A stretch of DNA of 64,000 nucleotides. Origin: Myxococcota bacterium. Its GTDB lineage: Bacteria > Myxococcota_A > UBA9160 > UBA6930. The stretch covers positions 3,904,001-3,968,000 of the forward strand of contig OZ245015.1 in NCBI GenBank assembly GCA_965223705.1, given 5' to 3'. The notes under the pieces are model-generated. The model saw only the letters and a list, made by a program, of their open reading frames with translations. It did not search any database and was not told where the DNA came from. Positions 1 through 64,000 of this stretch are shown here, in pieces (position 1 is the stretch's first letter; each line of letters opens with the position of its first letter). A program made the translations under genes and the position numbers.

Positions 1-1
1 G

Positions 2-1336
2 ACGGCCAACACAGGACGGCGAGCGTTTTCGAGGCTCTTCGACGAGGTCATGTCAGCCGCGCGCTTTCGACTGGAGGGACCCGAAGGAGAGCGGGAACTC
101 AGCGAAGAGGAAGTGCTGTCGCTCCTCTACGACGCCGATCGCGAGACCCGACGCCGCGCGGCGCTGTCCCTGACCGAAGGCCTGCACGAAAACGAGCGCG
201 TCCTCGCGTTCATCTTCAATACGCTCGTTCAGGACAAAGCGCAAAGCGACCGGTTGCGCGCCTACGCGAATCCCATCGACGATCGGAACTTGGCGAACGA
301 AATCGAGGGCGAGTCGGTCCGCGCCCTACTCGACGCCTGCGACGATCGCTACGAACTCGTCCACCGCTACTACCGCTTGAAGGCCGAGCTGCTTGGTCTC
401 TCGCAACTCGAGGACTACGACCGCTACGCGCCGCTCCCGGCGGCGAATCGCGACTTCCGTTTCGACGAAGCGCGCGAGATCGTCATTTCCGCGTATCGCG
501 CGTTCTCTCCGAACATGGCCGAGATCGCCGACCGCTTCTTCGAATCGAATTGGATCGACGCCGAGCTTCGACCGGGGAAACGCGGCGGCGCGTTCAGCGC
601 TTCGACGATCCCGAGCGTGCACCCCTACGTGTTGCTCAACTACACGGGCAACATGCGAGACGTCATGACCGTGGCCCACGAACTGGGGCACGGCGTCCAC
701 CAGTACTTGGCCCGCGAGCAGGGACTCTTCGGTCAGGACACGCCGCTCACCACAGCCGAAACCGCGAGCGTCTTCGGAGAGATGCTCGTGTTTCGCCGCC
801 TCATGGAACAGGAGGACGATCCCGAGGCCCGACTCGCCCTGCTCTGCGGAAAGCTCGAAGACGCGTTCGCAACGGTGTTTCGGCAAGTCGCCATGACCCG
901 TTTTGAACAAAGCCTTCATCGCGCTCGACGCGAGGAAGGCGAACTCGCGGTTACGCGGATCAACGAACTCTGGATGGCGGCGAACGAACCGATGTTCGGC
1001 GACTCGGTGCACCTCGGCGAACACTACGCGTGCTGGTGGCTCTACATCCCGCACTTCGTCCACTCGCCGTTCTACTGCTACGCGTACGCCTACGGCGAAC
1101 TCCTCGTCTTGGCGTTGCTGCAGCGCTACGACGCGCTCGGCGACGTCTTCGTGCCGCGTTACCTCGAGCTCTTGCGCGCGGGCGGATCGGACAAACCCGA
1201 GACCCTGTTGTCCCGGGTCGGCCTCGACATTACCGAGCAGTCGTTCTGGCGGGGCGGACTCGATCTCCTCGAGAATCTCCTCGACCAAGCCGAGACGCTC
1301 GCCGCCGAGCTTCGCGGCGCTGGACAGCGCTCGTGA
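2..1336 (+). CDS. pepF: M3B-family oligoendopeptidase F (5' partial; frame is open to the window edge)
   Basis: HELGH zincin motif, GKRGGAF and HFVHSPFYCYAYAYG motifs typical of M3B. Confidence 0.9.
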   Translation, partial: TANTGRRAFSRLFDEVMSAARFRLEGPEGERELSEEEVLSLLYDADRETRRRAALSLTEGLHENERVLAFIFNTLVQDKAQSDRLRAYANPIDDRNLANEIEGESVRALLDACDDRYELVHRYYRLKAELLGLSQLEDYDRYAPLPAANRDFRFDEAREIVISAYRAFSPNMAEIADRFFESNWIDAELRPGKRGGAFSASTIPSVHPYVLLNYTGNMRDVMTVAHELGHGVHQYLAREQGLFGQDTPLTTAETASVFGEMLVFRRLMEQEDDPEARLALLCGKLEDAFATVFRQVAMTRFEQSLHRARREEGELAVTRINELWMAANEPMFGDSVHLGEHYACWWLYIPHFVHSPFYCYAYAYGELLVLALLQRYDALGDVFVPRYLELLRAGGSDKPETLLSRVGLDITEQSFWRGGLDLLENLLDQAETLAAELRGAGQRS

Positions 1337-1782
1337 CGTCACTCTGGCTGTGGATCTCGCTGGCGGTGCTCGCGGGCCTCCTCGGAAGTGTCCACGTCCC
1401 GCTGAACGGCGCACTCGGCGTCCGCGTCCAGTCCGCCCTCGTCGCGACGTTCTCCTTCTACGGTTTCGCGTTCCTGGCGATCTCGGCGGTTCTCTTTCTG
1501 TCGGGTCAGCGAGGCGGGATCGCCTCGCTTCGCGACGTGCCCCCGGCGTACGTGATCCTGCCGGGCTTGATCAGCGCCGTGGTCGTCGGAACGAATACGT
1601 ATCTGATCCCGAGACTCGGCGCGGTCAACCTCGTCGTGGTCACCGTTGCGGCGCAGTTGGTGGGCCGCGCCGTAATCTCCCACTTCGGGTGGCTCGCTTC
1701 GCCCGTCGACCCCATCACCTGGTCGAAAGCGGTGGGCGCCCTCCTCGTCGCCGGCGGCGCTTTCCTCGTCGTTCGTCACTAG
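1333..1782 (+). CDS. DMT-superfamily (YdcZ/DUF606-like) membrane transporter
   Basis: GTGA overlap with the pepF stop; ~149 aa with about 5 hydrophobic segments; NGALG, PRLGA and ISHFGWL motifs. Confidence 0.75.
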   Translation: MTSLWLWISLAVLAGLLGSVHVPLNGALGVRVQSALVATFSFYGFAFLAISAVLFLSGQRGGIASLRDVPPAYVILPGLISAVVVGTNTYLIPRLGAVNLVVVTVAAQLVGRAVISHFGWLASPVDPITWSKAVGALLVAGGAFLVVRH

Positions 1783-2450
1783 AGAGAGGCAGACTCGTCT
1801 CGAGGGGCTTCGCAGCTCGCCCCGTGTCCTGCGAGCTGACGACGCGCGTTTCTCAAGATGATCCAGTGGGTGATGACCAGGAACGGCACGACGAAGCCCG
1901 GGATCAAGGCCAGGGGCAACTCGCCCATGGGCGCGGTAGTAGCGGGACCGGGCAACACGCCCACTCCCGGCCGCGCGAGCACGCCGAGTGCGATCGCCAG
2001 GGTGAAGTCGAGCAGACCGAGAGCGCTCCATGCGTAAATCGCGCGCAGCGTCGCGCGGCCCCGGTAGAGAGCCACGCCGAGCCAGAACGCTCCGATGGCC
2101 GCCGCGGCGTCGCCGAGGCCAGCGGGAAGCGCGAAGGTTGGCGATAGCACGCCATAGGCCGCGAGAAACACGAAGCCGAGACCCAGCATGCGCCACGTGT
2201 GAAGAAGCACGAGCGGGCGGATATCAATCCGTTCTACCCAGGCGCGAAAGCCCGAGTGGACCCCCAACGCCGCGGCGAACCCGGCGATGGGAAGTGTGAT
2301 CCCGAGCAGAAGGGTCAGGGGCACGCCGAGCGCGTCCTGTTGGAACACGCCGCGAAAGCCTAGGAAGAGCGCCCCGAGAAACCACACGCAGAGGCCGGTC
2401 GCCAGGACGGCCCCTCCCACGACCTCTCGTTGCCGGACAACGGCTGTCAT
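1779..2450 (-). CDS. Uncharacterised polytopic membrane protein co-transcribed with MarR
   Basis: About 6 hydrophobic segments; 4-bp overlap with the MarR stop. Confidence 0.7.
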   Translation of the reverse strand: MTAVVRQREVVGGAVLATGLCVWFLGALFLGFRGVFQQDALGVPLTLLLGITLPIAGFAAALGVHSGFRAWVERIDIRPLVLLHTWRMLGLGFVFLAAYGVLSPTFALPAGLGDAAAAIGAFWLGVALYRGRATLRAIYAWSALGLLDFTLAIALGVLARPGVGVLPGPATTAPMGELPLALIPGFVVPFLVITHWIILRNARRQLAGHGASCEAPRDESASL

Positions 2451-2872
2451 TCGAACCTCCCGATTTCATCGAGCGCGCCCTGCAGCGCACTCCACTGGCG
2501 CGCGCCGAGTGCATCGACAAAGGCGGCCTGAGCCTCGGCCCACCGGGGTGCGGCGCGCTTCAGTTGTGCGCGACCCCGAGACGAGAGCGAGACCAGGCGG
2601 GTCCGGCCCCGGCCGGCGCTGGTATGCAGCAGACCATCCCGTTCCATCGGACGCAGATTGCGCGTGAGGGTCGTCCGCTCGGTGGCCAGCGCCGCCGCGA
2701 GCGCAGAGATCGAAATCGGCCCCGCTTCGGAGACCGCCACCAACAGGGTGAACTGCGTCGAGGTCAGGCCGCACGGTTGGAGCGCCTTGTCGTAGCGGCG
2801 GGTGACGACACGGGCCGCCGAGCGAAGCTTGCGACAGGCGCAGTGGGCAGCGATCTCCGCAGGGTCCGACAT
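2447..2872 (-). CDS. MarR-family transcriptional regulator
   Basis: CACRKLR...YD...GLTSTQFTLL...ERTTLTRNLRPMERDGL winged-helix signature; ATG at 2872. Confidence 0.9.
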   Translation of the reverse strand: MSDPAEIAAHCACRKLRSAARVVTRRYDKALQPCGLTSTQFTLLVAVSEAGPISISALAAALATERTTLTRNLRPMERDGLLHTSAGRGRTRLVSLSSRGRAQLKRAAPRWAEAQAAFVDALGARQWSALQGALDEIGRFE

Positions 2873-2890
2873 ATAGTGTATATACACTAT
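2873..2890. promoter_or_regulatory. Perfect 18-bp AT-rich palindrome ATAGTGTATATACACTAT, probable MarR operator
   Basis: Exact inverted repeat directly abutting the MarR ATG in an otherwise GC-rich region. Confidence 0.75.
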
Positions 2891-2970
2891 CCGTCGGCGC
2901 ACCGCCCGTCCGATGGAGCGGGCGCCGCTCGCAACTAGTCCCTTTGCCCGCGATGCGCGACGCTTAGGGA

Positions 2971-4110
2971 ATGGAACCCGCCACCGTCTTGGAACGTGTC
3001 GACGCCATCGTGCCGAAGCTCGCCGATCTGGCCGAACGCTGTGACGAAGCGCGTCGACTCGCCCCCGAAAGCATGCAGATCCTGTTGAATTCCGGGGTCT
3101 TCCGAATTCCGCAGCCCGCGCGCACCGGCGGCTATGAACTCGACCTGCGCACCTTGGGCGCGGCCGTCACGAAGCTGTCTCGCGGCTGCGCGGCAAGCGG
3201 CTGGGTGCTCATGGTGATGGGCGCGCACCACTTCTGCATGGGGACGTTCTCCGAAGACGCCCAGGACGAAGTGTTCGGCGACGGTCGCGACGGACTCGTC
3301 GCCGGGACGCTCTCGTGGCAGGGAAACGCGGTCGCGTGCGACGGCGGCTACCGCGTCAACGGCCGGTGGCAGTTCTGCTCCGGGGTCGATCACTCGGAGT
3401 GGGTGATGCTCGGGTGCGCCGATCCCGACAGCCACGCCCCTCGCGTCCACGTGGTCGTCCGACCCGAGGAAATCGAGATCGACGACACGTGGCACGTGAT
3501 GGGACTCCAGGGGACGGGCAGCCAAGACGTCGTCGCACACGACGTCTTCGTGCCGGAACACCGGGCGATCGACACGCGCCTGATGTTCGGCGGGCGCAGT
3601 CCGTTTATCGAAGGGCACGCGACGAACCTGTATCGCTTGTCGCCCGAAGCGATGCTGTCGATGTCGGTTTCGACCGCCGTGTTGGGCAGCGCCCAATACG
3701 CCCACGACGCCTTCATCGAGCGGACGAAGGATCGCCGGGTCATTCTGACCGGCGCGAGAAAAGCGGAACATGCCCCGACGCAGATCCGCGCCGCAGAGGC
3801 GGAAGGCGAGCTCCGAGCTGCTCACCTTCTGCAACAAGACGTGTACGACGCGTTCGATCGCCTCCTCGAGAGCGGGGAGCGCTTTGACCGCGCACACACG
3901 ACCTGGGCGCGCTGGCGTGTCTCGCACGCCGCGGCCCTGTGTCGACGCGCCGTCGAACGGTTGTGGAGCGGGTCTGGAGCGCATGGGGTGTACCGAGGTA
4001 GCGCCCTCCAGCGCGCGTTCCGGAACGTGCAAGTCGGCGCTCAGCACGCGAGCCTCGATTTCGACACCGGCGCCGAAGCCTATGGACGCGGGTTGCTGCA
4101 GCCGCGGTAG
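2971..4110 (+). CDS. Flavin-dependent monooxygenase, acyl-CoA dehydrogenase fold (HsaA-like oxygenase component)
   Basis: GRWQFCSGVDHSEW, DDTWHVMGLQGTGS, VFVPEHR and LQRAFRN...QH motifs. Confidence 0.85.
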   Translation: MEPATVLERVDAIVPKLADLAERCDEARRLAPESMQILLNSGVFRIPQPARTGGYELDLRTLGAAVTKLSRGCAASGWVLMVMGAHHFCMGTFSEDAQDEVFGDGRDGLVAGTLSWQGNAVACDGGYRVNGRWQFCSGVDHSEWVMLGCADPDSHAPRVHVVVRPEEIEIDDTWHVMGLQGTGSQDVVAHDVFVPEHRAIDTRLMFGGRSPFIEGHATNLYRLSPEAMLSMSVSTAVLGSAQYAHDAFIERTKDRRVILTGARKAEHAPTQIRAAEAEGELRAAHLLQQDVYDAFDRLLESGERFDRAHTTWARWRVSHAAALCRRAVERLWSGSGAHGVYRGSALQRAFRNVQVGAQHASLDFDTGAEAYGRGLLQPR

Positions 4111-4898
4111 CCGGGAAACTCGTAGTCCGAAAAGCGCGCGATCTCTTCGCGCAGGTCCTCCGTGATCACCGGACCGAAGGACCAAGGGGGCTTCCCGGCG
4201 AGCTCGAGGGACAGGACGCCGACGGCTACGGGCTCTCCGTCGCGATCCTCGACAATCGGACTGCCGGACATTCCGTTGGCGGCGTCGCAGCTCGTCCAGA
4301 TCGCGATCTTCTTGTTGTACGGATACGCCGCGAGTTCGACGGTTTTGCAGACGGCCTCGAGGGGCTCGCCCCGAACGGTGTAGCTCGGCAAGTGGAGGGT
4401 TCCGTCGCACGGCGCGCCCAACGAGAGACGCGCGGTAAAGCGCTCGGGCGGATCGATCTTGAGAAGGGCCCAATCGCCGCGCGAGCGATAGATACGGGGA
4501 TCAAAGGGACCGACCGAGACGTCGCGGACGGTGAACCGGTGGGGCGTTCCGTCGTCGGCGAAGAAGGTCACGTCGAGGGGGCGTCCGTCCTGCGCCGTCG
4601 CCTCGGGGTGCCGGATCGTGTGCGCGGCTGTGAGGATCAGATCTTCGGCGACGCGAAAACCCGAGGCCTTTCGGATCCTTTCCGGATGCTGGATCCGAAT
4701 CCGCACGATGGCGTCGCGGACCCGGGACACGGTCGGCGAGAACCCGCAGCGAAGGCTCCCGCCCCACGGCGCGTGCTCCCCCCAGGGCGTGCAGTCGGCG
4801 GGGCGGGGAGACGGCGCCGCCCACAGCGCAACGCCCAGCAGAAGCCAAAGCGCGCCGATTCCGGCTCGATAAGGCCGCTTGTCGATAGGCGAAAACAA
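4080..4898 (-). CDS. Secreted trypsin-like (S1) serine protease; start uncertain
   Basis: Catalytic triad motifs LTAAH, DWALL and GMSGSP; N-terminal hydrophobic signal-like segment. Confidence 0.8.
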   Translation of the reverse strand: MFSPIDKRPYRAGIGALWLLLGVALWAAPSPRPADCTPWGEHAPWGGSLRCGFSPTVSRVRDAIVRIRIQHPERIRKASGFRVAEDLILTAAHTIRHPEATAQDGRPLDVTFFADDGTPHRFTVRDVSVGPFDPRIYRSRGDWALLKIDPPERFTARLSLGAPCDGTLHLPSYTVRGEPLEAVCKTVELAAYPYNKKIAIWTSCDAANGMSGSPIVEDRDGEPVAVGVLSLELAGKPPWSFGPVITEDLREEIARFSDYEFPGYRGCSNPRP

Positions 4899-4915
4899 GG
4901 CGAAAATGACTCCTT

Positions 4916-7900
4916 ATGTCTGTCGCCGAACTCGCCCGAGATTATGTGGAGCTATCCGCGCGAAGCTCGTTTTCTTTTCTCGAAGGCGTCTCGAATCCCG
5001 AAGATTTAGTCGACCGGGCGGCGGCGTTGGGGCACGGAAACCTCGCTCTGGCGGATCGCGACGGGCTCTATGCCGCGCCGCGTTTCTTTCGCGCGGCGCG
5101 GCAGGCCGGCATCCGCCCGCTGGTCGGCGCCTCCCTCGAAATCGGCGACCGCCGTGCGGAAGCCCCCGGCTCCATCCGCTTGCGCCTCTTGGCAGAATCT
5201 CGCCGCGGCTACCGAAGCCTCTCGCGCCTGCTGACGCGAGCGCAGCACAACGCGCCCAAAGGGGACGCTTTCGCCACCTGGGAAAACCTCGAAGAACACG
5301 CCGACGGCCTGGTCGCGCTCGCGCCGGGCAACGGGACGCTCCATCGCGCGTTTCTCGACCGGGCGCGAAGTCTTTTTCCCGAGCGGCTGTGGATCGAAAT
5401 TTCGCGCACGCGGGACCGATCCGCGTTTGGCGAAGGTCTTTTCGCCACCGCACTCGCCGAATCCCTCGGGCTTCCCATCGTGGCGACCGGAAACGTGCGC
5501 TGCGCGTATCCCGAAGGCCGACGCCTGCTCGACGCGTTCACCTGCCTGCGCGAGAAGACGTCCCTCGACCGCGCCGGACGCCTGCTCGCGCGCAACGGGG
5601 AATGCGCGCTGTTGCCGGCGCGCGACATGGCGGGACGCTTTGCCGATCGCCCCGAGTGGATTCGCGCGAGCAGAGAAATTTCCGAGCGGTGCGCGTACAC
5701 CATGGCGGATCTCGGCTACCGCTTCCCCGACTTCCCGTGTCCCTCCGGCGAAGATCCCGCTTCCTGGCTCTACAAACTCACGTTTGCGGGGGCGCACGAC
5801 CGCTACGGATCCGCACTCTCACCTCGCGTTCGCGCTCAGCTCGAGCGCGAGCTCGCGCTGATCGCGAAGCTCGATCTCGCCGGCTACTTCCTCATCGTCT
5901 ACGACATCGCGCGTTTCGCGAAAGAGCAGAAGATCCTGTGTCAAGGGCGCGGGTCCGCCGCGAACAGCGCCGTCTGCTACGCGCTCGGCATTACCGCCGT
6001 CGATCCCGTCGCCATGGAGCTCTTGTTTGAGCGCTTTCTCTCCGAGGAGCGCGGCGAGTGGCCCGACATCGATCTCGACCTTCCATCGGGCGATCAACGC
6101 GAGCGCGTCATTCAGTACGTCTTCGAGAAATACGGAGAGCGCGGCGCCGCGATGACCGCGACCGTCATCAGCTACAAGACCCGATCCGCCGTCCGCGAGA
6201 TGGGCAAGGTCTTGGGCATGGAACCCGATGCCGTCGATCGGCTCGCGAAAGTGCTCTCGAGTTTTTCCTACCGCGAAGATCTCGATGAGCTCCGAGCGGT
6301 GTTGCGCCAGGCCGGGGTCGATCCCGATGCTCCGCGCATCCGCCTGCTACTCGACCTGGTCGATCAGGTCCGCGGTCTTCCGCGCCACTTGGGCCAACAC
6401 ACCGGCGGCATCGTCATTTCAGCGGGTCGGCTCGATGACGTGGTGCCGATCGAGCCCGCCGCCATGGAGAACCGCGCGGTCATCCAATGGGACAAAGACG
6501 ATTGTGCGGACCTGGGACTGATCAAGATCGATCTGTTGGGCCTCGGCATGCTCGACGCTTTGGAGCGGACCTTGCCCATGGTTCGTGAGCACTACGGGGA
6601 AGAAGTCGACCTCGCTCACTTGCCGCAGAACGACGCCAAGACGTACGCCATGATCCAACGCGCCGACACCATCGGGGTCTTCCAGATCGAAAGCCGCGCA
6701 CAAATGGCGACGCTTCCGCGCATGAAGCCCGCATGCTTTTACGATCTCGTCGTCGAGATCGCCATCATTCGCCCCGGTCCCATCGTCGGCCAGATGGTCC
6801 ACCCTTACTTGAACCGCCGCGCCGGACGAGAAGCCGTGCGCTACCCCCACCCGAGCGTCGAGCCGATCTTGAAGCGCACCCTCGGCGTCCCGATTTTTCA
6901 AGAGCAGCTGCTCCGCGTCGCGATGGTCGCCGCCGGCTTGAGCGGAGGCGAGGCCGAAGAGCTCCGGCGGGCGATGGGCTTCAAGCGTTCCGCCGAGCGA
7001 ATGAAACGCATCGAAGCTTCGCTTCGTGCGGGCATGAACGAGCGCGGCATCGTCGGGGAAGCTCAGGAAGAGATTGTTCGCGGTATCAGCTCCTTCGCGT
7101 TGTACGGGTTCCCCGAATCTCATTCCGCATCGTTTGCGCTCATCGCTTACGCCTCAGCGTACCTACGCGCCCACTACCCGGCCGCGTTTCTAGCCGGCAT
7201 GCTCAACGCGTATCCCTTGGGGTTCTACAACCCGGCGACGTTGGTCAAAGATGGGCAACTCCACGGCGTCGAAGTGCGCGCGATCGATGCGGCGCACTCC
7301 GACTGGGCGTGCACGCTCGAGCCGGGTCGCGAATCTCCCGCCTTACGGCTCGGCCTGCGCTACGTCCACGGCCTGCGCCGAGAAGTCAGCGAACGACTCG
7401 TGCGCGAGCGCCGACGACGGGCTTTTCGCGACTGCGCGGATCTCCTTCGCCGCGTTCCGATGCAGCGCGCCGAACTCGACACGTTGGCCGAGCTCGGCGC
7501 CTTGGCCGGCATCGAGCCCGAACTTCGCGCGCGCCGCGAAGCGCTCTGGCAGGTCTCCGTTCTCGAACGCGACCCCGATTCTCTCTTTGCCGGCCGTCGC
7601 CCCAAGTCGACCACTTCGCCGCTCGAAGAAATGAATCCGCTCGATGAAACCCTCGCCGACTACCGGACCAGCGGTATCACCGTCGGCCCCCATGTCATGC
7701 AACACTTTCGAACGTCGCTTCGCGCTCGCGGGGTTCTCGCCGCCCGCGAGCTTCGCGCCGCGCCGAACGGCCGTTGGGTCACCACTGCGGGTCACGTCAT
7801 CGTGCGCCAGCGCCCGGGCTCGGCGAAGGGCTTCTGTTTTCTCACGCTGGAAGACGAGACGGGAACAGCGAATGCCGTGCTGACACCCGATCAGTTTCAG

Positions 7901-8047
7901 CGCTTCCGAACGCCGCTCCATACCGCGAAATTGATCGAGATCGAAGGCCCCGTTCAAAACGTCGAAGGGGTCATCCACGTTCGCATCCGCAAGCTCCGGC
8001 CCCTGAGTACCGAGCGCAAGCTCCCCGATTCCCACGACTACCGCTAG
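4916..8047 (+). CDS. dnaE2: Error-prone DNA polymerase DnaE2 (ImuC)
   Basis: PHP domain SSFSFLEG, GRGSAANS, PDIDLD, GFPESHSASFA, OB-fold RQRPGSAKG and C-terminal SHDYR (SRDFH-like). Confidence 0.93.
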   Translation: MSVAELARDYVELSARSSFSFLEGVSNPEDLVDRAAALGHGNLALADRDGLYAAPRFFRAARQAGIRPLVGASLEIGDRRAEAPGSIRLRLLAESRRGYRSLSRLLTRAQHNAPKGDAFATWENLEEHADGLVALAPGNGTLHRAFLDRARSLFPERLWIEISRTRDRSAFGEGLFATALAESLGLPIVATGNVRCAYPEGRRLLDAFTCLREKTSLDRAGRLLARNGECALLPARDMAGRFADRPEWIRASREISERCAYTMADLGYRFPDFPCPSGEDPASWLYKLTFAGAHDRYGSALSPRVRAQLERELALIAKLDLAGYFLIVYDIARFAKEQKILCQGRGSAANSAVCYALGITAVDPVAMELLFERFLSEERGEWPDIDLDLPSGDQRERVIQYVFEKYGERGAAMTATVISYKTRSAVREMGKVLGMEPDAVDRLAKVLSSFSYREDLDELRAVLRQAGVDPDAPRIRLLLDLVDQVRGLPRHLGQHTGGIVISAGRLDDVVPIEPAAMENRAVIQWDKDDCADLGLIKIDLLGLGMLDALERTLPMVREHYGEEVDLAHLPQNDAKTYAMIQRADTIGVFQIESRAQMATLPRMKPACFYDLVVEIAIIRPGPIVGQMVHPYLNRRAGREAVRYPHPSVEPILKRTLGVPIFQEQLLRVAMVAAGLSGGEAEELRRAMGFKRSAERMKRIEASLRAGMNERGIVGEAQEEIVRGISSFALYGFPESHSASFALIAYASAYLRAHYPAAFLAGMLNAYPLGFYNPATLVKDGQLHGVEVRAIDAAHSDWACTLEPGRESPALRLGLRYVHGLRREVSERLVRERRRRAFRDCADLLRRVPMQRAELDTLAELGALAGIEPELRARREALWQVSVLERDPDSLFAGRRPKSTTSPLEEMNPLDETLADYRTSGITVGPHVMQHFRTSLRARGVLAARELRAAPNGRWVTTAGHVIVRQRPGSAKGFCFLTLEDETGTANAVLTPDQFQRFRTPLHTAKLIEIEGPVQNVEGVIHVRIRKLRPLSTERKLPDSHDYR

Positions 8048-9274
8048 CTAGCGCGTTTGCTGGGTCTCGGGTCGCACGACCATCCAAACGAGGAGCGACG
8101 CCAAACCCATGACATTGAAAGCCACGACGGCGGTGGTCACGCTGGTCCGCTCCGCGAGCTCGCCGAGGAGATACATCCCGAAGGGTAGAGAGCCGATCGC
8201 CATGCTGAGAAGACCCATCGCCCGACCGCGCATCGAAGCGTCCGAAGCCGTCATCGTGAGCGCGCCCTGGGTCGCGCCGAAGAGGCCGAAGCCGATCGAT
8301 GAAGCGAACAGCGATGCGAGCACCAAGCCGTAGCTCTCGAAAAGAACGAAGCCGAACAGGAAGATCATCGCGATCAACGACCCGACGAGGTGGGCCCAGC
8401 CGCGATGCGGCCTCGCCGCGGCGACCCATAGCGAGCCGACCATCATGCCGACCCCTGTCGATGTCGCGAGGAGCCCGATGCTGACGGGCGTCGCGCCCAG
8501 CCGCTCGCCGACGACTTGAATGATGGGCGTGTACGCGAAACAGAAGAAATCGACGATCACGGTCACGCCGAGAATAGAGACGAGTGTCGGGTTCTTCGGA
8601 AGCGCCCGAAAGCCCGCGGCGATGGACTTCCCGAACGATTCACGCGCCGGTTCGTCTGCACTGGCGATGCTCGGAACGCGCCACATACAAATCGCCGAGA
8701 CCGAGAGCAGACCCGCGATCCCGAGGTAAGCGCCGCCCACGCCGAGCCATTCGATCAGCGAGCCGCCGATGAGCGAGCCCAAGGCGAGCCCGCTCGCCGT
8801 TGAGAGCATCTCGAGCGCCAAGGCATTGTCGATCTGAGTGGGTCCGACGAGATCGTAGACGAGCGCTCGCCGCGCCGTCATGTCGACCACCCAACCGAAC
8901 CCGACGATCGTCATGAAGGGCAGCACGATCCAAACGGTGAGCTGGTCGTGATACCCGAACCATCCCATCGCCGCGGTCACCGGCACCATCGCCGAGAACA
9001 AACCGAGCACCGTCTTGCGGCGATCGAACCGATCGGAAATCGCGCCGCCGAGGATTCCGGCGAAGAGCAACGGGCCCCACATGAAAGCCCCACACAATTG
9101 CACGAGTCTCGGCGAGCTGGTGAGATCGTTCACCACAAAGGTGCCGAGGAAACTGAGCCCCCAGCGCACGATGCTGAAGATCCAGCCGCTCGCGTAGACC
9201 CGCGCGAAATACGGCACTTCGAGCGACTCGAACGCGCGTCTCAAGCCGCTCTCGGGTCGGTGCGGTGCGGTCAC
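8048..9274 (-). CDS. MFS transporter
   Basis: About 12 hydrophobic segments, GAISDRFDRRK motif A and MRGRAMG; GTG at 9274 chosen. Confidence 0.88.
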   Translation of the reverse strand: MTAPHRPESGLRRAFESLEVPYFARVYASGWIFSIVRWGLSFLGTFVVNDLTSSPRLVQLCGAFMWGPLLFAGILGGAISDRFDRRKTVLGLFSAMVPVTAAMGWFGYHDQLTVWIVLPFMTIVGFGWVVDMTARRALVYDLVGPTQIDNALALEMLSTASGLALGSLIGGSLIEWLGVGGAYLGIAGLLSVSAICMWRVPSIASADEPARESFGKSIAAGFRALPKNPTLVSILGVTVIVDFFCFAYTPIIQVVGERLGATPVSIGLLATSTGVGMMVGSLWVAAARPHRGWAHLVGSLIAMIFLFGFVLFESYGLVLASLFASSIGFGLFGATQGALTMTASDASMRGRAMGLLSMAIGSLPFGMYLLGELAERTSVTTAVVAFNVMGLASLLVWMVVRPETQQTR

Positions 9275-9359
9275 GGCCGGCCAGGGTACTCGGCGGCACG
9301 AACCGGCGCCCTGAACTAACTTCATTTGCGCCGGGCGACCTGCCCCGAATGAGGTTCCT

Positions 9360-10541
9360 ATGAGCGGCTACACCATCATCGATGTCGATACCCACGTTAC
9401 GGAGACGCCGGATCTTTGGACCAGCCGCGTCCCCGAGCGCATGAAAGACAGCGTTCCGAAAGTCATCACGGACGCGAAGGGGCGCCAGATATGGGTCCTG
9501 GGTGACAAGACCATCGGCAGCCCGGGAATCTCGTCCACCGCCGGTGTCGGTGACATGTTGAACCCGCCGGCGACTCTCGAGGAGGCGCACCCCGGTTCCC
9601 ACGACGCCAAGGAACGTCTCAAGTACATGGATCAGATGGGCATCTGGGCCATGGTGATGTACCCGAATGTCGGGGGATTCGGGAACCAATCCTTCCTGCG
9701 CATGAAAGACCCCGAGCTCATGCTGACCTGTGTGCAGGCCTACAACGACTGGCAGACCGAATGGGCCTCGGCCGATTCGCGCAGACTCCTGCCGACGATC
9801 TCCACGCCATTCTGGGATGTCGAAGAGTCCGTGAAAGAAGTGCAGCGCTGCGCGGAGATGGGGCACAAAGGCATCCTGTTCACCGGCGCTCCGGAGTCCT
9901 TCGGACAGCCGGTCCTCGGCGATCGCCACTGGGATCCGCTTTGGCAGGCCGCCGTCGATCTCGATCTTCCGGTGAGCTTTCACATCGGTTCCGGCGACTT
10001 CGAGATCGGGCTTCGCAAGGACAAGATCAAGACCTACGGCCGAATGGCGGCGTTCGCCGCGCTGTCCGTGGATATCTTCCTCACGAACGGCATGCAGCTC
10101 GCCGACTTGCTCGTCTCCGGTGTCCTCGCGCGCTTCCCCGACATCAAATTCGTGTCCGTCGAGAGCGGAATCGGCTGGGTGCCGTTTGCTCTGGAAGCAC
10201 TCGATTACCAGTTTCTCGGCAACCGCGTTCCCGAGCAGCGCGCAGATCTCGACATGCTGCCGTCGGAGTATTTCGCCCGAAACGTCTACGCCTGTTATTG
10301 GTTCGAGCAGATCGCCCCGCGCCGCTTGATCGACAAGGTCGGCGTCGACAACATCCTTTTCGAAACGGACTTCCCGCACCCGACCTCTCTGTTCGGCGAC
10401 GAGGTACACGAGCGCATTCAGACCGGGCTCGACGATTGCCCGGCCGACGTCCGGAAGAAGATCCTCTGGGACAACGCGGAGAAGCTCTACAAAGTCGAAG
10501 GACCGAACGCGGAAGACGAGGCGCGCCAGGCGGCGGCCTAG
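9360..10541 (+). CDS. Amidohydrolase_2-family metallohydrolase
   Basis: IDVDTH, FHIGSG, ESGIGW and FETDFPH motifs. Confidence 0.88.
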   Translation: MSGYTIIDVDTHVTETPDLWTSRVPERMKDSVPKVITDAKGRQIWVLGDKTIGSPGISSTAGVGDMLNPPATLEEAHPGSHDAKERLKYMDQMGIWAMVMYPNVGGFGNQSFLRMKDPELMLTCVQAYNDWQTEWASADSRRLLPTISTPFWDVEESVKEVQRCAEMGHKGILFTGAPESFGQPVLGDRHWDPLWQAAVDLDLPVSFHIGSGDFEIGLRKDKIKTYGRMAAFAALSVDIFLTNGMQLADLLVSGVLARFPDIKFVSVESGIGWVPFALEALDYQFLGNRVPEQRADLDMLPSEYFARNVYACYWFEQIAPRRLIDKVGVDNILFETDFPHPTSLFGDEVHERIQTGLDDCPADVRKKILWDNAEKLYKVEGPNAEDEARQAAA

Positions 10542-10557
10542 GACGGACTGCGTGGAT

Positions 10558-10576
10558 CGAGGCCGGGCCGGCCTCG
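10558..10576. terminator. GC-rich hairpin between convergent genes (possible terminator)
   Basis: CGAGGCCG-ggc-CGGCCTCG 8-bp stem; no U-tract. Confidence 0.3.
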
Positions 10577-10621
10577 CGATACCCAGCTTGTTCGCGCGGC
10601 GTCCGGTCGCGCTACAGGCGG

Positions 10622-12640
10622 TTAGCGAAGGTGTTCGCGGACTCGCTCGGCAATCGCCTTTGGCGTAAAGCCGAAGTGATCGGTCAAATCGGCGTAAGGG
10701 GCTGAAGCACCGAAGCGGTCGATCCCGCAGATCAAGCCGTCGCGGCCGGCGTAGGGACGGAACGCTTCGCCTCGTCCGGCTTCGACGGCGACCACGGGAA
10801 CGCCTTCGGGAAAGAGCGAGACGCGGAAGGCTTCGTCTTGAGCCGCGAGCCGCTCGAGCGACGGCGCCGAGATCACGCGAGCCGAAATTCCGCCGTCGCG
10901 AAGTTCGCTTGCCGCGCCCACGATCGTCGGCACCTCCGAACCCGACGCGACGAGCACGACGTCGGGCGTCCCGGGCGAATCCTCGAGGACATAGGCGCCG
11001 CGCAACACGTCGGCGTTCTGGAAACTACTCGGCCGCTTCGGTGCAGTGACTTTTTGTCTCGTCAGGGCGAGAACCACCGGACCGCGGGCTTCTCGAAGTG
11101 CCCAGGCCCACGCCATCGCCGTCTCGATCCCGTCGACGGGGCGGAACAACGTGAGTCCCGGAATCGCGCGCAACGCGTCCAGGTGCTCGATCGGCTGGTG
11201 GGTTGGACCGTCTTCACCGAGGAAGATCGAATCGTGCGTGAAGACAAAGACCGTCGGCACCTTCATCAGCGCGCCGAGCCGGATCGCGGGCCTGACGTAG
11301 TCGCTGAAGACCAGGAAGGTCCCACCGTAACCGCGGAACGTTCCGTCGAGCCCGATGCCGTTCAGGATCGCTCCCATCGCGTGCTCGCGAACACCGAAGT
11401 GAAGATTGCGGCCCGCGAAGGGGTCGTCGCCGCCAGCGGCCGGTCCCACATCACCCGCACTCTTGAGTGTCGTGTTGTTCGAACCCGCGAGATCCGCGGA
11501 GCCGCCCACCAGGAACGGCGCGTGTTCTGCGAGCTTTTGGAGGACCGCGCCGGAGTGTTTGCGCGTCGCATCGTCGACGCCCTCGAGGCCGTCGCACAGG
11601 AGGTCGCCGAGGTTCTCGGGGACTTTCTGTGCGCGCGCGGCGTCCCACTGACTCGCGGCGTCGGGATCGGCGGCGCGCCAACGCTCGAGTTGCGCGTCGC
11701 GCGCGCCGCGATCCGCACGCTTCGCCTTGACGATTTCCGCGAGGGCGCCGCGAACGTCATCCGGCACGAAAAACGTCGGTTCCGCGGGCCAGCCCAGGGC
11801 TTCCTTCGTGAGGCGCGCCTCTTCTTCCCCGAGCGCCTCGCCGTGCGCTTTCGATTTGCCGGCGCGATTGGGGCTGCCAAAACCGATCGTGGTTCGGGCG
11901 ACGATGATCGACGGGCGCTCCGTCTCGCCGCGCGCCACCTCGAGCGCGCGCGAGAGCGCGTCGATGTCGTGGCCGTCGACGGACTGCACGTGCCAGCGCT
12001 GCGCCTCGAACCGCTTCGGGACGTCTTCGGCGAAGGAAATATCCGTCGCGCCGTCGATCGTGATCTTGTTGTCGTCGTAGAGGTAGATGAGGTTGCCGAG
12101 CCCGAGGAGCCCGGCGACCGAAGCCGTTTCGTACGAGATCCCCTCCATGAGATCGCCGTCCGAAACAATGCCGTACACGAAATGATCGCCGGGCCCGCCG
12201 GCTTCCCGTCCGAAGCGCGACCGCGTGAGTCGACCCGCGAGCGCCATCCCGACACCGTGCCCAAAGCCCTGCCCGAGCGGCCCCGTCGTGACTTCGACGC
12301 CCGGCGTATCGCCGTGCTCGGGATGGCCCGGCGTCTTCGAGCCGAGTTGTCGGAAGTCGCGAAGATCGTCGAGCGTGACGTCGTACTCGAAGAGGTGCAG
12401 CAGTCCGTAGAGCAGCATCGACGCGTGCCCGGCGGAAAGAACGAACCGATCGCGCAACGGCCACTCGGGATCGCTCGGGTCGAAGCGCAGATGATTCGCC
12501 CACAACTCGAAAGCGGGTCGCGCGAGACCCATCGGCGCGCCGGGGTGTCCACAACCCGCGCGTTCGACGGCGTCGATCGCGAGGGTGCGGAGCGTGTTTT
12601 CGATCTTTTCACGAAGAGCGAGGGGAAATTCACTGGACAT
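10622..12640 (-). CDS. tkt: Transketolase
   Basis: GHPGAPMG, DRFVLSAGH, TTGPLGQG, SDGDLMEG and THDSIFLGEDGPTHQP motifs. Confidence 0.96.
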   Translation of the reverse strand: MSSEFPLALREKIENTLRTLAIDAVERAGCGHPGAPMGLARPAFELWANHLRFDPSDPEWPLRDRFVLSAGHASMLLYGLLHLFEYDVTLDDLRDFRQLGSKTPGHPEHGDTPGVEVTTGPLGQGFGHGVGMALAGRLTRSRFGREAGGPGDHFVYGIVSDGDLMEGISYETASVAGLLGLGNLIYLYDDNKITIDGATDISFAEDVPKRFEAQRWHVQSVDGHDIDALSRALEVARGETERPSIIVARTTIGFGSPNRAGKSKAHGEALGEEEARLTKEALGWPAEPTFFVPDDVRGALAEIVKAKRADRGARDAQLERWRAADPDAASQWDAARAQKVPENLGDLLCDGLEGVDDATRKHSGAVLQKLAEHAPFLVGGSADLAGSNNTTLKSAGDVGPAAGGDDPFAGRNLHFGVREHAMGAILNGIGLDGTFRGYGGTFLVFSDYVRPAIRLGALMKVPTVFVFTHDSIFLGEDGPTHQPIEHLDALRAIPGLTLFRPVDGIETAMAWAWALREARGPVVLALTRQKVTAPKRPSSFQNADVLRGAYVLEDSPGTPDVVLVASGSEVPTIVGAASELRDGGISARVISAPSLERLAAQDEAFRVSLFPEGVPVVAVEAGRGEAFRPYAGRDGLICGIDRFGASAPYADLTDHFGFTPKAIAERVREHLR

Positions 12641-12699
12641 CGGCGGCAAAGTAGCGCGTCGACGTGCCGGCGCTTAGAACGCGGTTCTGAAGTGCTTGT

Positions 12700-12775
12700 T
12701 GGTCGGGGTGGTGGGATTCGAACCCACGACGCTGACCACCCAAAGGTCAGGCTCTAGCCACTGAGCTACACCCCG
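12700..12775 (-). tRNA. tRNA-Pro (anticodon TGG), CCA encoded
   Basis: 76-nt cloverleaf: acceptor CGGGGTG/CACCCCG, anticodon arm TGACC-TTTGGGT-GGTCA, T-arm GTGGG-TTCGAAT-CCCAC, 3' ACCA. Confidence 0.95.
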
Positions 12776-12819
12776 TCCGCGCGAAATTACCACGTCCAGG
12801 GGGACGCCGGCGTGGTCGA

Positions 12820-13485
12820 CTACGCGAGCAGGACCGGCTGCAGGACCTTGTCTTCGAGCCAGCCAATGAGATCGCGGAGCGCTTCGGGACGGATCTCGTG
12901 CTGCATTTCATATTCCCGATACGCCGGCGCAACACCGAGAGCGATCAGTCGGTCGCGCGATTCCTGACCGAGTGTGACGGGCAGTAACGGGTCCTCGGTG
13001 CCGTGTGCGACGAACACCGGGAGGGTCGCGTGGGCGGTCGTTCCCGAAAAATCTGCACACAGCGCTTCGGGCAGCCACGACGACAGGGCGATGAGCCCAG
13101 CGAAACGGTCCGGATCGCGGAGGGCCAGGTCGTAGGCGAGCACCCCGCCCTGGCTGAATCCCAGTACAGCGGTTTTCCGGCGGTCGACGGGGTAGCACTC
13201 CGAGGCCGCTTCCAAGAAATCCGTCACGAGCCCGCTCGCGCGGCGGACGGCGTCGAGAGAGACTTCGCGATCCTCGCTCAGCGGGAACCAACCGCTGCCC
13301 TCAATGCCTTCCGCGATCGGGACGCGGAGAGGCCCCTGGGGGCAAAGCACGACGGCCTGCCCTCCGTGGATGATGGGTGCCAAACCCAGCAGGTCGTGGG
13401 CGCTAGCGCCCCAACCGTGCAGTGCCAGGATGGTGGGGAAAGGGCCGTCGCCGGCGGGTACGTGCGCTGTGTGAAGGAGTTCCAT
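12820..13485 (-). CDS. Phospholipase/carboxylesterase (alpha/beta hydrolase)
   Basis: LHGWG, GFSQGG, HGTEDP and terminal His motifs. Confidence 0.88.
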   Translation of the reverse strand: MELLHTAHVPAGDGPFPTILALHGWGASAHDLLGLAPIIHGGQAVVLCPQGPLRVPIAEGIEGSGWFPLSEDREVSLDAVRRASGLVTDFLEAASECYPVDRRKTAVLGFSQGGVLAYDLALRDPDRFAGLIALSSWLPEALCADFSGTTAHATLPVFVAHGTEDPLLPVTLGQESRDRLIALGVAPAYREYEMQHEIRPEALRDLIGWLEDKVLQPVLLA

Positions 13486-13529
13486 GGCCGGAGCATACAG
13501 GCCGGCGGCTCTGCTACACCTGCTAGTCC

Positions 13530-14933
13530 ATGGCCGGCCGCAACCTCTACGACAAAGTCTGGGACGCGCACACTGTGCGCGAGCTTCCCAATGGACAAAC
13601 GCAGCTCTTTATCGGGCTCCATCTGATCCACGAGGTGACCTCACCTCAGGCGTTCCAGATGCTCGCGGAAATGGGCCTCAAAGTGAAGTTCCCCGATCGC
13701 ACGTTTGCGACGGTCGACCACATTATTCCCACCGACAACCAAGCGCGGCCGTTCGGCGATCCCATTGCCGAAGAGATGATGGAGCACCTCGAGCGGAATT
13801 GTCGCGACAACGGCATCACGCTCTTCGACACCGCGAGCGGGCATCAGGGCATCGTCCACGTCATCGGTCCTGAGTTGGGCCTCACTCAACCGGCGATGAC
13901 GGTGGCTTGCGGCGACAGCCACACCTCGAGCCACGGGGCGTACGGCGCGATCGCGTTCGGGATCGGAACCAGCCAGGTGCGCGATGTTCTCGCAACTCAG
14001 ACGCTCGCGATGGGGCGTCTCAAGGTTCGACGCATCGACGTCACCGGCAAGCTCGGCGGTGGCGTATACGCCAAAGACGTAACGCTCGACATCATTCGAC
14101 GCACGGGTGCGAAGGGCGGCGTCGGGTACGCGTACGAATACGCCGGCCCGGTCCTCGAAGCGATGTCCATGGAAGAGCGGCTCACCGTCTGCAACATGTC
14201 GATCGAAGGCGGCGCGCGGGTCGGCTACGTGAGCCCCGACGACGTCACGTTCGAAGACCTCAGGGGGCGTCCTCGGGCTCCCAAGGGAGAAGCCTTCGAC
14301 CGCGCGGTGCGCTGGTGGCAGAGCATGGCGAGCGATCGCGACGCGCACTACGACGACCGCATGGAGATCGAAGGCGAAACCATCGAGCCCACCGTGACCT
14401 GGGGCATCAACCCGGGACAAGCCGTCGGCGTGAATCAGCCCATTGCGCGCGCCGACAGCCTTCCCGAGGACGAACGCCCCGGTCATGAAGAAGCGCTGTC
14501 GTTCATGGAAATGCGGGCCGGCGAGCCCGTCGTCGGCAAGAAGATCGACGTCGCGTTCATCGGTTCCTGCACGAACAGTCGGATCAGCGATCTGCGCGAA
14601 GCCGCGCGCGTCGCCAAAACGGGGCGCGTGGCGCCGCATGTCCGCGCTCTCGTCGTACCTGGCTCGCAGGCGGTTCAGCGCGAGGCCGAGGCCGAAGGGC
14701 TCCACGAGGTGTTCCGCGCCGCGGGCTTCGACTGGCGTGAGCCCGGCTGCTCGATGTGCCTCGCCATGAACGCCGACAAGCTCCAGGGCCGCGAGCTCTG
14801 CGCTTCCTCGAGCAATCGCAACTTCAAGGGCCGTCAGGGTTCCCCCACCGGCCGAACGCTGTTGATGTCTCCCGCCATGGTGGCCGCCGCCGCCATCCGC
14901 GGCGAAGTCGTCGACGTACGAGAGGTGCTCTAG
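13530..14933 (+). CDS. leuC: 3-isopropylmalate dehydratase large subunit
   Basis: [29 protein letters not shown] and [10 protein letters not shown] motifs. Confidence 0.97.
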
Positions 14934-15535
14934 TGCCTGAGCGACGCATCGACCATGTGCGCGGGCGGGGCTGCGTGTTGCGCGGCAACGACATCGACAC
15001 CGACCGGATCATTCCGGCGCGCTACCTCATGTGCGTGACCTTTGACGGGTTGGGCGAGTTCGCCTTCGAAGACGACCGCGAGCAAGCGAAAGGCGATCAT
15101 CCCTTCGACGACGATCGTTTCGAGGGTGCGAGTATTCTGGTGGTGGAAGCGAACTTTGGCTGCGGCTCGTCGCGCGAACACGCGCCTCAAGCGTTGATGC
15201 GACGCGGGTTCAACGGGTTCATCGGCGTGTCGTTTGGCGAGATCTTCTCCGGGAACTGCACGGCGAACGGCCTGGTGTGCGCGCGCCTCTCGCCCGAAGA
15301 CGTTGCGACACTGATGGAATCCGTAAACCTCGATCCGAGCCAGGAAATCGCCATCGACGTGGAGGCGAAGACGGTGACGTCGAAGGCCGGCGTGTTCCGG
15401 GCGGAAATCCCGGAAGGCGTGCGCAACCAGCTCCTCGAGGGCACGTGGCACGCCACAGGCGTCCTCCTCGACGCCGCCGACGAGATTGCCACCACGGCCA
15501 AGGGATTGCCCTACACGAGCGACTTCGCGGGCTAG
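14933..15535 (+). CDS. leuD: 3-isopropylmalate dehydratase small subunit
   Basis: DIDTDRIIPARYL and NFGCGSSREHAP; GTG overlaps the leuC stop. Confidence 0.95.
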   Translation: MPERRIDHVRGRGCVLRGNDIDTDRIIPARYLMCVTFDGLGEFAFEDDREQAKGDHPFDDDRFEGASILVVEANFGCGSSREHAPQALMRRGFNGFIGVSFGEIFSGNCTANGLVCARLSPEDVATLMESVNLDPSQEIAIDVEAKTVTSKAGVFRAEIPEGVRNQLLEGTWHATGVLLDAADEIATTAKGLPYTSDFAG

Positions 15536-16503
15536 GTCTTGACGCCAGCCGCCCAAGAGCGGTTCGCCTCATACCAGGCGACAGCTTCGGCCACACCTTC
15601 CTCGAGCGATACCTCGGGTCGCCAACCGAGCCGCTCTCCCGCCGCTGTGATGTCCGCCCAGGTCGCGGTGACATCCGCGCGATGCATCGGTTGGTTTTCG
15701 ATATTCGCGATCCGGCCCGTCTCCTCTTCTACGAGCTCGATCAAGTGATTGATCGTCTCCGGGGCGTCGCCCCCCAGGTTGATCACGGCGAATCCCTGGG
15801 GTGCGAGCGCCGCGACCGTGCCGCGTGCGATGTCCTCGACGAAGGTAAAGTCGCGCGACTGGGAGCCATCGCCGAACACGGTCACCGGACGTCCCTCACG
15901 AATCCACTGAATGAAGCGAAACACGCTCATGTCCGGTCGGCCCGACGGACCGTAGACGGTGAAGTAGCGAACCACCGAAATATCGAGGCCGTGCACGTGG
16001 TGGTAGCTATGGCAGAGCGCCTCGGCGCCGAGCTTTGATGCCGCGTACGGCGAGAGCGGCCGACTGACGTCCGCATCTTCGCGATACGGCCGGGTATTGT
16101 GCGCACCGTAGACGCTCGACGTCGATGCCAACAGGAATTTCGGAATTTCGCAGCGCCGGCACAGATCGAGCAGCAACCGCGTTCCGGTCATGTTTGTGTC
16201 GATGTAGACCTGAGGATCGGCGACGCTCTGGCGCACGCCGGCCCGCGCCGCGAGATTGATCACCGCGTCGAACGGCCCTTCGCTTTCGAGCGCCGCGACC
16301 GCGCCCTCGTCGCTGATATCGGTCTCGTCAAAACGGAAAGCCTTGTGTTGACGAAGCTCTTCGAGTCGATGTCTTTTGAGCACGGGGTCGTAGGCGTCGT
16401 TCAGATTGTCGACACCGACGACGTCGTGCCCGGCCTCAAGTAATGCGGCCGCGACGCGGGACGCGATGAAACCGGCTGCGCCAGTGACGAGATACCGCGG
16501 CAT
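15532..16503 (-). CDS. NAD-dependent nucleotide-sugar epimerase (UDP-glucuronate 4-epimerase-like)
   Basis: TGAAGFI, LAARAGVRQS, SPYAASK and FTVYGPSGRPDM motifs. Confidence 0.88.
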   Translation of the reverse strand: MPRYLVTGAAGFIASRVAAALLEAGHDVVGVDNLNDAYDPVLKRHRLEELRQHKAFRFDETDISDEGAVAALESEGPFDAVINLAARAGVRQSVADPQVYIDTNMTGTRLLLDLCRRCEIPKFLLASTSSVYGAHNTRPYREDADVSRPLSPYAASKLGAEALCHSYHHVHGLDISVVRYFTVYGPSGRPDMSVFRFIQWIREGRPVTVFGDGSQSRDFTFVEDIARGTVAALAPQGFAVINLGGDAPETINHLIELVEEETGRIANIENQPMHRADVTATWADITAAGERLGWRPEVSLEEGVAEAVAWYEANRSWAAGVKT

Positions 16504-16509
16504 CCCGAC

Positions 16510-17289
16510 CTAGCGCCCGCTGAACTTCGCGGGGCGCTTCGCCAAAAACGCGTCCTTCCCTTCGATCCGATCTTCGGTTGAGAAAATGGTGCCGAACACC
16601 GCTTGCTCGTACGCGTTCGCGAGATGCAAGTTCGCGTCCTGGCTCTCCTGGATGAGACGCTTCCCCATCGCGACGGCAACGGGTCCTTTTTCGGCGATCT
16701 TCTCCCCCATGGCCACCGAACCCTCGAGGAGGGTTTCGGTGTCTTCGTATACGCGGTTCGCCAAGCCGATCCGCAGGGCGGTTTCGGAATCCACCGGCTC
16801 GCCAGTTACGACGAGCTCCTTCGCCCAAGCGACACCGACGCGCCGCACGAGTCGCGTATTGCCGCCGAAGCCGGGAACGAGTCCGAGATTGACCTCCGGC
16901 TGTCCAAACCGAGCCTTGCTCGACGCGTAGATCCAGTCACAGGAAAGGGCGACCTCGCACCCCCCACCGAGCGCGTAGCCGTTGACCGCCGCGATGGTCG
17001 GAATCGCGAGGGATTCGAGACCCGACAGGACCTCGTGCCCCCGTCGACTGAATGCGACGCCCTCGAGCGGCGACATCTTTCGCATCTCGCCGATGTCGGC
17101 CCCCGCCGCGAACGCGCGGCCCGCCCCCGTCAACACCAAAGCGCGAGCCGAATCGTCCGCGCGAACCTCGTCGATGCGTTTCGCGAGCGCTTCGATAATT
17201 TGCGGATTGAGCGCGTTCAGTACGTCCGGCCGGTTCAAGGTTAGGACGACGACGTCGCCGCGTTTTTCCGAGAGTACGAGTTCGCTCAC
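16510..17289 (-). CDS. Enoyl-CoA hydratase (crotonase family)
   Basis: AFAAGADI, NGYALGGGCE and FGQPEVNLGLVPGFGG motifs. Confidence 0.92.
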   Translation of the reverse strand: MSELVLSEKRGDVVVLTLNRPDVLNALNPQIIEALAKRIDEVRADDSARALVLTGAGRAFAAGADIGEMRKMSPLEGVAFSRRGHEVLSGLESLAIPTIAAVNGYALGGGCEVALSCDWIYASSKARFGQPEVNLGLVPGFGGNTRLVRRVGVAWAKELVVTGEPVDSETALRIGLANRVYEDTETLLEGSVAMGEKIAEKGPVAVAMGKRLIQESQDANLHLANAYEQAVFGTIFSTEDRIEGKDAFLAKRPAKFSGR

Positions 17290-17373
17290 CTTTTGCTCCT
17301 TCGGCTGCCATGCCCGCAGATTTCGAGCGGCGGGATGCTATCACAAGCGCGGGCTTGGTATCTTGGGAGTGCT

Positions 17374-17973
17374 GTGAAGACGGGACGAAGAAGCAGTCTG
17401 GCCGCCGCGTTCCTCGCGGGTCTCGCTTGGTTTCACATCGCCGCCGGCCCGCTGTTGGCGCACCTCGAGTGGGTCGATCCGATCTTTGGCTTCATGTGGC
17501 TCTTCTGTTTTGGGTTTCTCGAGGGTCTGGTGGCACTCGTTTCGGGCGCTATCTCGCTCTACCGCCAAACCGCCGACTCCCCGTTCCGCGGCATCGCGCG
17601 TTTCGGTTTCGGCGGCGGTTTGGCTGCGTGCATTCTCGGTTTCACTTTGGGGGCGCTCGCTCCAACTCCCTCGAGCCAACGGTCGGCGACGGCCGCTTTC
17701 GACGTGGATGCTTCCGCCGCCTACGCTGCCGCCATCGACGAAGCGTATCGCCGGTCCTTTACGATCCTCGACGAAGACGAGTTCGCACGAACGTTTACGG
17801 CCGACGCAACCACGCGAATCTTTCGCTTCGCGGATCGGATCGAGGTTCGCGCCGAGCCCGATGAGATGGGTACCGGCAGCGAACTCACCATCGAAGTCCG
17901 ATCCCGGGAAAGCCGAGGCCCCTTCTCTTCCGACGCGAAAGCGTTTTCCCGCTTTTTCGAGGCGTTGCGCTAG
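17374..17973 (+). CDS. Membrane protein with DUF1499-like C-terminal domain
   Basis: Three N-terminal hydrophobic segments, then ATTRIFRFADRIEVR...EVRSRESRG resembling DUF1499. Confidence 0.55.
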   Translation: MKTGRRSSLAAAFLAGLAWFHIAAGPLLAHLEWVDPIFGFMWLFCFGFLEGLVALVSGAISLYRQTADSPFRGIARFGFGGGLAACILGFTLGALAPTPSSQRSATAAFDVDASAAYAAAIDEAYRRSFTILDEDEFARTFTADATTRIFRFADRIEVRAEPDEMGTGSELTIEVRSRESRGPFSSDAKAFSRFFEALR

Positions 17974-18737
17974 AACGCGCTGAGGACGCGCGCCGCCATC
18001 ACGGTCGCAGCGGCCGTCCCCATCGCGTGCCCGGCTCGAAAACTTCCGTCCGCTTCCTGCACTGCGATCACCGCAGAAGCGAGCTCCTGGATCGACAACT
18101 GGGTCGCGGGGAGCGCCCGGGCCCCACAACGAAGAAAGACGCGAGCGGTAAACACGGGCGACGCGCGTCGCGAACGGTACGCGCGCTCGAGTTCGCGCCC
18201 GCACCATTGCAAGGCGGCGTCGGCCAGTTCGCCGGGGTAGTTCGTCAACCAGTGAAAATACGCATCGATATCCGCGAGCGACCCCTCTCGAACGCGCGCC
18301 TCGGACCACTGTTCATCGAGGAATGCACTCACGCGACGGAGCGAGCGGTGCGATGTGAACGGCGACTTCGCCAAGAGCCCTGCTGCGAGGCCCGTCTGCA
18401 CAAGCCGCTCTTCGCACTGGCCCGCGATCCCGAAAGACCCGTCTTCGTTTTGCTGACCGGTCACGTAACGAACCGTCAACTCGCCGGCCGCCGAATCGAG
18501 GAACCCAAGCCCGTCGAGGAGCTCCAAGACCGATAGCGTCGCCGCAAAGGGTGTCTCGTCAGAATCGAGGCCTTCGGCAAAACATCCTGTGGAATCCTGC
18601 CGATCCGACAAAGCCGCAAGCCACGCCTGCGCGCGCCCGCGATCGCCCAATGCTTTCACGTAGTCGGCGATCCACGGGGCTGCGCTCGCGCGAAGGAACG
18701 CTTCTGCGGAATCGATGGCAGCGAGTCGTTCGTCCAC
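17970..18737 (-). CDS. Hypothetical protein with prenyltransferase/squalene-cyclase-like repeats
   Basis: Repeated QxxDGxF motifs (QDSTGCF, QNEDGSFG, QEADGSF). Confidence 0.55.
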   Translation of the reverse strand: MDERLAAIDSAEAFLRASAAPWIADYVKALGDRGRAQAWLAALSDRQDSTGCFAEGLDSDETPFAATLSVLELLDGLGFLDSAAGELTVRYVTGQQNEDGSFGIAGQCEERLVQTGLAAGLLAKSPFTSHRSLRRVSAFLDEQWSEARVREGSLADIDAYFHWLTNYPGELADAALQWCGRELERAYRSRRASPVFTARVFLRCGARALPATQLSIQELASAVIAVQEADGSFRAGHAMGTAAATVMAARVLSAF

Positions 18738-18846
18738 CCCCGCTACCTTGCGCTATCTCGCGTGTCGCGTAAACCGGCAGAGGTCGCCTCGGCTAAACTG
18801 CCGCGGTGGAACGACTGGACGCGACGCGACGGAGTGCGCGCTACTG

Positions 18847-19548
18847 ATGGGAGAGCTCGGCGAAGCGTTCCGAGTCGCGTGGTCCCTCCTCGCGACGGGC
18901 GACCCCGAGCTCGTCGAGATCGTCCTTCTCTCGCTGCGTGTGAGTGCGGCGGCGCTTGTCGTCGCTTCCGCCATCGCCTTGCCCATCGGAGCCCTGCTCG
19001 GCGCGACTCGCTTCGCCGGACGACGCGCTTGCATCATTGTCCTGAACGCCTTGCTCGGTCTCCCCCCTGTTGTCGTCGGTTTGCTCGTCTACCTCGTCGT
19101 TTCCCGCTCGGGGCCGCTGGGCTCCCTCGGGCTTCTATTCACACCCACGGCCATGGTGATCGCACAGGTCGTACTCGTCACTCCCGTCATCGCCGCCGTC
19201 AGCCGTCAGACCATCGAAGATCTTTTTGAGGAGTACGAAGAACAACTGCAGTCGCTGTGCGTCGGTCCCGTCCGGAGGATCGGCACGCTGCTCTTCGAAG
19301 CGCGCTTCCGATTGATCACCGCACTTCTCGCCGGCTTGGGACGCGCGGTGTCCGAGGTGGGCGCGGTAATGATCGTCGGAGGAAACATCGCGCACTTGAC
19401 GCGCGTGATGACGACGGCCATTGCCCTCGAAACGAGCCGCGGCGACCTCGCCATGGCGTTGGCCCTCGGCGTGATTCTGATCCTGATCTCCGTGGGACTG
19501 AACGCCTCGGCCCAGGGCATCCAAATGGCGGTGCAGCGTGCCGACTGA
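18847..19548 (+). CDS. tupB: Tungstate ABC transporter permease
   Basis: GLPPVVVGL, SRSGPLG, SEVGAVMIVGGNI and TRVMTTAIALETSRG motifs. Confidence 0.88.
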   Translation: MGELGEAFRVAWSLLATGDPELVEIVLLSLRVSAAALVVASAIALPIGALLGATRFAGRRACIIVLNALLGLPPVVVGLLVYLVVSRSGPLGSLGLLFTPTAMVIAQVVLVTPVIAAVSRQTIEDLFEEYEEQLQSLCVGPVRRIGTLLFEARFRLITALLAGLGRAVSEVGAVMIVGGNIAHLTRVMTTAIALETSRGDLAMALALGVILILISVGLNASAQGIQMAVQRAD

Positions 19549-19716
19549 ACGGATCCCGCCGCTCGAACCCGACGTGCCGACTGAACGGATCCCGCCGCTC
19601 GAACCCGACGTGCCGACTGAACGGATCCCGCCGCTCGAACCCGACGTGCCGACTGAACGGATCCCGCCGCTCGAACCCGACGTGCCGAACGAGCGGATTC
19701 TCCCACTCGAGCTGCA
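19537..19716 (+). repeat. Tandem repeat: 4 identical 36-bp units (cgtgccgactgaacggatcccgccgctcgaacccga) plus 1 degenerate unit
   Basis: Exact copies at 19537, 19573, 19609 and 19645; degenerate copy at 19681; encodes (VPTERIPPLEPD)n in the tupC frame. Confidence 0.97.
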
Positions 19717-20404
19717 CGACGTCGGTGTCGTGCGCGGAAGCTCCTTGCTCCTCGACGTACCCAACGTGCGCTTGGCAGCCGGTGGACCGACGCTGATCCT
19801 CGGGCCGAACGGCGCGGGCAAGAGCCTCCTGCTGCGGGTTTGTCACGGTCTTCTCACGCCCGACCGCGGGCGCGTCGTCTGGCACGGCCGCCTGGCGAAC
19901 GAGGCCGCACTTCACCAGGCGATGGTTCTCCAGCGACCGGTCCTCCTCCGTCGAAGCGTCGCGGCCAACCTCGACTATGCCCTGCGCGTTCGGGGCACTC
20001 CGAAGAGCGAGCGGATGTCGAAAACCGAAGAAGTTCTCACCGCGACAGGCCTCCTCGCACTGGCGGATCGAAGCGCGCGATCGCTGTCTGTAGGCGAACA
20101 GCAACGCCTCGCTCTCGCTCGCGCTTGGGCCCTCGATCCGGAGGTGTTGTTCCTCGACGAACCCACGGCTTCCGTCGACCCGGGCGCCGCGCATCGGTTG
20201 GAGCAGGCGATCCGGGCGATTTCGGCCGGTGGCACGAAGATCGTCATGAGCTGCCACGACCTGCGCCTGGCCGAGCGGATTGCGAGCGAGGTTCTTTTCC
20301 TTCACCGGGGACGCCTGTTGGAGGTCCGCACGGGACGTGACTTCTTTGGGGGCACGAGTTCTCCTGAGGCGCAAGCATTCCTCCGGGGCGAGCTCAGCTG
20401 GTAG
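19538..20404 (+). CDS. tupC: Tungstate ABC transporter ATPase with repeat-expanded N-terminus (true start may be any repeat GTG, e.g. 19682)
   Basis: Walker A GPNGAGKS, signature LSVGEQQR, Walker B FLDEPT and H-loop; follows tupB. Confidence 0.85.
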   Translation: MPTERIPPLEPDVPTERIPPLEPDVPTERIPPLEPDVPTERIPPLEPDVPNERILPLELHDVGVVRGSSLLLDVPNVRLAAGGPTLILGPNGAGKSLLLRVCHGLLTPDRGRVVWHGRLANEAALHQAMVLQRPVLLRRSVAANLDYALRVRGTPKSERMSKTEEVLTATGLLALADRSARSLSVGEQQRLALARAWALDPEVLFLDEPTASVDPGAAHRLEQAIRAISAGGTKIVMSCHDLRLAERIASEVLFLHRGRLLEVRTGRDFFGGTSSPEAQAFLRGELSW

Positions 20405-20449
20405 CTCGCCCGTCTCAACCGTTTTTTGGCGGGCGCCGATACAGGCGGC

Positions 20450-20974
20450 ATGGCCCTCTCCCTAAAGAAGACCGCGCAAGCGTTCGCTTTGACCCTCGGC
20501 GCCCTCGCTTGCGCAGGGGGGCCTTCGACCACAGCGGACCGGGCCGCGACGAACGCTTCCCGGCTCGTCGCCGAGCAACGGCATGTCGAAGCGATCCGGG
20601 AACTCTCGATCGCCAGCCGGTATGAACCCGACCCCGATCGCTTGATGGAACTGGCAGAACTCCTTCTCGAAGCCGGACAAACGCGACGCGCTGCGCAGGC
20701 ACTCGGGCGCGCGACAGAGCTCGCGCCCGAGCGCGTGGATCTCTGGATTCGCCTCGGCGACGTCGAGGAGATCGGGCAGCGCTACGAGAGCGCCTTCCGC
20801 GCGTTGGGCCACGCCCTGGAACTCGAGCCCAACCGGATCGAGATCGCGAAACGGCGCGACATGCTTCAGGACCGCATCCAAGCGATTGAGCGAGCTCGGA
20901 AAGCGGCGGGAAACAACGAGATCCCGTGGCGCCCGCCCGTAGCAACGGAGCGCCCCCGCACCGGAGCCGACTAG
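20450..20974 (+). CDS. TPR-repeat putative lipoprotein
   Basis: Signal peptide with lipobox-like ALAC; TPR-like helices (RATELAP, HALELEP). Confidence 0.7.
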   Translation: MALSLKKTAQAFALTLGALACAGGPSTTADRAATNASRLVAEQRHVEAIRELSIASRYEPDPDRLMELAELLLEAGQTRRAAQALGRATELAPERVDLWIRLGDVEEIGQRYESAFRALGHALELEPNRIEIAKRRDMLQDRIQAIERARKAAGNNEIPWRPPVATERPRTGAD

Positions 20975-22161
20975 TGCCGGATCAACATCGGGTTGCGCGC
21001 GAGATCCTTGGTCAGGTTCTTGTGATGCGCTTCGAGGGTCCCGCCGCCGATCTCGATCAGCTTCGCGTCACGCCACAGCCGTTCGACGACGTACTCTCCC
21101 ATGTACCCGTTACCGCCCTGAACCTGAATCGCCGCGTCGGCGGCGCGTTTCGCCGCTTGGGAAGCGAAAAGCTTCGCGGCGTCAGCATCCACGCGTTGCC
21201 CGGTCGAACGAAGATCGATGCGGCGCGCGGTATCGTAGATCAGCACCCGCGCAGCCCGATATTCCGCAAAGCTCTCGGCGATGTGGCGCTGGATCTGCCC
21301 GTGCTCGCGGATCGGCACACCGAACGCTTTGCGCTCGCCCGAATAGTCGAGCATGACCTCGATGCAACGTTGCGCGATTCCCGACGACATCGCGGCGAGG
21401 GTCAGCCGCTCGATCTCGAGGTTCCGCATCATTTGCAGCGTGCCCGCGCCTTCCTCCCCGAGTCGGTTCTCTTCGGGGACGCGTACGCCGTCGAAGACGA
21501 GCTCGGTCGTGTACGAGGCGCGCATGCCGAGCTTGTCCTTCCATTTTTGTCCGAGACGAAAACCGTCCATGCCCTTCTCGACGAGGAAGCTCGAAATCTG
21601 CCGTTCCCCGGTCGCGGCGTAGACGATCATGACGTCGCCCAAGGTGTTCTCGTCGATGCCCCCGTTCGTGATGAAGGTCTTCGTACCGTCGAGGACGTAT
21701 TCCGCTCCGTCGCGCCGCGCCCGGGTCCGCATCGCGAGCACGTCGGTGCCGACGCCCGGCTCCGTCATGCACAAGCCGCCGATGCGCTTTCCCGACGCCA
21801 TCTCGGGGAGGATGCGCTTGCACTGGAGCTCGTTGCCGTTGACGGCCAGGTTCTGGGCGAACAGGATCGCGTGGGCGAGCACCGACAACGCGAACGCGGG
21901 ATCCGACGTGGAAAGCGCTTCGGCGACTTGCACCGCGGCCGTCGCATCGAGTCCCGAGCCTCCGTACTCCTCGGGGAGTGTGACGCCCAAGAACCCCAAG
22001 TCGCCGGCTCGCTGGAACAATGCGAAGTTGAACCGCTCGTCCCGATTGAATTCCGTCGCCTGGGGCTCGACCTCTCGGCTCACGAACTCGCGGAGGGTCC
22101 CGGCGAGCATCTCGTGTTCCGGAGTCGGAGCGACCAGGTTGAGATCGGCTATTGCGGACAT
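20971..22161 (-). CDS. Acyl-CoA dehydrogenase (isovaleryl-CoA dehydrogenase-like)
   Basis: MTEPGVGTD, GTKTFITNG, KLGMRAS and WRDAKLIEIGGGT motifs. Confidence 0.9.
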   Translation of the reverse strand: MSAIADLNLVAPTPEHEMLAGTLREFVSREVEPQATEFNRDERFNFALFQRAGDLGFLGVTLPEEYGGSGLDATAAVQVAEALSTSDPAFALSVLAHAILFAQNLAVNGNELQCKRILPEMASGKRIGGLCMTEPGVGTDVLAMRTRARRDGAEYVLDGTKTFITNGGIDENTLGDVMIVYAATGERQISSFLVEKGMDGFRLGQKWKDKLGMRASYTTELVFDGVRVPEENRLGEEGAGTLQMMRNLEIERLTLAAMSSGIAQRCIEVMLDYSGERKAFGVPIREHGQIQRHIAESFAEYRAARVLIYDTARRIDLRSTGQRVDADAAKLFASQAAKRAADAAIQVQGGNGYMGEYVVERLWRDAKLIEIGGGTLEAHHKNLTKDLARNPMLIRH

Positions 22162-22199
22162 CGGATCCTCCCGGAATGGGTCGCTCCGAGGATAGCCGG

Positions 22200-23459
22200 A
22201 TGACTGACGTGCGCCGGCTCCCCAAGAATGTCCTGGTTTTAACAAAGACCGCCCGATTGGGCGGCGCGGAACGCGTTCTCATGAACGCACTTCCGTACCT
22301 CGACCGGGAGCGCTTTTACTATCGCTTTGCTGGACTCGACGACGTCGGTCCGCTCGCCGACGCTGTCCGCGCCGCGGGTTTTCGGTTCACTCGGTTGCCG
22401 ACCACCTCGCCCCTCGCTCCGCGCAACTACAGCGCCTTGCGGCGGCTCGTCCGCAGCGCGTCGGTCGACTTGGTGCACGCGCACTTGCCGCTCACAGGTT
22501 GTCTCGCCCGAACGGCGCTGCGCGGTTTGGTCCCGGTGATCTACAGCGAGCACAATCTGCAGGACAGCTACCACACCGCGTCGCGCTGGCTCAACGCCCG
22601 GACCTATCGCTGGCAGGAACGCGTGATCGCGGTGTCCTCCGAAGTTGGGCGTAACGCTGCGAAACGGATCGGAAGAAGCGCCGAGGAACGGCTCCGCGTC
22701 GTTCCGAACGGCGTGGACTTCGACCGTTTGGATCGCGAAGCCGACGCGCGACCGAACCCACCGCTCGGTGACGACTCGGGTGCTCTCCGGATTCTCGTCC
22801 CGGGCACGCTCGCGAAGCGCAAGGGACAGGACATCCTGCTCGACGCGATCGCCGAACTTTCCGCGACCCGAGATTTCGCGTTCGAGGTGTGGCTCGCCGG
22901 AGATGGTCCGCTTCAATCGGAGCTGCGTCGCCGTTGCGATCTGGACACGGCGACGTTTCGATCGATTCGTTTTCTCGGAAGAAGAAGCGACGTGTTCGCA
23001 TTGATGAAGGCGGCGGATTTGATCGTCCTACCGTCTCGCTACGAAGGCCACCCCCTGGCACTCCTCGAAGCCATGGCCCTCGGCAAGGCGTGCCTAGCGA
23101 CCCGAGTCGGCGGTGTCCCCGAGATCATCACATCGGGCCGAAACGGCTGGTTGGTCGCACCCAAATGTCCGAGTGAGATCGCTGAAGCGTTGCGCCAACT
23201 CGGCGGGGACGCCGCACTCCGCCGGCGACTCGGCGCAGCTGCTGCGCAAGACGTGCGGCGGCGCTTCGATATCCGCGTCGCGGTCCGCGCTTGGGAAGAT
23301 GTCTACGAAGAGGTGCTGTGCGAGACGGCGCTCAAAGCTCAGCCAAGGTTTGCTCGACGAAACTCGCGATCGCTCGACGGTGCTCTGCCGACGTATCCGC
23401 GAACACGAGCCCCAGGTCCGGCACCAACTGGTAGGACGTCTCCGCGTGGGTCTGAATAG
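22200..23459 (+). CDS. GT4-family glycosyltransferase
   Basis: GGAER, PNGVD, KGQDILL and PSRYEGHPLALLEAMA motifs. Confidence 0.9.
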   Translation: MTDVRRLPKNVLVLTKTARLGGAERVLMNALPYLDRERFYYRFAGLDDVGPLADAVRAAGFRFTRLPTTSPLAPRNYSALRRLVRSASVDLVHAHLPLTGCLARTALRGLVPVIYSEHNLQDSYHTASRWLNARTYRWQERVIAVSSEVGRNAAKRIGRSAEERLRVVPNGVDFDRLDREADARPNPPLGDDSGALRILVPGTLAKRKGQDILLDAIAELSATRDFAFEVWLAGDGPLQSELRRRCDLDTATFRSIRFLGRRSDVFALMKAADLIVLPSRYEGHPLALLEAMALGKACLATRVGGVPEIITSGRNGWLVAPKCPSEIAEALRQLGGDAALRRRLGAAAAQDVRRRFDIRVAVRAWEDVYEEVLCETALKAQPRFARRNSRSLDGALPTYPRTRAPGPAPTGRTSPRGSE

Positions 23460-23976
23460 TCCCGACCTGCGGAAGTTCAAAGGAAAGATCGACCTCGCTT
23501 CCGAGGTGGAGCGGTTCCGGGCTCCGCAACAGACACCCGTTTTCCGAGAGCGATAGGACCGAAGCATTCCACTCGCGGCTGTCGGCGCGGCACGTCGCCG
23601 GGAGGTAGGTAGGTACCCGCGGCGTCGCCCGCGGGACGTCCTCGAGCGCGAGCTGGATCAAGCGGAACAACTCGTGAAGGCCGGCCGGACGTCGAACCGC
23701 GCCGATAAAGCGGGGGTCCCCTCCGTCGACTCCCTGGCGTCCGGTGAGAGCGATTGTCGGTACCCCGTCTCCAGCCGCTTCGAGCTCGTCCATGCGCCGT
23801 TCGTCGATGATCCGCAGATCCGGTCGGGCGGCGTGATCGGCCTCCCGTAGAGAACGCCATTCCTCCTCGTTGAGGATCGAGTACCCCATCTTCGAGAGGA
23901 TCGCGCGGGTCAGCGGAACGTACGCGTCTTCTCGCGCGTAGGACAAAATGAGGCGCCTGGGGCCCTGGGATTCCAT
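23332..23976 (-). CDS. PilZ-domain protein with degenerate receiver-like N-terminus
   Basis: RATPR (RxxxR), SLSENGC and GLVF in the C-terminal domain; PDLRIID in the N-terminal part. Confidence 0.75.
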   Translation of the reverse strand: MESQGPRRLILSYAREDAYVPLTRAILSKMGYSILNEEEWRSLREADHAARPDLRIIDERRMDELEAAGDGVPTIALTGRQGVDGGDPRFIGAVRRPAGLHELFRLIQLALEDVPRATPRVPTYLPATCRADSREWNASVLSLSENGCLLRSPEPLHLGSEVDLSFELPQVGTIQTHAETSYQLVPDLGLVFADTSAEHRRAIASFVEQTLAEL

Positions 23977-24080
23977 GGGGGGTCTATCGGCCGGGGGCAG
24001 GTTGGGATTGAGGCATGCGGCGGCTGCCGGCCACCCGAGATGCGCAACTAGGGCCCCCATTCTCCCGCTAAGCTTCCACT

Positions 24081-24866
24081 GTGAGTTCGCCTCTCACCGA
24101 CGCGCAGCGGCGAGTCGTCGACGCCGACACCGCCCCGGGCACACGAACCTTCCCCGCCCTCGCCGCTTGGCTCCACGGGAAGCGACCGGCCCTCGAAGCG
24201 CGCCTCGCCGCACGGATCGGACGCGCGCTCGACCCGGGTGCGGTGGAATTCGAAGCCCTGCGCCGGTTCCGCAGTTTCGCCGTGTCCGCGCTGCGGGGCG
24301 TGCCGGCGGAGCCGGCCCTCGACGGTCTTCGCGTGGTGCCCCGGCGCGCTGAGACCTGGATCGACGCTTGGATCGATTCCGCGGTTTTGGAGGCCGGAAG
24401 CGGGGGCGCCACCGTGGGACAACATCTGCGCCCCCTCGGCGCCCGCTTCAAGGAAGCGCTCCAAGGAACATCGCGCGGACGAGCCGCAGCGGGAAGGCCG
24501 CGCTCTTCGAGGCGGTTCGTGACCGCCGCGATCGACCGCATCGCGTTGCCCTTTCTCGCAATCGACCCCGACGACGGCGCCATCCTCGACGCCAATCCCG
24601 CGGCTGCGGCCTTCTTCGAAATCTCGCGAGACGTTCTCGTCGGATCTCCCGTCACACGCTGGCTCGCCATCGGCCAACGAACCTCTGTCGAGGCGGAGCT
24701 CGATGCCATCGCCGAAGGCGGCGAGCAACGTCGTTTCGGATGTGTTGCGGTGACCGAGCGCGGGCGCGAAGCCGCACTCGACGTCCACTTGACGCGTTAC
24801 GTGCGGCGCGGCCGCGTCACTGCTCTGGCGCTCGTGTACGCGAGCCGTCCGGCAAATCGCGGCTGA
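24081..24866 (+). CDS. PAS-domain protein
   Basis: DGAILDANPAAAAFF...LVG PAS signature in the C-terminal half. Confidence 0.65.
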   Translation: MSSPLTDAQRRVVDADTAPGTRTFPALAAWLHGKRPALEARLAARIGRALDPGAVEFEALRRFRSFAVSALRGVPAEPALDGLRVVPRRAETWIDAWIDSAVLEAGSGGATVGQHLRPLGARFKEALQGTSRGRAAAGRPRSSRRFVTAAIDRIALPFLAIDPDDGAILDANPAAAAFFEISRDVLVGSPVTRWLAIGQRTSVEAELDAIAEGGEQRRFGCVAVTERGREAALDVHLTRYVRRGRVTALALVYASRPANRG

Positions 24867-24882
24867 GTATACTCGGCGACCC

Positions 24883-25668
24883 ATGAGCTACGAACGCGAG
24901 TGCAATACGGCCCGAGAGGCCGCCGCCGAAGCCGCGCGCATTCTCCTCGAGCACTACGAGCGCGGCGCGGAGGCTTGGGAGAAAAAGAAGGGAGACCCGG
25001 TCACCCAAGCGGATCTCGATGCCGATGTCGCCATTCGCGACATCTTGCGCGGGGCATTTCCCGACGATGCCATTCTCTCGGAAGAGACTGCCGACGACTC
25101 GTCCCGGCTGACGAAAGCGCGCGTTTGGATCGTCGATCCGATGGACGGCACCAAAGAGTTCACGAATGGTGTGCCGGAGTTCTGCACGTCGATTGCGTTG
25201 GTCGAAGACGGTGAACCCGTCGTCGGCGCCGTCGCGAATCCCGTGCAGAACGTCTCCGTTTGGGCGAGTCGCGGCGATGGAACCTTTCGCGACGGCGAGC
25301 GCGTTCGCGTGACCCGAACCGCCCAGCTCGAGCACGCCCACGTGATCGCGAGCCGCACCGAGATTTCACGCGGTCGATTTGACGAGCACCGCGGTTGGTT
25401 CGCGTCGTTGTCCGCGGTCGGGTCCATCGCTTGGAAGCTCGCATGTGTCGCGTCGGGAGAAGCAGATCTCAATGTGTCCTTCGCGCCCAAAAACGAATGG
25501 GATGTCTGTGCCGGGGATCTGCTCGTACGCGAGGCCGGAGGCGTCTACATGGCATTCGACGGGACGCTCCGCGCCTACAACCAGCGCGACCCACTCCTCG
25601 AGTCCCACATGGTCGCCGGGTGGGAAGAACTCGTTCGCGCTTTCTGCGAACGCGAGAACCGTTCCTAG
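24883..25668 (+). CDS. cysQ: 3'(2'),5'-bisphosphate nucleotidase CysQ / inositol monophosphatase family
   Basis: PVTQAD, LSEE, WIVDPMDGTKEF and EWDVCAG motifs. Confidence 0.82.
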   Translation: MSYERECNTAREAAAEAARILLEHYERGAEAWEKKKGDPVTQADLDADVAIRDILRGAFPDDAILSEETADDSSRLTKARVWIVDPMDGTKEFTNGVPEFCTSIALVEDGEPVVGAVANPVQNVSVWASRGDGTFRDGERVRVTRTAQLEHAHVIASRTEISRGRFDEHRGWFASLSAVGSIAWKLACVASGEADLNVSFAPKNEWDVCAGDLLVREAGGVYMAFDGTLRAYNQRDPLLESHMVAGWEELVRAFCERENRS

Positions 25669-26564
25669 TGTCGTGTGCGGCGGCTCCACAACGTGTGGAA
25701 AACGTGCAGACTGCTCCAGAACAAGTAGATCGGAGGTGCCAGCACCACCGCGTGCCACCCGCGAAGCGCGTCGACCGAGCCGAGAGCTCCGACAAGCAGC
25801 ACCGGGAGGCCGTGAGGAATGCCCACGCGAAGGGCGAGGCCGTGCCAACCGCCCCTTCGCCAGGAGCGCTCTGCGGAAACCAGGGCCCAAGAAAACACGT
25901 GGTACAAGGTCACCATCGCGAACGCTTCCGCGAATCGAAACCGGCTGCCGATCGCTTCCGCCCAGCACAGGACCACCAACGCGGTGGCGGCGGAACACGT
26001 CGATGCGCCGCTGCATCGCGCGAGAGCGACACAGGCGATGCCGATCCCTTGAAACCACCACGCCGGCGCAGCCGAACCCGGCCACGATGCGACGCCGAGT
26101 GCCTCGACAGCGCCCGCGGCCTGAAAAGCGACAAGAGCTGCGGCAAACCACGCGCCGTCGATCGCAAGGCCCGCTCGATCCGGCGAGAATCTGCTGATGT
26201 GGCCGCGCGCATAGAGACCGCTGAGGCCCCGGTCGTTTTCGATGCTGTGCCAGGTCGAAACGAACAACAGCCCGAGCCCGACCGCCGGTGCCGCACGCAC
26301 GGCTGTCGCGTACAAGACGAACGCCTCCGCGAGAACCAACACCGCAGCGCCGGTACGCCAGGGGGAGGCCCGCCACATCCGGATGGAACCGGTTCGCAAA
26401 GCGGCGCCGAGGAGGTGGCCGTAGCCGAGGACGAAGACGATGCGGTAGAGCAGCGCGTCGGCCCGGCCGGCCTCCGGGACCGCGTGGTTCGCCACGGCGA
26501 GCACGCCCAAAGAGAGCGCTGCGGCGGAGACCCGATTCGCGTTGGCAGCCCTAGCCGGTGACAT
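25665..26564 (-). CDS. His-rich polytopic membrane protein of unknown function (last gene of the Rhs operon)
   Basis: Many hydrophobic segments; His motifs GYGH, WHSIEND, LYHVFSW, PHG and SLHVFH; ATG at 26564 overlaps the CPBP stop. Confidence 0.65.
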   Translation of the reverse strand: MSPARAANANRVSAAALSLGVLAVANHAVPEAGRADALLYRIVFVLGYGHLLGAALRTGSIRMWRASPWRTGAAVLVLAEAFVLYATAVRAAPAVGLGLLFVSTWHSIENDRGLSGLYARGHISRFSPDRAGLAIDGAWFAAALVAFQAAGAVEALGVASWPGSAAPAWWFQGIGIACVALARCSGASTCSAATALVVLCWAEAIGSRFRFAEAFAMVTLYHVFSWALVSAERSWRRGGWHGLALRVGIPHGLPVLLVGALGSVDALRGWHAVVLAPPIYLFWSSLHVFHTLWSRRTRH

Positions 26565-27162
26565 AGGCACCGACGCGGGGCCAGAGGGACGCGCCCAGAT
26601 TGAAGCCGCAATGGACGCCAACGCAGACCCCGAGATCTCGGCACCGATGCTTGACCACAGCGAGGAGACAACCCACGACAAAACTCGCTGCCACCCGGCA
26701 GGGTTCTACGTGTGGAACGGCGAAGAGGAGACTCGTCCCCACCACGGCTGCGGCGGCGCTCATCCGCTTCGACCAGGCATCGAAAAGGCGACCCCGGTAG
26801 AGACATTCCTCGAACAGCGGGGCGAGAAACCAGGCGCACAGGGCGCTCATCGCCGTGAGTTCCGTGGGTTCGATGCTCGGGCATGTCCATTCTGCCCACC
26901 GAAAACAAGAGGCGATCGCGAAGACCCACAACGGGTACGTCAGGAACGCGAAGCTCGCAGCCGAGAGCACCGCTTGGGCGCATCGGCCGGGTCGCTTGCG
27001 TTGGCGGGGAACCTCGCGGAGAAGCCACGCCGCACCGCCGGCGAGACCGACACCCGTGGCAAACATCGGCGGCAACCATACGGAGACGAGCGCCGTGATC
27101 GACAAGCACAACCAACCGCCGGCGAGAAGTGCCAGGGGCGGCCCCGCTCGCAACGCGATCAC
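26551..27162 (-). CDS. CPBP (Abi/CAAX/Rce1-type) intramembrane glutamic protease
   Basis: APLFEECLYRG (EExxxR), LFAVPH (FxxxH) and VHCGFN (HxxxN); GTG at 27162 in a GTGA overlap with the upstream ORF. Confidence 0.85.
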   Translation of the reverse strand: MIALRAGPPLALLAGGWLCLSITALVSVWLPPMFATGVGLAGGAAWLLREVPRQRKRPGRCAQAVLSAASFAFLTYPLWVFAIASCFRWAEWTCPSIEPTELTAMSALCAWFLAPLFEECLYRGRLFDAWSKRMSAAAAVVGTSLLFAVPHVEPCRVAASFVVGCLLAVVKHRCRDLGVCVGVHCGFNLGASLWPRVGAYVTG

Positions 27163-27431
27163 GGCGCGTCTCCGCGGAGCGCCGCGGTCGCGCGCTCCCA
27201 ACGGCCCCCGCTGTAGAAGGCGCCCGCGACGGCGACCGAAACCACGCCGACCACAAACTTTGCCCACCAGCCAACGGTGCCGGGAGCTTCGACTCCGTTG
27301 AGACAACTCCACAAACCGACGACTCCGGACAACAGAAGAACGGGAGCGACGCCCATCTTCACCGCGCCCCGTTCGAAGTCGGCGCTGCGAGCGAGGGAGA
27401 CCGAACGAGCGGTGCCATGGTTACGCGCCAT
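27159..27431 (-). CDS. Small two-TM membrane protein, candidate Rhs immunity or accessory protein (alternative ATG at 27356)
   Basis: ATG overlaps the Rhs stop and its stop overlaps the CPBP GTG; two hydrophobic stretches. Confidence 0.55.
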   Translation of the reverse strand: MARNHGTARSVSLARSADFERGAVKMGVAPVLLLSGVVGLWSCLNGVEAPGTVGWWAKFVVGVVSVAVAGAFYSGGRWERATAALRGDAP

Positions 27432-30400
27432 GTTGCGTCCGCGCTCCGGATCGCCGCTTCCCCAGCCAGTACCAGGCCAGACACAGCTGCGCCGGGAAGC
27501 TCAGCGCGATGGCCCATGCGAGACGGCGCGGCGGGGTGGGTAGGCCGGCGAGCGCCGTCGGAGCACAACCGCCCCCTCCCGGTGCTACCGGCAACGCGGG
27601 TGGGGCCAGACCGAGCGTGAGCTCTTTGCGCTGGTTACCGGCGAAGGGCGCCGGTGTGCGCAGGCCAGCCGGAGCGGGAAACCGTGTCACGATGGCCTGG
27701 CGAACCCGTTGCCCTGCGACGAAACCGAGTGGGGTCCCCGCGGCGATCGCGACGACCGGCGCGCTCGCACCCGAAAGCGGTCCGAGAAGGGCAACGCCGG
27801 TCCCGATGGCCTCGAGCGAGTCGTTGACCAGCGGCGTCACCTCGCTGCCGAGGCCGATGACCGCTCCGCTCGAGAAGGTCGCGAGACCGACACCCGCCGC
27901 GAGGACCGGGATCGTCGGTGCGGCGACGGCGATCGCGACGCCCGTCACGAAACCCACGCCCGCGACTCCGACGGCTCCGGCAAACGCGGCTTGTGCGCTG
28001 TTGCCGGTCGGATCTTCGAACCAGATGGGGTTGCCCAGGGTATACGTGTATTGGTTGATCGCCTGGTGGACGGGGTCGGGTGCCAAGAACCGCCCGATCT
28101 CGGGATCGTAAGGGCGTCCACCGAGGATCAGGAGCGGCCCCGCCGACGAACCGCGATCGAAACCGGGTCGGTACCCGCCGTCACCGAGCCTCGCGACCTC
28201 CCCGAACGGGCTGTAGTCCGCGAGAAACACGACGTGGCCGGCCGCGTCGGTTGCGGAGATCACGTGTCCCCGCTCATCGAAGTGGCGATACTCATCCCCA
28301 GAACCGTCGAGCCCTACCCGGATCTCCCCGAGTTCCAATGCCGACGGGCGACCGGCACCGTCGACCTCGAGCCATCCCCCGAAGACGAGTCGGCGCTCTC
28401 GGACGCCGTCCCGCTCTCGTCGGATACGCCCCCAGGCGTCGTACTCGGCTCGGTAGCGATCGCCGAGCTCGAGCAAGCGCCCCGAGGCGTTCCAACGAAG
28501 CGGTTCGACTCCGCGCAAGACCGCGAGGCCCGCCTCGTCATAGGCGTAGTCGACGCCGTGAGAGGATCTCTGCAAGCGGTTGCGTTCCGCGTTGTAGAGG
28601 GGCTCGGGCTGCACGAGCTGCCGGCCATCGGACATCAACCAAGAAACACCCGAGCGATTCCCGAGAGCATCGAATGCGTAGTGCACACCGGCGCGGTCGC
28701 CGCGCGTCGCGTACCAACGCCGGAGGCGCGACGCGACCGGGCGATCGAAGCCGCCGGGAAACGCCAGGAAGTGTTTCGCGATGAAGGACGCCTGCAAACC
28801 TCGATAGGCCGAACGCGTGCGCAGCGTGTAGAGCTGCGCTTCCGTCCCGGTGAGCGGCGTCCGAAAGACCTGATCGATCTGCACGTGCCCGCTGGCATCG
28901 CGCAAGTCCGTCCGCCCCACACTGCCGTCGGCTGCGTACGTGACGGTTTGGGTGAGGCCGTTCCGGTAGCTGCGCGCTCGCAGTCGCCCGTCTTCGAAGC
29001 GGCGCTCGATCAGGGACACGCCCCCGAGCGCAACCGAGACCTCCCGACCGGCACCGTCGTAGCCGTACGAAAGACGAGCGATCTCATCGGCCCCGGAACG
29101 GAGCCGAACCTCGGCCGGTCGGCCCGCTGCGTCTCGTTCGACCCACAAACTGCGGCCGTCGGCATAGTGGAGCTCGCGCAGGCGGCCGAGCGGATCGTAA
29201 GCGTAGGACTCCGACACACCGGATCGGGGATCCGCGCTGCGCACGAGTCGACCGCGGTCGTAGTCGAACGTGAGATGCTGCTCGAGACGCCCGGCGCCCT
29301 CGTGACCGGTTCTCGTGGGATTGCCATCCGCGTCGTACTCCCAGTACGTCGACGTTCCGTTCGGTCGATCTTCGCGCGTGATTCTTCCGGTCGCGTCGTA
29401 GGTAAAGGTCGTCGCGCGTACGCGTCCGTCGGAACGCTCGAGCCGTGCGACGAGCTCCCCGAACTCGTTGTATCGGAATCGGGTCTCGCCCGAGATTCCA
29501 TTCACTGCCGGCGGGGTGATGCTGCGCCGCTTACCGTCCGCTCGGTGCGCGATCTCCAGGTACGACGTGGTGTGGGAACCGTCGAGGTTGAGATTCGCGA
29601 GGGTGAGGCGCCGGACATTGCGGTCGGCGTCAAATTCTCGAGCGACAATGCCGCCCCTCCCCGAAGCGGTGTCTCCCGCGGTCGCGAACCCCGAAGTGAG
29701 GTTTCCCACCGCGTCGTAGGCGCGATACGTGGTGGAATTTCCCGAGCGGATCCGGGTGGGCCGGCCGTGCTCGCCGTACCCGTCGAAGGTTACGTTGTCG
29801 CCCCACGGCGTCGTCGTCCAAGCGAGATTCCCGGCGGCGTCGTAGCCGAATGTGCTCCGTTCTCCCTCCCCGTTCTCGCGAAAAATCATTCGTCCCTGCG
29901 CGTCGAACCCCTGGCGCACCAACACTTGGCCCTCGAGGGTCGCTTCGCGGAGTGCCGATCGATCCGGTCGCTCGCGATTTTCCGCCGCCGCGTCGTACCG
30001 GAACGCAAGCTCGGATCCGTCGGGCCGTCGTATCCCGGCAAGGTCATCGTTCTCGTAAGCGAATCGCGTCTCGAATCCGTGCGGGTCGCGAAAGCTCGCC
30101 GGCCGTAGGCCCGACCAGCTCCATCGGGACGCCGCGCCCGTCGGGGATACGTACGAGCGGATACGCATCGAACGGTCGAACGTGACGCGATGGCTCGCGC
30201 CACCGGGATCGGTCCAGTGCGTCGACAACTCGCCGGACGGTTCCTCGACGACGGAGTAGAACCAGAATCGATAGGTCCCACGACCGTGTGCAATCGCGTC
30301 GACCCGAGCTCCGCTGTAGCGGAACAATGTGTACTCGCCGTCCGGCGTAGCCCACCCGTAGAGTTGGCCATTGGCGTATGCGTAGCGGGCCCCGCCCGTG

Positions 30401-31095
30401 CCCTCCTCGACGTCAAACCCGTCGCGCGACCGCACGAGATCGCCGTTTGCGTCATACGTGAATTGCGCTTCGCGAGCCGCGCGGTCGCGCAGGGTGACGA
30501 CACGACCCGCCGCGTCGCGCGCCAGAGAGAACAACATCTCAGGAGGGCCGTCTACGGGTTCCTGCTCGATCCGCGCGACGGCGCCCGCCGCGTCCCGGAC
30601 GAAGCGGATTCTCGGAAGATCCGAGCCGCTGCGGTGTATGTGCGTGAGTCGCCCGGCGACGTCAAAGACGTAGACGACGCCGCCTTTGGTCCTCACGCGG
30701 CGGCTGTCGACGCGCACCCAGTGACTACCCGGGATCGGCTTTCCGTCACCCACCAGAGCCGTCGGGTAGCGCGCTCCGGTTTCGTCGCGAAACTCCGCAC
30801 CGTCGTATCGGAGGTCGAAACTCCACTGCCAGGCTTGATTCGCTGTGTTGTAGTAACCGCCGACGCCGAAGGGCCCGATCCGTGTCTCGAGATCGAGGTC
30901 CGCGCGGCGGAGCAATAGATTGCCCGAACCCAAATGGAGAAAGCCACCGGGCACCGGTTGGACCAGTAGCGTTTGGTAGTCGGGCAAGCCCGGTTCGGGC
31001 TCGGGAACAACAGCTCCACTCGGGTTCGCCCACAGCGAAGCGAAACAGAGTAAGAGAACCGTGCAGGCCCTGCGAAAACCGTCGATCCACGGCAT
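27421..31095 (-). CDS. Rhs/YD-repeat protein, 1224 aa, with Sec-type signal peptide and a C-terminal GGGGC-TM-basic tail
   Basis: Many YDxxGR/YDxxGN repeats; N-terminal DUF6531-like segment; Rhs core YDPEIGRFLAPDP...NQYTYTLGNPIWFEDPTG; hydrophobic G/A-rich tip. Confidence 0.92.
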   Translation of the reverse strand: MPWIDGFRRACTVLLLCFASLWANPSGAVVPEPEPGLPDYQTLLVQPVPGGFLHLGSGNLLLRRADLDLETRIGPFGVGGYYNTANQAWQWSFDLRYDGAEFRDETGARYPTALVGDGKPIPGSHWVRVDSRRVRTKGGVVYVFDVAGRLTHIHRSGSDLPRIRFVRDAAGAVARIEQEPVDGPPEMLFSLARDAAGRVVTLRDRAAREAQFTYDANGDLVRSRDGFDVEEGTGGARYAYANGQLYGWATPDGEYTLFRYSGARVDAIAHGRGTYRFWFYSVVEEPSGELSTHWTDPGGASHRVTFDRSMRIRSYVSPTGAASRWSWSGLRPASFRDPHGFETRFAYENDDLAGIRRPDGSELAFRYDAAAENRERPDRSALREATLEGQVLVRQGFDAQGRMIFRENGEGERSTFGYDAAGNLAWTTTPWGDNVTFDGYGEHGRPTRIRSGNSTTYRAYDAVGNLTSGFATAGDTASGRGGIVAREFDADRNVRRLTLANLNLDGSHTTSYLEIAHRADGKRRSITPPAVNGISGETRFRYNEFGELVARLERSDGRVRATTFTYDATGRITREDRPNGTSTYWEYDADGNPTRTGHEGAGRLEQHLTFDYDRGRLVRSADPRSGVSESYAYDPLGRLRELHYADGRSLWVERDAAGRPAEVRLRSGADEIARLSYGYDGAGREVSVALGGVSLIERRFEDGRLRARSYRNGLTQTVTYAADGSVGRTDLRDASGHVQIDQVFRTPLTGTEAQLYTLRTRSAYRGLQASFIAKHFLAFPGGFDRPVASRLRRWYATRGDRAGVHYAFDALGNRSGVSWLMSDGRQLVQPEPLYNAERNRLQRSSHGVDYAYDEAGLAVLRGVEPLRWNASGRLLELGDRYRAEYDAWGRIRRERDGVRERRLVFGGWLEVDGAGRPSALELGEIRVGLDGSGDEYRHFDERGHVISATDAAGHVVFLADYSPFGEVARLGDGGYRPGFDRGSSAGPLLILGGRPYDPEIGRFLAPDPVHQAINQYTYTLGNPIWFEDPTGNSAQAAFAGAVGVAGVGFVTGVAIAVAAPTIPVLAAGVGLATFSSGAVIGLGSEVTPLVNDSLEAIGTGVALLGPLSGASAPVVAIAAGTPLGFVAGQRVRQAIVTRFPAPAGLRTPAPFAGNQRKELTLGLAPPALPVAPGGGGCAPTALAGLPTPPRRLAWAIALSFPAQLCLAWYWLGKRRSGARTQHGA

Positions 31096-31101
31096 GAAGC
31101 G

Positions 31102-31719
31102 TCACCATCGGAACCGGAGAAGAGCGGGTGAGAGGGAAACCGCGCAACCGGCGGCGATCCACACACCGGCTGCGACGAACACGAATGTCGATGCGGGGGC
31201 GTCGCTCTGCATCTGAAGGAGGACACGCAGGCAACCGCCGACGACGAGGTAGGCGGCACCGCCCAGGGCGCGCACCGCGGCGTGTACGGCGAGCCAACCC
31301 GCGCACTCGGCGAGGACCCACCCGTAGGCGCCTCCCGCGGCGGTGCAGCAAGCTCCGGCGATGCAGCCCAGCCGGGCCAAGGCGCTCGGCAACGCGAGAG
31401 TTTCGAGTGACGCGCGGATAAACGGGAGGCGCCGGCCGCGGGGCTGCAACAGCGCAACAGCCCCGAAGCCGACCGGCAATCCGAAAAGCGTCGCCCCGCC
31501 GCCGAGCGACAACCACTCGCGAGAAGGTGGCCAGCCACCCGCCGCGAAGAGCGCGAGGCCGCGCGCGGCCGCGGCACTCACCACCATGCTCGCGAGATAA
31601 GGGACAAGCGAAAGGCGGCCGGCCGATCCGGCGACGCCCGCCCAGAAGGCGGCGCACCAGCAGGCGAACTGAAGTGCGAGGCGTTCGTCCGCGGACAACA
31701 CGAGCCGCGAAGAGAGCAA
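31102..31719 (-). CDS. Divergent, short prolipoprotein diacylglyceryl transferase (Lgt)-like membrane protein
   Basis: Ordered Lgt-like motifs: AAAARGL (GARL), GGGATLFG (GGxSxxGG), ALARLGCIAGACC (GRxGCFxxGCC), VLAE (QLYE) and YLVVGGCLRV...D (Y...RF...D). Confidence 0.65.
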   Translation of the reverse strand: MLSSRLVLSADERLALQFACWCAAFWAGVAGSAGRLSLVPYLASMVVSAAAARGLALFAAGGWPPSREWLSLGGGATLFGLPVGFGAVALLQPRGRRLPFIRASLETLALPSALARLGCIAGACCTAAGGAYGWVLAECAGWLAVHAAVRALGGAAYLVVGGCLRVLLQMQSDAPASTFVFVAAGVWIAAGCAVSLSPALLRFRW

Positions 31720-31814
31720 GGGACGTGCCGGCTCAGTTCATTCGCTAGCGGCCGGAACGCGGCCGTGGTGCTATGCGACGGCCACGGTTGGCCGCCGGTC
31801 GGCGACCGCTTTAG

Positions 31815-32162
31815 CTAAAGGCTCTTCGCCTGCTCTTCCGCCCAGTCGCCCACCCAAGGCAACTTGAAGCGCTCGCCTCGGAACGCTTGCACCATGAGAA
31901 TGACCCAGACGACAAACGTCACCATCGGCAGGAAGAACCCGACGAGGGGGCCGATCAGGGGGATCATCCAGGTCCCGACCGATGCCACGAAGAACGCGCC
32001 GAACGTCACCAGGGATTGGTACGCATGGAAACGGACGAAGCGGCTCTCGCGTTCGAGCACGAGAAACAAGATGCCCGTGACAAAGCCGAGCAAGTAACAG
32101 AGGGCGCCCGCCAGCTCGGGATCGAGCCCGCTCGAAGAAATTTCCCGACTCGGTTCTTCCAC
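31815..32162 (-). CDS. DUF4870/Tic20-like small membrane protein
   Basis: GALCYLLGFVTGI...FVRFHAYQS...FKLPWVGDWAE. Confidence 0.8.
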   Translation of the reverse strand: MEEPSREISSSGLDPELAGALCYLLGFVTGILFLVLERESRFVRFHAYQSLVTFGAFFVASVGTWMIPLIGPLVGFFLPMVTFVVWVILMVQAFRGERFKLPWVGDWAEEQAKSL

Positions 32163-32174
32163 AACGCCTCCAGG

Positions 32175-33155
32175 CTAGTCGCTCGGTTCGAGGCTCGAAG
32201 ACGTGCAGTGTCCGTCGACCGAGCGTCGGAGCGCTTGCGCTTCTCCGACGGTGAGCACTTCGAACCGGTAGAGATCTCCGGGCTTCGATTGTCCGAGCTT
32301 CCAAAACGCGCCCGATGGCACGGTGTAGGGACAAATGAAGCCGCCCATGCTCGGTGCATCATTCACCAAGATGATGGGTGTTTGCCCCCCGAGATTGATG
32401 CCGCCCAAGGGATAGCCCTGATCGAGAATGTTCGACGGCTCGGAGCCGTGCTCGGGTCCTTTGTTCGTCGCTTTCTCGGTGAAGGTCCAGTCGGGTCCCT
32501 CCAGGCGGTAGCCGGAACGACCACTTTGTGCGGACAGTTTCCAGGCGGTCGACAAGAAACGTTCGTGCCCTGCGGCATCGACCCAATCGTCGTTCGGTCC
32601 GGCAACCACTTCGATCGTCCAGGATTTGTCGGTGGCGATCGGGGGCCGGTGTGCTTCGGCGACACGTTTGCCAGGCGTGCCCGATCCGGATCCCAATTCG
32701 AGCGCTTGACCCTTTTGGATCGGACCTCCGTCGAACCCCCCGACGTTCGCGCCGACGAACGTCGAGCGTGAACCGAGCAGCACCGGCGCCTCGATACCGC
32801 CGGCGAAGGCCAAGTACGCGCGCGCCCCGACCTTCGCGAGACCGGTCACCAGGGTCTGCCCCTTTGCGACGGAAACGCTGGTCCACATCGGGATCGGCTC
32901 ACCATCGAGTTTCGGCGCGACGTCGGCCCCGCACAGCGCGATCGTCGCCTCCTCATCGAAGCGCAGCGTCGGTCCCATGAGTTGTACTTCGAGCCCGGGA
33001 TCCCCGGCTTCGTTTCCGACCAACAGGTTCGCGAGACGGAACGACCAGGAATCCATCGGTCCCGAAGGGGGGAACCCCTGGTTCCAGTAACCGATGCGCC
33101 CCGGGAAATCTTGCACGCAGGTTTGAATGCCCGGCTTTTCGACGAAAATGCTCAT
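32175..33155 (-). CDS. Carboxyltransferase A/B-domain protein (PxpC / urea-amidolyase-related)
   Basis: TCVQDFPGRIGYW..G.PPSGPMD, ANLLVGN, GGIEAPVLLGSRST and GRSGYRL motifs; ATG at 33155. Confidence 0.85.
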   Translation of the reverse strand: MSIFVEKPGIQTCVQDFPGRIGYWNQGFPPSGPMDSWSFRLANLLVGNEAGDPGLEVQLMGPTLRFDEEATIALCGADVAPKLDGEPIPMWTSVSVAKGQTLVTGLAKVGARAYLAFAGGIEAPVLLGSRSTFVGANVGGFDGGPIQKGQALELGSGSGTPGKRVAEAHRPPIATDKSWTIEVVAGPNDDWVDAAGHERFLSTAWKLSAQSGRSGYRLEGPDWTFTEKATNKGPEHGSEPSNILDQGYPLGGINLGGQTPIILVNDAPSMGGFICPYTVPSGAFWKLGQSKPGDLYRFEVLTVGEAQALRRSVDGHCTSSSLEPSD

Positions 33156-33162
33156 ATCGCCT

Positions 33163-34032
33163 CTAGAATCGCTGTTCGGCGTCGATGGTGGACGCCCAGG
33201 CCTTGTATTGCCCCAACGAGAACTTCTGATACTCGACGACGTTGTACACGTAGGTGCCTTCTTTGACCCGCGCTTCCACTTCCTCGAATTCTTCCTGGGT
33301 GACGGGGATGTACCGATTGCGATCGCCCGCTCGAAACAACACGATCTCCCCGTCGAAGACGTCGTAGCGCGACGCCGTGTCCCAGATCGGAACCGGGGTG
33401 CGTCCGAAGATCTGATAGCCACCGGGGGTTTCCGCCGGGTAGATACAGGTACACGCACCGCCCATTCCGACGGCGCCCTGGGGCGTGAACGTGCGGGGAG
33501 GATTGTACTTCGGAGCGGTGAGTCGGGAACGCGGATCGAGGGGCATCGTAAACGCCACGCCGGGGTAGAAGCCCAGTGCTGCCGCCCAGTACTCCGTCGC
33601 CGAGTGAACTCGCACCAAATGATCGGCGTCTTCCAAGCCGTTGATCCGCGCGACAAAATCCGGATCGAATTCTTTCGGGGTGACCTCACGGCAGTAGTCT
33701 TCGATGCACTGACGCGTCCACGGATCGAGGTACATCGTCTCGAACATGAAGAGGCGACTCGCGACTTCGATCTCGTCGACGGGTCCCAGGTTCGACTGCA
33801 GCGAGCGCAGCTCTCGACACAAATCTTCGTAGCCCACGCGATCCGGGTCGTAGTGCACCAACAGTGTCGCGAAGCACGGCGCGGTTTCGATGACGCCGGT
33901 TGTGCCGTTTTCGTCGATCGCCCGCGCCAAGCCCTGGGCGAGGAAGTTGATCTCGAGCGACATCGAATCGCCGAGCTCGACCAACACGTAGCGGTCGCCG
34001 CCCGGGAGATAGCGCGGTTCTTCGTACAGCAA
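33163..34032 (-). CDS. Carboxyltransferase C/D-domain protein (PxpB / allophanate hydrolase subunit 1-related)
   Basis: GDRYVLVE, GFYPG, PKYNPPRTFTPQGAVG and TPGGYQIFGRTP motifs. Confidence 0.85.
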   Translation of the reverse strand: MLYEEPRYLPGGDRYVLVELGDSMSLEINFLAQGLARAIDENGTTGVIETAPCFATLLVHYDPDRVGYEDLCRELRSLQSNLGPVDEIEVASRLFMFETMYLDPWTRQCIEDYCREVTPKEFDPDFVARINGLEDADHLVRVHSATEYWAAALGFYPGVAFTMPLDPRSRLTAPKYNPPRTFTPQGAVGMGGACTCIYPAETPGGYQIFGRTPVPIWDTASRYDVFDGEIVLFRAGDRNRYIPVTQEEFEEVEARVKEGTYVYNVVEYQKFSLGQYKAWASTIDAEQRF

Positions 34033-34126
34033 GGGCCCCTCCAGCGGGCCATTGTGTACCGGACGACGCCTGGGCTCAAGGCCGGGGGGCGGCAGCGAAG
34101 CCGGGGCGGAAGGCCGGGGCTAGGGC

Positions 34127-35470
34127 CTAGTCGCGATAGAGCGAAAGGCGGTCCGCGACGCGCTCCCGAAGCTCCGTGTCGAGGACGCCGAGACCTTCTT
34201 GCGGTGCGAGGCACAGGATGCCGACCTTGCCCTCGTGCTCGTTGCGGTGCACGGAGAGGGCGGCCTCACCGGCTTGCTCGAGGGGGAAGGTCTTCGACAA
34301 CGTCGGATGGATCGCACCCTTCGCGATGAGGCGGTTCGCCTCCCACGCTTCGCGGTAGTTCGCGAAGTGCGTGCCGATGATGCGCTTCAGGTTCATCCAC
34401 AGGTAGCGGTTGTCGTAGACGTGCTCATAGCCCGACGTCGACGCGCAGGTCACGATCGTCCCGCCGCGTCGCGCGACAAAGACGCTCGCGGCAAAGGTCG
34501 CCCGGCCGGGGTGTTCGAACACGATGTCCGGATCTTCTCCACCGGTGAGCTCGCGGATCTGCGAGCCGAAGCGGCGCATTTCGCGAACGTCCATCTGTCC
34601 GTCCTCGGTCCAGAAGTCGTAGCCTTCGGCCTTCCGATCGATCACGCGATCACAGCCCAAGCGCTTGACGATGTCGACCCGGCTTTCGCTCGAAACCACG
34701 CCCACCGGGAACGCCCCGCCGTTCAGGGCGTACTGCGTCGCGTACCCGCCGAGGCCGCCCGACGCGCCCCAGACGAGCACGTTGTCGCCCTGCTTCATGG
34801 CCGCACCGTTCCGGGAAACGAGCTGCCGGTAGGCGGTGGAGTTCGTCAAGCCGTTGCAGGCCGCTTCTTCCCACGTCAAGTGAGGGGGCTTCGGCATCAG
34901 TTGGTTCGAGCGCACGAGCGCGACGTCCGCCATACCGCCGAAGTTCGTTTCGAACCCCCAAATGGTCTGGTTCGGATCCAACATCGAGTCGTCGTGCCCG
35001 TCCGGAGACTCCATGTCGACGTAGTTGCAGTGCACCACGACGCGGTCGCCGGGCTTCCAGCGCGTGACGCCGGGTCCGACGCGCAACACCACGCCGGACG
35101 CATCGCTCCCGACGATGTGATACGGCAAGTCGTGGCGCGCCCAGAATTCGTCGCGGCGTCCGTTGCGGGCGAGGAACGCGAAGGTCGAGATCGGCTCGAA
35201 GATCGACGTCCACACCGTGTTGAAGTTGACGGCCGAGGCCATCACGGCGATCAGAGCCTCATTCGGGCCCAAGTCGGGAAGCGGAACCTCATCGACGTGC
35301 AGGGATTTGCGGGGATCCTTCTCGTCGCTCTCGAGGCCTTCGAAGATCAGTTCTTCATCGCGGTGGGTCGTAACGGCGCGTACCCGCTCGGGTAGCGGCA
35401 GACCCAGGATTTCGTCTGACGAGGCACGGGCCTCAATCGCCTCGACGAGAGGCGCAAGCGTGGGGGGCAT
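34127..35470 (-). CDS. ccr: Crotonyl-CoA carboxylase/reductase
   Basis: VMASAVNFNTVW, GSDASGVV, IWGFETNFGG, WGASGGLG, VFEHPG and YLWMNLKRIIGTHFAN motifs. Confidence 0.93.
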   Translation of the reverse strand: MPPTLAPLVEAIEARASSDEILGLPLPERVRAVTTHRDEELIFEGLESDEKDPRKSLHVDEVPLPDLGPNEALIAVMASAVNFNTVWTSIFEPISTFAFLARNGRRDEFWARHDLPYHIVGSDASGVVLRVGPGVTRWKPGDRVVVHCNYVDMESPDGHDDSMLDPNQTIWGFETNFGGMADVALVRSNQLMPKPPHLTWEEAACNGLTNSTAYRQLVSRNGAAMKQGDNVLVWGASGGLGGYATQYALNGGAFPVGVVSSESRVDIVKRLGCDRVIDRKAEGYDFWTEDGQMDVREMRRFGSQIRELTGGEDPDIVFEHPGRATFAASVFVARRGGTIVTCASTSGYEHVYDNRYLWMNLKRIIGTHFANYREAWEANRLIAKGAIHPTLSKTFPLEQAGEAALSVHRNEHEGKVGILCLAPQEGLGVLDTELRERVADRLSLYRD

Positions 35471-35662
35471 TCTTTCGCTCCTAAAACCTCAATGTCCGTG
35501 AGTGTCCCGGAACCCTCCAACCGTAACGCGACCTGTGCGGACTGAGAGTCACCGCCTGGGCTTTCGTCTCCTCGTGCGGTCCGGGAGCGACGGTTCCGGT
35601 CACCCTATATATTCGGCCAGCTTTTTACCTCACTTGGCCCCAGCGGGGCACGGAGATCGACG

Positions 35663-36556
35663 ATGGCTCAGGAATACGCAATTCGCCCGCGCCGTAGCGT
35701 GCTGTACATGCCGGGTGCAAACGCCCGCGCGCTCGAGAAAGCGAAGTCGCTGCCCGCCGATGCGTTGATCCTCGACCTCGAGGATTCCGTGGGTCCGGAC
35801 GCCAAAGAGGAGGCCCGAGACCGCGTCGCAGAGACCGTACGGGCTGGCGGCTACGGGCGCCGCGAGCTGATTATTCGCGTGAACGGCTTCGACACGCCCT
35901 GGGGCGAAGGCGACTTCGAGGCGGCGGTGCAAGCGGGCCCCGACGCTGTGCTCGTCCCCAAGATCGCGGGCCCACAGGACGTCGCCGCTCTCAACCGGCG
36001 CTTCCAAGATCTCGGAGCGCCGGAAGAGATCAAGCTCTGGGTCATGATGGAAACGCCGCAGGCCATTCTTTCGGCGCAGGCCATCGCCGCCGTGGCAGCC
36101 GCCCCGGGCAGCCGCCTTCAGGCCTTCGTCATGGGCACGAACGATCTCGCCAAAGAGATGAGTCTGACCCAGACCCAGGATCGGCTCCCCCTGGTGACGG
36201 CTCTCGGCATCTGCGTCCTCGCGGCTCGCGCCTACGGAGTGCTCCTCATCGACGGCGTCTACAACGACATCAAGAACGTGGAGGGGTTCCGTGGCTCAGC
36301 GCAACAGGGCGTCGAGTTCGGTTTCGACGGCAAGACTGTCATCCACCCGAGCCAAGTGGGTCCCTGCAACGAGATCTTCTCACCGCCGGCCGAAGACGTC
36401 GCAGCGGCGCGCGAGATCATCGCGGCGTTCGAAGAGCCGGAAAACCGGGGCAAAGGCGTGATCAGCCTGAACGGCCGCATGGTCGAGCTCCTGCACGCGG
36501 AGATCGCGAAACGCACCGTCGCAATCGCCGACGCGATCGCGGCCGTCGAAGCCTGA
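35663..36556 (+). CDS. CitE-family CoA-ester lyase/thioesterase (malyl-CoA lyase or thioesterase-like)
   Basis: RPRRSVLYMPGAN, DLEDSV, MGTNDL and GKTVIHP motifs; divergent from ccr. Confidence 0.85.
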   Translation: MAQEYAIRPRRSVLYMPGANARALEKAKSLPADALILDLEDSVGPDAKEEARDRVAETVRAGGYGRRELIIRVNGFDTPWGEGDFEAAVQAGPDAVLVPKIAGPQDVAALNRRFQDLGAPEEIKLWVMMETPQAILSAQAIAAVAAAPGSRLQAFVMGTNDLAKEMSLTQTQDRLPLVTALGICVLAARAYGVLLIDGVYNDIKNVEGFRGSAQQGVEFGFDGKTVIHPSQVGPCNEIFSPPAEDVAAAREIIAAFEEPENRGKGVISLNGRMVELLHAEIAKRTVAIADAIAAVEA

Positions 36557-36580
36557 ACCGCTACAGCATCAGCCCAGTGG

Positions 36581-37576
36581 CTACGACGCGGAGAGCTCGA
36601 GCATCAGCTCGATCGGGCGCAGCGCCTGTAGCCGGATTTCCTCGGGCACGGTGACCTCGGGCTCGAGGTCGCGCAGACACAGGTAGAGCTTCTCCAGGGT
36701 GTTGAGGCGCATGTACGGGCACTGGTTGCACGCGCAACTCTCGTCCATGCCCGGCGCCTGCAAGATGGTCTTTACGCGTCCGCGCTCCGCGAGTTCCTGC
36801 TTAATCTGGTGGAAGACACCGTCTTCCGTCGCGATGATGACCGTGTCTTCCGCGCACTCGATCGCTTCGCGGATGATCCCCGTCGTCGAAGCGATGAAGT
36901 CCGCCTGAGCGAGAACCGCGTCGTCGCACTCCGGATGCGCCAGTACACGGGCCTTGGGGTGCTCGACCTTGAGCTGCGCCAGGCGCTTCGCGCTGAACTG
37001 CTCGTGGACGATGCAGGAGCCCGGCCAGAGAATCATGTCCTCGCGACCCGACTCCTTGGCCACCCAGCGGCCGAGGTGACGGTCCGGGCCGAAAATGAGC
37101 GGCGCGTCGCCAAAGTGCTTCACCATCTTGACGGCGTTCGACGAGGTGCAGATCAAGTCGGACAGCGCTTTCACTTCCGCCGTGGTGTTGATGTAGGAAA
37201 TGACTTTCGCGCCGGGGTGCGCCGCGATGAACTCCTTGAACTTGTCCGGAGGACAGCCGTCGGCCAACGAACAACCGGCGTCGAGGTCGGGGACCACGAC
37301 CTTCCGATCGGGATTCAGGATCTTCGCCGTCTCCGCCATGAAGTGGACGCCGCAAAACGCGATGACTTCGCGGTCGACCTTCGCCGCGGCCTGAGCCAGC
37401 GCGAGGGAATCTCCGACGAAATCCGCGAGATCCTGGACTTCCGATTCCTGGTAGTAATGCGCGAGAAGCACCGCGTTGCGCTGCTCTTTCAGCTCGAGGA
37501 TCGCGCCCTCGAGATCGTCGGGGAACGACTCTCGGGCGGTTTTCTCGGGCGCTAGCAAGGTGGGGGGTCGACTCAC
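36581..37576 (-). CDS. nadA: Quinolinate synthase
   Basis: [34 protein letters not shown] and CPYM motifs. Confidence 0.95.
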
Positions 37577-37603
37577 AGAAGCCTCCGCTTTCGGTCCATT
37601 TCT

Positions 37604-38389
37604 TTAGACGTTACGGGGAGATCCCGTATTCGCCAACGCGCGGCCGAGGACCAATGTGGGGACCCCAGAGGGAGGATCCGCCAGTTCGAAGACCGAGGTC
37701 CCTTCCTTCCGACCGCGGCGCGGCGGCTGCGCTGAGAAGCCCGCCTTCTCGATGCGTCGGTGAGCGTCCTCGACGGATCCCACGCGGAAGGCCAAACCAT
37801 AGAGCCCGTCGACGGCGCGCCGGTCGGTCCCGTCGAGCGCGGCCGTCACTTCGACGGTGACGCCTGCGGTCCGAAAGAACAGCATGCGCGCATTCCACGC
37901 CGGGAACGAGCGGTCGAGCGGGAGCCTGAGCCCGAGCTGCGCCCCGTAGAGCTCTTTGGCCGCGTCGGGATCGGACGTTCTCACGACGACGTGGTCGAGG
38001 TATTTGACCGCCGAAGGTTCGGTCGTCGGTGCCGCGTCGGTGGCTTTTGCCTCACACAGTGAAATGAAGTTTCCGCGCGGGCCGGCACACACTCGGTCGC
38101 CTTCGAATACGAGTCCGCGCCGCTCGAGCGTCTCCCGCGCGCGCGGGACGTCGTCGCACCCGAACACCAGACCGCGCAGGCCGTGTTCGGAAGCGGCTCG
38201 GCCCGGCACGAAGTCGATGCCCGAACGTTCGAAGCGGAACGAGATCGCAGCTTCGGTCTCCCGGAGCGGCGCGAGCCCGAGAAAGGCGGACCAGCGCCGG
38301 CCGGCGGCAGGAAGGTCGGGCACACCGACCACGACGTGATCGAGCGCTCGAAGGGGACCTCGCTCGTCGGGATGGATTACAGGTCCCAA
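37604..38389 (-). CDS. Two-domain VOC/glyoxalase-family protein; start approximate
   Basis: Duplicated LDHVVV modules. Confidence 0.75.
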   Translation of the reverse strand: MGPVIHPDERGPLRALDHVVVGVPDLPAAGRRWSAFLGLAPLRETEAAISFRFERSGIDFVPGRAASEHGLRGLVFGCDDVPRARETLERRGLVFEGDRVCAGPRGNFISLCEAKATDAAPTTEPSAVKYLDHVVVRTSDPDAAKELYGAQLGLRLPLDRSFPAWNARMLFFRTAGVTVEVTAALDGTDRRAVDGLYGLAFRVGSVEDAHRRIEKAGFSAQPPRRGRKEGTSVFELADPPSGVPTLVLGRALANTGSPRNV

Positions 38390-39423
38390 AAGAAATCCTC
38401 GTTCGTGAGTTCCGGTTCTTCCTCGACCGGCTCGGCTTCGTCGCGGTCGCCCTCCTCGACCGCTTTCTCTTTGCGCACGATGGCGAGCTGGTCCTCGAGA
38501 TCCGTGGTCTCACGTTGCCAGTAGGATTCGGTGCCGAAATGCGGGAAGGCATCGGGGAACGCGGGATCTTCGAAGCGGCGGGCGATCCACGCGGCGTACC
38601 ACACGTAACGCATGGCGCGAAGCGGCTCGACCAATGCGATCCAGCGGTCGTCGAACTCCCGAAACTGCCGATAGGCCTCGATCAGAAGCGCGCGTTGGCG
38701 CCTGCCTTCGGCATCGCGGCCGGGCAGCATCATCCAGACGTCCTGCACGGCCGGACCGACGGCAAAATCGTCGAAGTCGAGGAAGAACCAGCCCTCCTGA
38801 CCGCGCAGCAAGTTCCCGAAATGGCAATCGCCGTGGATTCGATGCAGGGGCGTGTCACGTACGATCTCGTCGTAGTGATCGGCGATGGCGAGGGCCGCCT
38901 CGCTGTAACGCCGCGCGCACGAGGGCGGCAGGCATTCGTGGGTCTCCAAGAAAGCGAGGGGTACGCGTACGCGGGACGCCGCGTCGAGGTGGGGCCGCGC
39001 TTCGCTCCCCCGGGTCGCACCGACGTTGTGGAGCCTGGCGAGCAGCCGCCCCAACACCTCGATGTCGGTGTCCGCGAGCTCGTCCGGAGACCGACCGCCG
39101 GTCCGTGGCCAAACCGCGAAATGGAGCCCCTCGTGGGTCGACAACGTCTCCCCCCCTGCGGCGATCGCGATCGGCGCGCACACGGGGACTTCAGCGGCCA
39201 CGAGGTCGCGCAAGAAACCGTGCTCCTCTTCGAGCGCACGGCGCGACCAGCGGCCCGGGCGGTAGAACTTCATCACCACGTGGCGCTCGTCTTCGAGGCG
39301 AACGTCGTAGACCCGGTTTTCGAGGCAGGTGAGTGGCGTACAGTGTCCAGTCGGCCGCAGTCCGGCCCCTTCGGCTGCCTGGAGAACGACCTCGGGCGTC
39401 AACTGAAAGAAGAACTCCGTCAC
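38377..39423 (-). CDS. srkA: Ser/Thr protein kinase SrkA/RdoA (YihE family)
   Basis: LENRVY, KFYRPGRWS, IHGDCHFGN, DFDD, GPAVQD and DPAFP motifs. Confidence 0.9.
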   Translation of the reverse strand: MTEFFFQLTPEVVLQAAEGAGLRPTGHCTPLTCLENRVYDVRLEDERHVVMKFYRPGRWSRRALEEEHGFLRDLVAAEVPVCAPIAIAAGGETLSTHEGLHFAVWPRTGGRSPDELADTDIEVLGRLLARLHNVGATRGSEARPHLDAASRVRVPLAFLETHECLPPSCARRYSEAALAIADHYDEIVRDTPLHRIHGDCHFGNLLRGQEGWFFLDFDDFAVGPAVQDVWMMLPGRDAEGRRQRALLIEAYRQFREFDDRWIALVEPLRAMRYVWYAAWIARRFEDPAFPDAFPHFGTESYWQRETTDLEDQLAIVRKEKAVEEGDRDEAEPVEEEPELTNEDFFWDL

Positions 39424-39506
39424 GCCGATGACGGTAGCGGGTGCCGCGGGAAATCGGCCGGGATCGACGTGATTCGGTAGTTTTTCCGAGCACTTGAGGA
39501 GACTTC

Positions 39507-41501
39507 ATGGCAACCGCCCCCAATTCCCCGAACTCCGCGAACCGCGACCGTCCGTGGTTGTTCCGAACGTATTCCGGACACTCTTCCGCTCGCGCCTCGA
39601 ACGAGCTCTACCGGAGCAACTTGGCGAAGGGCCAAACCGGGCTCTCCGTTGCGTTCGACCTGCCGACCCAGACCGGCTACGACGCCGATCACCCCCTGGC
39701 CCGCGGCGAGGTCGGCAAAGTCGGCGTCCCGATCAGCCATATCGAGGACATGGAAGTCCTGTTCGACGGAATTCCCCTCGATCGCATGAACACCTCGATG
39801 ACGATCAATGCCACGGCGGCCTGGCTGCTGGCGCTCTACACCGCCGCGGCCGAGCGCCAGGGCGTCGCTCCGAAAGAGCTCTCGGGGACGACCCAGAACG
39901 ACATCATGAAGGAGTACCTGTCGCGGGGGACGTACGTCTTTCCGCCGGAGCCGTCCCTGCGACTGATCAGCGACATGGTCGCGTACACGGTCGAATCGAT
40001 TCCGAAGTGGAACCCGATCAACGTGTGCTCCTACCACCTCCAGGAAGCGGGCGCGACGCCCGTTCAAGAGATCGCCTACGCGTTTGCGAACGCGGTCGCG
40101 GTGCTCGACGCGGTGCGCGCTCGCGCCGACATCTCCGAAGAAGTGTTGCCCCGCGTCTTCTCGCGCATTTCCTTCTTTCTGAACGCGGGCATTCGATTCG
40201 TCGACGAGGTGTGCAAGGTCCGCGCGATGACTGCCCTTTGGGAAGAGCTCGGACGCGACCGCTACGGCGTCACCGACGAAAAGAGTCTGCGCTTTCGCTA
40301 CGGCGTTCAGGTGAACAGCCTTGGGTTGACCGAAGCACAGCCCGAAAACAACGTGATCCGAATCGTGCTGGAAGCGCTCGGTGTCACGCTTTCGAAAGAC
40401 GCGCGTTGTCGTGCGCTGCAGCTGCCGGCGTGGAACGAGGCGTTGGGGTTGCCGCGCCCGTGGGATCAGCAGTGGTCGTTGCGAATCCAGCAAGTGCTGG
40501 CCTACGAGACGGATCTCCTCGAGCACGAAGATATTTTCGAGGGCTCGAAGGTCATCGAGTCCCGAACCCGCGATCTGGTGGACGCCGCGCGCGAGGAGCT
40601 CGAACGCGTCGTCGAGCTCGGCGGCGCTGTCGCGGCCATCGAGAACGCCTACATGAAGCGGAACCTCGTCGAGTCCCATACGGCGCGGGTCCGGAGTATC
40701 GAAGCCGGCGAGATCACCGTCATCGGCGTCAACGCGTTCGAGGCGGGGGAGCCCTCTCCGCTGGTCTCCGGCGATCGCAGCATTCTCACGGTGGACGAGT
40801 CCGCTGAACGCGAACAGATCGAGCGGCTCTTGGCCTTCCGGTCGAAGCGCAATGACGAAGACGTGCGCGACAGCCTGCGCGCTCTCGAAGACGGCCTGCG
40901 TTCGGGCGAAAACGTCATGCCGCTCTCGCTGCGGTGCGCGCACGCGGGCGTGACGACGGGAGAGTGGTCCGACACCCTGCGCGCACTCTTTGGCGAGTAC
41001 CGCGCACCGACCGGCGTCTCGGCCCGCACGCCGGAAATCGAAGGCGAAGCCATCGGCAAAGTCCGCGAGCGCGTTGCGAAGCTCGGCGAAGAGCTCGGCC
41101 GTCCGCTCAAGATCCTCGTCGGCAAACCCGGGCTCGACGGACACAGCAATGGCGCCGAGCAGATCGCCGTGCGCGCCCGCGACGTGGGCATGGAAGTGGT
41201 CTACGAAGGCATCCGCTTGACGCCGGACGAGATCGTCGGCTCCGCGCGCGACGAAGGCGTACACATCATCGGACTCTCGATCCTGTCGGGATCTCACGGT
41301 GTGCTCGTTCTCGACGTGCTGGACGGACTGAAGCGCCACGGTCTGCCACTGCCCGTGGTCGTCGGCGGCATCATCCCCGAAGACGACGCCGAAGCGTTGC
41401 GCGAGGCCGGTGTGGAGCGTGTCTACACACCGAAAGATTTCGACCTGAATCGCATCATGGATGAGATCGTCGACGTCGTGGCCGAGTCCGTCGGTGACTG
41501 A
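39507..41501 (+). CDS. ecm: B12-dependent ethylmalonyl-CoA mutase (MeaA/Ecm)
   Basis: RTYSGHSS, GLSVAFDLPTQTGYD, NSLGLTEAQPENN, LPAWNEALGLPRPWDQQWS and B12 motif GLDGHSNG. Confidence 0.92.
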   Translation: MATAPNSPNSANRDRPWLFRTYSGHSSARASNELYRSNLAKGQTGLSVAFDLPTQTGYDADHPLARGEVGKVGVPISHIEDMEVLFDGIPLDRMNTSMTINATAAWLLALYTAAAERQGVAPKELSGTTQNDIMKEYLSRGTYVFPPEPSLRLISDMVAYTVESIPKWNPINVCSYHLQEAGATPVQEIAYAFANAVAVLDAVRARADISEEVLPRVFSRISFFLNAGIRFVDEVCKVRAMTALWEELGRDRYGVTDEKSLRFRYGVQVNSLGLTEAQPENNVIRIVLEALGVTLSKDARCRALQLPAWNEALGLPRPWDQQWSLRIQQVLAYETDLLEHEDIFEGSKVIESRTRDLVDAAREELERVVELGGAVAAIENAYMKRNLVESHTARVRSIEAGEITVIGVNAFEAGEPSPLVSGDRSILTVDESAEREQIERLLAFRSKRNDEDVRDSLRALEDGLRSGENVMPLSLRCAHAGVTTGEWSDTLRALFGEYRAPTGVSARTPEIEGEAIGKVRERVAKLGEELGRPLKILVGKPGLDGHSNGAEQIAVRARDVGMEVVYEGIRLTPDEIVGSARDEGVHIIGLSILSGSHGVLVLDVLDGLKRHGLPLPVVVGGIIPEDDAEALREAGVERVYTPKDFDLNRIMDEIVDVVAESVGD

Positions 41502-42483
41502 GCTCGCGCGGGCCGTGCTTCGAGGCGATCGCGCAGCGGTCGCGGAAGCGCTCAACTTGGTCGACGACCAGCGCGAACCCCGCCAACGAGAAGCGCGCGC
41601 GCTACTGCGCGCGCTGGGAGCGGCAGGGCGCCCCCCGAGCCCACGCGTCGGCCTCACCGGGCCGCCCGGAGCCGGGAAATCGACGCTTCTCGACGCCCTC
41701 GTTCGAGCCTTGCGCAGTTGCGGGGACCGCGTCGGTGTTGTCGCGGTCGATCCGTCGAGCCAACGCAGCGGCGGTGCGCTGCTCGGCGACCGCATCCGCG
41801 TGCGATCCGGAGTCCGCGACGACGGCGTGTTTTTCCGTTCGATGGCCGCCCGGGACCGTTTGGGTGGACTGGCGGCCGCAACCCGAGCGAGCGTCGACAT
41901 TCTCGAAGCGGCCTACGACTGGGTGCTCATCGAAACCGTCGGCGTGGGTCAGTCCGAAAGTGACATCGTCCATCTGTCCGACACCTTGGTCTACGTCGCG
42001 CAGCCCGGGGCCGGGGACCTTCTCCAGTACATGAAAGCCGGGATCGTCGAGTTGCCCGACCTCTTCGTCGTCAACAAATCCGATCTGGGTAAGGAAGCGA
42101 CACAAACCGCCAGCGAGCTGCGCTCGGGCGTCGCGTTGGCTCCGCGCGAAACTTCGGGTTGGGAGCCGCCGGTGCTTCTGACGTCGGCGCGGGACGGCGT
42201 CGGGATCGACGCGCTGTGCGCAGCCTTGGCCAACCACCGCGCGGCACTCGGGGCCGAAGCACTCGCCGCGCGACGACAGCGCGGTCGTGATCACTTTCTT
42301 CGCGGTGCGCTCCTCGACCGCTACGGAACCTTCGGGCTCGCAGCCTTTGGCGGCAGCGGCGAACTCGAAGCGCGCCTCAAGGCGATGTCCGACGTGCCGC
42401 TTTACGAAGTGCTCGATCAGATCGGCGAGCAGTTCGAGCGCGCCCTCGCGAGGACTGCGAAACAGGCTCGACCCACACCGTGA
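41494..42483 (+). CDS. meaB: Mutase-associated GTPase chaperone MeaB
   Basis: TGPPGAGKST, VDPSS..SGGALLGDRIR, ETVGVGQSE and NKSD motifs. Confidence 0.92.
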   Translation: MTELARAVLRGDRAAVAEALNLVDDQREPRQREARALLRALGAAGRPPSPRVGLTGPPGAGKSTLLDALVRALRSCGDRVGVVAVDPSSQRSGGALLGDRIRVRSGVRDDGVFFRSMAARDRLGGLAAATRASVDILEAAYDWVLIETVGVGQSESDIVHLSDTLVYVAQPGAGDLLQYMKAGIVELPDLFVVNKSDLGKEATQTASELRSGVALAPRETSGWEPPVLLTSARDGVGIDALCAALANHRAALGAEALAARRQRGRDHFLRGALLDRYGTFGLAAFGGSGELEARLKAMSDVPLYEVLDQIGEQFERALARTAKQARPTP

Positions 42484-42515
42484 CGAAGCCAGGCGACTCC
42501 GGTATGCCTATCGCC

Positions 42516-42749
42516 ATGAAATGGCTTCGTTGGCTCGGAATCTACCTACTGGTCTCGACGCTGTTCGGACTGATCGTCGGCGGTTGGCTGCGGCGGAAAC
42601 TCGAGACGCCGGAGACGTATATCGGCGCGCTCGGCCATGACGCTTCAGGCCGACTCGCGTTTGCGCCCGACCCACGGCGTATCGGCGACGCCGGCGCGCG
42701 CGTTTTCGAGCCTTGCGAGCACGAACAACAAATCCGACAACCGGTTTAG
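42516..42749 (+). CDS. Small single-TM hypothetical protein
   Basis: MKWLRWLGIYLLVSTLFGLIVGGWLRRK; fills the gap after meaB, and its 3' end overlaps pduO. Confidence 0.4.
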   Translation: MKWLRWLGIYLLVSTLFGLIVGGWLRRKLETPETYIGALGHDASGRLAFAPDPRRIGDAGARVFEPCEHEQQIRQPV

Positions 42750-43211
42750 GTAACCGATTGCAGGTGCGTCGAGCGCCTCCTCGCGGGACAACGCGACGCA
42801 TCTCCGTTCCGCGCGGCGACACACCGTGCGCCCGAGGTGAAGCGCCGCGCTGGCCCGGGTTCCACCCGGCAGCACGAAGGCGCGGAGCGGCTCGAGCTCT
42901 TCTTCAAAGGCGTCCATCCGGGCTTCCAGCGCCTCGATCTGCGCATCGTCCGGTTCGGGAACGCCGCTCTTTTCGCGACGCGCGGCTTCGGGGGTGGCGA
43001 GATACGCACCGAGGTCGAAGAGCGCGCTCTGAATCTCCTCGAGCAATGCGCGCACGTCGCCTTGTTCGCTCGCGGTGATCGCCAAACCGAGCGTCGCGTT
43101 GAGCTCATCCACCGAGCCGTACGCCTCGACGCGCAGGTCGTCCTTTCGGACACGCGGACCGCCGAACAAGTCGGTCTCACCGCGATCGCCACGCCGCGTG
43201 TAGATCTTCAT
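42645..43211 (-). CDS. pduO: PduO-type ATP:cob(I)alamin adenosyltransferase
   Basis: MKIYTRRGDRGET, AYGSVDELN, FVLPGG, RTVCRRAER and YLNRLSDLLF motifs. Confidence 0.93.
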   Translation of the reverse strand: MKIYTRRGDRGETDLFGGPRVRKDDLRVEAYGSVDELNATLGLAITASEQGDVRALLEEIQSALFDLGAYLATPEAARREKSGVPEPDDAQIEALEARMDAFEEELEPLRAFVLPGGTRASAALHLGRTVCRRAERRCVALSREEALDAPAIGYLNRLSDLLFVLARLENARAGVADTPWVGRKRESA

Positions 43212-43648
43212 GCGCGCAGTTCTTCGTCGAGTTCTCGCGCGAGCTCGGGATCTTCCGGCGGGAGCGCGCTGTCGTCACTGGCGCGGCGACGCGTCAGAAG
43301 CGTGACGAGAACGATCCCGCCGACGAGGAATGCAGCCGCCGGGACGGCGTAGGCGACAATGCCGACGCCTTCGGCGCGGGGCGCTTGTCGAAGCTGATCG
43401 CCGAAGCGTGCATAAAGGGCTTCCTCGACTTCGGCCCTCGAAACGCCGGCTTCCTCTTGTTCAATGATCCACCGGCGCATGGCGTCGGCATTCCCGCTCG
43501 GGCATTCGGACAGCGCCCGGCCGGGGCAGTACGGGCTCATCAGCTCGTCGGACAGTTCGTACGCCCACTTCGCTTCGCTCTCGGCGAACACCGCGCCGGC
43601 CGACAAGCACACCAGCCAGAACGCGCTCACCCGAATTAGATGTCCCAC
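43208..43648 (-). CDS. CcmH/NrfF-like cytochrome c biogenesis protein; start approximate
   Basis: Signal-like segment, LMSPYCPGRALSEC, ARFGD...AP and a C-terminal TM. Confidence 0.7.
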   Translation of the reverse strand: MGHLIRVSAFWLVCLSAGAVFAESEAKWAYELSDELMSPYCPGRALSECPSGNADAMRRWIIEQEEAGVSRAEVEEALYARFGDQLRQAPRAEGVGIVAYAVPAAAFLVGGIVLVTLLTRRRASDDSALPPEDPELARELDEELRA

Positions 43649-44514
43649 GTGAGGGCCTCGCCGGTTTGCTCCCTACGCGCCACGCGAACCTGCTGGCGCG
43701 GCGCCTCGGGGACAACGCGTGAATCTTCGGGGACGCTTTCGGTCACGAACGCGTTGCCGTTCACGACGCTCCCCGAACCGATCCGCGTCTCGCCGCCGAG
43801 AATCGTCGCGCCGGGATAGATCGTGACGTCGTCCCCGATGGTCGGGTGGCGCTTCACCCCGCGGATGGTCTGTCCGCGCCGCGGCGAAAACGCGCCGAGC
43901 GTGACGCCGTGGTAGATACGGACACGGTCGCCGATTTCGCTCGTCTCGCCGATCACCACGCCCGTCCCGTGGTCGATAAAGAAACGCCGGCCGATCTTCG
44001 CGCCGGGGTGAATGTCGATACCCGTTCGGGAATGCGCGTGTTCCGCCATGATGCGGGGCAATTGCGGCACGCCGCAGTTGTAGAGCACGTGAGCGAGCCG
44101 GTAGATGGCCAAACTGAAGATCGACGGATAGGCGACGACGATCTCGCCGAAACTCTTCGCCGCGGGGTCGCCTTCGAACGCCGCTTCAACGTCCTCGGCA
44201 AGCATCGTGCGAATCTCGGGCAGCTTCGCTTGCAGCGTTTCCCACACGGCCTCGGCGTCGATCGCTCCGGACAGTCCGACCTGACTCATCACCGACAAAA
44301 ACCGGCCGCGCAGCGCATCGAGTGTGGAGCGCAGGGTCGCGCGATCGCGTTCGTGGAGGACGACGTCTTTGAGGCGCTCCGTCCACTCGACGGCCTCCTC
44401 CCAGTTGGGATAACCCTCGCCATCGGCCTTCGACAGCGCGTCTTCGCCACTCTCGGAGAGGGCGGAGAGCGTTCGCTCGAGATCGCCGATTGTTTCGTCT
44501 GCTCGAATCGCCAT
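43636..44514 (-). CDS. cysE: Serine O-acetyltransferase
   Basis: GDPAA, TGIDIHPGA, FIDHGTGVVIGET and KRHPTI hexapeptide motifs. Confidence 0.9.
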   Translation of the reverse strand: MAIRADETIGDLERTLSALSESGEDALSKADGEGYPNWEEAVEWTERLKDVVLHERDRATLRSTLDALRGRFLSVMSQVGLSGAIDAEAVWETLQAKLPEIRTMLAEDVEAAFEGDPAAKSFGEIVVAYPSIFSLAIYRLAHVLYNCGVPQLPRIMAEHAHSRTGIDIHPGAKIGRRFFIDHGTGVVIGETSEIGDRVRIYHGVTLGAFSPRRGQTIRGVKRHPTIGDDVTIYPGATILGGETRIGSGSVVNGNAFVTESVPEDSRVVPEAPRQQVRVARREQTGEALTWDI

Positions 44515-44613
44515 GCGGCCCCCGGGTAGAACGGGATTTTAGCGGTCTTGGTCTTCGCTGCCTTCTGGCCGGAAGTCACGTGCCGGCCGAGCGTCTGCGG
44601 CTATCTTCCGAAC

Positions 44614-45477
44614 GTGCAGGACGTTTTCAGCCACTCGAGCCTCAGCGCCTTCGAGAACTGCCCCAAGAAATACGCGTATCGATACATCGACAAGATTCCG
44701 GCTGAAACTGAGTCCATCGAGGGTTTCGTCGGCAAGCGCGTGCACGAAATCCTGGAGCGCCTGTACCAGTTCGCCGACACCGGCAAGTTGCCCGCGCTCG
44801 CCCGCGTGCTCGAGCGCTACCACGCCAACTGGGACGCGGCCTACGACGGCGATCGCGTTCGCATCGTCCGAGAAGGCACCCCGCTGTCGCACTACCGGAC
44901 GCTCGGCGAGCGGTGCCTCGAGAGCTACTACCGGCGCCACTATCCGTTCGACGCCGAAACCACCCTAGGCCTCGAACGTCCGGTCCGCGCCAGTCTCGAC
45001 GCCGAAGGCGAGTACCGCGTGCGGGGCTTCATCGATCGGCTGGTACGCGCGCCGGATGGCGCGCTCGAGATCCACGACTACAAGACGAGCGCTCGGATGC
45101 CACCGCGCCGCGTGCTCGAGCGCGATCGTCAGCTGTCGCTCTACGAAATCGCGATTCGAAAAGAATGGCAGCACAGCGGTGAAGTACGCCTGGTGTGGTT
45201 CTATCTCACACCGAATCGTCGCTACATCGCTCGGCGTTCTCCCGAAGAGCTCGAGCGCGTACGGCGCGAAGCGATGGAGCTCATCGATCGGATACGCACG
45301 GAAACCGAGTGGGCTCCCAAGGAGAGCCCCCTCTGCCGCTGGTGCGAGTACCGAGATCGATGCCCGCTCTGGAACGACGCCGGGGAACCCGCGCCGGCGC
45401 CTCCCGCTCGGGCCGGCGTGCCGCGGTCGCCAGCGGTGGAACCACCGACCGGCGAATCACAGCTCTCCCTGCTCTAA
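44614..45477 (+). CDS. PD-(D/E)xK RecB/AddB-like nuclease with putative Fe-S staple
   Basis: SHSSL...CP, GKRVHEILE, GFIDR, DYKT, QLSLY and CRWC..RDRCP motifs. Confidence 0.85.
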   Translation: MQDVFSHSSLSAFENCPKKYAYRYIDKIPAETESIEGFVGKRVHEILERLYQFADTGKLPALARVLERYHANWDAAYDGDRVRIVREGTPLSHYRTLGERCLESYYRRHYPFDAETTLGLERPVRASLDAEGEYRVRGFIDRLVRAPDGALEIHDYKTSARMPPRRVLERDRQLSLYEIAIRKEWQHSGEVRLVWFYLTPNRRYIARRSPEELERVRREAMELIDRIRTETEWAPKESPLCRWCEYRDRCPLWNDAGEPAPAPPARAGVPRSPAVEPPTGESQLSLL

Positions 45478-45481
45478 CGCC

Positions 45482-45886
45482 ATGGCTGAGACCACGTTCC
45501 GACATCGCGTCGCCTTCTACGAAACCGATGCCATGGGTATCGTCCACCACTCAAACCACATCCGGTTTTTCGAGCTCGCGCGGGTTGCGTGGATGCAAGA
45601 GCATCACCGTCCCTATACCGAGTACATGGCGGAAGGGCTCAACTTCGCGACCACTTCGGCGGAAGCGGAGTATCTCCTCCCCCTGCCCTTCGACGCGGAA
45701 ATCGACATCACGGCTCGCCTCGAGTGGGCGCGAGGCGCGTCGATTCGTATCGCCTACACGATTCATCACGCGGGCGCGCTCGTCGCGACCGGTGCGACCG
45801 AGCACGCGATGGTCGATGGCAACGGCCGACCTCGGCGGATCCCGAAAACGCAGCGCGATGAGCTGCAGGCGCTCGCCAGAAGCTGA
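45482..45886 (+). CDS. YbgC/4HBT-family acyl-CoA thioesterase
   Basis: RVAFYETDAMGIVHHSNH..FFE motif. Confidence 0.85.
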   Translation: MAETTFRHRVAFYETDAMGIVHHSNHIRFFELARVAWMQEHHRPYTEYMAEGLNFATTSAEAEYLLPLPFDAEIDITARLEWARGASIRIAYTIHHAGALVATGATEHAMVDGNGRPRRIPKTQRDELQALARS

Positions 45887-45892
45887 ATTCGG

Positions 45893-46351
45893 TCAGTCGC
45901 GGCGCGAGCCCAGGGCCTTGCGGACGCGCCCACCGAGCTCGCGTTCCGACCACGCAGTGATCTCGCGGATTTTCGCCAAGGCGTCCCCGCTGCCGGACCA
46001 ATTCGCCCGAACGACGTCGGGATGGACGTGGTTCAAAACGCGCGACGCGGCCGCGCAGAGAACCACGAGGTCGTCGAGCACACCGAGAGGCCCGAACAGC
46101 CACGCGGGCAGGAGATCGATGGGAGACAGGAGATAGCCCAGGCCCAGCAAAGCGATGGCTTTATCGCCGACGGAAACCCGCGAGTCGCGGAGCAGGCGAG
46201 CCAGGAGAACCGCGACGTCCGGCAGGAGCATCAGCACGTCGGGTAGACCGGCGCGCGCTCCCGGCGCGTGACGCACGACGAGCAACCGGATCCGGTCGTA
46301 CAAGCGGGCTTCATCGGGGTTGAGTTCGATTTCGATGTGGGGCTCGTTCAT
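45893..46351 (-). CDS. DUF1232 (YkvA-like) membrane protein
   Basis: YLLSPIDLLP...GVLDD motif. Confidence 0.8.
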   Translation of the reverse strand: MNEPHIEIELNPDEARLYDRIRLLVVRHAPGARAGLPDVLMLLPDVAVLLARLLRDSRVSVGDKAIALLGLGYLLSPIDLLPAWLFGPLGVLDDLVVLCAAASRVLNHVHPDVVRANWSGSGDALAKIREITAWSERELGGRVRKALGSRRD

Positions 46352-46839
46352 CGCTCATCCAAGGCGACGGGCCGCCCCGACAGGGTGAGTCCCAGGGTGC
46401 GATCCGTTCCGTCGTATTGTTGGAAACCGAAGACCACTTCTCCAGTTCCCCTCGCGGCGACCAGCAGCGGCGGCAGATCCGGAACGACGGGGACACCCGC
46501 GAGATCCCCGACCGGGATCCAGGCGACTTCGCAACCCTCTTCGGCTCGGAGTTCTCCCGGCACGACGGTCGCCGCGAACACGAACACCACGTACGCGTGG
46601 TTCTCCAGTGCGGCCTCGTGGAGGACCAGCCGCAACCGCAGCTCGTCGACTTCGAGGCCCGCTTCCTCCCGCACCTCCCGGCGCGCCGAGACCGCGATGT
46701 CTTCTCCAGCTTCGACGTGCCCGCCCAAACCGTTCCACAATCCGGGAAAGCGGTTCGCTGTCGGCGGATTGCGACGGAGCAGCACGCGATCGTCGCGCTC
46801 GGCAAAAACCAGGGTCGCGAGTCGTGCGGCGTGCCTCAT
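46348..46839 (-). CDS. NUDIX hydrolase
   Basis: Nudix box GGHVEAGEDIAVSARREVREEAG. Confidence 0.88.
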   Translation of the reverse strand: MRHAARLATLVFAERDDRVLLRRNPPTANRFPGLWNGLGGHVEAGEDIAVSARREVREEAGLEVDELRLRLVLHEAALENHAYVVFVFAATVVPGELRAEEGCEVAWIPVGDLAGVPVVPDLPPLLVAARGTGEVVFGFQQYDGTDRTLGLTLSGRPVALDER

Positions 46840-46870
46840 CCAACCATCCGCTTGCGACGGGGCCGGCGCC

Positions 46871-47758
46871 TCACGAGAAAATGCCGGCGCGCTCTGCCCG
46901 CCCGCGTTCGAGGAGTCGCTCGAGCGCGCCGCGCACCCGCTCGACTTCGGCCGCGATGGCGCGGTCGTCGCCGTCGGGGTCGGCCTCGAGTGTCAACGGC
47001 TCCCCGAAATAGATGTGGTACTTCACCGGTAGCGGCAGCAAACCGAGCGGCCCCAGCCAAGGAAAGCCCAGCGTGATGGGAAGTGCCGGAATCCCCAAGG
47101 CTTTGGCCACCCCGTGAAGATTCGCGAGCCCCGGTTGCTGCTCCTCGCTTCCCACGACGCCGACCGGAACGATCGGCGCCCCCGTCTCGAGGGCCAAGCG
47201 CACGAAGCCGGTCCCGAAGCGCTGCAGCTGGTAGCGCTTCGAAAACGGCTTGCTGATCCCGCGGACACCTTCGGGAAAGACGAGAACGCTCTCCTCGGCC
47301 TCGAGGAGCGCGCGTCCATTCTCCACCGTGCCGACGACTTGTCCGTTTCGGTTCAGCATCACGTTGAACCACGGAATGCGCGGCAGCCAGTATTCGACGA
47401 GGGAGCGGATCAAGCGCGGCGGCTCGGCTTCGAGCAGCATGGTGGTGGCGATCATCACGCCGTCGAACGGGAGCTGACCGGCGTGATTCGCAACCAACAA
47501 TACGCGACCTGCGGGCACGCTCTCGTGCCCGACCGCCTCGACTCGGAAGTAGTGGCGGTGGAGGAGCGCGGCGAGGACCAGGGCCGGTCGCGCCGAATCC
47601 GGGTTCATGCCGAAGGGATCGAAACCGTATTCGTTCAACTGCGTCGGGATCCGCGCGAGACGGTCTGCGACTTCCGCATCGAGATCGCGGACCGAGAGAG
47701 GCAGCGCCCCTTCCACCACGTCCGCGATCGCTCGTCGGATCCCGGTGGAACGGCTCAT
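46871..47758 (-). CDS. Lysophospholipid acyltransferase (PlsC-like)
   Basis: ANHAGQLPFD, FPEG and GFVRLALETGAPIVPV motifs; ATGA overlap with the upstream gene. Confidence 0.85.
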   Translation of the reverse strand: MSRSTGIRRAIADVVEGALPLSVRDLDAEVADRLARIPTQLNEYGFDPFGMNPDSARPALVLAALLHRHYFRVEAVGHESVPAGRVLLVANHAGQLPFDGVMIATTMLLEAEPPRLIRSLVEYWLPRIPWFNVMLNRNGQVVGTVENGRALLEAEESVLVFPEGVRGISKPFSKRYQLQRFGTGFVRLALETGAPIVPVGVVGSEEQQPGLANLHGVAKALGIPALPITLGFPWLGPLGLLPLPVKYHIYFGEPLTLEADPDGDDRAIAAEVERVRGALERLLERGRAERAGIFS

Positions 47759-48666
47759 GATGCGCTCATCGCCTCGAAGATCTCTCGCAAGCCGAATAGC
47801 GGTTTCCACTGCGTCGCTCGCTCGAAGCGCTCGCCGGACACGATGAGAGGGTATTTGAAGTAATCGATGACGCCGGGCGGCCAACCGCCCCACGGCGACA
47901 AGCGACGGAAGATCGGGCGTACCAAGAAGTCGGGCATCGGCCAGACTTCGCGGCCGCAGGCGTGAACGGCGGTGTGGAGCGGCACTTGCCCCGGACCGAC
48001 GACGTTGTAGACGCCTGCGAGCTTGTGGGACAAGGCCACGGCGATGGCATCGACCAAGTCGCGCTCGTGGAGAAACTGCATCGGCGGGTCAAAGCCCATC
48101 GGGGTCGGTACACGCCGGCGGCGAAACAACTTGGCGACGGGCCCTTTCGAGAACTCACCGAGTACGTGGACAGGCCGCAGCACCGCAATCGAAAGCTCGG
48201 GGTACTTCCACATGGCGGCGCACGCGAGGCTGTCTCGTTCGACGAGTCCCCGAATCTCCGGATACGCGCGAGATGCCGCGAGCGGATGCTCTTCGGTCAT
48301 TCCGAAGGGGTTCTCCGGTGCTGCGCCGTAAGCGGCTGCGCTCGACAGTACGACCACGCGCGCCACCCCGTGCTGCGCGCAACGGGCGAGGAGTTTCTGT
48401 GTCGCCGAGATGTTGTGGTCGTGTTGCCGCCCGGTCGCCGGACCGCGGGATGTCAGGGACAGGTGCACCACCGCTTCGGGTGCCTCGCTGCGCAACACGT
48501 CCTCGAAAGCGCGCTTGCGCAGATCCGCATCGTGGAGTGCGAGATCGGTCGGGCGCCCCGGCCACGGCCGGCGATCGACACCGCAGACGCGCCATTCGCT
48601 TCGCAGCCGGCGGGCGAGGAGTCGTCCGAGGCTTCCAGCGACACCCGTGATGAGGACGTTCTTCAT
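47755..48666 (-). CDS. NAD-dependent epimerase/dehydratase-family protein
   Basis: ITGVAGSLG, SSAAAYGA and QFLHERD motifs. Confidence 0.82.
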   Translation of the reverse strand: MKNVLITGVAGSLGRLLARRLRSEWRVCGVDRRPWPGRPTDLALHDADLRKRAFEDVLRSEAPEAVVHLSLTSRGPATGRQHDHNISATQKLLARCAQHGVARVVVLSSAAAYGAAPENPFGMTEEHPLAASRAYPEIRGLVERDSLACAAMWKYPELSIAVLRPVHVLGEFSKGPVAKLFRRRRVPTPMGFDPPMQFLHERDLVDAIAVALSHKLAGVYNVVGPGQVPLHTAVHACGREVWPMPDFLVRPIFRRLSPWGGWPPGVIDYFKYPLIVSGERFERATQWKPLFGLREIFEAMSAS

Positions 48667-48820
48667 GGCGGTCCCATAAATCAGACCAGAAAGGTACCTC
48701 GTGCGTCGAACGGCTCTAGGCGCGCGTCAGATCGTAGCCATCTCGCCCCACGCCCTAGCCCAAAAGCGCGTTCGCGGGTATAAACGGCCGCGGATCGGGG
48801 CGAGAAAGGCGCGGGATTCC

Positions 48821-49531
48821 TTGGTTGAGCAAGCCGCACGGTATGAAGAAGTCAAGATTCCGCTTCGAGAGCCGGTGCACGGCCTCGAGGCGGTGTCGGG
48901 AACGCTTGGGGTGCCCGAGTGGTGGCCGACCGGCTCGCGCATCTGCCTGCTCATCGCGCACGGTGCGCAAGTTGAAGATCCGCTCCTCGAAGGCATTGCG
49001 CGCGAGCTCACCGAACGAAAGTTCCTGACGCTCCGATTCCTGCTTCCCCACGTCGAGGCGAACAAGAAGCGCGTCGACCCGCCGGCCGTCATGCGGCGCG
49101 TGTTCATGGCGGCGGCGAGTCTCGTGAGCCGCGATCCCACGGCTGCCCCGGCGCACATCTTCGTCGGCGGAAAGAACCAAGGCGCCCTCGCTGCGGCCCA
49201 CGCCGCCAACGGGCGCCTTCGCGCTTCCGGACTGTTCTTCCTCGGCTATCCGTTGCACAAACAAGGCGATCCGAGCGAGATCCGGGCCGAGCGTCTATTC
49301 CGCGCCATCAGCCCCATGCTGTTCGTGCAGGGCGATCGCGATCGGAGCTGCGAGCTCCCCGTGTTGCAGAACACGCTGCTACGGGTCGGGGCGCCTTGGG
49401 ATCTACACGTGGTGCGGGAAGCGGATCACGCCTTCAAGCTCCTCAAGAAGTCGGAACGGACTGAAGAAGAGATTCAACGCGAGGTCCTTCAGAAGCTCGA
49501 GGGCTGGATCGCGCGCGTGCTCGGCGAGTAG
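48821..49531 (+). CDS. Alpha/beta hydrolase-fold protein (KANL3/Tex30-like); start approximate
   Basis: AHGA, GGKNQG, LGYPLH, QGDRD and ADHAF motifs. Confidence 0.75.
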   Translation: MVEQAARYEEVKIPLREPVHGLEAVSGTLGVPEWWPTGSRICLLIAHGAQVEDPLLEGIARELTERKFLTLRFLLPHVEANKKRVDPPAVMRRVFMAAASLVSRDPTAAPAHIFVGGKNQGALAAAHAANGRLRASGLFFLGYPLHKQGDPSEIRAERLFRAISPMLFVQGDRDRSCELPVLQNTLLRVGAPWDLHVVREADHAFKLLKKSERTEEEIQREVLQKLEGWIARVLGE

Positions 49532-49536
49532 CGGCC

Positions 49537-50241
49537 TTGGCTGAACGAGAAACCGACCTCTATTTTGAACAGATTCCCGTCGGCGAGATGGCGAACCTCG
49601 CCTACCTGATCGGCAGCCGTTCCACCCGCGAGGCCGTCATCGTCGACCCCGCCTGGTCCGTCGACACGCTTCTCGACCGTGCCGCCGACGACGATATGAC
49701 GGTGATCGGCGCCCTGGCGACGCACTACCACCAGGACCATGTGGGCGGGGACCTCTTCGGCCACACGATCGAAGGACTCGGCCGACTCCTCGCCCGGCAA
49801 CCCGTTCCCATTCACGTGCATCGCGAAGAAGCGCGCGGGCTGTGCAAGGTCACGGGGGCGTCGGAACGAGATCTCGAAGTCCACGAGAGCGGCGACACGC
49901 TGACGCTCGGCGGTGTGACGATCCGACTCCTTCACACGCCGGGCCACACGCCGGGATCGCAGTGCTTCCTCGTCGAAACCGCGGGAGGGCCGGGGCGGCT
50001 CGTGTCGGGCGATACGCTGTTTCTCGGGAGCTGCGGGCGCGTCGATCTTCCGGGTAGCGACCCCGAGGCGATGTTCGACAGCCTGCACAACAAACTCGCC
50101 CGACTACCGGACGAGACACTGCTTTTCCCCGGCCACATGTACTCCCCGGAGCCCTCCGGGACTCTCGGTCGCGAGAAGACCCAAAACCCCTATCTCCGCG
50201 TGACGGAGCTCCACAACTTCCTGACCTTCCTCGGGGTTTGA
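49537..50241 (+). CDS. MBL-fold metallohydrolase (glyoxalase II-like)
   Basis: THYHQDHVGG, TPGHTPG, SGDTLF..CGR and PGH motifs. Confidence 0.88.
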   Translation: MAERETDLYFEQIPVGEMANLAYLIGSRSTREAVIVDPAWSVDTLLDRAADDDMTVIGALATHYHQDHVGGDLFGHTIEGLGRLLARQPVPIHVHREEARGLCKVTGASERDLEVHESGDTLTLGGVTIRLLHTPGHTPGSQCFLVETAGGPGRLVSGDTLFLGSCGRVDLPGSDPEAMFDSLHNKLARLPDETLLFPGHMYSPEPSGTLGREKTQNPYLRVTELHNFLTFLGV

Positions 50242-50378
50242 CCGGGATCCCCTAAGGCCTTGAATCCTATTCGCTTTTGCGAAAGCTCCGTTGAAAACGC
50301 AGCCGCCCGAGGCTAGTCTCCGCGCTCCGCTCGAGGCGGCCGGCGGCCGCCACTCCTAAAGCATCGGAGGCCTCCCCC

Positions 50379-51161
50379 ATGAAGATCTTGGTCTGCCTGA
50401 AGCAGGTTCCCCACCAGGACGCGCGACTCGACGTCGCTTCCGACGGAACCTGGATCCAAGAAGACAACATCAAGTTCGAAATCAACAGCTATGACACGTA
50501 CGCCCTCGAAGAAGCCCTGCGTATCAAAGACGCGGGCGAAGCCGAGGTCGTCGTCGTTTCGATCGGCCCCGGCCGCGTCACCCAGGCGCTGCGCACCGCA
50601 CTCGGAATGGGCGCTGACCGCGCGATCCATATCGATGATGACAGCATCGAGGGCTCGGATTCGCTCGGCATCGCGAAGGTTCTCGCCGCCGTGGCGAAGG
50701 AAGAATCGCCGGATCTGATTTTTGCGGGCTTCATGGCCGATGACGGCAATTTCGCTTCCGTCGGTCCGATGCTGGCCGAGCTCGTCGGGATGCCCCACGC
50801 GACCGCCGTCATGAGCGTCGCTCAAGACGGGGGCAAGGTAACGGTCGAGCGCGAGCTCGAAGGCGGCGCCCTCCAGGTCGTCGAACTCGACGCACCGTGT
50901 CTGCTCGCCGTGCAAACCGGTATCAACCAAGTCCGCTACGCGTCGCTCAAGGGCATCATGGCAGCGAAGAAGAAGCCGCTCGATACGAAGACCGCCGCCG
51001 ACCTCGGCGTGGGCGATGCGGTGGGAGCGGGCGCGGCGAAGATCAGCATCGAAAAGATCTACGTGCCGCCCAAGGGCGACGGCGCCGAGCTTCTCACCGG
51101 TGGAACGGACGACATCGTCAAGGGCCTGGTCGGCAAGATCAAAGAACTGGGCCTGCTCTAA
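50379..51161 (+). CDS. etfB: Electron transfer flavoprotein beta subunit
   Basis: MKILVCLKQVP, ALGMGADRAI and RYASLKGIMAAKKKP motifs. Confidence 0.95.
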   Translation: MKILVCLKQVPHQDARLDVASDGTWIQEDNIKFEINSYDTYALEEALRIKDAGEAEVVVVSIGPGRVTQALRTALGMGADRAIHIDDDSIEGSDSLGIAKVLAAVAKEESPDLIFAGFMADDGNFASVGPMLAELVGMPHATAVMSVAQDGGKVTVERELEGGALQVVELDAPCLLAVQTGINQVRYASLKGIMAAKKKPLDTKTAADLGVGDAVGAGAAKISIEKIYVPPKGDGAELLTGGTDDIVKGLVGKIKELGLL

Positions 51162-51215
51162 GGCCTTCCACAAGACCTGGTCCCATTCGCATCTCTCGTT
51201 GAAAGGAACACCCCC

Positions 51216-52181
51216 ATGGGCGCCATCCTCATCGTCGCCGAACTGCAGAACGGAACGATCCGCGAAGCGAGCTACGAGCTCGCGAGCTTCGCGCACAAGA
51301 TCGCCGGAGACCGACCCGTCAAGAGCATCGTGCTGGGCCAGGGCGTTTCCGCCGCCGCGGAAGAATTTGCGGCAAAAGGCGGCGGCGACGTCTGCCTCGT
51401 CGACAACGACACCGTCGCGAACTACTCCGCCGACGCCTACAACCAAGCGATCAAACAGGCCATCGACGCGACGGATGCCGAGCTCGTGCTGCTGTCGAAC
51501 ACGCCTTCGGGCTGGGACGTCGCCCCCAGGCTCGCTGTGGCACTCGACGCCGCCTTCGTCTCGGACTGCTTCAACATCGAGGACGACGGGGGAAAGTCCG
51601 TGTTCCTGCGCCGCGTGTTCAACGGCAAGCTCGACGCGCGGGTCGTCCCGAACGCCGATCGCGTCGTCGCCACGATGCAGCCCGGCGCGACGGCTCCCTA
51701 CGAGGGATCGACCAGTGGTTCGGTCTCGGCCCTCGACGTGAGCTTCGGCGATTTGCGCTCGCGTTTTGTCGAGACCCGCACGGCGGAATCGAAGGGCGTC
51801 GATCTGACGAAGGCCGAGATCATCGTCTCGGGCGGCCGCGGTGTCGGCGACCCGGAGAAATTCCCCGAAGTCATTCAGCCGCTGGCCGACGCACTCGGCG
51901 GCGCGATGGGCGCTTCGCGGCCGGTCGTAGACGCCGGCTGGCTTCCCCACGAGTACCAGGTCGGTTCGTCGGGTCAGGTGGTCACGCCGAAGCTCTACAT
52001 CGCCTGCGGTATCTCGGGAGCGATCCAGCACTTGGTCGGCATGAAGGGATCGAACTTCATCGTCGCCATCAACAAGGACGGCGACGCGCCCATTTTCGAA
52101 GTCGCCGACCTCGGCGTCGTGGCGGATCTGTTCGAGATCGTCCCCGCCCTGACCGAGGCGGTGAAGACCGCGAAGGGCTGA
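51216..52181 (+). CDS. etfA: Electron transfer flavoprotein alpha subunit
   Basis: [17 protein letters not shown] and [13 protein letters not shown] motifs. Confidence 0.95.
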
Positions 52182-52243
52182 GCGCGCGGGCGTTCCGGGG
52201 CGCGGCGCTCGACGGCGCCTTAGCCTTGGCTACGTTCCGTCGC

Positions 52244-52807
52244 ATGGCAGTCGACACTTCGAGTTTTCGGAACGGGCTCAAGATCGAGCTCGACGGCGAA
52301 CCCTTCACCATCACGTACTTCCAGCACGTGAAACCCGGCAAGGGCGGCGCTTTCGTACGCACGAAGGTGAAGAACCTGAAGACGGGGCGCGTCCTCGACC
52401 GGACGTTTCGCTCGGGCGAGAAAGTCGACGAGGCCGACGTCGAAGATCGCTCGATGCAGTACCTCTACCACGACGGCGACTCGTTCATCTTCATGGACAA
52501 CTCGAGCTACGACCAGGTCCCGTTCAGCAAAGATCAGATCGGAGACGCGGCGAAGTTCTTGAAAGAGAACCTCGAGGTCGACGTGCTCTTCTGGCGCGGC
52601 AATCCGATCAACATCGAGCTGCCCTCGTTTATCGAAGCCACCGTGACCCAGTGTGATCCCGGCGTGAAAGGCGACACGGCTTCGGGTGCTACCAAGCCGG
52701 CGACGATCGAAACCGGTGCGGTGGTTCAGGTGCCGCTCTTCATCAAAGAGGGCGAAGTGCTCCGCGTCGACACGCGAACCGGCGAATACGTGGAGCGGGT
52801 GAACTGA
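52244..52807 (+). CDS. efp: Elongation factor P
   Basis: HVKPGKGGAFVRTK, PGVKGDTA and VDTRTGEYVER motifs. Confidence 0.97.
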   Translation: MAVDTSSFRNGLKIELDGEPFTITYFQHVKPGKGGAFVRTKVKNLKTGRVLDRTFRSGEKVDEADVEDRSMQYLYHDGDSFIFMDNSSYDQVPFSKDQIGDAAKFLKENLEVDVLFWRGNPINIELPSFIEATVTQCDPGVKGDTASGATKPATIETGAVVQVPLFIKEGEVLRVDTRTGEYVERVN

Positions 52808-53832
52808 GAGGCGACCAGCTCGCGCGTCAGTGGCAACTCATCCAACGCCTCGCGCGCAGCCAAGCGGGCGTGGGGCTCGACGAGCTCGCCGAAGATCTCG
52901 GTTGCGTGCGTCGCACCGTGTACCGCGACCTCGACGCGCTGATGTTCGCCGGCTTCCCGGTAGTGAGCGAAAAACGGGATTCCCGGGTCTTCTACCGCTT
53001 TCTGGATTCGTTCCGGCTCGGCGACATTCCGTTTACTGCCGACGAAGTCCTCGCGTTGGCCTTCGGCGAAGATCATTTGCGCGCCCTCGAAGGCACGGTG
53101 TTCCACGATTCCATCCGCCAGGCCCTGGCAAAAATCCGTGCGGGGCTGCGCCCCGAGCTCGCGGAGTTCCTCTCGAAGCTCGGGGGCAGCTTTCGCGTCA
53201 TGCCGGGCCCCCACAAGCGCTACGCCCGAAGCCGAGAAGTCATCCGGACGATCAACGACGCCGTCATCGCCGGACGCGGCGTCACCATGCGATACCGCAC
53301 CGCGAGAACCGGTGAGGTCGCCGATCGAGCGTTCGATCCCTACCGGATCTGGTACCGAAACGGCGGACTCTACGCGATCGGCCACGATCACCGCTCCGGA
53401 GAGATCCGGACGTTCGCGATCGACCGCATCGAGCGCGTCGCGCTCGAAGAGCGAACGTTCTCGGTACCTGAAGACTTCGACTTCGACGCGTACACCGAAG
53501 CCTCGTTCGGTGTGATGTCGGAACCGCCCGTCCGCGTGCGCATCCGATTCGAAAAGGAATGGGCCGTTCACGTCGAAGAGCGGGTCTGGCATCCGAGCCA
53601 ACAGCTCGAGGTGCTCTCCGACGGCCGCGTCGAGCTCGCGATGGAAGTGGGCGGCAGTCTCGAGCTCCGCAACTGGGTGCTCTCCTTCGGAGCCGGAGCC
53701 GAAGTGCTCGAGCCCAAGACCCTGCGCGAAGAAGTCGCCGCAGAACTCGAGCGCGCGGTTTCGCACTACCGGCCGAGCCCACTTCGTGCTGGTATTCCAG
53801 CCTCAACCCGGCAGACCGGGGCCCGGCCGTGA
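52804..53832 (+). CDS. HTH-WYL-WCX transcriptional regulator (YafY/PafB-like); probable CTG start at 52804 (ORF track starts at 52870)
   Basis: RTVYRDL HTH, PYRI...LYAIG...RTFAIDRI WYL domain, WVLSFG...VLEP..LR WCX; in-frame extension RGDQLARQW. Confidence 0.88.
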   Translation: MRGDQLARQWQLIQRLARSQAGVGLDELAEDLGCVRRTVYRDLDALMFAGFPVVSEKRDSRVFYRFLDSFRLGDIPFTADEVLALAFGEDHLRALEGTVFHDSIRQALAKIRAGLRPELAEFLSKLGGSFRVMPGPHKRYARSREVIRTINDAVIAGRGVTMRYRTARTGEVADRAFDPYRIWYRNGGLYAIGHDHRSGEIRTFAIDRIERVALEERTFSVPEDFDFDAYTEASFGVMSEPPVRVRIRFEKEWAVHVEERVWHPSQQLEVLSDGRVELAMEVGGSLELRNWVLSFGAGAEVLEPKTLREEVAAELERAVSHYRPSPLRAGIPASTRQTGARP

Positions 53833-53868
53833 TAGGTGAGGGCGCCCAGTCGTAGCGGGTGAGGCTGT

Positions 53869-55326
53869 CTAGGGCGTCACGACGTCAACTGGCCCCAGAT
53901 CCGACAGCTGCGGCGCGAGTTCGTCGGCCGGGCCGACGACCACTACCGCGACGCGTTCGGGATGAATCAATGTGTCGGCGATCTTCGCGGTATCGGACTC
54001 GGATACGTCGCGTACCCGCGTGCGGTAGGTATCGAGTGAATCGTCGGGCAAGCCGGAAACCGAAAGATCGACGAGGGACGATGTGACCGCACTCGGCGTC
54101 TCGAGGCCCAGCGCGAAGCGCCCGGTCGAGAGCGTCTTCGCGTCGCGGAGCTCATCGCCCGCGGGCGGCGAGCTCTGCAAGGTCCGAAGCTCTTCGAGAA
54201 TCATGTCGACTACCCGCCGGGTTTCGGGCACGCGCGTAAACGTCGACACGACAAAGGGACCGGGGTGTCGCCGCAAGGTGAAGTAGGAAGAGACTCCGTA
54301 GGTAAGCCCGGCTTCGGCGCGGATCTTTTGCATGAGGCGTGACGAAAAACCGGAGCCGCCGAGGGTCAGGTTCGTCAACGAAGCCGCGATGCGCCGCGGA
54401 TCGGTGCGGGCGATCCCCTCGTGCCCGACCAGGATCTGCGTCTGGCCGAGATCCGGTTTGTCGACGATGACGACGCGCGACGTGTCCGGGGCGAACTCGG
54501 GCGGAGCCGGCGGCGGCGGAGCGGGCTCGCGATCTTCCCATCCGCCGAAGAGGCTGCGCGCGCTCTCGACGAGAGCTTCGACGTCGATGTTGCCCGAGGC
54601 GAAGAACACCGCGTCCCGCGGCACGAAGATCTTGCGATGGAAAGCCCGCGCGGCCTTGGCGTCGAGCGCGCGAACCGTTTCGCTCGTCCCCGATACCGGA
54701 ATCCCGTACCGATGCTCCGGGTAGAGGGCCCGTGCAAACGCCCGACTCCCGAGCGTGCGCGGTTGGTCTTGTTCTTGTTCGAGCGCCGCGAGCTGTTCCG
54801 CGCGAACGCGCTCCGCTTCGTCCCTCGGCAACCGCGGATCGAGGACGAGGTCACGCAATACTTCGAGGAGCGTCGTCAGATCCCCGGACAGACCGCTGAC
54901 ACTCGCAGTCGTCGTGTCCCAACCCGAGCCGACTCCGAAGCTCGCTCCGAGCGCATCCATGGTCTCCGCGAGGTCGAGGGCGTTTCGCGCGCCGGCGCCG
55001 CGTTCCATGAGCTCGGCGGTGAACGCGGCCAAGCCGGCCTCGGTGAGACTTTCGGCCGATGCGCCCTGGGCCACCGTGATGCCCAAGCTGACGTAGGGAA
55101 GCCTCCGATCGGTGAGCAGGATGAGACGCAACCCGTTGTCGAGGGTCCCGCGATAGAGCTTGCCGGGGTCGACCACGACGCCGTCGGGAACCGAGGGCGC
55201 CGGTCGTTGCCACGCCGGGAGCACCACGACTCGCGGGGCGGGCTCGGCCGGGGGGGCGGGTTCCCGATTCGAAGCGCACGCCGCGAGCCCGAGGAGGAGC
55301 ACCAGTAGCGCCGGACGCCGGATCAC
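53869..55326 (-). CDS. M16 peptidase non-catalytic subunit, putative lipoprotein
   Basis: LAAC lipobox; LDNGL; lacks HxxEH; GGSGFSSRL..IR...GLTY. Confidence 0.85.
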   Translation of the reverse strand: MIRRPALLVLLLGLAACASNREPAPPAEPAPRVVVLPAWQRPAPSVPDGVVVDPGKLYRGTLDNGLRLILLTDRRLPYVSLGITVAQGASAESLTEAGLAAFTAELMERGAGARNALDLAETMDALGASFGVGSGWDTTTASVSGLSGDLTTLLEVLRDLVLDPRLPRDEAERVRAEQLAALEQEQDQPRTLGSRAFARALYPEHRYGIPVSGTSETVRALDAKAARAFHRKIFVPRDAVFFASGNIDVEALVESARSLFGGWEDREPAPPPPAPPEFAPDTSRVVIVDKPDLGQTQILVGHEGIARTDPRRIAASLTNLTLGGSGFSSRLMQKIRAEAGLTYGVSSYFTLRRHPGPFVVSTFTRVPETRRVVDMILEELRTLQSSPPAGDELRDAKTLSTGRFALGLETPSAVTSSLVDLSVSGLPDDSLDTYRTRVRDVSESDTAKIADTLIHPERVAVVVVGPADELAPQLSDLGPVDVVTP

Positions 55327-56762
55327 GGTCGACCTCCTTCATGGGCAGTCCGCATCGCCACGGAATCTTCCGGCGGAGACAGGACGTAGACGACATTGCG
55401 TTTGTGCGGCGTCAGATACGTCGCAACGACGCGCGTCACGTCCTCCGCTGTGACGTCGCGAATCGAAGACAAGCGCTCGGACAAGGGTCGCACGCGGCCG
55501 AAAGCGACGGTGTCGGACCCGAGCCTCGAAGCCTGGGAGTGGCTCGTCGCGAGATCACCCAACAACGAGACCTCGAGCTTGCGCTTGGCTTTTCCGAGCT
55601 CTTCCTCGCTCACGCCTTCGCGACCGAGTCGCTCGATCTCTTGGAAGAACGCGGCTTCGACGTCTTCGATCTCCGTTCCGGGGCGAACCCCGGAAAAGCC
55701 ATAGACCACGCCGCCGCGAGACAACTCCCAGTAGTACGCCGATGCGGAAAGCGCGAGCGCGTCGCTGTACACCAGCCGGCGATACAACCGACTGCTTCGG
55801 CCGCTCGAGAGCACGGTGCTCGCGACGTCGAGTGCGGCCGCGTCTTCGTGTCCCGTGGCCGGAGCCTGCCAGGCGACGGCGAAGACCGGACTCGCGACCG
55901 GGAAGTGAACGACCGCTCGGCGCTCGCCACTCTGCTCGGGCTCGCGGGTCGGGTTCCGCACCGGCGGTTCGCGTCGGGCGAGCGGCCCGAATTGTTCGCG
56001 CACCAGGCGAAGCGTTTCCTCTTCGTCGAAGTCACCGGCGATCGCGACGACCAAGTTGTTGGCGGCGTAGTTCCGGTCGAAGAACTCCTGGCAAGCACGC
56101 ACGGTCACTTCTTCGACGTCGGATCGCCAACCGATCGTCGGGTGCCGATAGGGATGTGCTTGAAATGCCAGTGCGAAGAGCGCCTCGAAGGCACGGCCCT
56201 GGGGACTGTCCTCGGTGCGGAGGCGACGCTCCTCGAGGACGACTTGGCGTTCGCTCGCGAGGCTCTCCTCGGAAATGTCGAGGTTGCGGAGCCGCTCCGC
56301 TTCGAGTTCGATGACCAGGGGCAAATGCTCTCGGGAGATGTCCGCGAAATAGACCGTCACGTCGCGCGAGGTGTAGGCGTTGACCCGTCCGCCGCGCGCT
56401 TCGATGAATTTCGAGTGCGCTTCCGGAGGCAGGTTCTTCGAGCCGCGAAACATCATGTGCTCGAACAGGTGGGCGATCCCGGTGTATTTCGCCTCGTCGC
56501 CGGAGCCGGCGCGGACCCAGACCTGAAACGAGACCACCGGTGTGGACTCGTCGACCAGGGTCAAGACCGTGAGCCCGTTCGGAAGCGTGGTGACCCGCGC
56601 GCGCTCCGCCGGATCTTCGATCCCGTCCGCTACGGCGAGAGCCTGCGATGCCAAGAGCAGCGCGAGGACGACCGCCACCACTCCTCGGGTGCGGGCTTTT
56701 CGATACCCTGGCGTGACGGGGCCTCGGGGCGGCGCGGGACCTCTCTGTGTGATCGACGGCAT
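55323..56762 (-). CDS. M16 (pitrilysin-family) zinc peptidase catalytic subunit; start uncertain
   Basis: GIAHLFEHMMFRG, NAYTS and VVLEERR motifs. Confidence 0.88.
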   Translation of the reverse strand: MPSITQRGPAPPRGPVTPGYRKARTRGVVAVVLALLLASQALAVADGIEDPAERARVTTLPNGLTVLTLVDESTPVVSFQVWVRAGSGDEAKYTGIAHLFEHMMFRGSKNLPPEAHSKFIEARGGRVNAYTSRDVTVYFADISREHLPLVIELEAERLRNLDISEESLASERQVVLEERRLRTEDSPQGRAFEALFALAFQAHPYRHPTIGWRSDVEEVTVRACQEFFDRNYAANNLVVAIAGDFDEEETLRLVREQFGPLARREPPVRNPTREPEQSGERRAVVHFPVASPVFAVAWQAPATGHEDAAALDVASTVLSSGRSSRLYRRLVYSDALALSASAYYWELSRGGVVYGFSGVRPGTEIEDVEAAFFQEIERLGREGVSEEELGKAKRKLEVSLLGDLATSHSQASRLGSDTVAFGRVRPLSERLSSIRDVTAEDVTRVVATYLTPHKRNVVYVLSPPEDSVAMRTAHEGGRP

Positions 56763-56848
56763 GCAGGTGTTCCTTCCCACGCTCGTGGCTCGGCCCAACA
56801 GATGCCGCTGCCGCGAGAAGAGTTCCGAGGAGAAAATCGGCTCGAACT

Positions 56849-57448
56849 ATGACGACCCTCGAAGTCCCCGTCCATTTCGACTTCGCTTCCTCGATTTGTT
56901 TCGTCGCCCATCGCGTCGCGGGCCGGCTGGCGCCCCGTCTGGCCGAGCTCGAGATCGCCTTGCGCTGGACCCCGGTGGACCTGACGAGCATCACGGCCGT
57001 ACGGCGCGGGGCCGCGCCTGCGGCCGCTGGAATCGCAAATGCCGAGCGCGTCGCGCGAGAGCTCGAGGTGCCCCTCGTCATGCCGCCGCAGTGGATCGAT
57101 TCGCGGCTGGCGAACGGCGCCGCCATCCTCGCCGAGGATGACACCCGCGCCGACGGACTGCGGGAAGAGATTTTTTCGAGCCATTTCGAGCGGGGAGAGA
57201 TTCTCGACCGCGGCGACCTTCTCGCGAAGCGGTTGAAAGAGCGGGGGCTCGCCTTCGACCCCGAAGAGTGGGACGAGGCCCTTCAGGAACTCACGCGACG
57301 GACCGAATGCGCGCGCGAGCAGCTCGTCTCGGGCGTTCCGACCTTCATGCTGGGTGATTGGCCCTTCGGCGGTATTCAGGACGAGCGCACCATGGCGCTC
57401 GTGTTCGAACGCTTCGCGAGCCGCGCCCGCCGCGGAGAACTGCATTAA
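56849..57448 (+). CDS. DsbA-like/HCCA isomerase (FrnE-type) thioredoxin-fold protein
   Basis: FDFASSIC and VSGVPTF motifs. Confidence 0.7.
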   Translation: MTTLEVPVHFDFASSICFVAHRVAGRLAPRLAELEIALRWTPVDLTSITAVRRGAAPAAAGIANAERVARELEVPLVMPPQWIDSRLANGAAILAEDDTRADGLREEIFSSHFERGEILDRGDLLAKRLKERGLAFDPEEWDEALQELTRRTECAREQLVSGVPTFMLGDWPFGGIQDERTMALVFERFASRARRGELH

Positions 57449-57457
57449 GGTAGACCG

Positions 57458-57790
57458 ATGTCCCGACGCGACCGCCTCGTGTATTCGAGCGATGGATCCC
57501 ACCTGCCCCGACCGCGCGAAGCGGAAGACAAGAAGACCGCGCCCGCAGGGCCTGGCGCGGTACGGGTTTCGCGCGAAAAAAAGGGTCGGCGCGGGAAGAC
57601 CGTCACCGTCGTTACCGGGTTGCCCCTCGGTAGCGAAGCGCTTCGCGAACTCGCCGGAGACTTGAAGCGCGCGTGCGGAAGCGGTGGCGCGGCGAAAGAC
57701 GGGAACGTCGAAATCCAAGGCGACCACGTCGACCGCGTGCTCGCCGCCCTGAAGGAGCTCGGTTACTCCGCCAAGCGCTCGGGCGGTTGA
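57458..57790 (+). CDS. yciH: SUI1-family translation initiation factor YciH
   Basis: KGRRGKTVTVV, LKRACGSGG and IQGDH motifs. Confidence 0.9.
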   Translation: MSRRDRLVYSSDGSHLPRPREAEDKKTAPAGPGAVRVSREKKGRRGKTVTVVTGLPLGSEALRELAGDLKRACGSGGAAKDGNVEIQGDHVDRVLAALKELGYSAKRSGG

Positions 57791-58557
57791 CGCCGTTGGC
57801 GAAAGGCGATGGCCAAGTTCCGTTTCGGTCGCGACCAGTCCGGTCGCTCCGCCGCCGCGCGCTCGAGTTGTTGGATCGCTTCGTCGCGACGTCCCGCGGC
57901 ATACAACGCGACGGCGTAGCGGTTGCGAGCCTCCGCATCGTCCGGGGACGCCCGCAACTTCGCCTCGAGCACCGCGAGCGTTGCCACCCGCGTCGGCGCG
58001 GCGAACGCCTCGTCCCACGTTTCGTACCGCAGAGGGCCGTATCGGAACTCACCCTTGCGACGCGGCCGGAAAAAACGGTCGCCGACGGTTCGCATCGCTT
58101 CGTGATCCGAGGCTTCGACCAAGTCGCTCCCGGCCTCACAAGACGCTTCGAACGGTGTGAGGCTGAAAGCGCGGAGTCCTTCTCGGTCCGCGTAGATCCA
58201 AGACGAGGGGCGACCCGCTGCGCCGCAGTGCTGTTCGAACGAAACGATCGCATCGGCCTCAGGGTCGCCGTCGAGATGGCGCCGCAAGGCGCTTAGGTCG
58301 GTGCTCGGCGCGAGCGGCCCGCGGCCGGCGACCCATTCGCTCGCGACGGGCAAAAAACCGGCCTCCGGGTGAAAGACGACGGCCAGGGTCCGTTCGAGCG
58401 AATCGCCGAGGACGGGTTCGAGCAGATCCGCCGGATCACTTCCCGGGTGCCGTTCGAGATAGGTGTCGAAGGGATTCGCGGCCGTCCGACCGCCGCAGAG
58501 AACGAGCAGCACCAAGATCAGGAAGCCCGCGCGATGATCGAGATGTGCACGAGGCAT
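57763..58557 (-). CDS. Exported protein with C-terminal TPR repeats
   Basis: N-terminal hydrophobic segment; PDDAEARNRYAVAL...EAI...P TPR pattern. Confidence 0.6.
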   Translation of the reverse strand: MPRAHLDHRAGFLILVLLVLCGGRTAANPFDTYLERHPGSDPADLLEPVLGDSLERTLAVVFHPEAGFLPVASEWVAGRGPLAPSTDLSALRRHLDGDPEADAIVSFEQHCGAAGRPSSWIYADREGLRAFSLTPFEASCEAGSDLVEASDHEAMRTVGDRFFRPRRKGEFRYGPLRYETWDEAFAAPTRVATLAVLEAKLRASPDDAEARNRYAVALYAAGRRDEAIQQLERAAAERPDWSRPKRNLAIAFRQRRQPPERLAE

Positions 58558-58846
58558 GGCGCGAAATGCTGACGCCCGACCGCGCGCGGTTCCACCCCAC
58601 ACTCGGCTTTATGCCGCATTGCGTCGACGCGGTGCGGTAAGCACGGCTTGCAGAAGTGGCGAAAAACGACGCGAGTTCCCTCGGTTGTGCTGCCCCGCTG
58701 CCCCATCTTCGCTAGCTTGGCAGTTCACGTTGCAGCGCGTCGAGAACCTGTTCCGCACCCGCTTACGAGAGATGGGGTCGCGTCGAGCCCGCGCGCAACG
58801 CAACCGGGCGCCTACGAGAGGCGCAAGCGCGAGAAAGGGGAAATCA

Positions 58847-60130
58847 ATGAGCCAGAAAGCAGAACTCCACTACGACGGCAAAGTCATCGAGCTTCCGATC
58901 ATCGAGGGCTCGGAAGGCGAACGCGCCATCGATTGCGGCGACCTCCGGAGCAAGACCGGCTTGATCACCATGGACCCGGGTTACGGCAACACGGGCTCCT
59001 GCGAAAGCAAGATCACCTTCATCGACGGCGAGAAGGGCATTTTGCGCTACCGCGGTTACACCCTCGAAGACCTCGCCGAGCACAGCTCGTTCCTCGAAGT
59101 GAGCTACTTGCTGATCCACGGAGAGCTGCCGTCCCAGGAAGAGCTGCAGACCTTCACGGAATCCATCCGCTACCACACGATGGTCCACGAAGACTTCAAG
59201 CGCTTCTTCAGTGCGCTTCCGAAAGACGCACACCCCATGGCAGCGTGTGCCGCGGCGGTCGGCGCGCTCGCCACGTTCTATCCCGATTCTCTCGAGCCCC
59301 GCGACCCGCGCCAGGTCGAGATTTCCGTGCACCGGCTCATCGCGAAGCTCCCGACGATCGCTTCCTACGCGTACAAGCACTCGATCGGGCAGCCGTTCAT
59401 GTACCCGGACAATCGAAGGTCCTACGTCGGCAACTTCCTGCACCTGATGTTCGCGACCCCGTGCGAGGAGTACGAAGTCGACCCGGTGATCCGCAAAGCG
59501 GTGGATCTGCTCCTCATCCTCCACGCCGACCACGAACAGAACTGCTCCACCAGCACCGTGCGCTTGGTCGGTTCGTCGATGGTCAACCTGTTTGGCGCCA
59601 TCTCGGCGGGCATCAACGCGCTTTGGGGTCCCCGCCACGGCGGCGCGAACCAGGAAGTGATCGAGATGCTCGAATCGATCGCCGAAGAAGGCCTCTCGGG
59701 TAAGGAATTCGTCGAGCGTGCAAAGTCGAGCGACGACACCAGTCGCCTGATGGGCTTCGGGCACCGCGTCTACAAGAACTACGATCCGCGCGCGAAGGTC
59801 CTGCGCAAATCCGCTCACGACGTGTTGTCGCGTCTGGGCGTGCAGAGCAAACTGCTCGAGATCGCGATGGAGCTCGAAGAACTCGCTCTGAAAGACGACT
59901 ACTTCGTCGAGCGCAAGCTCTACCCGAACGTCGATTTCTATTCCGGCGTGATCTACAAGGCGATCGGCACGCCGGTGAACATGTTCACCGCGATGTTCGC
60001 GCTCGGTCGGCTTCCGGGCTGGATCTCGCAGTGGCTCGAGATGCACGACGACAAGCAGCGCATCGGGCGCCCGCGCCAGATCTACACGGGAGCCAACGAG
60101 CGTCGCTACGTGCCGCTCGACGAGCGGTAG
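58847..60130 (+). CDS. gltA: Citrate synthase
   Basis: ITFIDGEKGILRYRGY, HADHEQNCST, GPRHGGAN, MGFGHRVYK and YPNVDFYSG motifs. Confidence 0.96.
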   Translation: MSQKAELHYDGKVIELPIIEGSEGERAIDCGDLRSKTGLITMDPGYGNTGSCESKITFIDGEKGILRYRGYTLEDLAEHSSFLEVSYLLIHGELPSQEELQTFTESIRYHTMVHEDFKRFFSALPKDAHPMAACAAAVGALATFYPDSLEPRDPRQVEISVHRLIAKLPTIASYAYKHSIGQPFMYPDNRRSYVGNFLHLMFATPCEEYEVDPVIRKAVDLLLILHADHEQNCSTSTVRLVGSSMVNLFGAISAGINALWGPRHGGANQEVIEMLESIAEEGLSGKEFVERAKSSDDTSRLMGFGHRVYKNYDPRAKVLRKSAHDVLSRLGVQSKLLEIAMELEELALKDDYFVERKLYPNVDFYSGVIYKAIGTPVNMFTAMFALGRLPGWISQWLEMHDDKQRIGRPRQIYTGANERRYVPLDER

Positions 60131-60930
60131 TGCGAGAAGGCCCGGAGCGGCCTCTCGGGTCGGCCGCCGATTTCTGGTGGCTCGACGGCCGGGTCGTCGC
60201 CGAGCTTCCGCCACTCCGGGCGGGCTGCTACACGACCGGGCGCTACACCAGCGGACAGATTCGACACGCGGAGTCCCTCGCCGACGCACTCGTTCGCGAC
60301 GCACACGATTTGGTGGGCGGCGAGCTCGACCGCGGTACGTGCCTCGACGCACTACGACAGATCGGTGAGAAGTGCTTTGGGGAGAGTGGTGGCGTGGTCC
60401 GGCTCGACGTCGCGCTCGGGGTTGACGGCATCCTCCATCTCGTCGGTCGCGGACGCCCCTTGGGACCCGAAACGAACGCGTGGCGGGCCGTCCTCCACAG
60501 CGAAATTCACCCCGGTCCCCGCCCTCCCCTCGGTGTGAAGCGCGCCCGCGACACCGTGCTTCTCGAGGCGTCGGAACGCGCGGAGCGCTTCGGCGTCGAA
60601 GAAGCGCTTCTGATCGGTCCGGGGGGAGACGTCGTTGAAGGGGCCCTTACCAACGTGTTCGTGCGCACCGGGGAGGGTCACTTCTTGACTCCGCCGATCG
60701 AGGCCGGGGCGGTCCGCGGCGTGGCTCGCGAACTGCTCCTCCAAAGCTTCCCCGACATACGGGAGGCACCCGTCCGCGTGAGTCAACTGCGAGCTGCACG
60801 GGAAGTCATCGTCACCGATGCGGTTCACGGCGCGATCGCGGTCATTCGCGTCGATGGCGCGTTCGTGGGCAACGGACAACCGGGCCCCGGAGCGAAACGA
60901 ATGGCGGCCCTGCTCGACGCGCACGCCTGA
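60130..60930 (+). CDS. Class IV PLP aminotransferase-like protein (PabC/IlvE family)
   Basis: GVK (putative PLP lysine), EEALL, VEGALTNVF, TPP...GVAR; GTG overlaps the gltA stop. Confidence 0.75.
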   Translation: MREGPERPLGSAADFWWLDGRVVAELPPLRAGCYTTGRYTSGQIRHAESLADALVRDAHDLVGGELDRGTCLDALRQIGEKCFGESGGVVRLDVALGVDGILHLVGRGRPLGPETNAWRAVLHSEIHPGPRPPLGVKRARDTVLLEASERAERFGVEEALLIGPGGDVVEGALTNVFVRTGEGHFLTPPIEAGAVRGVARELLLQSFPDIREAPVRVSQLRAAREVIVTDAVHGAIAVIRVDGAFVGNGQPGPGAKRMAALLDAHA

Positions 60931-61008
60931 CCCCATACGGCGCCCAGGGGATACGCGGCGTCGTCATGCGGTAAGCTGCGGTTCCTTTTTCAATCGATCG
61001 GAGCGGAT

Positions 61009-61773
61009 ATGGATATTTCGGGCAAGGGAGTGGTCATCACTGGGGGCGCCTCGGGCTTGGGCGAGGCGACGGCTCGGGCACTGGCTTCCCAAGGAGCGCG
61101 CGTCGGGATCCTCGACCTGCCCCAGTCGAACGGCGAGAGCGTCGCGAAGGAGCTCGACGGACGCTTCGTCGCAGCCGACGTCACCGACGAAGCCCAGGTC
61201 GGCGCGGCCATCGACGAGGCGGTCGGCGCCTTCGGCGGCGTCCACGTCGCGGTGAACTGCGCCGGCGTCGGAACGCCGGGGAAGACCATCGATCGCGACG
61301 GCAACCCGCTCGAGCTGCGATTCTTCCGGAAAGTCGTCGAAATCAATCTCATCGGAACCTTCAATGTCATCCGCCTCGCTGCCGCCGCGATGGTCAAGAA
61401 CGAGCCCGACGGTGAAGGCGAGCGCGGGGTGCTGATCAACACCGCGTCGGTCGCCGCCTTCGAAGGACAGATCGGTCAGGCGGCTTATTCCGCGTCGAAG
61501 GGAGGTGTCGTCGGCATGACCCTGCCGGTGGCGCGGGATCTTTCCCGCGACGGCATTCGCTGCGTCACGATCGCACCCGGCCTCTTTCTCACGCCGATGT
61601 TGATGGGTCTCCCGGAACCCGCGCGGGAATCCCTGGGCAACCAGGTGCCCTTCCCCTCGCGGCTCGGCAATCCTTCCGAATACGCGTCGCTCGCGTGCCA
61701 CATCGTTTCGAATCCCATGTTGAACGGCGAGACGATCCGGCTCGACGGAGCGATTCGGATGGCACCCCGCTAG
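61009..61773 (+). CDS. SDR, 3-hydroxyacyl-CoA dehydrogenase type 2 (HSD17B10-like)
   Basis: [31 protein letters not shown] and [13 protein letters not shown] motifs. Confidence 0.9.
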
Positions 61774-61781
61774 GCGCTTCG

Positions 61782-62783
61782 ATGAGCGATCTCGGCAAGC
61801 TCGCGATCACGCTGCCGGCGCCGCACCTGGGCGTCGCGGAATCCCTCGAGGTCGCCCGGCGCGCCGAGGAAGAGTGGGGCTACGACGGGATCTGGCTCGC
61901 CGAAACCAGCGGACCGGACTCGTTTTCCCTGGCCGCAGCGTTGGCAACCGTCACCTCGCGGATCGAGATCGGGACGGCCATCGTGCCCGTCTACAACCGC
62001 ACGCCCGCCGTGTTGGCGATGTCCGCAGCGACGGTGGCTGCGCTATCGGAAGGCCGCTTCGTGCTCGGTGTCGGCACGTCGAGCCACGCGATCATGGACG
62101 CTTGGAATGGCGTCCCGCTGGAACGCCCGCTCGCGGCGATGCGGGACGCCATCGCGATCTGCCGACAGGCGTTGTCCGGCGAACGCACGGACTACGACGG
62201 CGAAATGTTCCGCTCGAAGGGTTTCCGCGTGACGCCGACGCCTCCGAGCCCGGTCCCGATCTATGTGGCCGCGCTGCGCGAACGAATGCTTCGGCTTGCC
62301 GGAGAACTCGGCGACGGCGTCATCGTCAATTTGTTTCCCCGCGCGGCGCTTCCGCAAATCCTCCGCGCGTTCCGAGCGGGCCGCGCCGCCGGCGGCCGCG
62401 CGGGCGATGCGCCTGTCGTATGCCGCCATCAGGTCGGGATAACAGACGATGTGGGCGAAGCGCGCGCCCGTGTGCGCGGGAGCTTTGCCGGCTATTTCGC
62501 CACGCCGGTCTACAACCGTTTCCTGCAATGGTGTGGATACGAAGACGAGATGAAACGTATCGCGGACGGGTTTGCGGCGCGCGACCGCGATGCGGTCAGC
62601 GCCGCGATGCACGACGCGTTCATCGACGAGATCGCGATCCTGGGCGACCGCGATTCCTGTCACGAAAAACTCGCGGCGTTCGTGCGAGACGGCGTGACCA
62701 CGACGGTGCTGTCCCCCGTCAGTCGCAACCGCGAAGAGACCCTCGCACTCTACGAAGCCTTCGCCCCGGCGGCGCGTCGATGA
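61782..62783 (+). CDS. LLM-class (luciferase-like, possibly F420-dependent) oxidoreductase
   Basis: WLAE, GTAIVP..RTP, GRFVLGVGTS and IYVAAL..RMLRLAGELGDG motifs. Confidence 0.85.
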   Translation: MSDLGKLAITLPAPHLGVAESLEVARRAEEEWGYDGIWLAETSGPDSFSLAAALATVTSRIEIGTAIVPVYNRTPAVLAMSAATVAALSEGRFVLGVGTSSHAIMDAWNGVPLERPLAAMRDAIAICRQALSGERTDYDGEMFRSKGFRVTPTPPSPVPIYVAALRERMLRLAGELGDGVIVNLFPRAALPQILRAFRAGRAAGGRAGDAPVVCRHQVGITDDVGEARARVRGSFAGYFATPVYNRFLQWCGYEDEMKRIADGFAARDRDAVSAAMHDAFIDEIAILGDRDSCHEKLAAFVRDGVTTTVLSPVSRNREETLALYEAFAPAARR

Positions 62784-63670
62784 CGGGCGTGTTGTTGACC
62801 GGGACGACCGGGCTCGTCGGCAGCCGACTCGTTCCGCTTCTCGAACAGCAGGGCCACCGCGTCCGAGGCCTGAGTCGCCGAGCGAGCAAGGATCCGGAGC
62901 GTCTCCAGTGGGACGGGGTCACGCCGCCCGCCGGCGCTTTCGACGACATCGGTGCGGTGATCCACCTCGCGGGGGAGCCGATCTTCGGCAAGCTGCCCAC
63001 TGCCGCACAGCGCAAGCGAATCCTCGAGAGTCGTGTGGCCAGCACGCGCGGTTTTGTCGAAGCGCTGACGCGACTTTCGGAGGCTGCGCGCCCCGAGCTT
63101 TTTCTATGCGCCTCCGCGGTGGGCTATTACGGGGAACGGGGCGACACGACGCTCTCAGAAGACGAAGAACCCGGGGCCACGTTTTCCGCCGAAGTGTGCA
63201 AAGCCTGGGAGGCCGAGGCGATCCGCGCCGAGGCGCTCGGGATTCGAACCGTTCGCTTGCGCATAGGCGTCGTGCTCGCGCGCGAGGGCGGCGCGCTCGC
63301 CATGATGCGCGTGCCTTTCCAGCTCGGACTCGGCGGGCCCCTCGGCAGCGGTGAGCAATGGATGCCGTGGATCCACGTCGACGACCTGTGTCGGGTCGTA
63401 GGCTTTGCCCTCGAAGACCCGCGCTACCGCGGCGCGATCAATGCGGTGGCGCACCCGGTCCGCAACCGCGAGCTCACCGAAGAACTCGCGCACCAACTAA
63501 ACCGCCCGGCGTTCGTGCGCGTTCCCCAGTTCGCGTTGCGCGCCGTACTGGGTCCGCTCGCGAGTGAGCTCCTCGGCAGCCGCCGGGTCGTCCCGACCCG
63601 GCTCGAAGCGCTCGGTTTCGAACATGCGTACCCAGAGCTGCAAGCAGCGCTCTCGAGAGAGCTCGCTTAG
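62780..63670 (+). CDS. TIGR01777/YfcH-family NAD(P)-binding oxidoreductase
   Basis: TGTTGLVG, HLAGEPI, SAVGYYG and GGPLGSGEQWMPWIH motifs; ATGA overlap. Confidence 0.88.
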   Translation: MTGVLLTGTTGLVGSRLVPLLEQQGHRVRGLSRRASKDPERLQWDGVTPPAGAFDDIGAVIHLAGEPIFGKLPTAAQRKRILESRVASTRGFVEALTRLSEAARPELFLCASAVGYYGERGDTTLSEDEEPGATFSAEVCKAWEAEAIRAEALGIRTVRLRIGVVLAREGGALAMMRVPFQLGLGGPLGSGEQWMPWIHVDDLCRVVGFALEDPRYRGAINAVAHPVRNRELTEELAHQLNRPAFVRVPQFALRAVLGPLASELLGSRRVVPTRLEALGFEHAYPELQAALSRELA

Positions 63671-64000
63671 CGCAAACTCCGAGAGAGCTGGCGCACGTCG
63701 ACGTAGCGCCTGAGCGCGCGCAAGTTCGGCTGGGTGCCGCGCGAATCGTAGAAGTCGAGCCGGTTCCCCGTGGCGGTCTGCACGTTGACGATGGCGTCGG
63801 ATACGGTCCTCAAATCGCGCGGCTCGGGAACCTCGTCCCAACCGGGGTACCAATCCTGGGCCGCGACATCGCCCAGGTCATCCTCGCTCCAGCGGTGGTT
63901 GTGATAGAGAATTTTCCACAAGGCGCCGGTGCGGTCGTAGGCGAACGAGTAGAGCGGCTCCATGCTCTCGCGATCGATCCAGATGACCTTCTTCGAATAA
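63667..64000 (-). CDS. DUF1329-like protein, C-terminal part (5' end lies outside the window)
   Basis: YSKKVIWIDRE...YDRTGALWK motif; frame open to the window edge. Confidence 0.6.
   Translation of the reverse strand, partial: YSKKVIWIDRESMEPLYSFAYDRTGALWKILYHNHRWSEDDLGDVAAQDWYPGWDEVPEPRDLRTVSDAIVNVQTATGNRLDFYDSRGTQPNLRALRRYVDVRQLSRSLR

Follow-up and report, generated by a model that had tools for sequence, protein, structure and literature searches.

Five minus-strand ORFs in the window (the whole 64,000-nucleotide stretch of Myxococcota DNA analysed here) raise the question of why an Rhs protein with a Cys-containing C-terminal tail should be encoded in one chain with an Lgt-like protein, a CPBP protease, and a His-rich membrane protein. 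All five ORFs were recovered in an ORF check of the window, and the chain is also conserved in relatives. It comprises an Lgt paralogue of 205 aa (31102..31719, minus strand, as for all features below), assigned by family profile, fold, and residue map; an Rhs/YD-repeat protein of 1224 aa (27421..31095); a small 2-TM protein of 90 aa (27159..27431); a CPBP (Rce1-like) glutamic intramembrane protease (26551..27162); and a polytopic membrane protein of a family without a name (25665..26564), recognized by an invariant His/Glu/Asn set. A sequence-only reading of the window had described the junctions largely correctly: the stop of the Lgt-like gene lies 6 nt from the Rhs ATG, the small ORF and the CPBP gene share a GTGA, and the CPBP gene overlaps the His-rich gene by 14 nt. 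The ATG of the small ORF likewise lies 11 nt inside the Rhs end, but the Rhs stop codon itself is not overlapped, as had been claimed. Short-read contigs of four runs, which represent at most two samples of one study and possibly the same source as the window, cover the stretch with 0 insertions or deletions and six single-letter differences. No sigma-70 promoter was found at the locus, and terminators occur there at chance level only.

The Rhs protein has the single Rhs core of its genome, where no other protein carries this tail. Its YD repeats and Rhs core with a bipartite DPxG motif were confirmed with PF05593, TIGR01643, and TIGR03696. The predicted N-terminal signal peptide is present (approximately residues 1–28, 31012..31095, cleavage site placed by eye) and is followed by a shell with the bipartite aspartyl-protease motif (28003..31011; D1007 and DPTG at residues 1028–1031, 28003–28014) and by a hypervariable cargo of Gly/Ala-rich hydrophobic helices and a linker (residues 1032–1176, 27568..28002). 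The D-x-x-G core end is present in 79/79 non-truncated loci. The cargo, which contains three hydrophobic segments in the window, shares 24–39% identity among relatives whose shells share 77–85% and tails 81–89%, the hypervariable C-terminal pattern of polymorphic toxins. An N-terminal lipoprotein Cys is found in 57/61 scored orthologues and was missed in the sequence-only reading because the window copy lacks a lipobox Cys. A signal peptide takes the place of the PAAR/VgrG-type N-terminus of Rhs proteins delivered by the T6SS. The proposed independence of a T6SS is supported by the lack of the sheath gene in 5/5 genomes that are 93–96% complete (no PF05943, no TssC), and GspD of the T2SS is present. 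A small TM gene directly follows Rhs in 44/77 loci vs 44/835 control positions (19/45 loci with the C-x-P tail described below, 7/11 and 18/21 with the other tail types). The small ORF of the window resembles a variable immunity-like gene in the position where such genes sit; the suggestion that it belongs to the machinery was not borne out, as no homologue was found in 80 loci.

The C-terminal sorting signal (27424..27567) consists of Cys1177 (27565–27567), x-Pro, a spacer, a Gln-containing TM helix (hydrophobic residues 1191–1212, 27460..27525), and KRR1213–1215 (27451..27459). The GGGGC1177-spacer-helix-KRR arrangement noted earlier is present in the window, but the GGGG is not conserved, and the signature of the family is instead C-x-P with a Gln or Asn in the helix. 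The conservation claimed for the Cys/TM/basic tail is real, with the Cys invariant in 43/43 aligned tails and the Pro of C-x-P at ≥90%, and the alignment displays the tripartite Cys-TM-basic design of MYXO-CTERM. C-x-P occurs in 41/45 tails and a Gln or Asn 18–28 residues after the Cys in 40/45. Four genomes (G000, G041, G113, and G078) carry the tail on the Rhs protein only, i.e., one target per genome. Only one of the 43 tails matches each of the models NF033191 (JDVT-CTERM, E 0.57), TIGR03382 (MYXO-CTERM, E 0.67), and NF058595 (lipo-invert, E 0.015). Lipo-invert was also rejected as an identity for the tail on the grounds that its true members occur only in six genomes of genus g90, have another architecture, and lack all three partner genes in their vicinity.

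The distribution of the Lgt paralogue, the CPBP protease, and the His-rich protein follows this tail. Rhs orthologues were found in 98/225 genomes of the class, and their C-termini are of the C-x-P...TM...RRR type in 45 genomes, a many-protein Cys tail in 10, and neither in 19. Of the 45 C-x-P-tail genomes, 42 have the paralogue, 44 the CPBP protease, and 35 the His-rich protein, against 0, 0, and 0 of the other 29; related genomes are not independent in these counts, and the underlying profiles were trained on the neighbours of tail-positive Rhs, with score cut-offs set after the gaps had been seen. The co-occurrence of neighbours and tail proposed from the window alone is thereby confirmed; profile-search presence counts (CPBP over the 225 genomes, and the His-rich protein) are lower bounds. 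At least one partner gene lies within ~7 kb in 37/47 loci with the C-x-P tail (CPBP in 32/47) vs 1/32 loci with another C-terminus, a difference beyond chance. Ten tail-positive loci have no local neighbours; in their genomes, the paralogue, CPBP, and His-rich genes are found elsewhere in 9, 9, and 8 cases. The paralogue occurs in only 2/127 genomes without this Rhs and follows the tail label in 44/47 vs 1/32 rows. On the Rhs shell tree, the tail label changes 14 times, seven of which are forced by strong branches, and contrasts exist inside genera g4, g18, and g24. The partners are arranged around Rhs in at least eight gene orders, with CPBP-His fusions in three clusters and an Lgt-CPBP fusion in one genome (G067). 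All three genes are absent where Rhs bears the many-protein C-G-L-x-G-x-E tail. CPBP occurs without the paralogue in four genomes, and a variant tail with CPBP and no paralogue in G196, G197, and G133. The His-rich protein is missing in 10/45 tail-positive genomes and is an orphan in G127.

The window's Lgt-like protein alone matched no Pfam or NCBIfam model at E≤1, and a single-sequence homologue search found only itself; the family was therefore built from the loci, and its Lgt identity rests on the relatives and the fold rather than on the window protein's own matches. PF01790 was matched by 13/19 family members at E≤0.1 (best 3.8e-13), the family profile matched E. coli Lgt (5azb) at E 7.8e-5, and hhalign aligned the family to housekeeping Lgt (prob. 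94.5, E 8e-8). The model of the paralogue matched 5azc with Z 11.2 (rmsd 4.6, 194 aligned; next match Z 6.1), and Foldseek returned nothing for it at E≤0.001. The gene thus encodes a true Lgt-fold paralogue, as had been proposed, and the housekeeping lgt is a separate gene elsewhere in the genome. The residue map equates R116 with R143 and R165 with R239 and contains invariant P82, C119, C124, and C125. The R143 position is Arg in 50 and Lys in 15 of 65 rows, 34 of which had been selected by this motif; R239 is kept in 65/65 and R246 in 64/65. The H103-G-G-L motif is replaced by L-F-x-P (Leu at position 103 in 62/65, Pro at 106 in 65/65), and no aromatic residue is found at position 26; H103 and Y26 are both essential in E. 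coli Lgt. The window copy, on the longest branch, has lost E243 and, alone among the 65, R246, and judged by its residues it is the most decayed or diverged member. Residue map and predicted fold show that the donor-binding arginines are kept and the peptide site is remodelled; the paralogue is a candidate for the enzyme that would attach diacylglyceryl to the C-terminal Cys. Longer, fused forms were not found among 8000 candidates, which is weak evidence, and outside the order a 201-genome sample gave only one weak paralogue match (8.8e-14).

The CPBP protein matched PF02517 with 59.4 bits (cut-off 22.4, E 4.5e-16) and carries E118, E119, R123, H151, H184, and N188; the EExxxR, H, and HxxxN motifs are invariant in 29/29 CPBP proteins. 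Its subfamily tracks the tail, and its scores lie below the NCBIfam cut-offs of MrtJ (35.5/75 bits), MrtS (33/130), MrtC (26/195), and the myxosortase core (22.5/100). The His-rich family (243 clusters at 50% identity) has invariant H50, H106, E109, N110, H222, H251, and H287 and probably represents a metal enzyme. It corresponds to no Pfam or NCBIfam family, and the window copy had no match at E≤1. Its model gave nothing in Foldseek at E≤0.001 and only generic helical matches in VIA (best Z 7.7; microbial rhodopsins Z 6.2–7.2). A PDB sequence search gave no match, and the ESM Atlas gave only clusters without a name. PF15461 (Brp/Blh) had no match in 25 + 41 members; hhalign of the family to eight Blh proteins gave E 0.0025 and prob. 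12% (controls E 0.13 and 0.65), and three His motifs line up in global mode. A complex prediction with CPBP, the paralogue, and the His-rich protein scored 0.01. Across a 401-genome sample of the phylum, no genome outside the order had a member of the His-rich family, a count that is a lower bound. Rhomboid-like genes, found at or near the position downstream of Rhs in 13/81 loci, were rejected as a substitute for the His-rich gene, since they stand beside it in 6/13 loci and occur with all tail types.

The locus probably encodes a dedicated Cys-CTERM system, with one target per pathway, that lipidates the Cys, cuts off the helix, and yields an Rhs protein with hypervariable, membrane-active cargo. 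The Rhs precursor would be exported by Sec, with a lipoprotein signal in most relatives and a plain signal peptide here, and the C-terminal helix, given the tripartite design, would stop transfer and leave Cys1177 on the periplasmic face. It is rather more probable than otherwise that the paralogue then attaches a lipid to Cys1177, most likely diacylglyceryl from phosphatidylglycerol. The cognate CPBP protease would very probably cut distal to the modified Cys, so that the helix is discarded; the co-inheritance and the precedent of MrtX point to this substrate. A two-step scheme of lipidation and then cleavage, with an unidentified Lgt-like enzyme, has been proposed in the literature. The loss of H103 and Y26 and the gaps in the distribution of the paralogue and the His-rich protein weigh against this reading of the locus, and so does the processing of MYXO-CTERM by MrtX in E. 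coli (PMC11980579), which means that tails of this sort may need no more than the housekeeping Lgt. The His-rich protein is likely a third pathway member; its favoured role is lipid preparation or remodelling as a membrane metal enzyme, since its His residues adjoin Arg-rich, probably cytoplasmic loops, yet this assignment is tentative. Self-cleavage of the Rhs core at DPTG would release a 145-residue variable hydrophobic cargo inside the shell, and the lipid would consequently sit on this small cargo, contrary to the lipid-anchored shell envisaged earlier. With GspD present and no TssC, the T2SS would be the likely route to the surface. The leading reading of the cargo, at about even chances, is a membrane-active antibacterial or kin-discrimination peptide, for which the small TM gene would provide immunity, although such a gene follows Rhs in only 19/45 tail-positive loci.

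The same mechanism, from Sec export to the lipid role of the His-rich protein, is compatible with a cargo that is a recognition or adhesion module of the TraA or teneurin kind instead of a toxin, which is a less likely but serious reading. Most genomes have just one copy of the Rhs gene, the cargo has no enzyme toxin domain, no orphan CT cassettes were noticed, and the immunity-like gene is often missing, all in keeping with adhesion; the intact autoproteolysis motif, a cargo similar in size to that caged by Tse5, and the variable small TM genes coupled to the Rhs stop codon in more than half of the loci argue against it. A rather improbable alternative leaves tail sorting to CPBP and makes the paralogue a non-catalytic, lipid-binding scaffold or substrate presenter, with the housekeeping Lgt, or no enzyme, modifying the Cys. 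The loss of H103, HGGL, and Y26, the further decay of the window copy, the genomes with CPBP but no paralogue, and the activity of MrtX in E. coli are all consistent with this. However, R239, R246, the three invariant Cys, and the Pro indicate a strongly constrained donor pocket, and working Lgts are known with Y, W, or F in place of H103, the residue being Tyr in 21/21 housekeeping copies of the class.

It is very improbable that the three enzymes act, as a private pathway of the Lgt/LspA/Lnt kind, on the N-terminal lipobox of Rhs rather than on the C-terminal Cys. Most orthologues are indeed N-terminal lipoproteins, and the window Rhs, without that Cys, has the most decayed paralogue, but the N-terminal Cys is equally common with the other tail types (9/9 and 10/12), whose genomes lack all three genes. 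Moreover, it is with the C-terminal tail that the genes come and go, the paralogue has lost precisely the HGGL motif, which binds the lipobox, and the window keeps three intact ORFs without an N-terminal Cys. Hardly more probable is a self-protection role, in which the three membrane proteins provide immunity to, or clean-up of, a Cys-tailed membrane-inserting cargo. A link between CPBP genes and self-immunity to bacteriocins has been described, 26/45 tail-positive loci have no small TM gene, and the rhomboid-like genes near Rhs would also fit, yet the three proteins track the conserved tail and not the hypervariable cargo, and the tail is built like those of known CPBP substrates.

Among described systems, the tail appears to work like JDVT-CTERM/MrtJ (NF033191/NF033192; Haft, bioRxiv 10.1101/2023.06.07.544157) yet is no member by its sequence. 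Both have one target per genome, a tripartite tail with one invariant Cys and a conserved polar residue in the helix, and an adjoining cognate CPBP gene; unlike JDVT-CTERM, the tail described here has C-x-P, a longer spacer, Gln/Asn, and no DP nine residues after the Cys, its target is an Rhs protein, and it is accompanied by an Lgt paralogue and a His-rich enzyme, whereas a neighbourhood survey of JDVT-CTERM found no lipid transferase (Haft, bioRxiv 10.1101/2023.06.07.544157). MYXO-CTERM/MrtX (TIGR03382, NF040914; PMC11980579) shares the Cys-TM-basic tail, a CPBP with EExxxR and HxxxN, the T2SS, and the proposed lipidation before cleavage, but it is a housekeeping system with many targets and is not co-operonic, and its lipidating enzyme is unidentified (PMC11980579). 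The paralogue offers a specific candidate for the enzyme, so far missing, that is believed to lipidate such C-terminal sorting signals. As it is non-essential, gained and lost with the tail, and once fused to the protease, the question of the lipidating enzyme becomes testable with a four-gene construct. With Lgt (PF01790; E. coli 5azb/5azc) it shares the fold, the signature region, R143, G145, R239, and mostly E202, E243, and R246; it differs in its length (~205–240 aa), short head, and loss of HGGL and Y26, and in being a dispensable second copy tied to one substrate. Keeping the donor site while replacing the HGGL site points to a way of adapting Lgt to an inverted substrate.

No description of this system was found in a literature search; its novel elements are a sorting signal, a membrane enzyme family, and an Rhs architecture with a membrane anchor behind variable cargo. 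The Rhs polymorphic toxins Tse5, RhsA, and Rhs1 and the bacterial teneurin-like proteins (PMC10684867, PMC13018210) have the same YD shell, bipartite DPxG protease, variable C-terminal cargo, and small downstream gene, but not the Sec or lipoprotein signal with no T6SS. Here, unlike in known Rhs proteins, a conserved membrane sorting tail comes after the cargo, which is thus sandwiched between constant parts. The locus may even mirror CAAX processing in full, with Lgt lipidating the C-terminal Cys, CPBP removing the helix, and the His-rich protein supplying a third modification or a special lipid donor for an Rhs protein anchored at both ends, with a self-cleaved, C-terminally lipidated polymorphic peptide and no T6SS, although this complete scheme is doubtful. 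Eukaryotic CAAX processing by a prenyl transferase, Rce1, and, in the ICMT step, a third enzyme likewise lipidates and then cleaves; it differs in its transferase, the signal described here contains a TM helix, and the third enzymes are unrelated.

The five-gene minus-strand chain at 25665..31719 of the window, which encodes an Lgt paralogue, an Rhs protein, a small ORF, a CPBP protease and a His-rich protein, is real and conserved and probably represents a dedicated sorting system, one that has apparently not been described so far. The sequence-only reading described all five ORFs and every junction correctly, except that the Rhs gene and the small ORF overlap by 11 nt. The stretch is free of indels in short-read contigs from four runs of one study, possibly the source of the window itself. 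Curated cut-offs are passed by the Rhs repeats and core and by the CPBP domain, and no model is matched at cut-off by the Lgt-like, small and His-rich proteins of the window. The genome (95% complete, two contigs) contains one Rhs core, six CPBP matches and, at a long distance from the window, a single ordinary lgt. About 20 of its proteins, picked by eye among 36 pattern matches, carry PEP-CTERM tails, indicating that another sorting system is in use.

Rhs orthologues were found in 98 of the 225 genomes of the class. Together with the window, 80 loci fetched with about 7 kb flanks represent 76 of these 98 genomes; most of the others are fragments. C-termini were classed by a rule-based script, with L116 and L062, where the tail lies in another frame, assigned by hand. 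Type A tails (47 loci, 45 genomes) consist of C-x-P, a spacer, a Gln- or Asn-bearing helix and Arg residues, and their Cys, Cys1177 in the window, is invariant in 43/43 aligned tails. In type B tails (11 loci, 10 genomes), C-G-L-x-G-x-E is followed by a short helix and then by Arg residues. Neither tail is present at 21 loci, two of which (L078, L099) carry a short Cys tail unlike either type, and 19 genomes have neither type; contig ends cut two further loci. None of the NCBIfam CTERM models was reached by a type A or type B tail. In tail searches of four genomes (the window's genome G000, G041, G113 and G078), this Rhs is the only type A carrier. Type B is found on 1–13 proteins per genome in each of 10 genomes searched, some of which have a type A Rhs, and thus behaves as a housekeeping signal; it was not found in the window's genome. 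Type B proteins, with an Arg cluster behind the helix, are located at L200–L225 (G105, G117, G141, G213, G050) and in G041, G182, G189, G052 and G113. In a search for their sortase, the myxosortase core cut-off was reached in none of five genomes.

The three partner genes, for the Lgt paralogue, the CPBP subfamily and the His-rich protein, are co-inherited with the type A tail. With profile cut-offs chosen after the scores were seen, the paralogue was detected in 52 of 225 genomes (E<=1e-15; no housekeeping copy scores better than 1e-12), the CPBP subfamily in at least 53 (E<=3.4e-23) and the His-rich protein in at least 44. With the CPBP and His-rich counts as lower bounds throughout, Rhs-positive genomes hold 50 of the 52, 52 of the 53 and 43 of the 44, respectively, all three partners occur together in 40 genomes, and type A genomes carry them in 42/45, 44/45 and 35/45 cases, against 0/10 type B genomes and 0/19 genomes with neither tail. 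The three type A genomes lacking the paralogue (G196, G197, G133) all have variant signatures. Type A tails also occur in five more genomes that are fragmentary, and four of these have the paralogue. At least one partner is local at 37/47 type A loci versus 1/32 others, and all three at 14/47; the arrangements comprise eight or more gene orders, some of them convergent. Where a type A locus has no local partner (10 loci), the paralogue, CPBP and His-rich genes lie elsewhere in the genome in 9, 9 and 8 cases. On a FastTree tree of the Rhs shell, which has long branches, the type A label requires 14 changes, seven of them forced by strong branches; the paralogue is present in 44/47 type A rows versus 1/32 others, the exception being a second Rhs of a type A genome. 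Partners without an Rhs match occur in G198 (88% complete) and G134 (80% complete), and G127 has an orphan His-rich gene and an Rhs frameshifted twice. Fusions were also observed, namely CPBP-His in three protein clusters and paralogue-CPBP in one ORF directly after a type A Rhs (G067, L186:6658-7947), each of which may be a read-through artefact. A CPBP-His-paralogue operon away from Rhs was seen at L179:6150-8234 (G198) and L181:8200-10310 (G199), the latter 400 kb from Rhs; both paralogues are short, with Lys at the R143 position. At 11 type A loci of family f11, L057:4792-6585 among them, a membrane protein resembling a glycosyltransferase by eye is encoded upstream of Rhs, a recurrence that may be plain synteny of the family.

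The paralogue has the fold of Lgt. PF01790 matches 13 of 19 members, a PDB search with the family profile retrieves E. coli Lgt, and a structural model (pLDDT 85) superposes on 5azc with 194 aligned residues at Z 11.2 and rmsd 4.6, ahead of the next match at Z 6.1. A 100% branch separates 65 paralogues from 21 housekeeping copies of the class. In E. coli numbering, position 143 is Arg in 50 and Lys in 15 of the 65, 34 of which were chosen by the R143 motif; G145 is kept, as are R239 (65/65), R246 (64/65) and Glu or Asp at 202 (63/65), and Cys is invariant at 146, 151 and 152. Y26 is lost, and H103-G-G-L is replaced by L-F-x-P (Leu in 62 and Pro in 65 of 65). Mao et al. placed the donor lipid at R143/R239 and proposed HGGL as the binding place of the lipobox peptide (PMC4728403). 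Residues Y26, H103, R143, N146, G154 and R239 are reported as essential in E. coli Lgt, and distant Lgts have Tyr, Trp or Phe for H103 and Cys for N146 (PMC13251419). The residue pattern fits a paralogue that may share the donor of Lgt and act on a different acceptor, and it is also compatible with an inactive scaffold. The window paralogue is the most diverged (branch 2.29), with Gln at 243 and Ser at 246.

In the CPBP subfamily, EExxxR, His and HxxxN, the motifs named for MrtX, are kept in 29/29, and the window protein falls below the MrtJ, MrtS, MrtC and myxosortase core cut-offs. The His-rich family comprises 243 clusters. Eight residues, five His and one each of Glu, Asn and Arg, are conserved in 149–150 of 150 proteins. 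They adjoin Arg-rich loops, which under the predicted topology suggests a metal site within the membrane's cytoplasmic half. Family-model, PDB and fold searches gave no family name or clear fold match, and a weak likeness to Brp/Blh (E 0.0025, probability 12%) is a lead only. Blh binds iron through His. One cluster, P0137, joins the His-rich protein to an alpha/beta hydrolase, by fusion or read-through.

The window Rhs core has the bipartite DPxG motif. In Tse5, RhsA, Rhs1 and teneurin-like proteins, that motif is described as cleaving off the C-terminal portion and caging it. Between DPxG and Cys lies a hydrophobic, fast-varying cargo of 145 residues. Its identity is 24–39% in four pairs whose shells are 77–85% and tails 81–89% identical; among the pairs with scored tails, the two closest reach 91%. 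A small TM gene follows Rhs at 19/45 type A, 7/11 type B and 18/21 other loci (control 44/835); the window small ORF is one, with no homologue in 80 loci. A rhomboid-like gene lies near Rhs, mostly directly downstream, at 13/81 loci (L046:5689-6702, L048, L041, L116, L052, L059, L062, L040, L070, L113, L105, L109, L078), and protease-type immunity or stub clearance is possible. Unexpectedly, 57/61 scored orthologues have an N-terminal lipoprotein Cys (type A 36/38, type B 9/9, other 10/12, cut 2/2), with a similar Cys visible by eye in 20 rows that the script did not anchor; the window Rhs lacks it. TssC was found in 0/5 genomes searched, and GspD exceeded the cut-off in 4/5, including that of the window.

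Because the partner genes track the tail at the C-terminus rather than the lipobox at the N-terminus, the C-terminus is taken as their place of action. Given the observed anatomy, fold, conserved active sites, co-inheritance and fusions, we propose that the Lgt paralogue would lipidate Cys1177 and CPBP would cleave the tail, with the His-rich protein performing a third step. The Rhs would be exported by the T2SS and cleave itself, leaving the lipid on a putatively toxic cargo. The shell would keep its own N-terminal lipid in most relatives; in the window, its only attachment would be through the caged cargo. Haft described CPBP proteases together with four Cys-CTERM signals, of which JDVT-CTERM is the dedicated one, and stated that their modifying protein was unknown (bioRxiv 10.1101/2023.06.07.544157). 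The window system would work like JDVT-CTERM/MrtJ, yet it is not a member; its additional components are a candidate lipid transferase and a probable third enzyme. Neither 'Lgt' nor 'Rhs' occurs in the main text of that preprint, whose supplements may list further families. The accessible text of PMC3482391 and PMC12419801 contains nothing on this system, nor did literature searches, with most subscription journals outside their reach, find a description.

Two minor features were also recorded. The C-terminal ends of large secreted proteins in genus g90 (L172–L178) combine a TM hairpin with an internal lipobox-like Cys and a small domain (NF058595 lipo-invert). In the window, tandem copies of a 33-nt unit (PTERIPPLEPDV-type) at 19538-19706 lie at the start of a gene for the ABC ATPase of a tungstate-type transporter.
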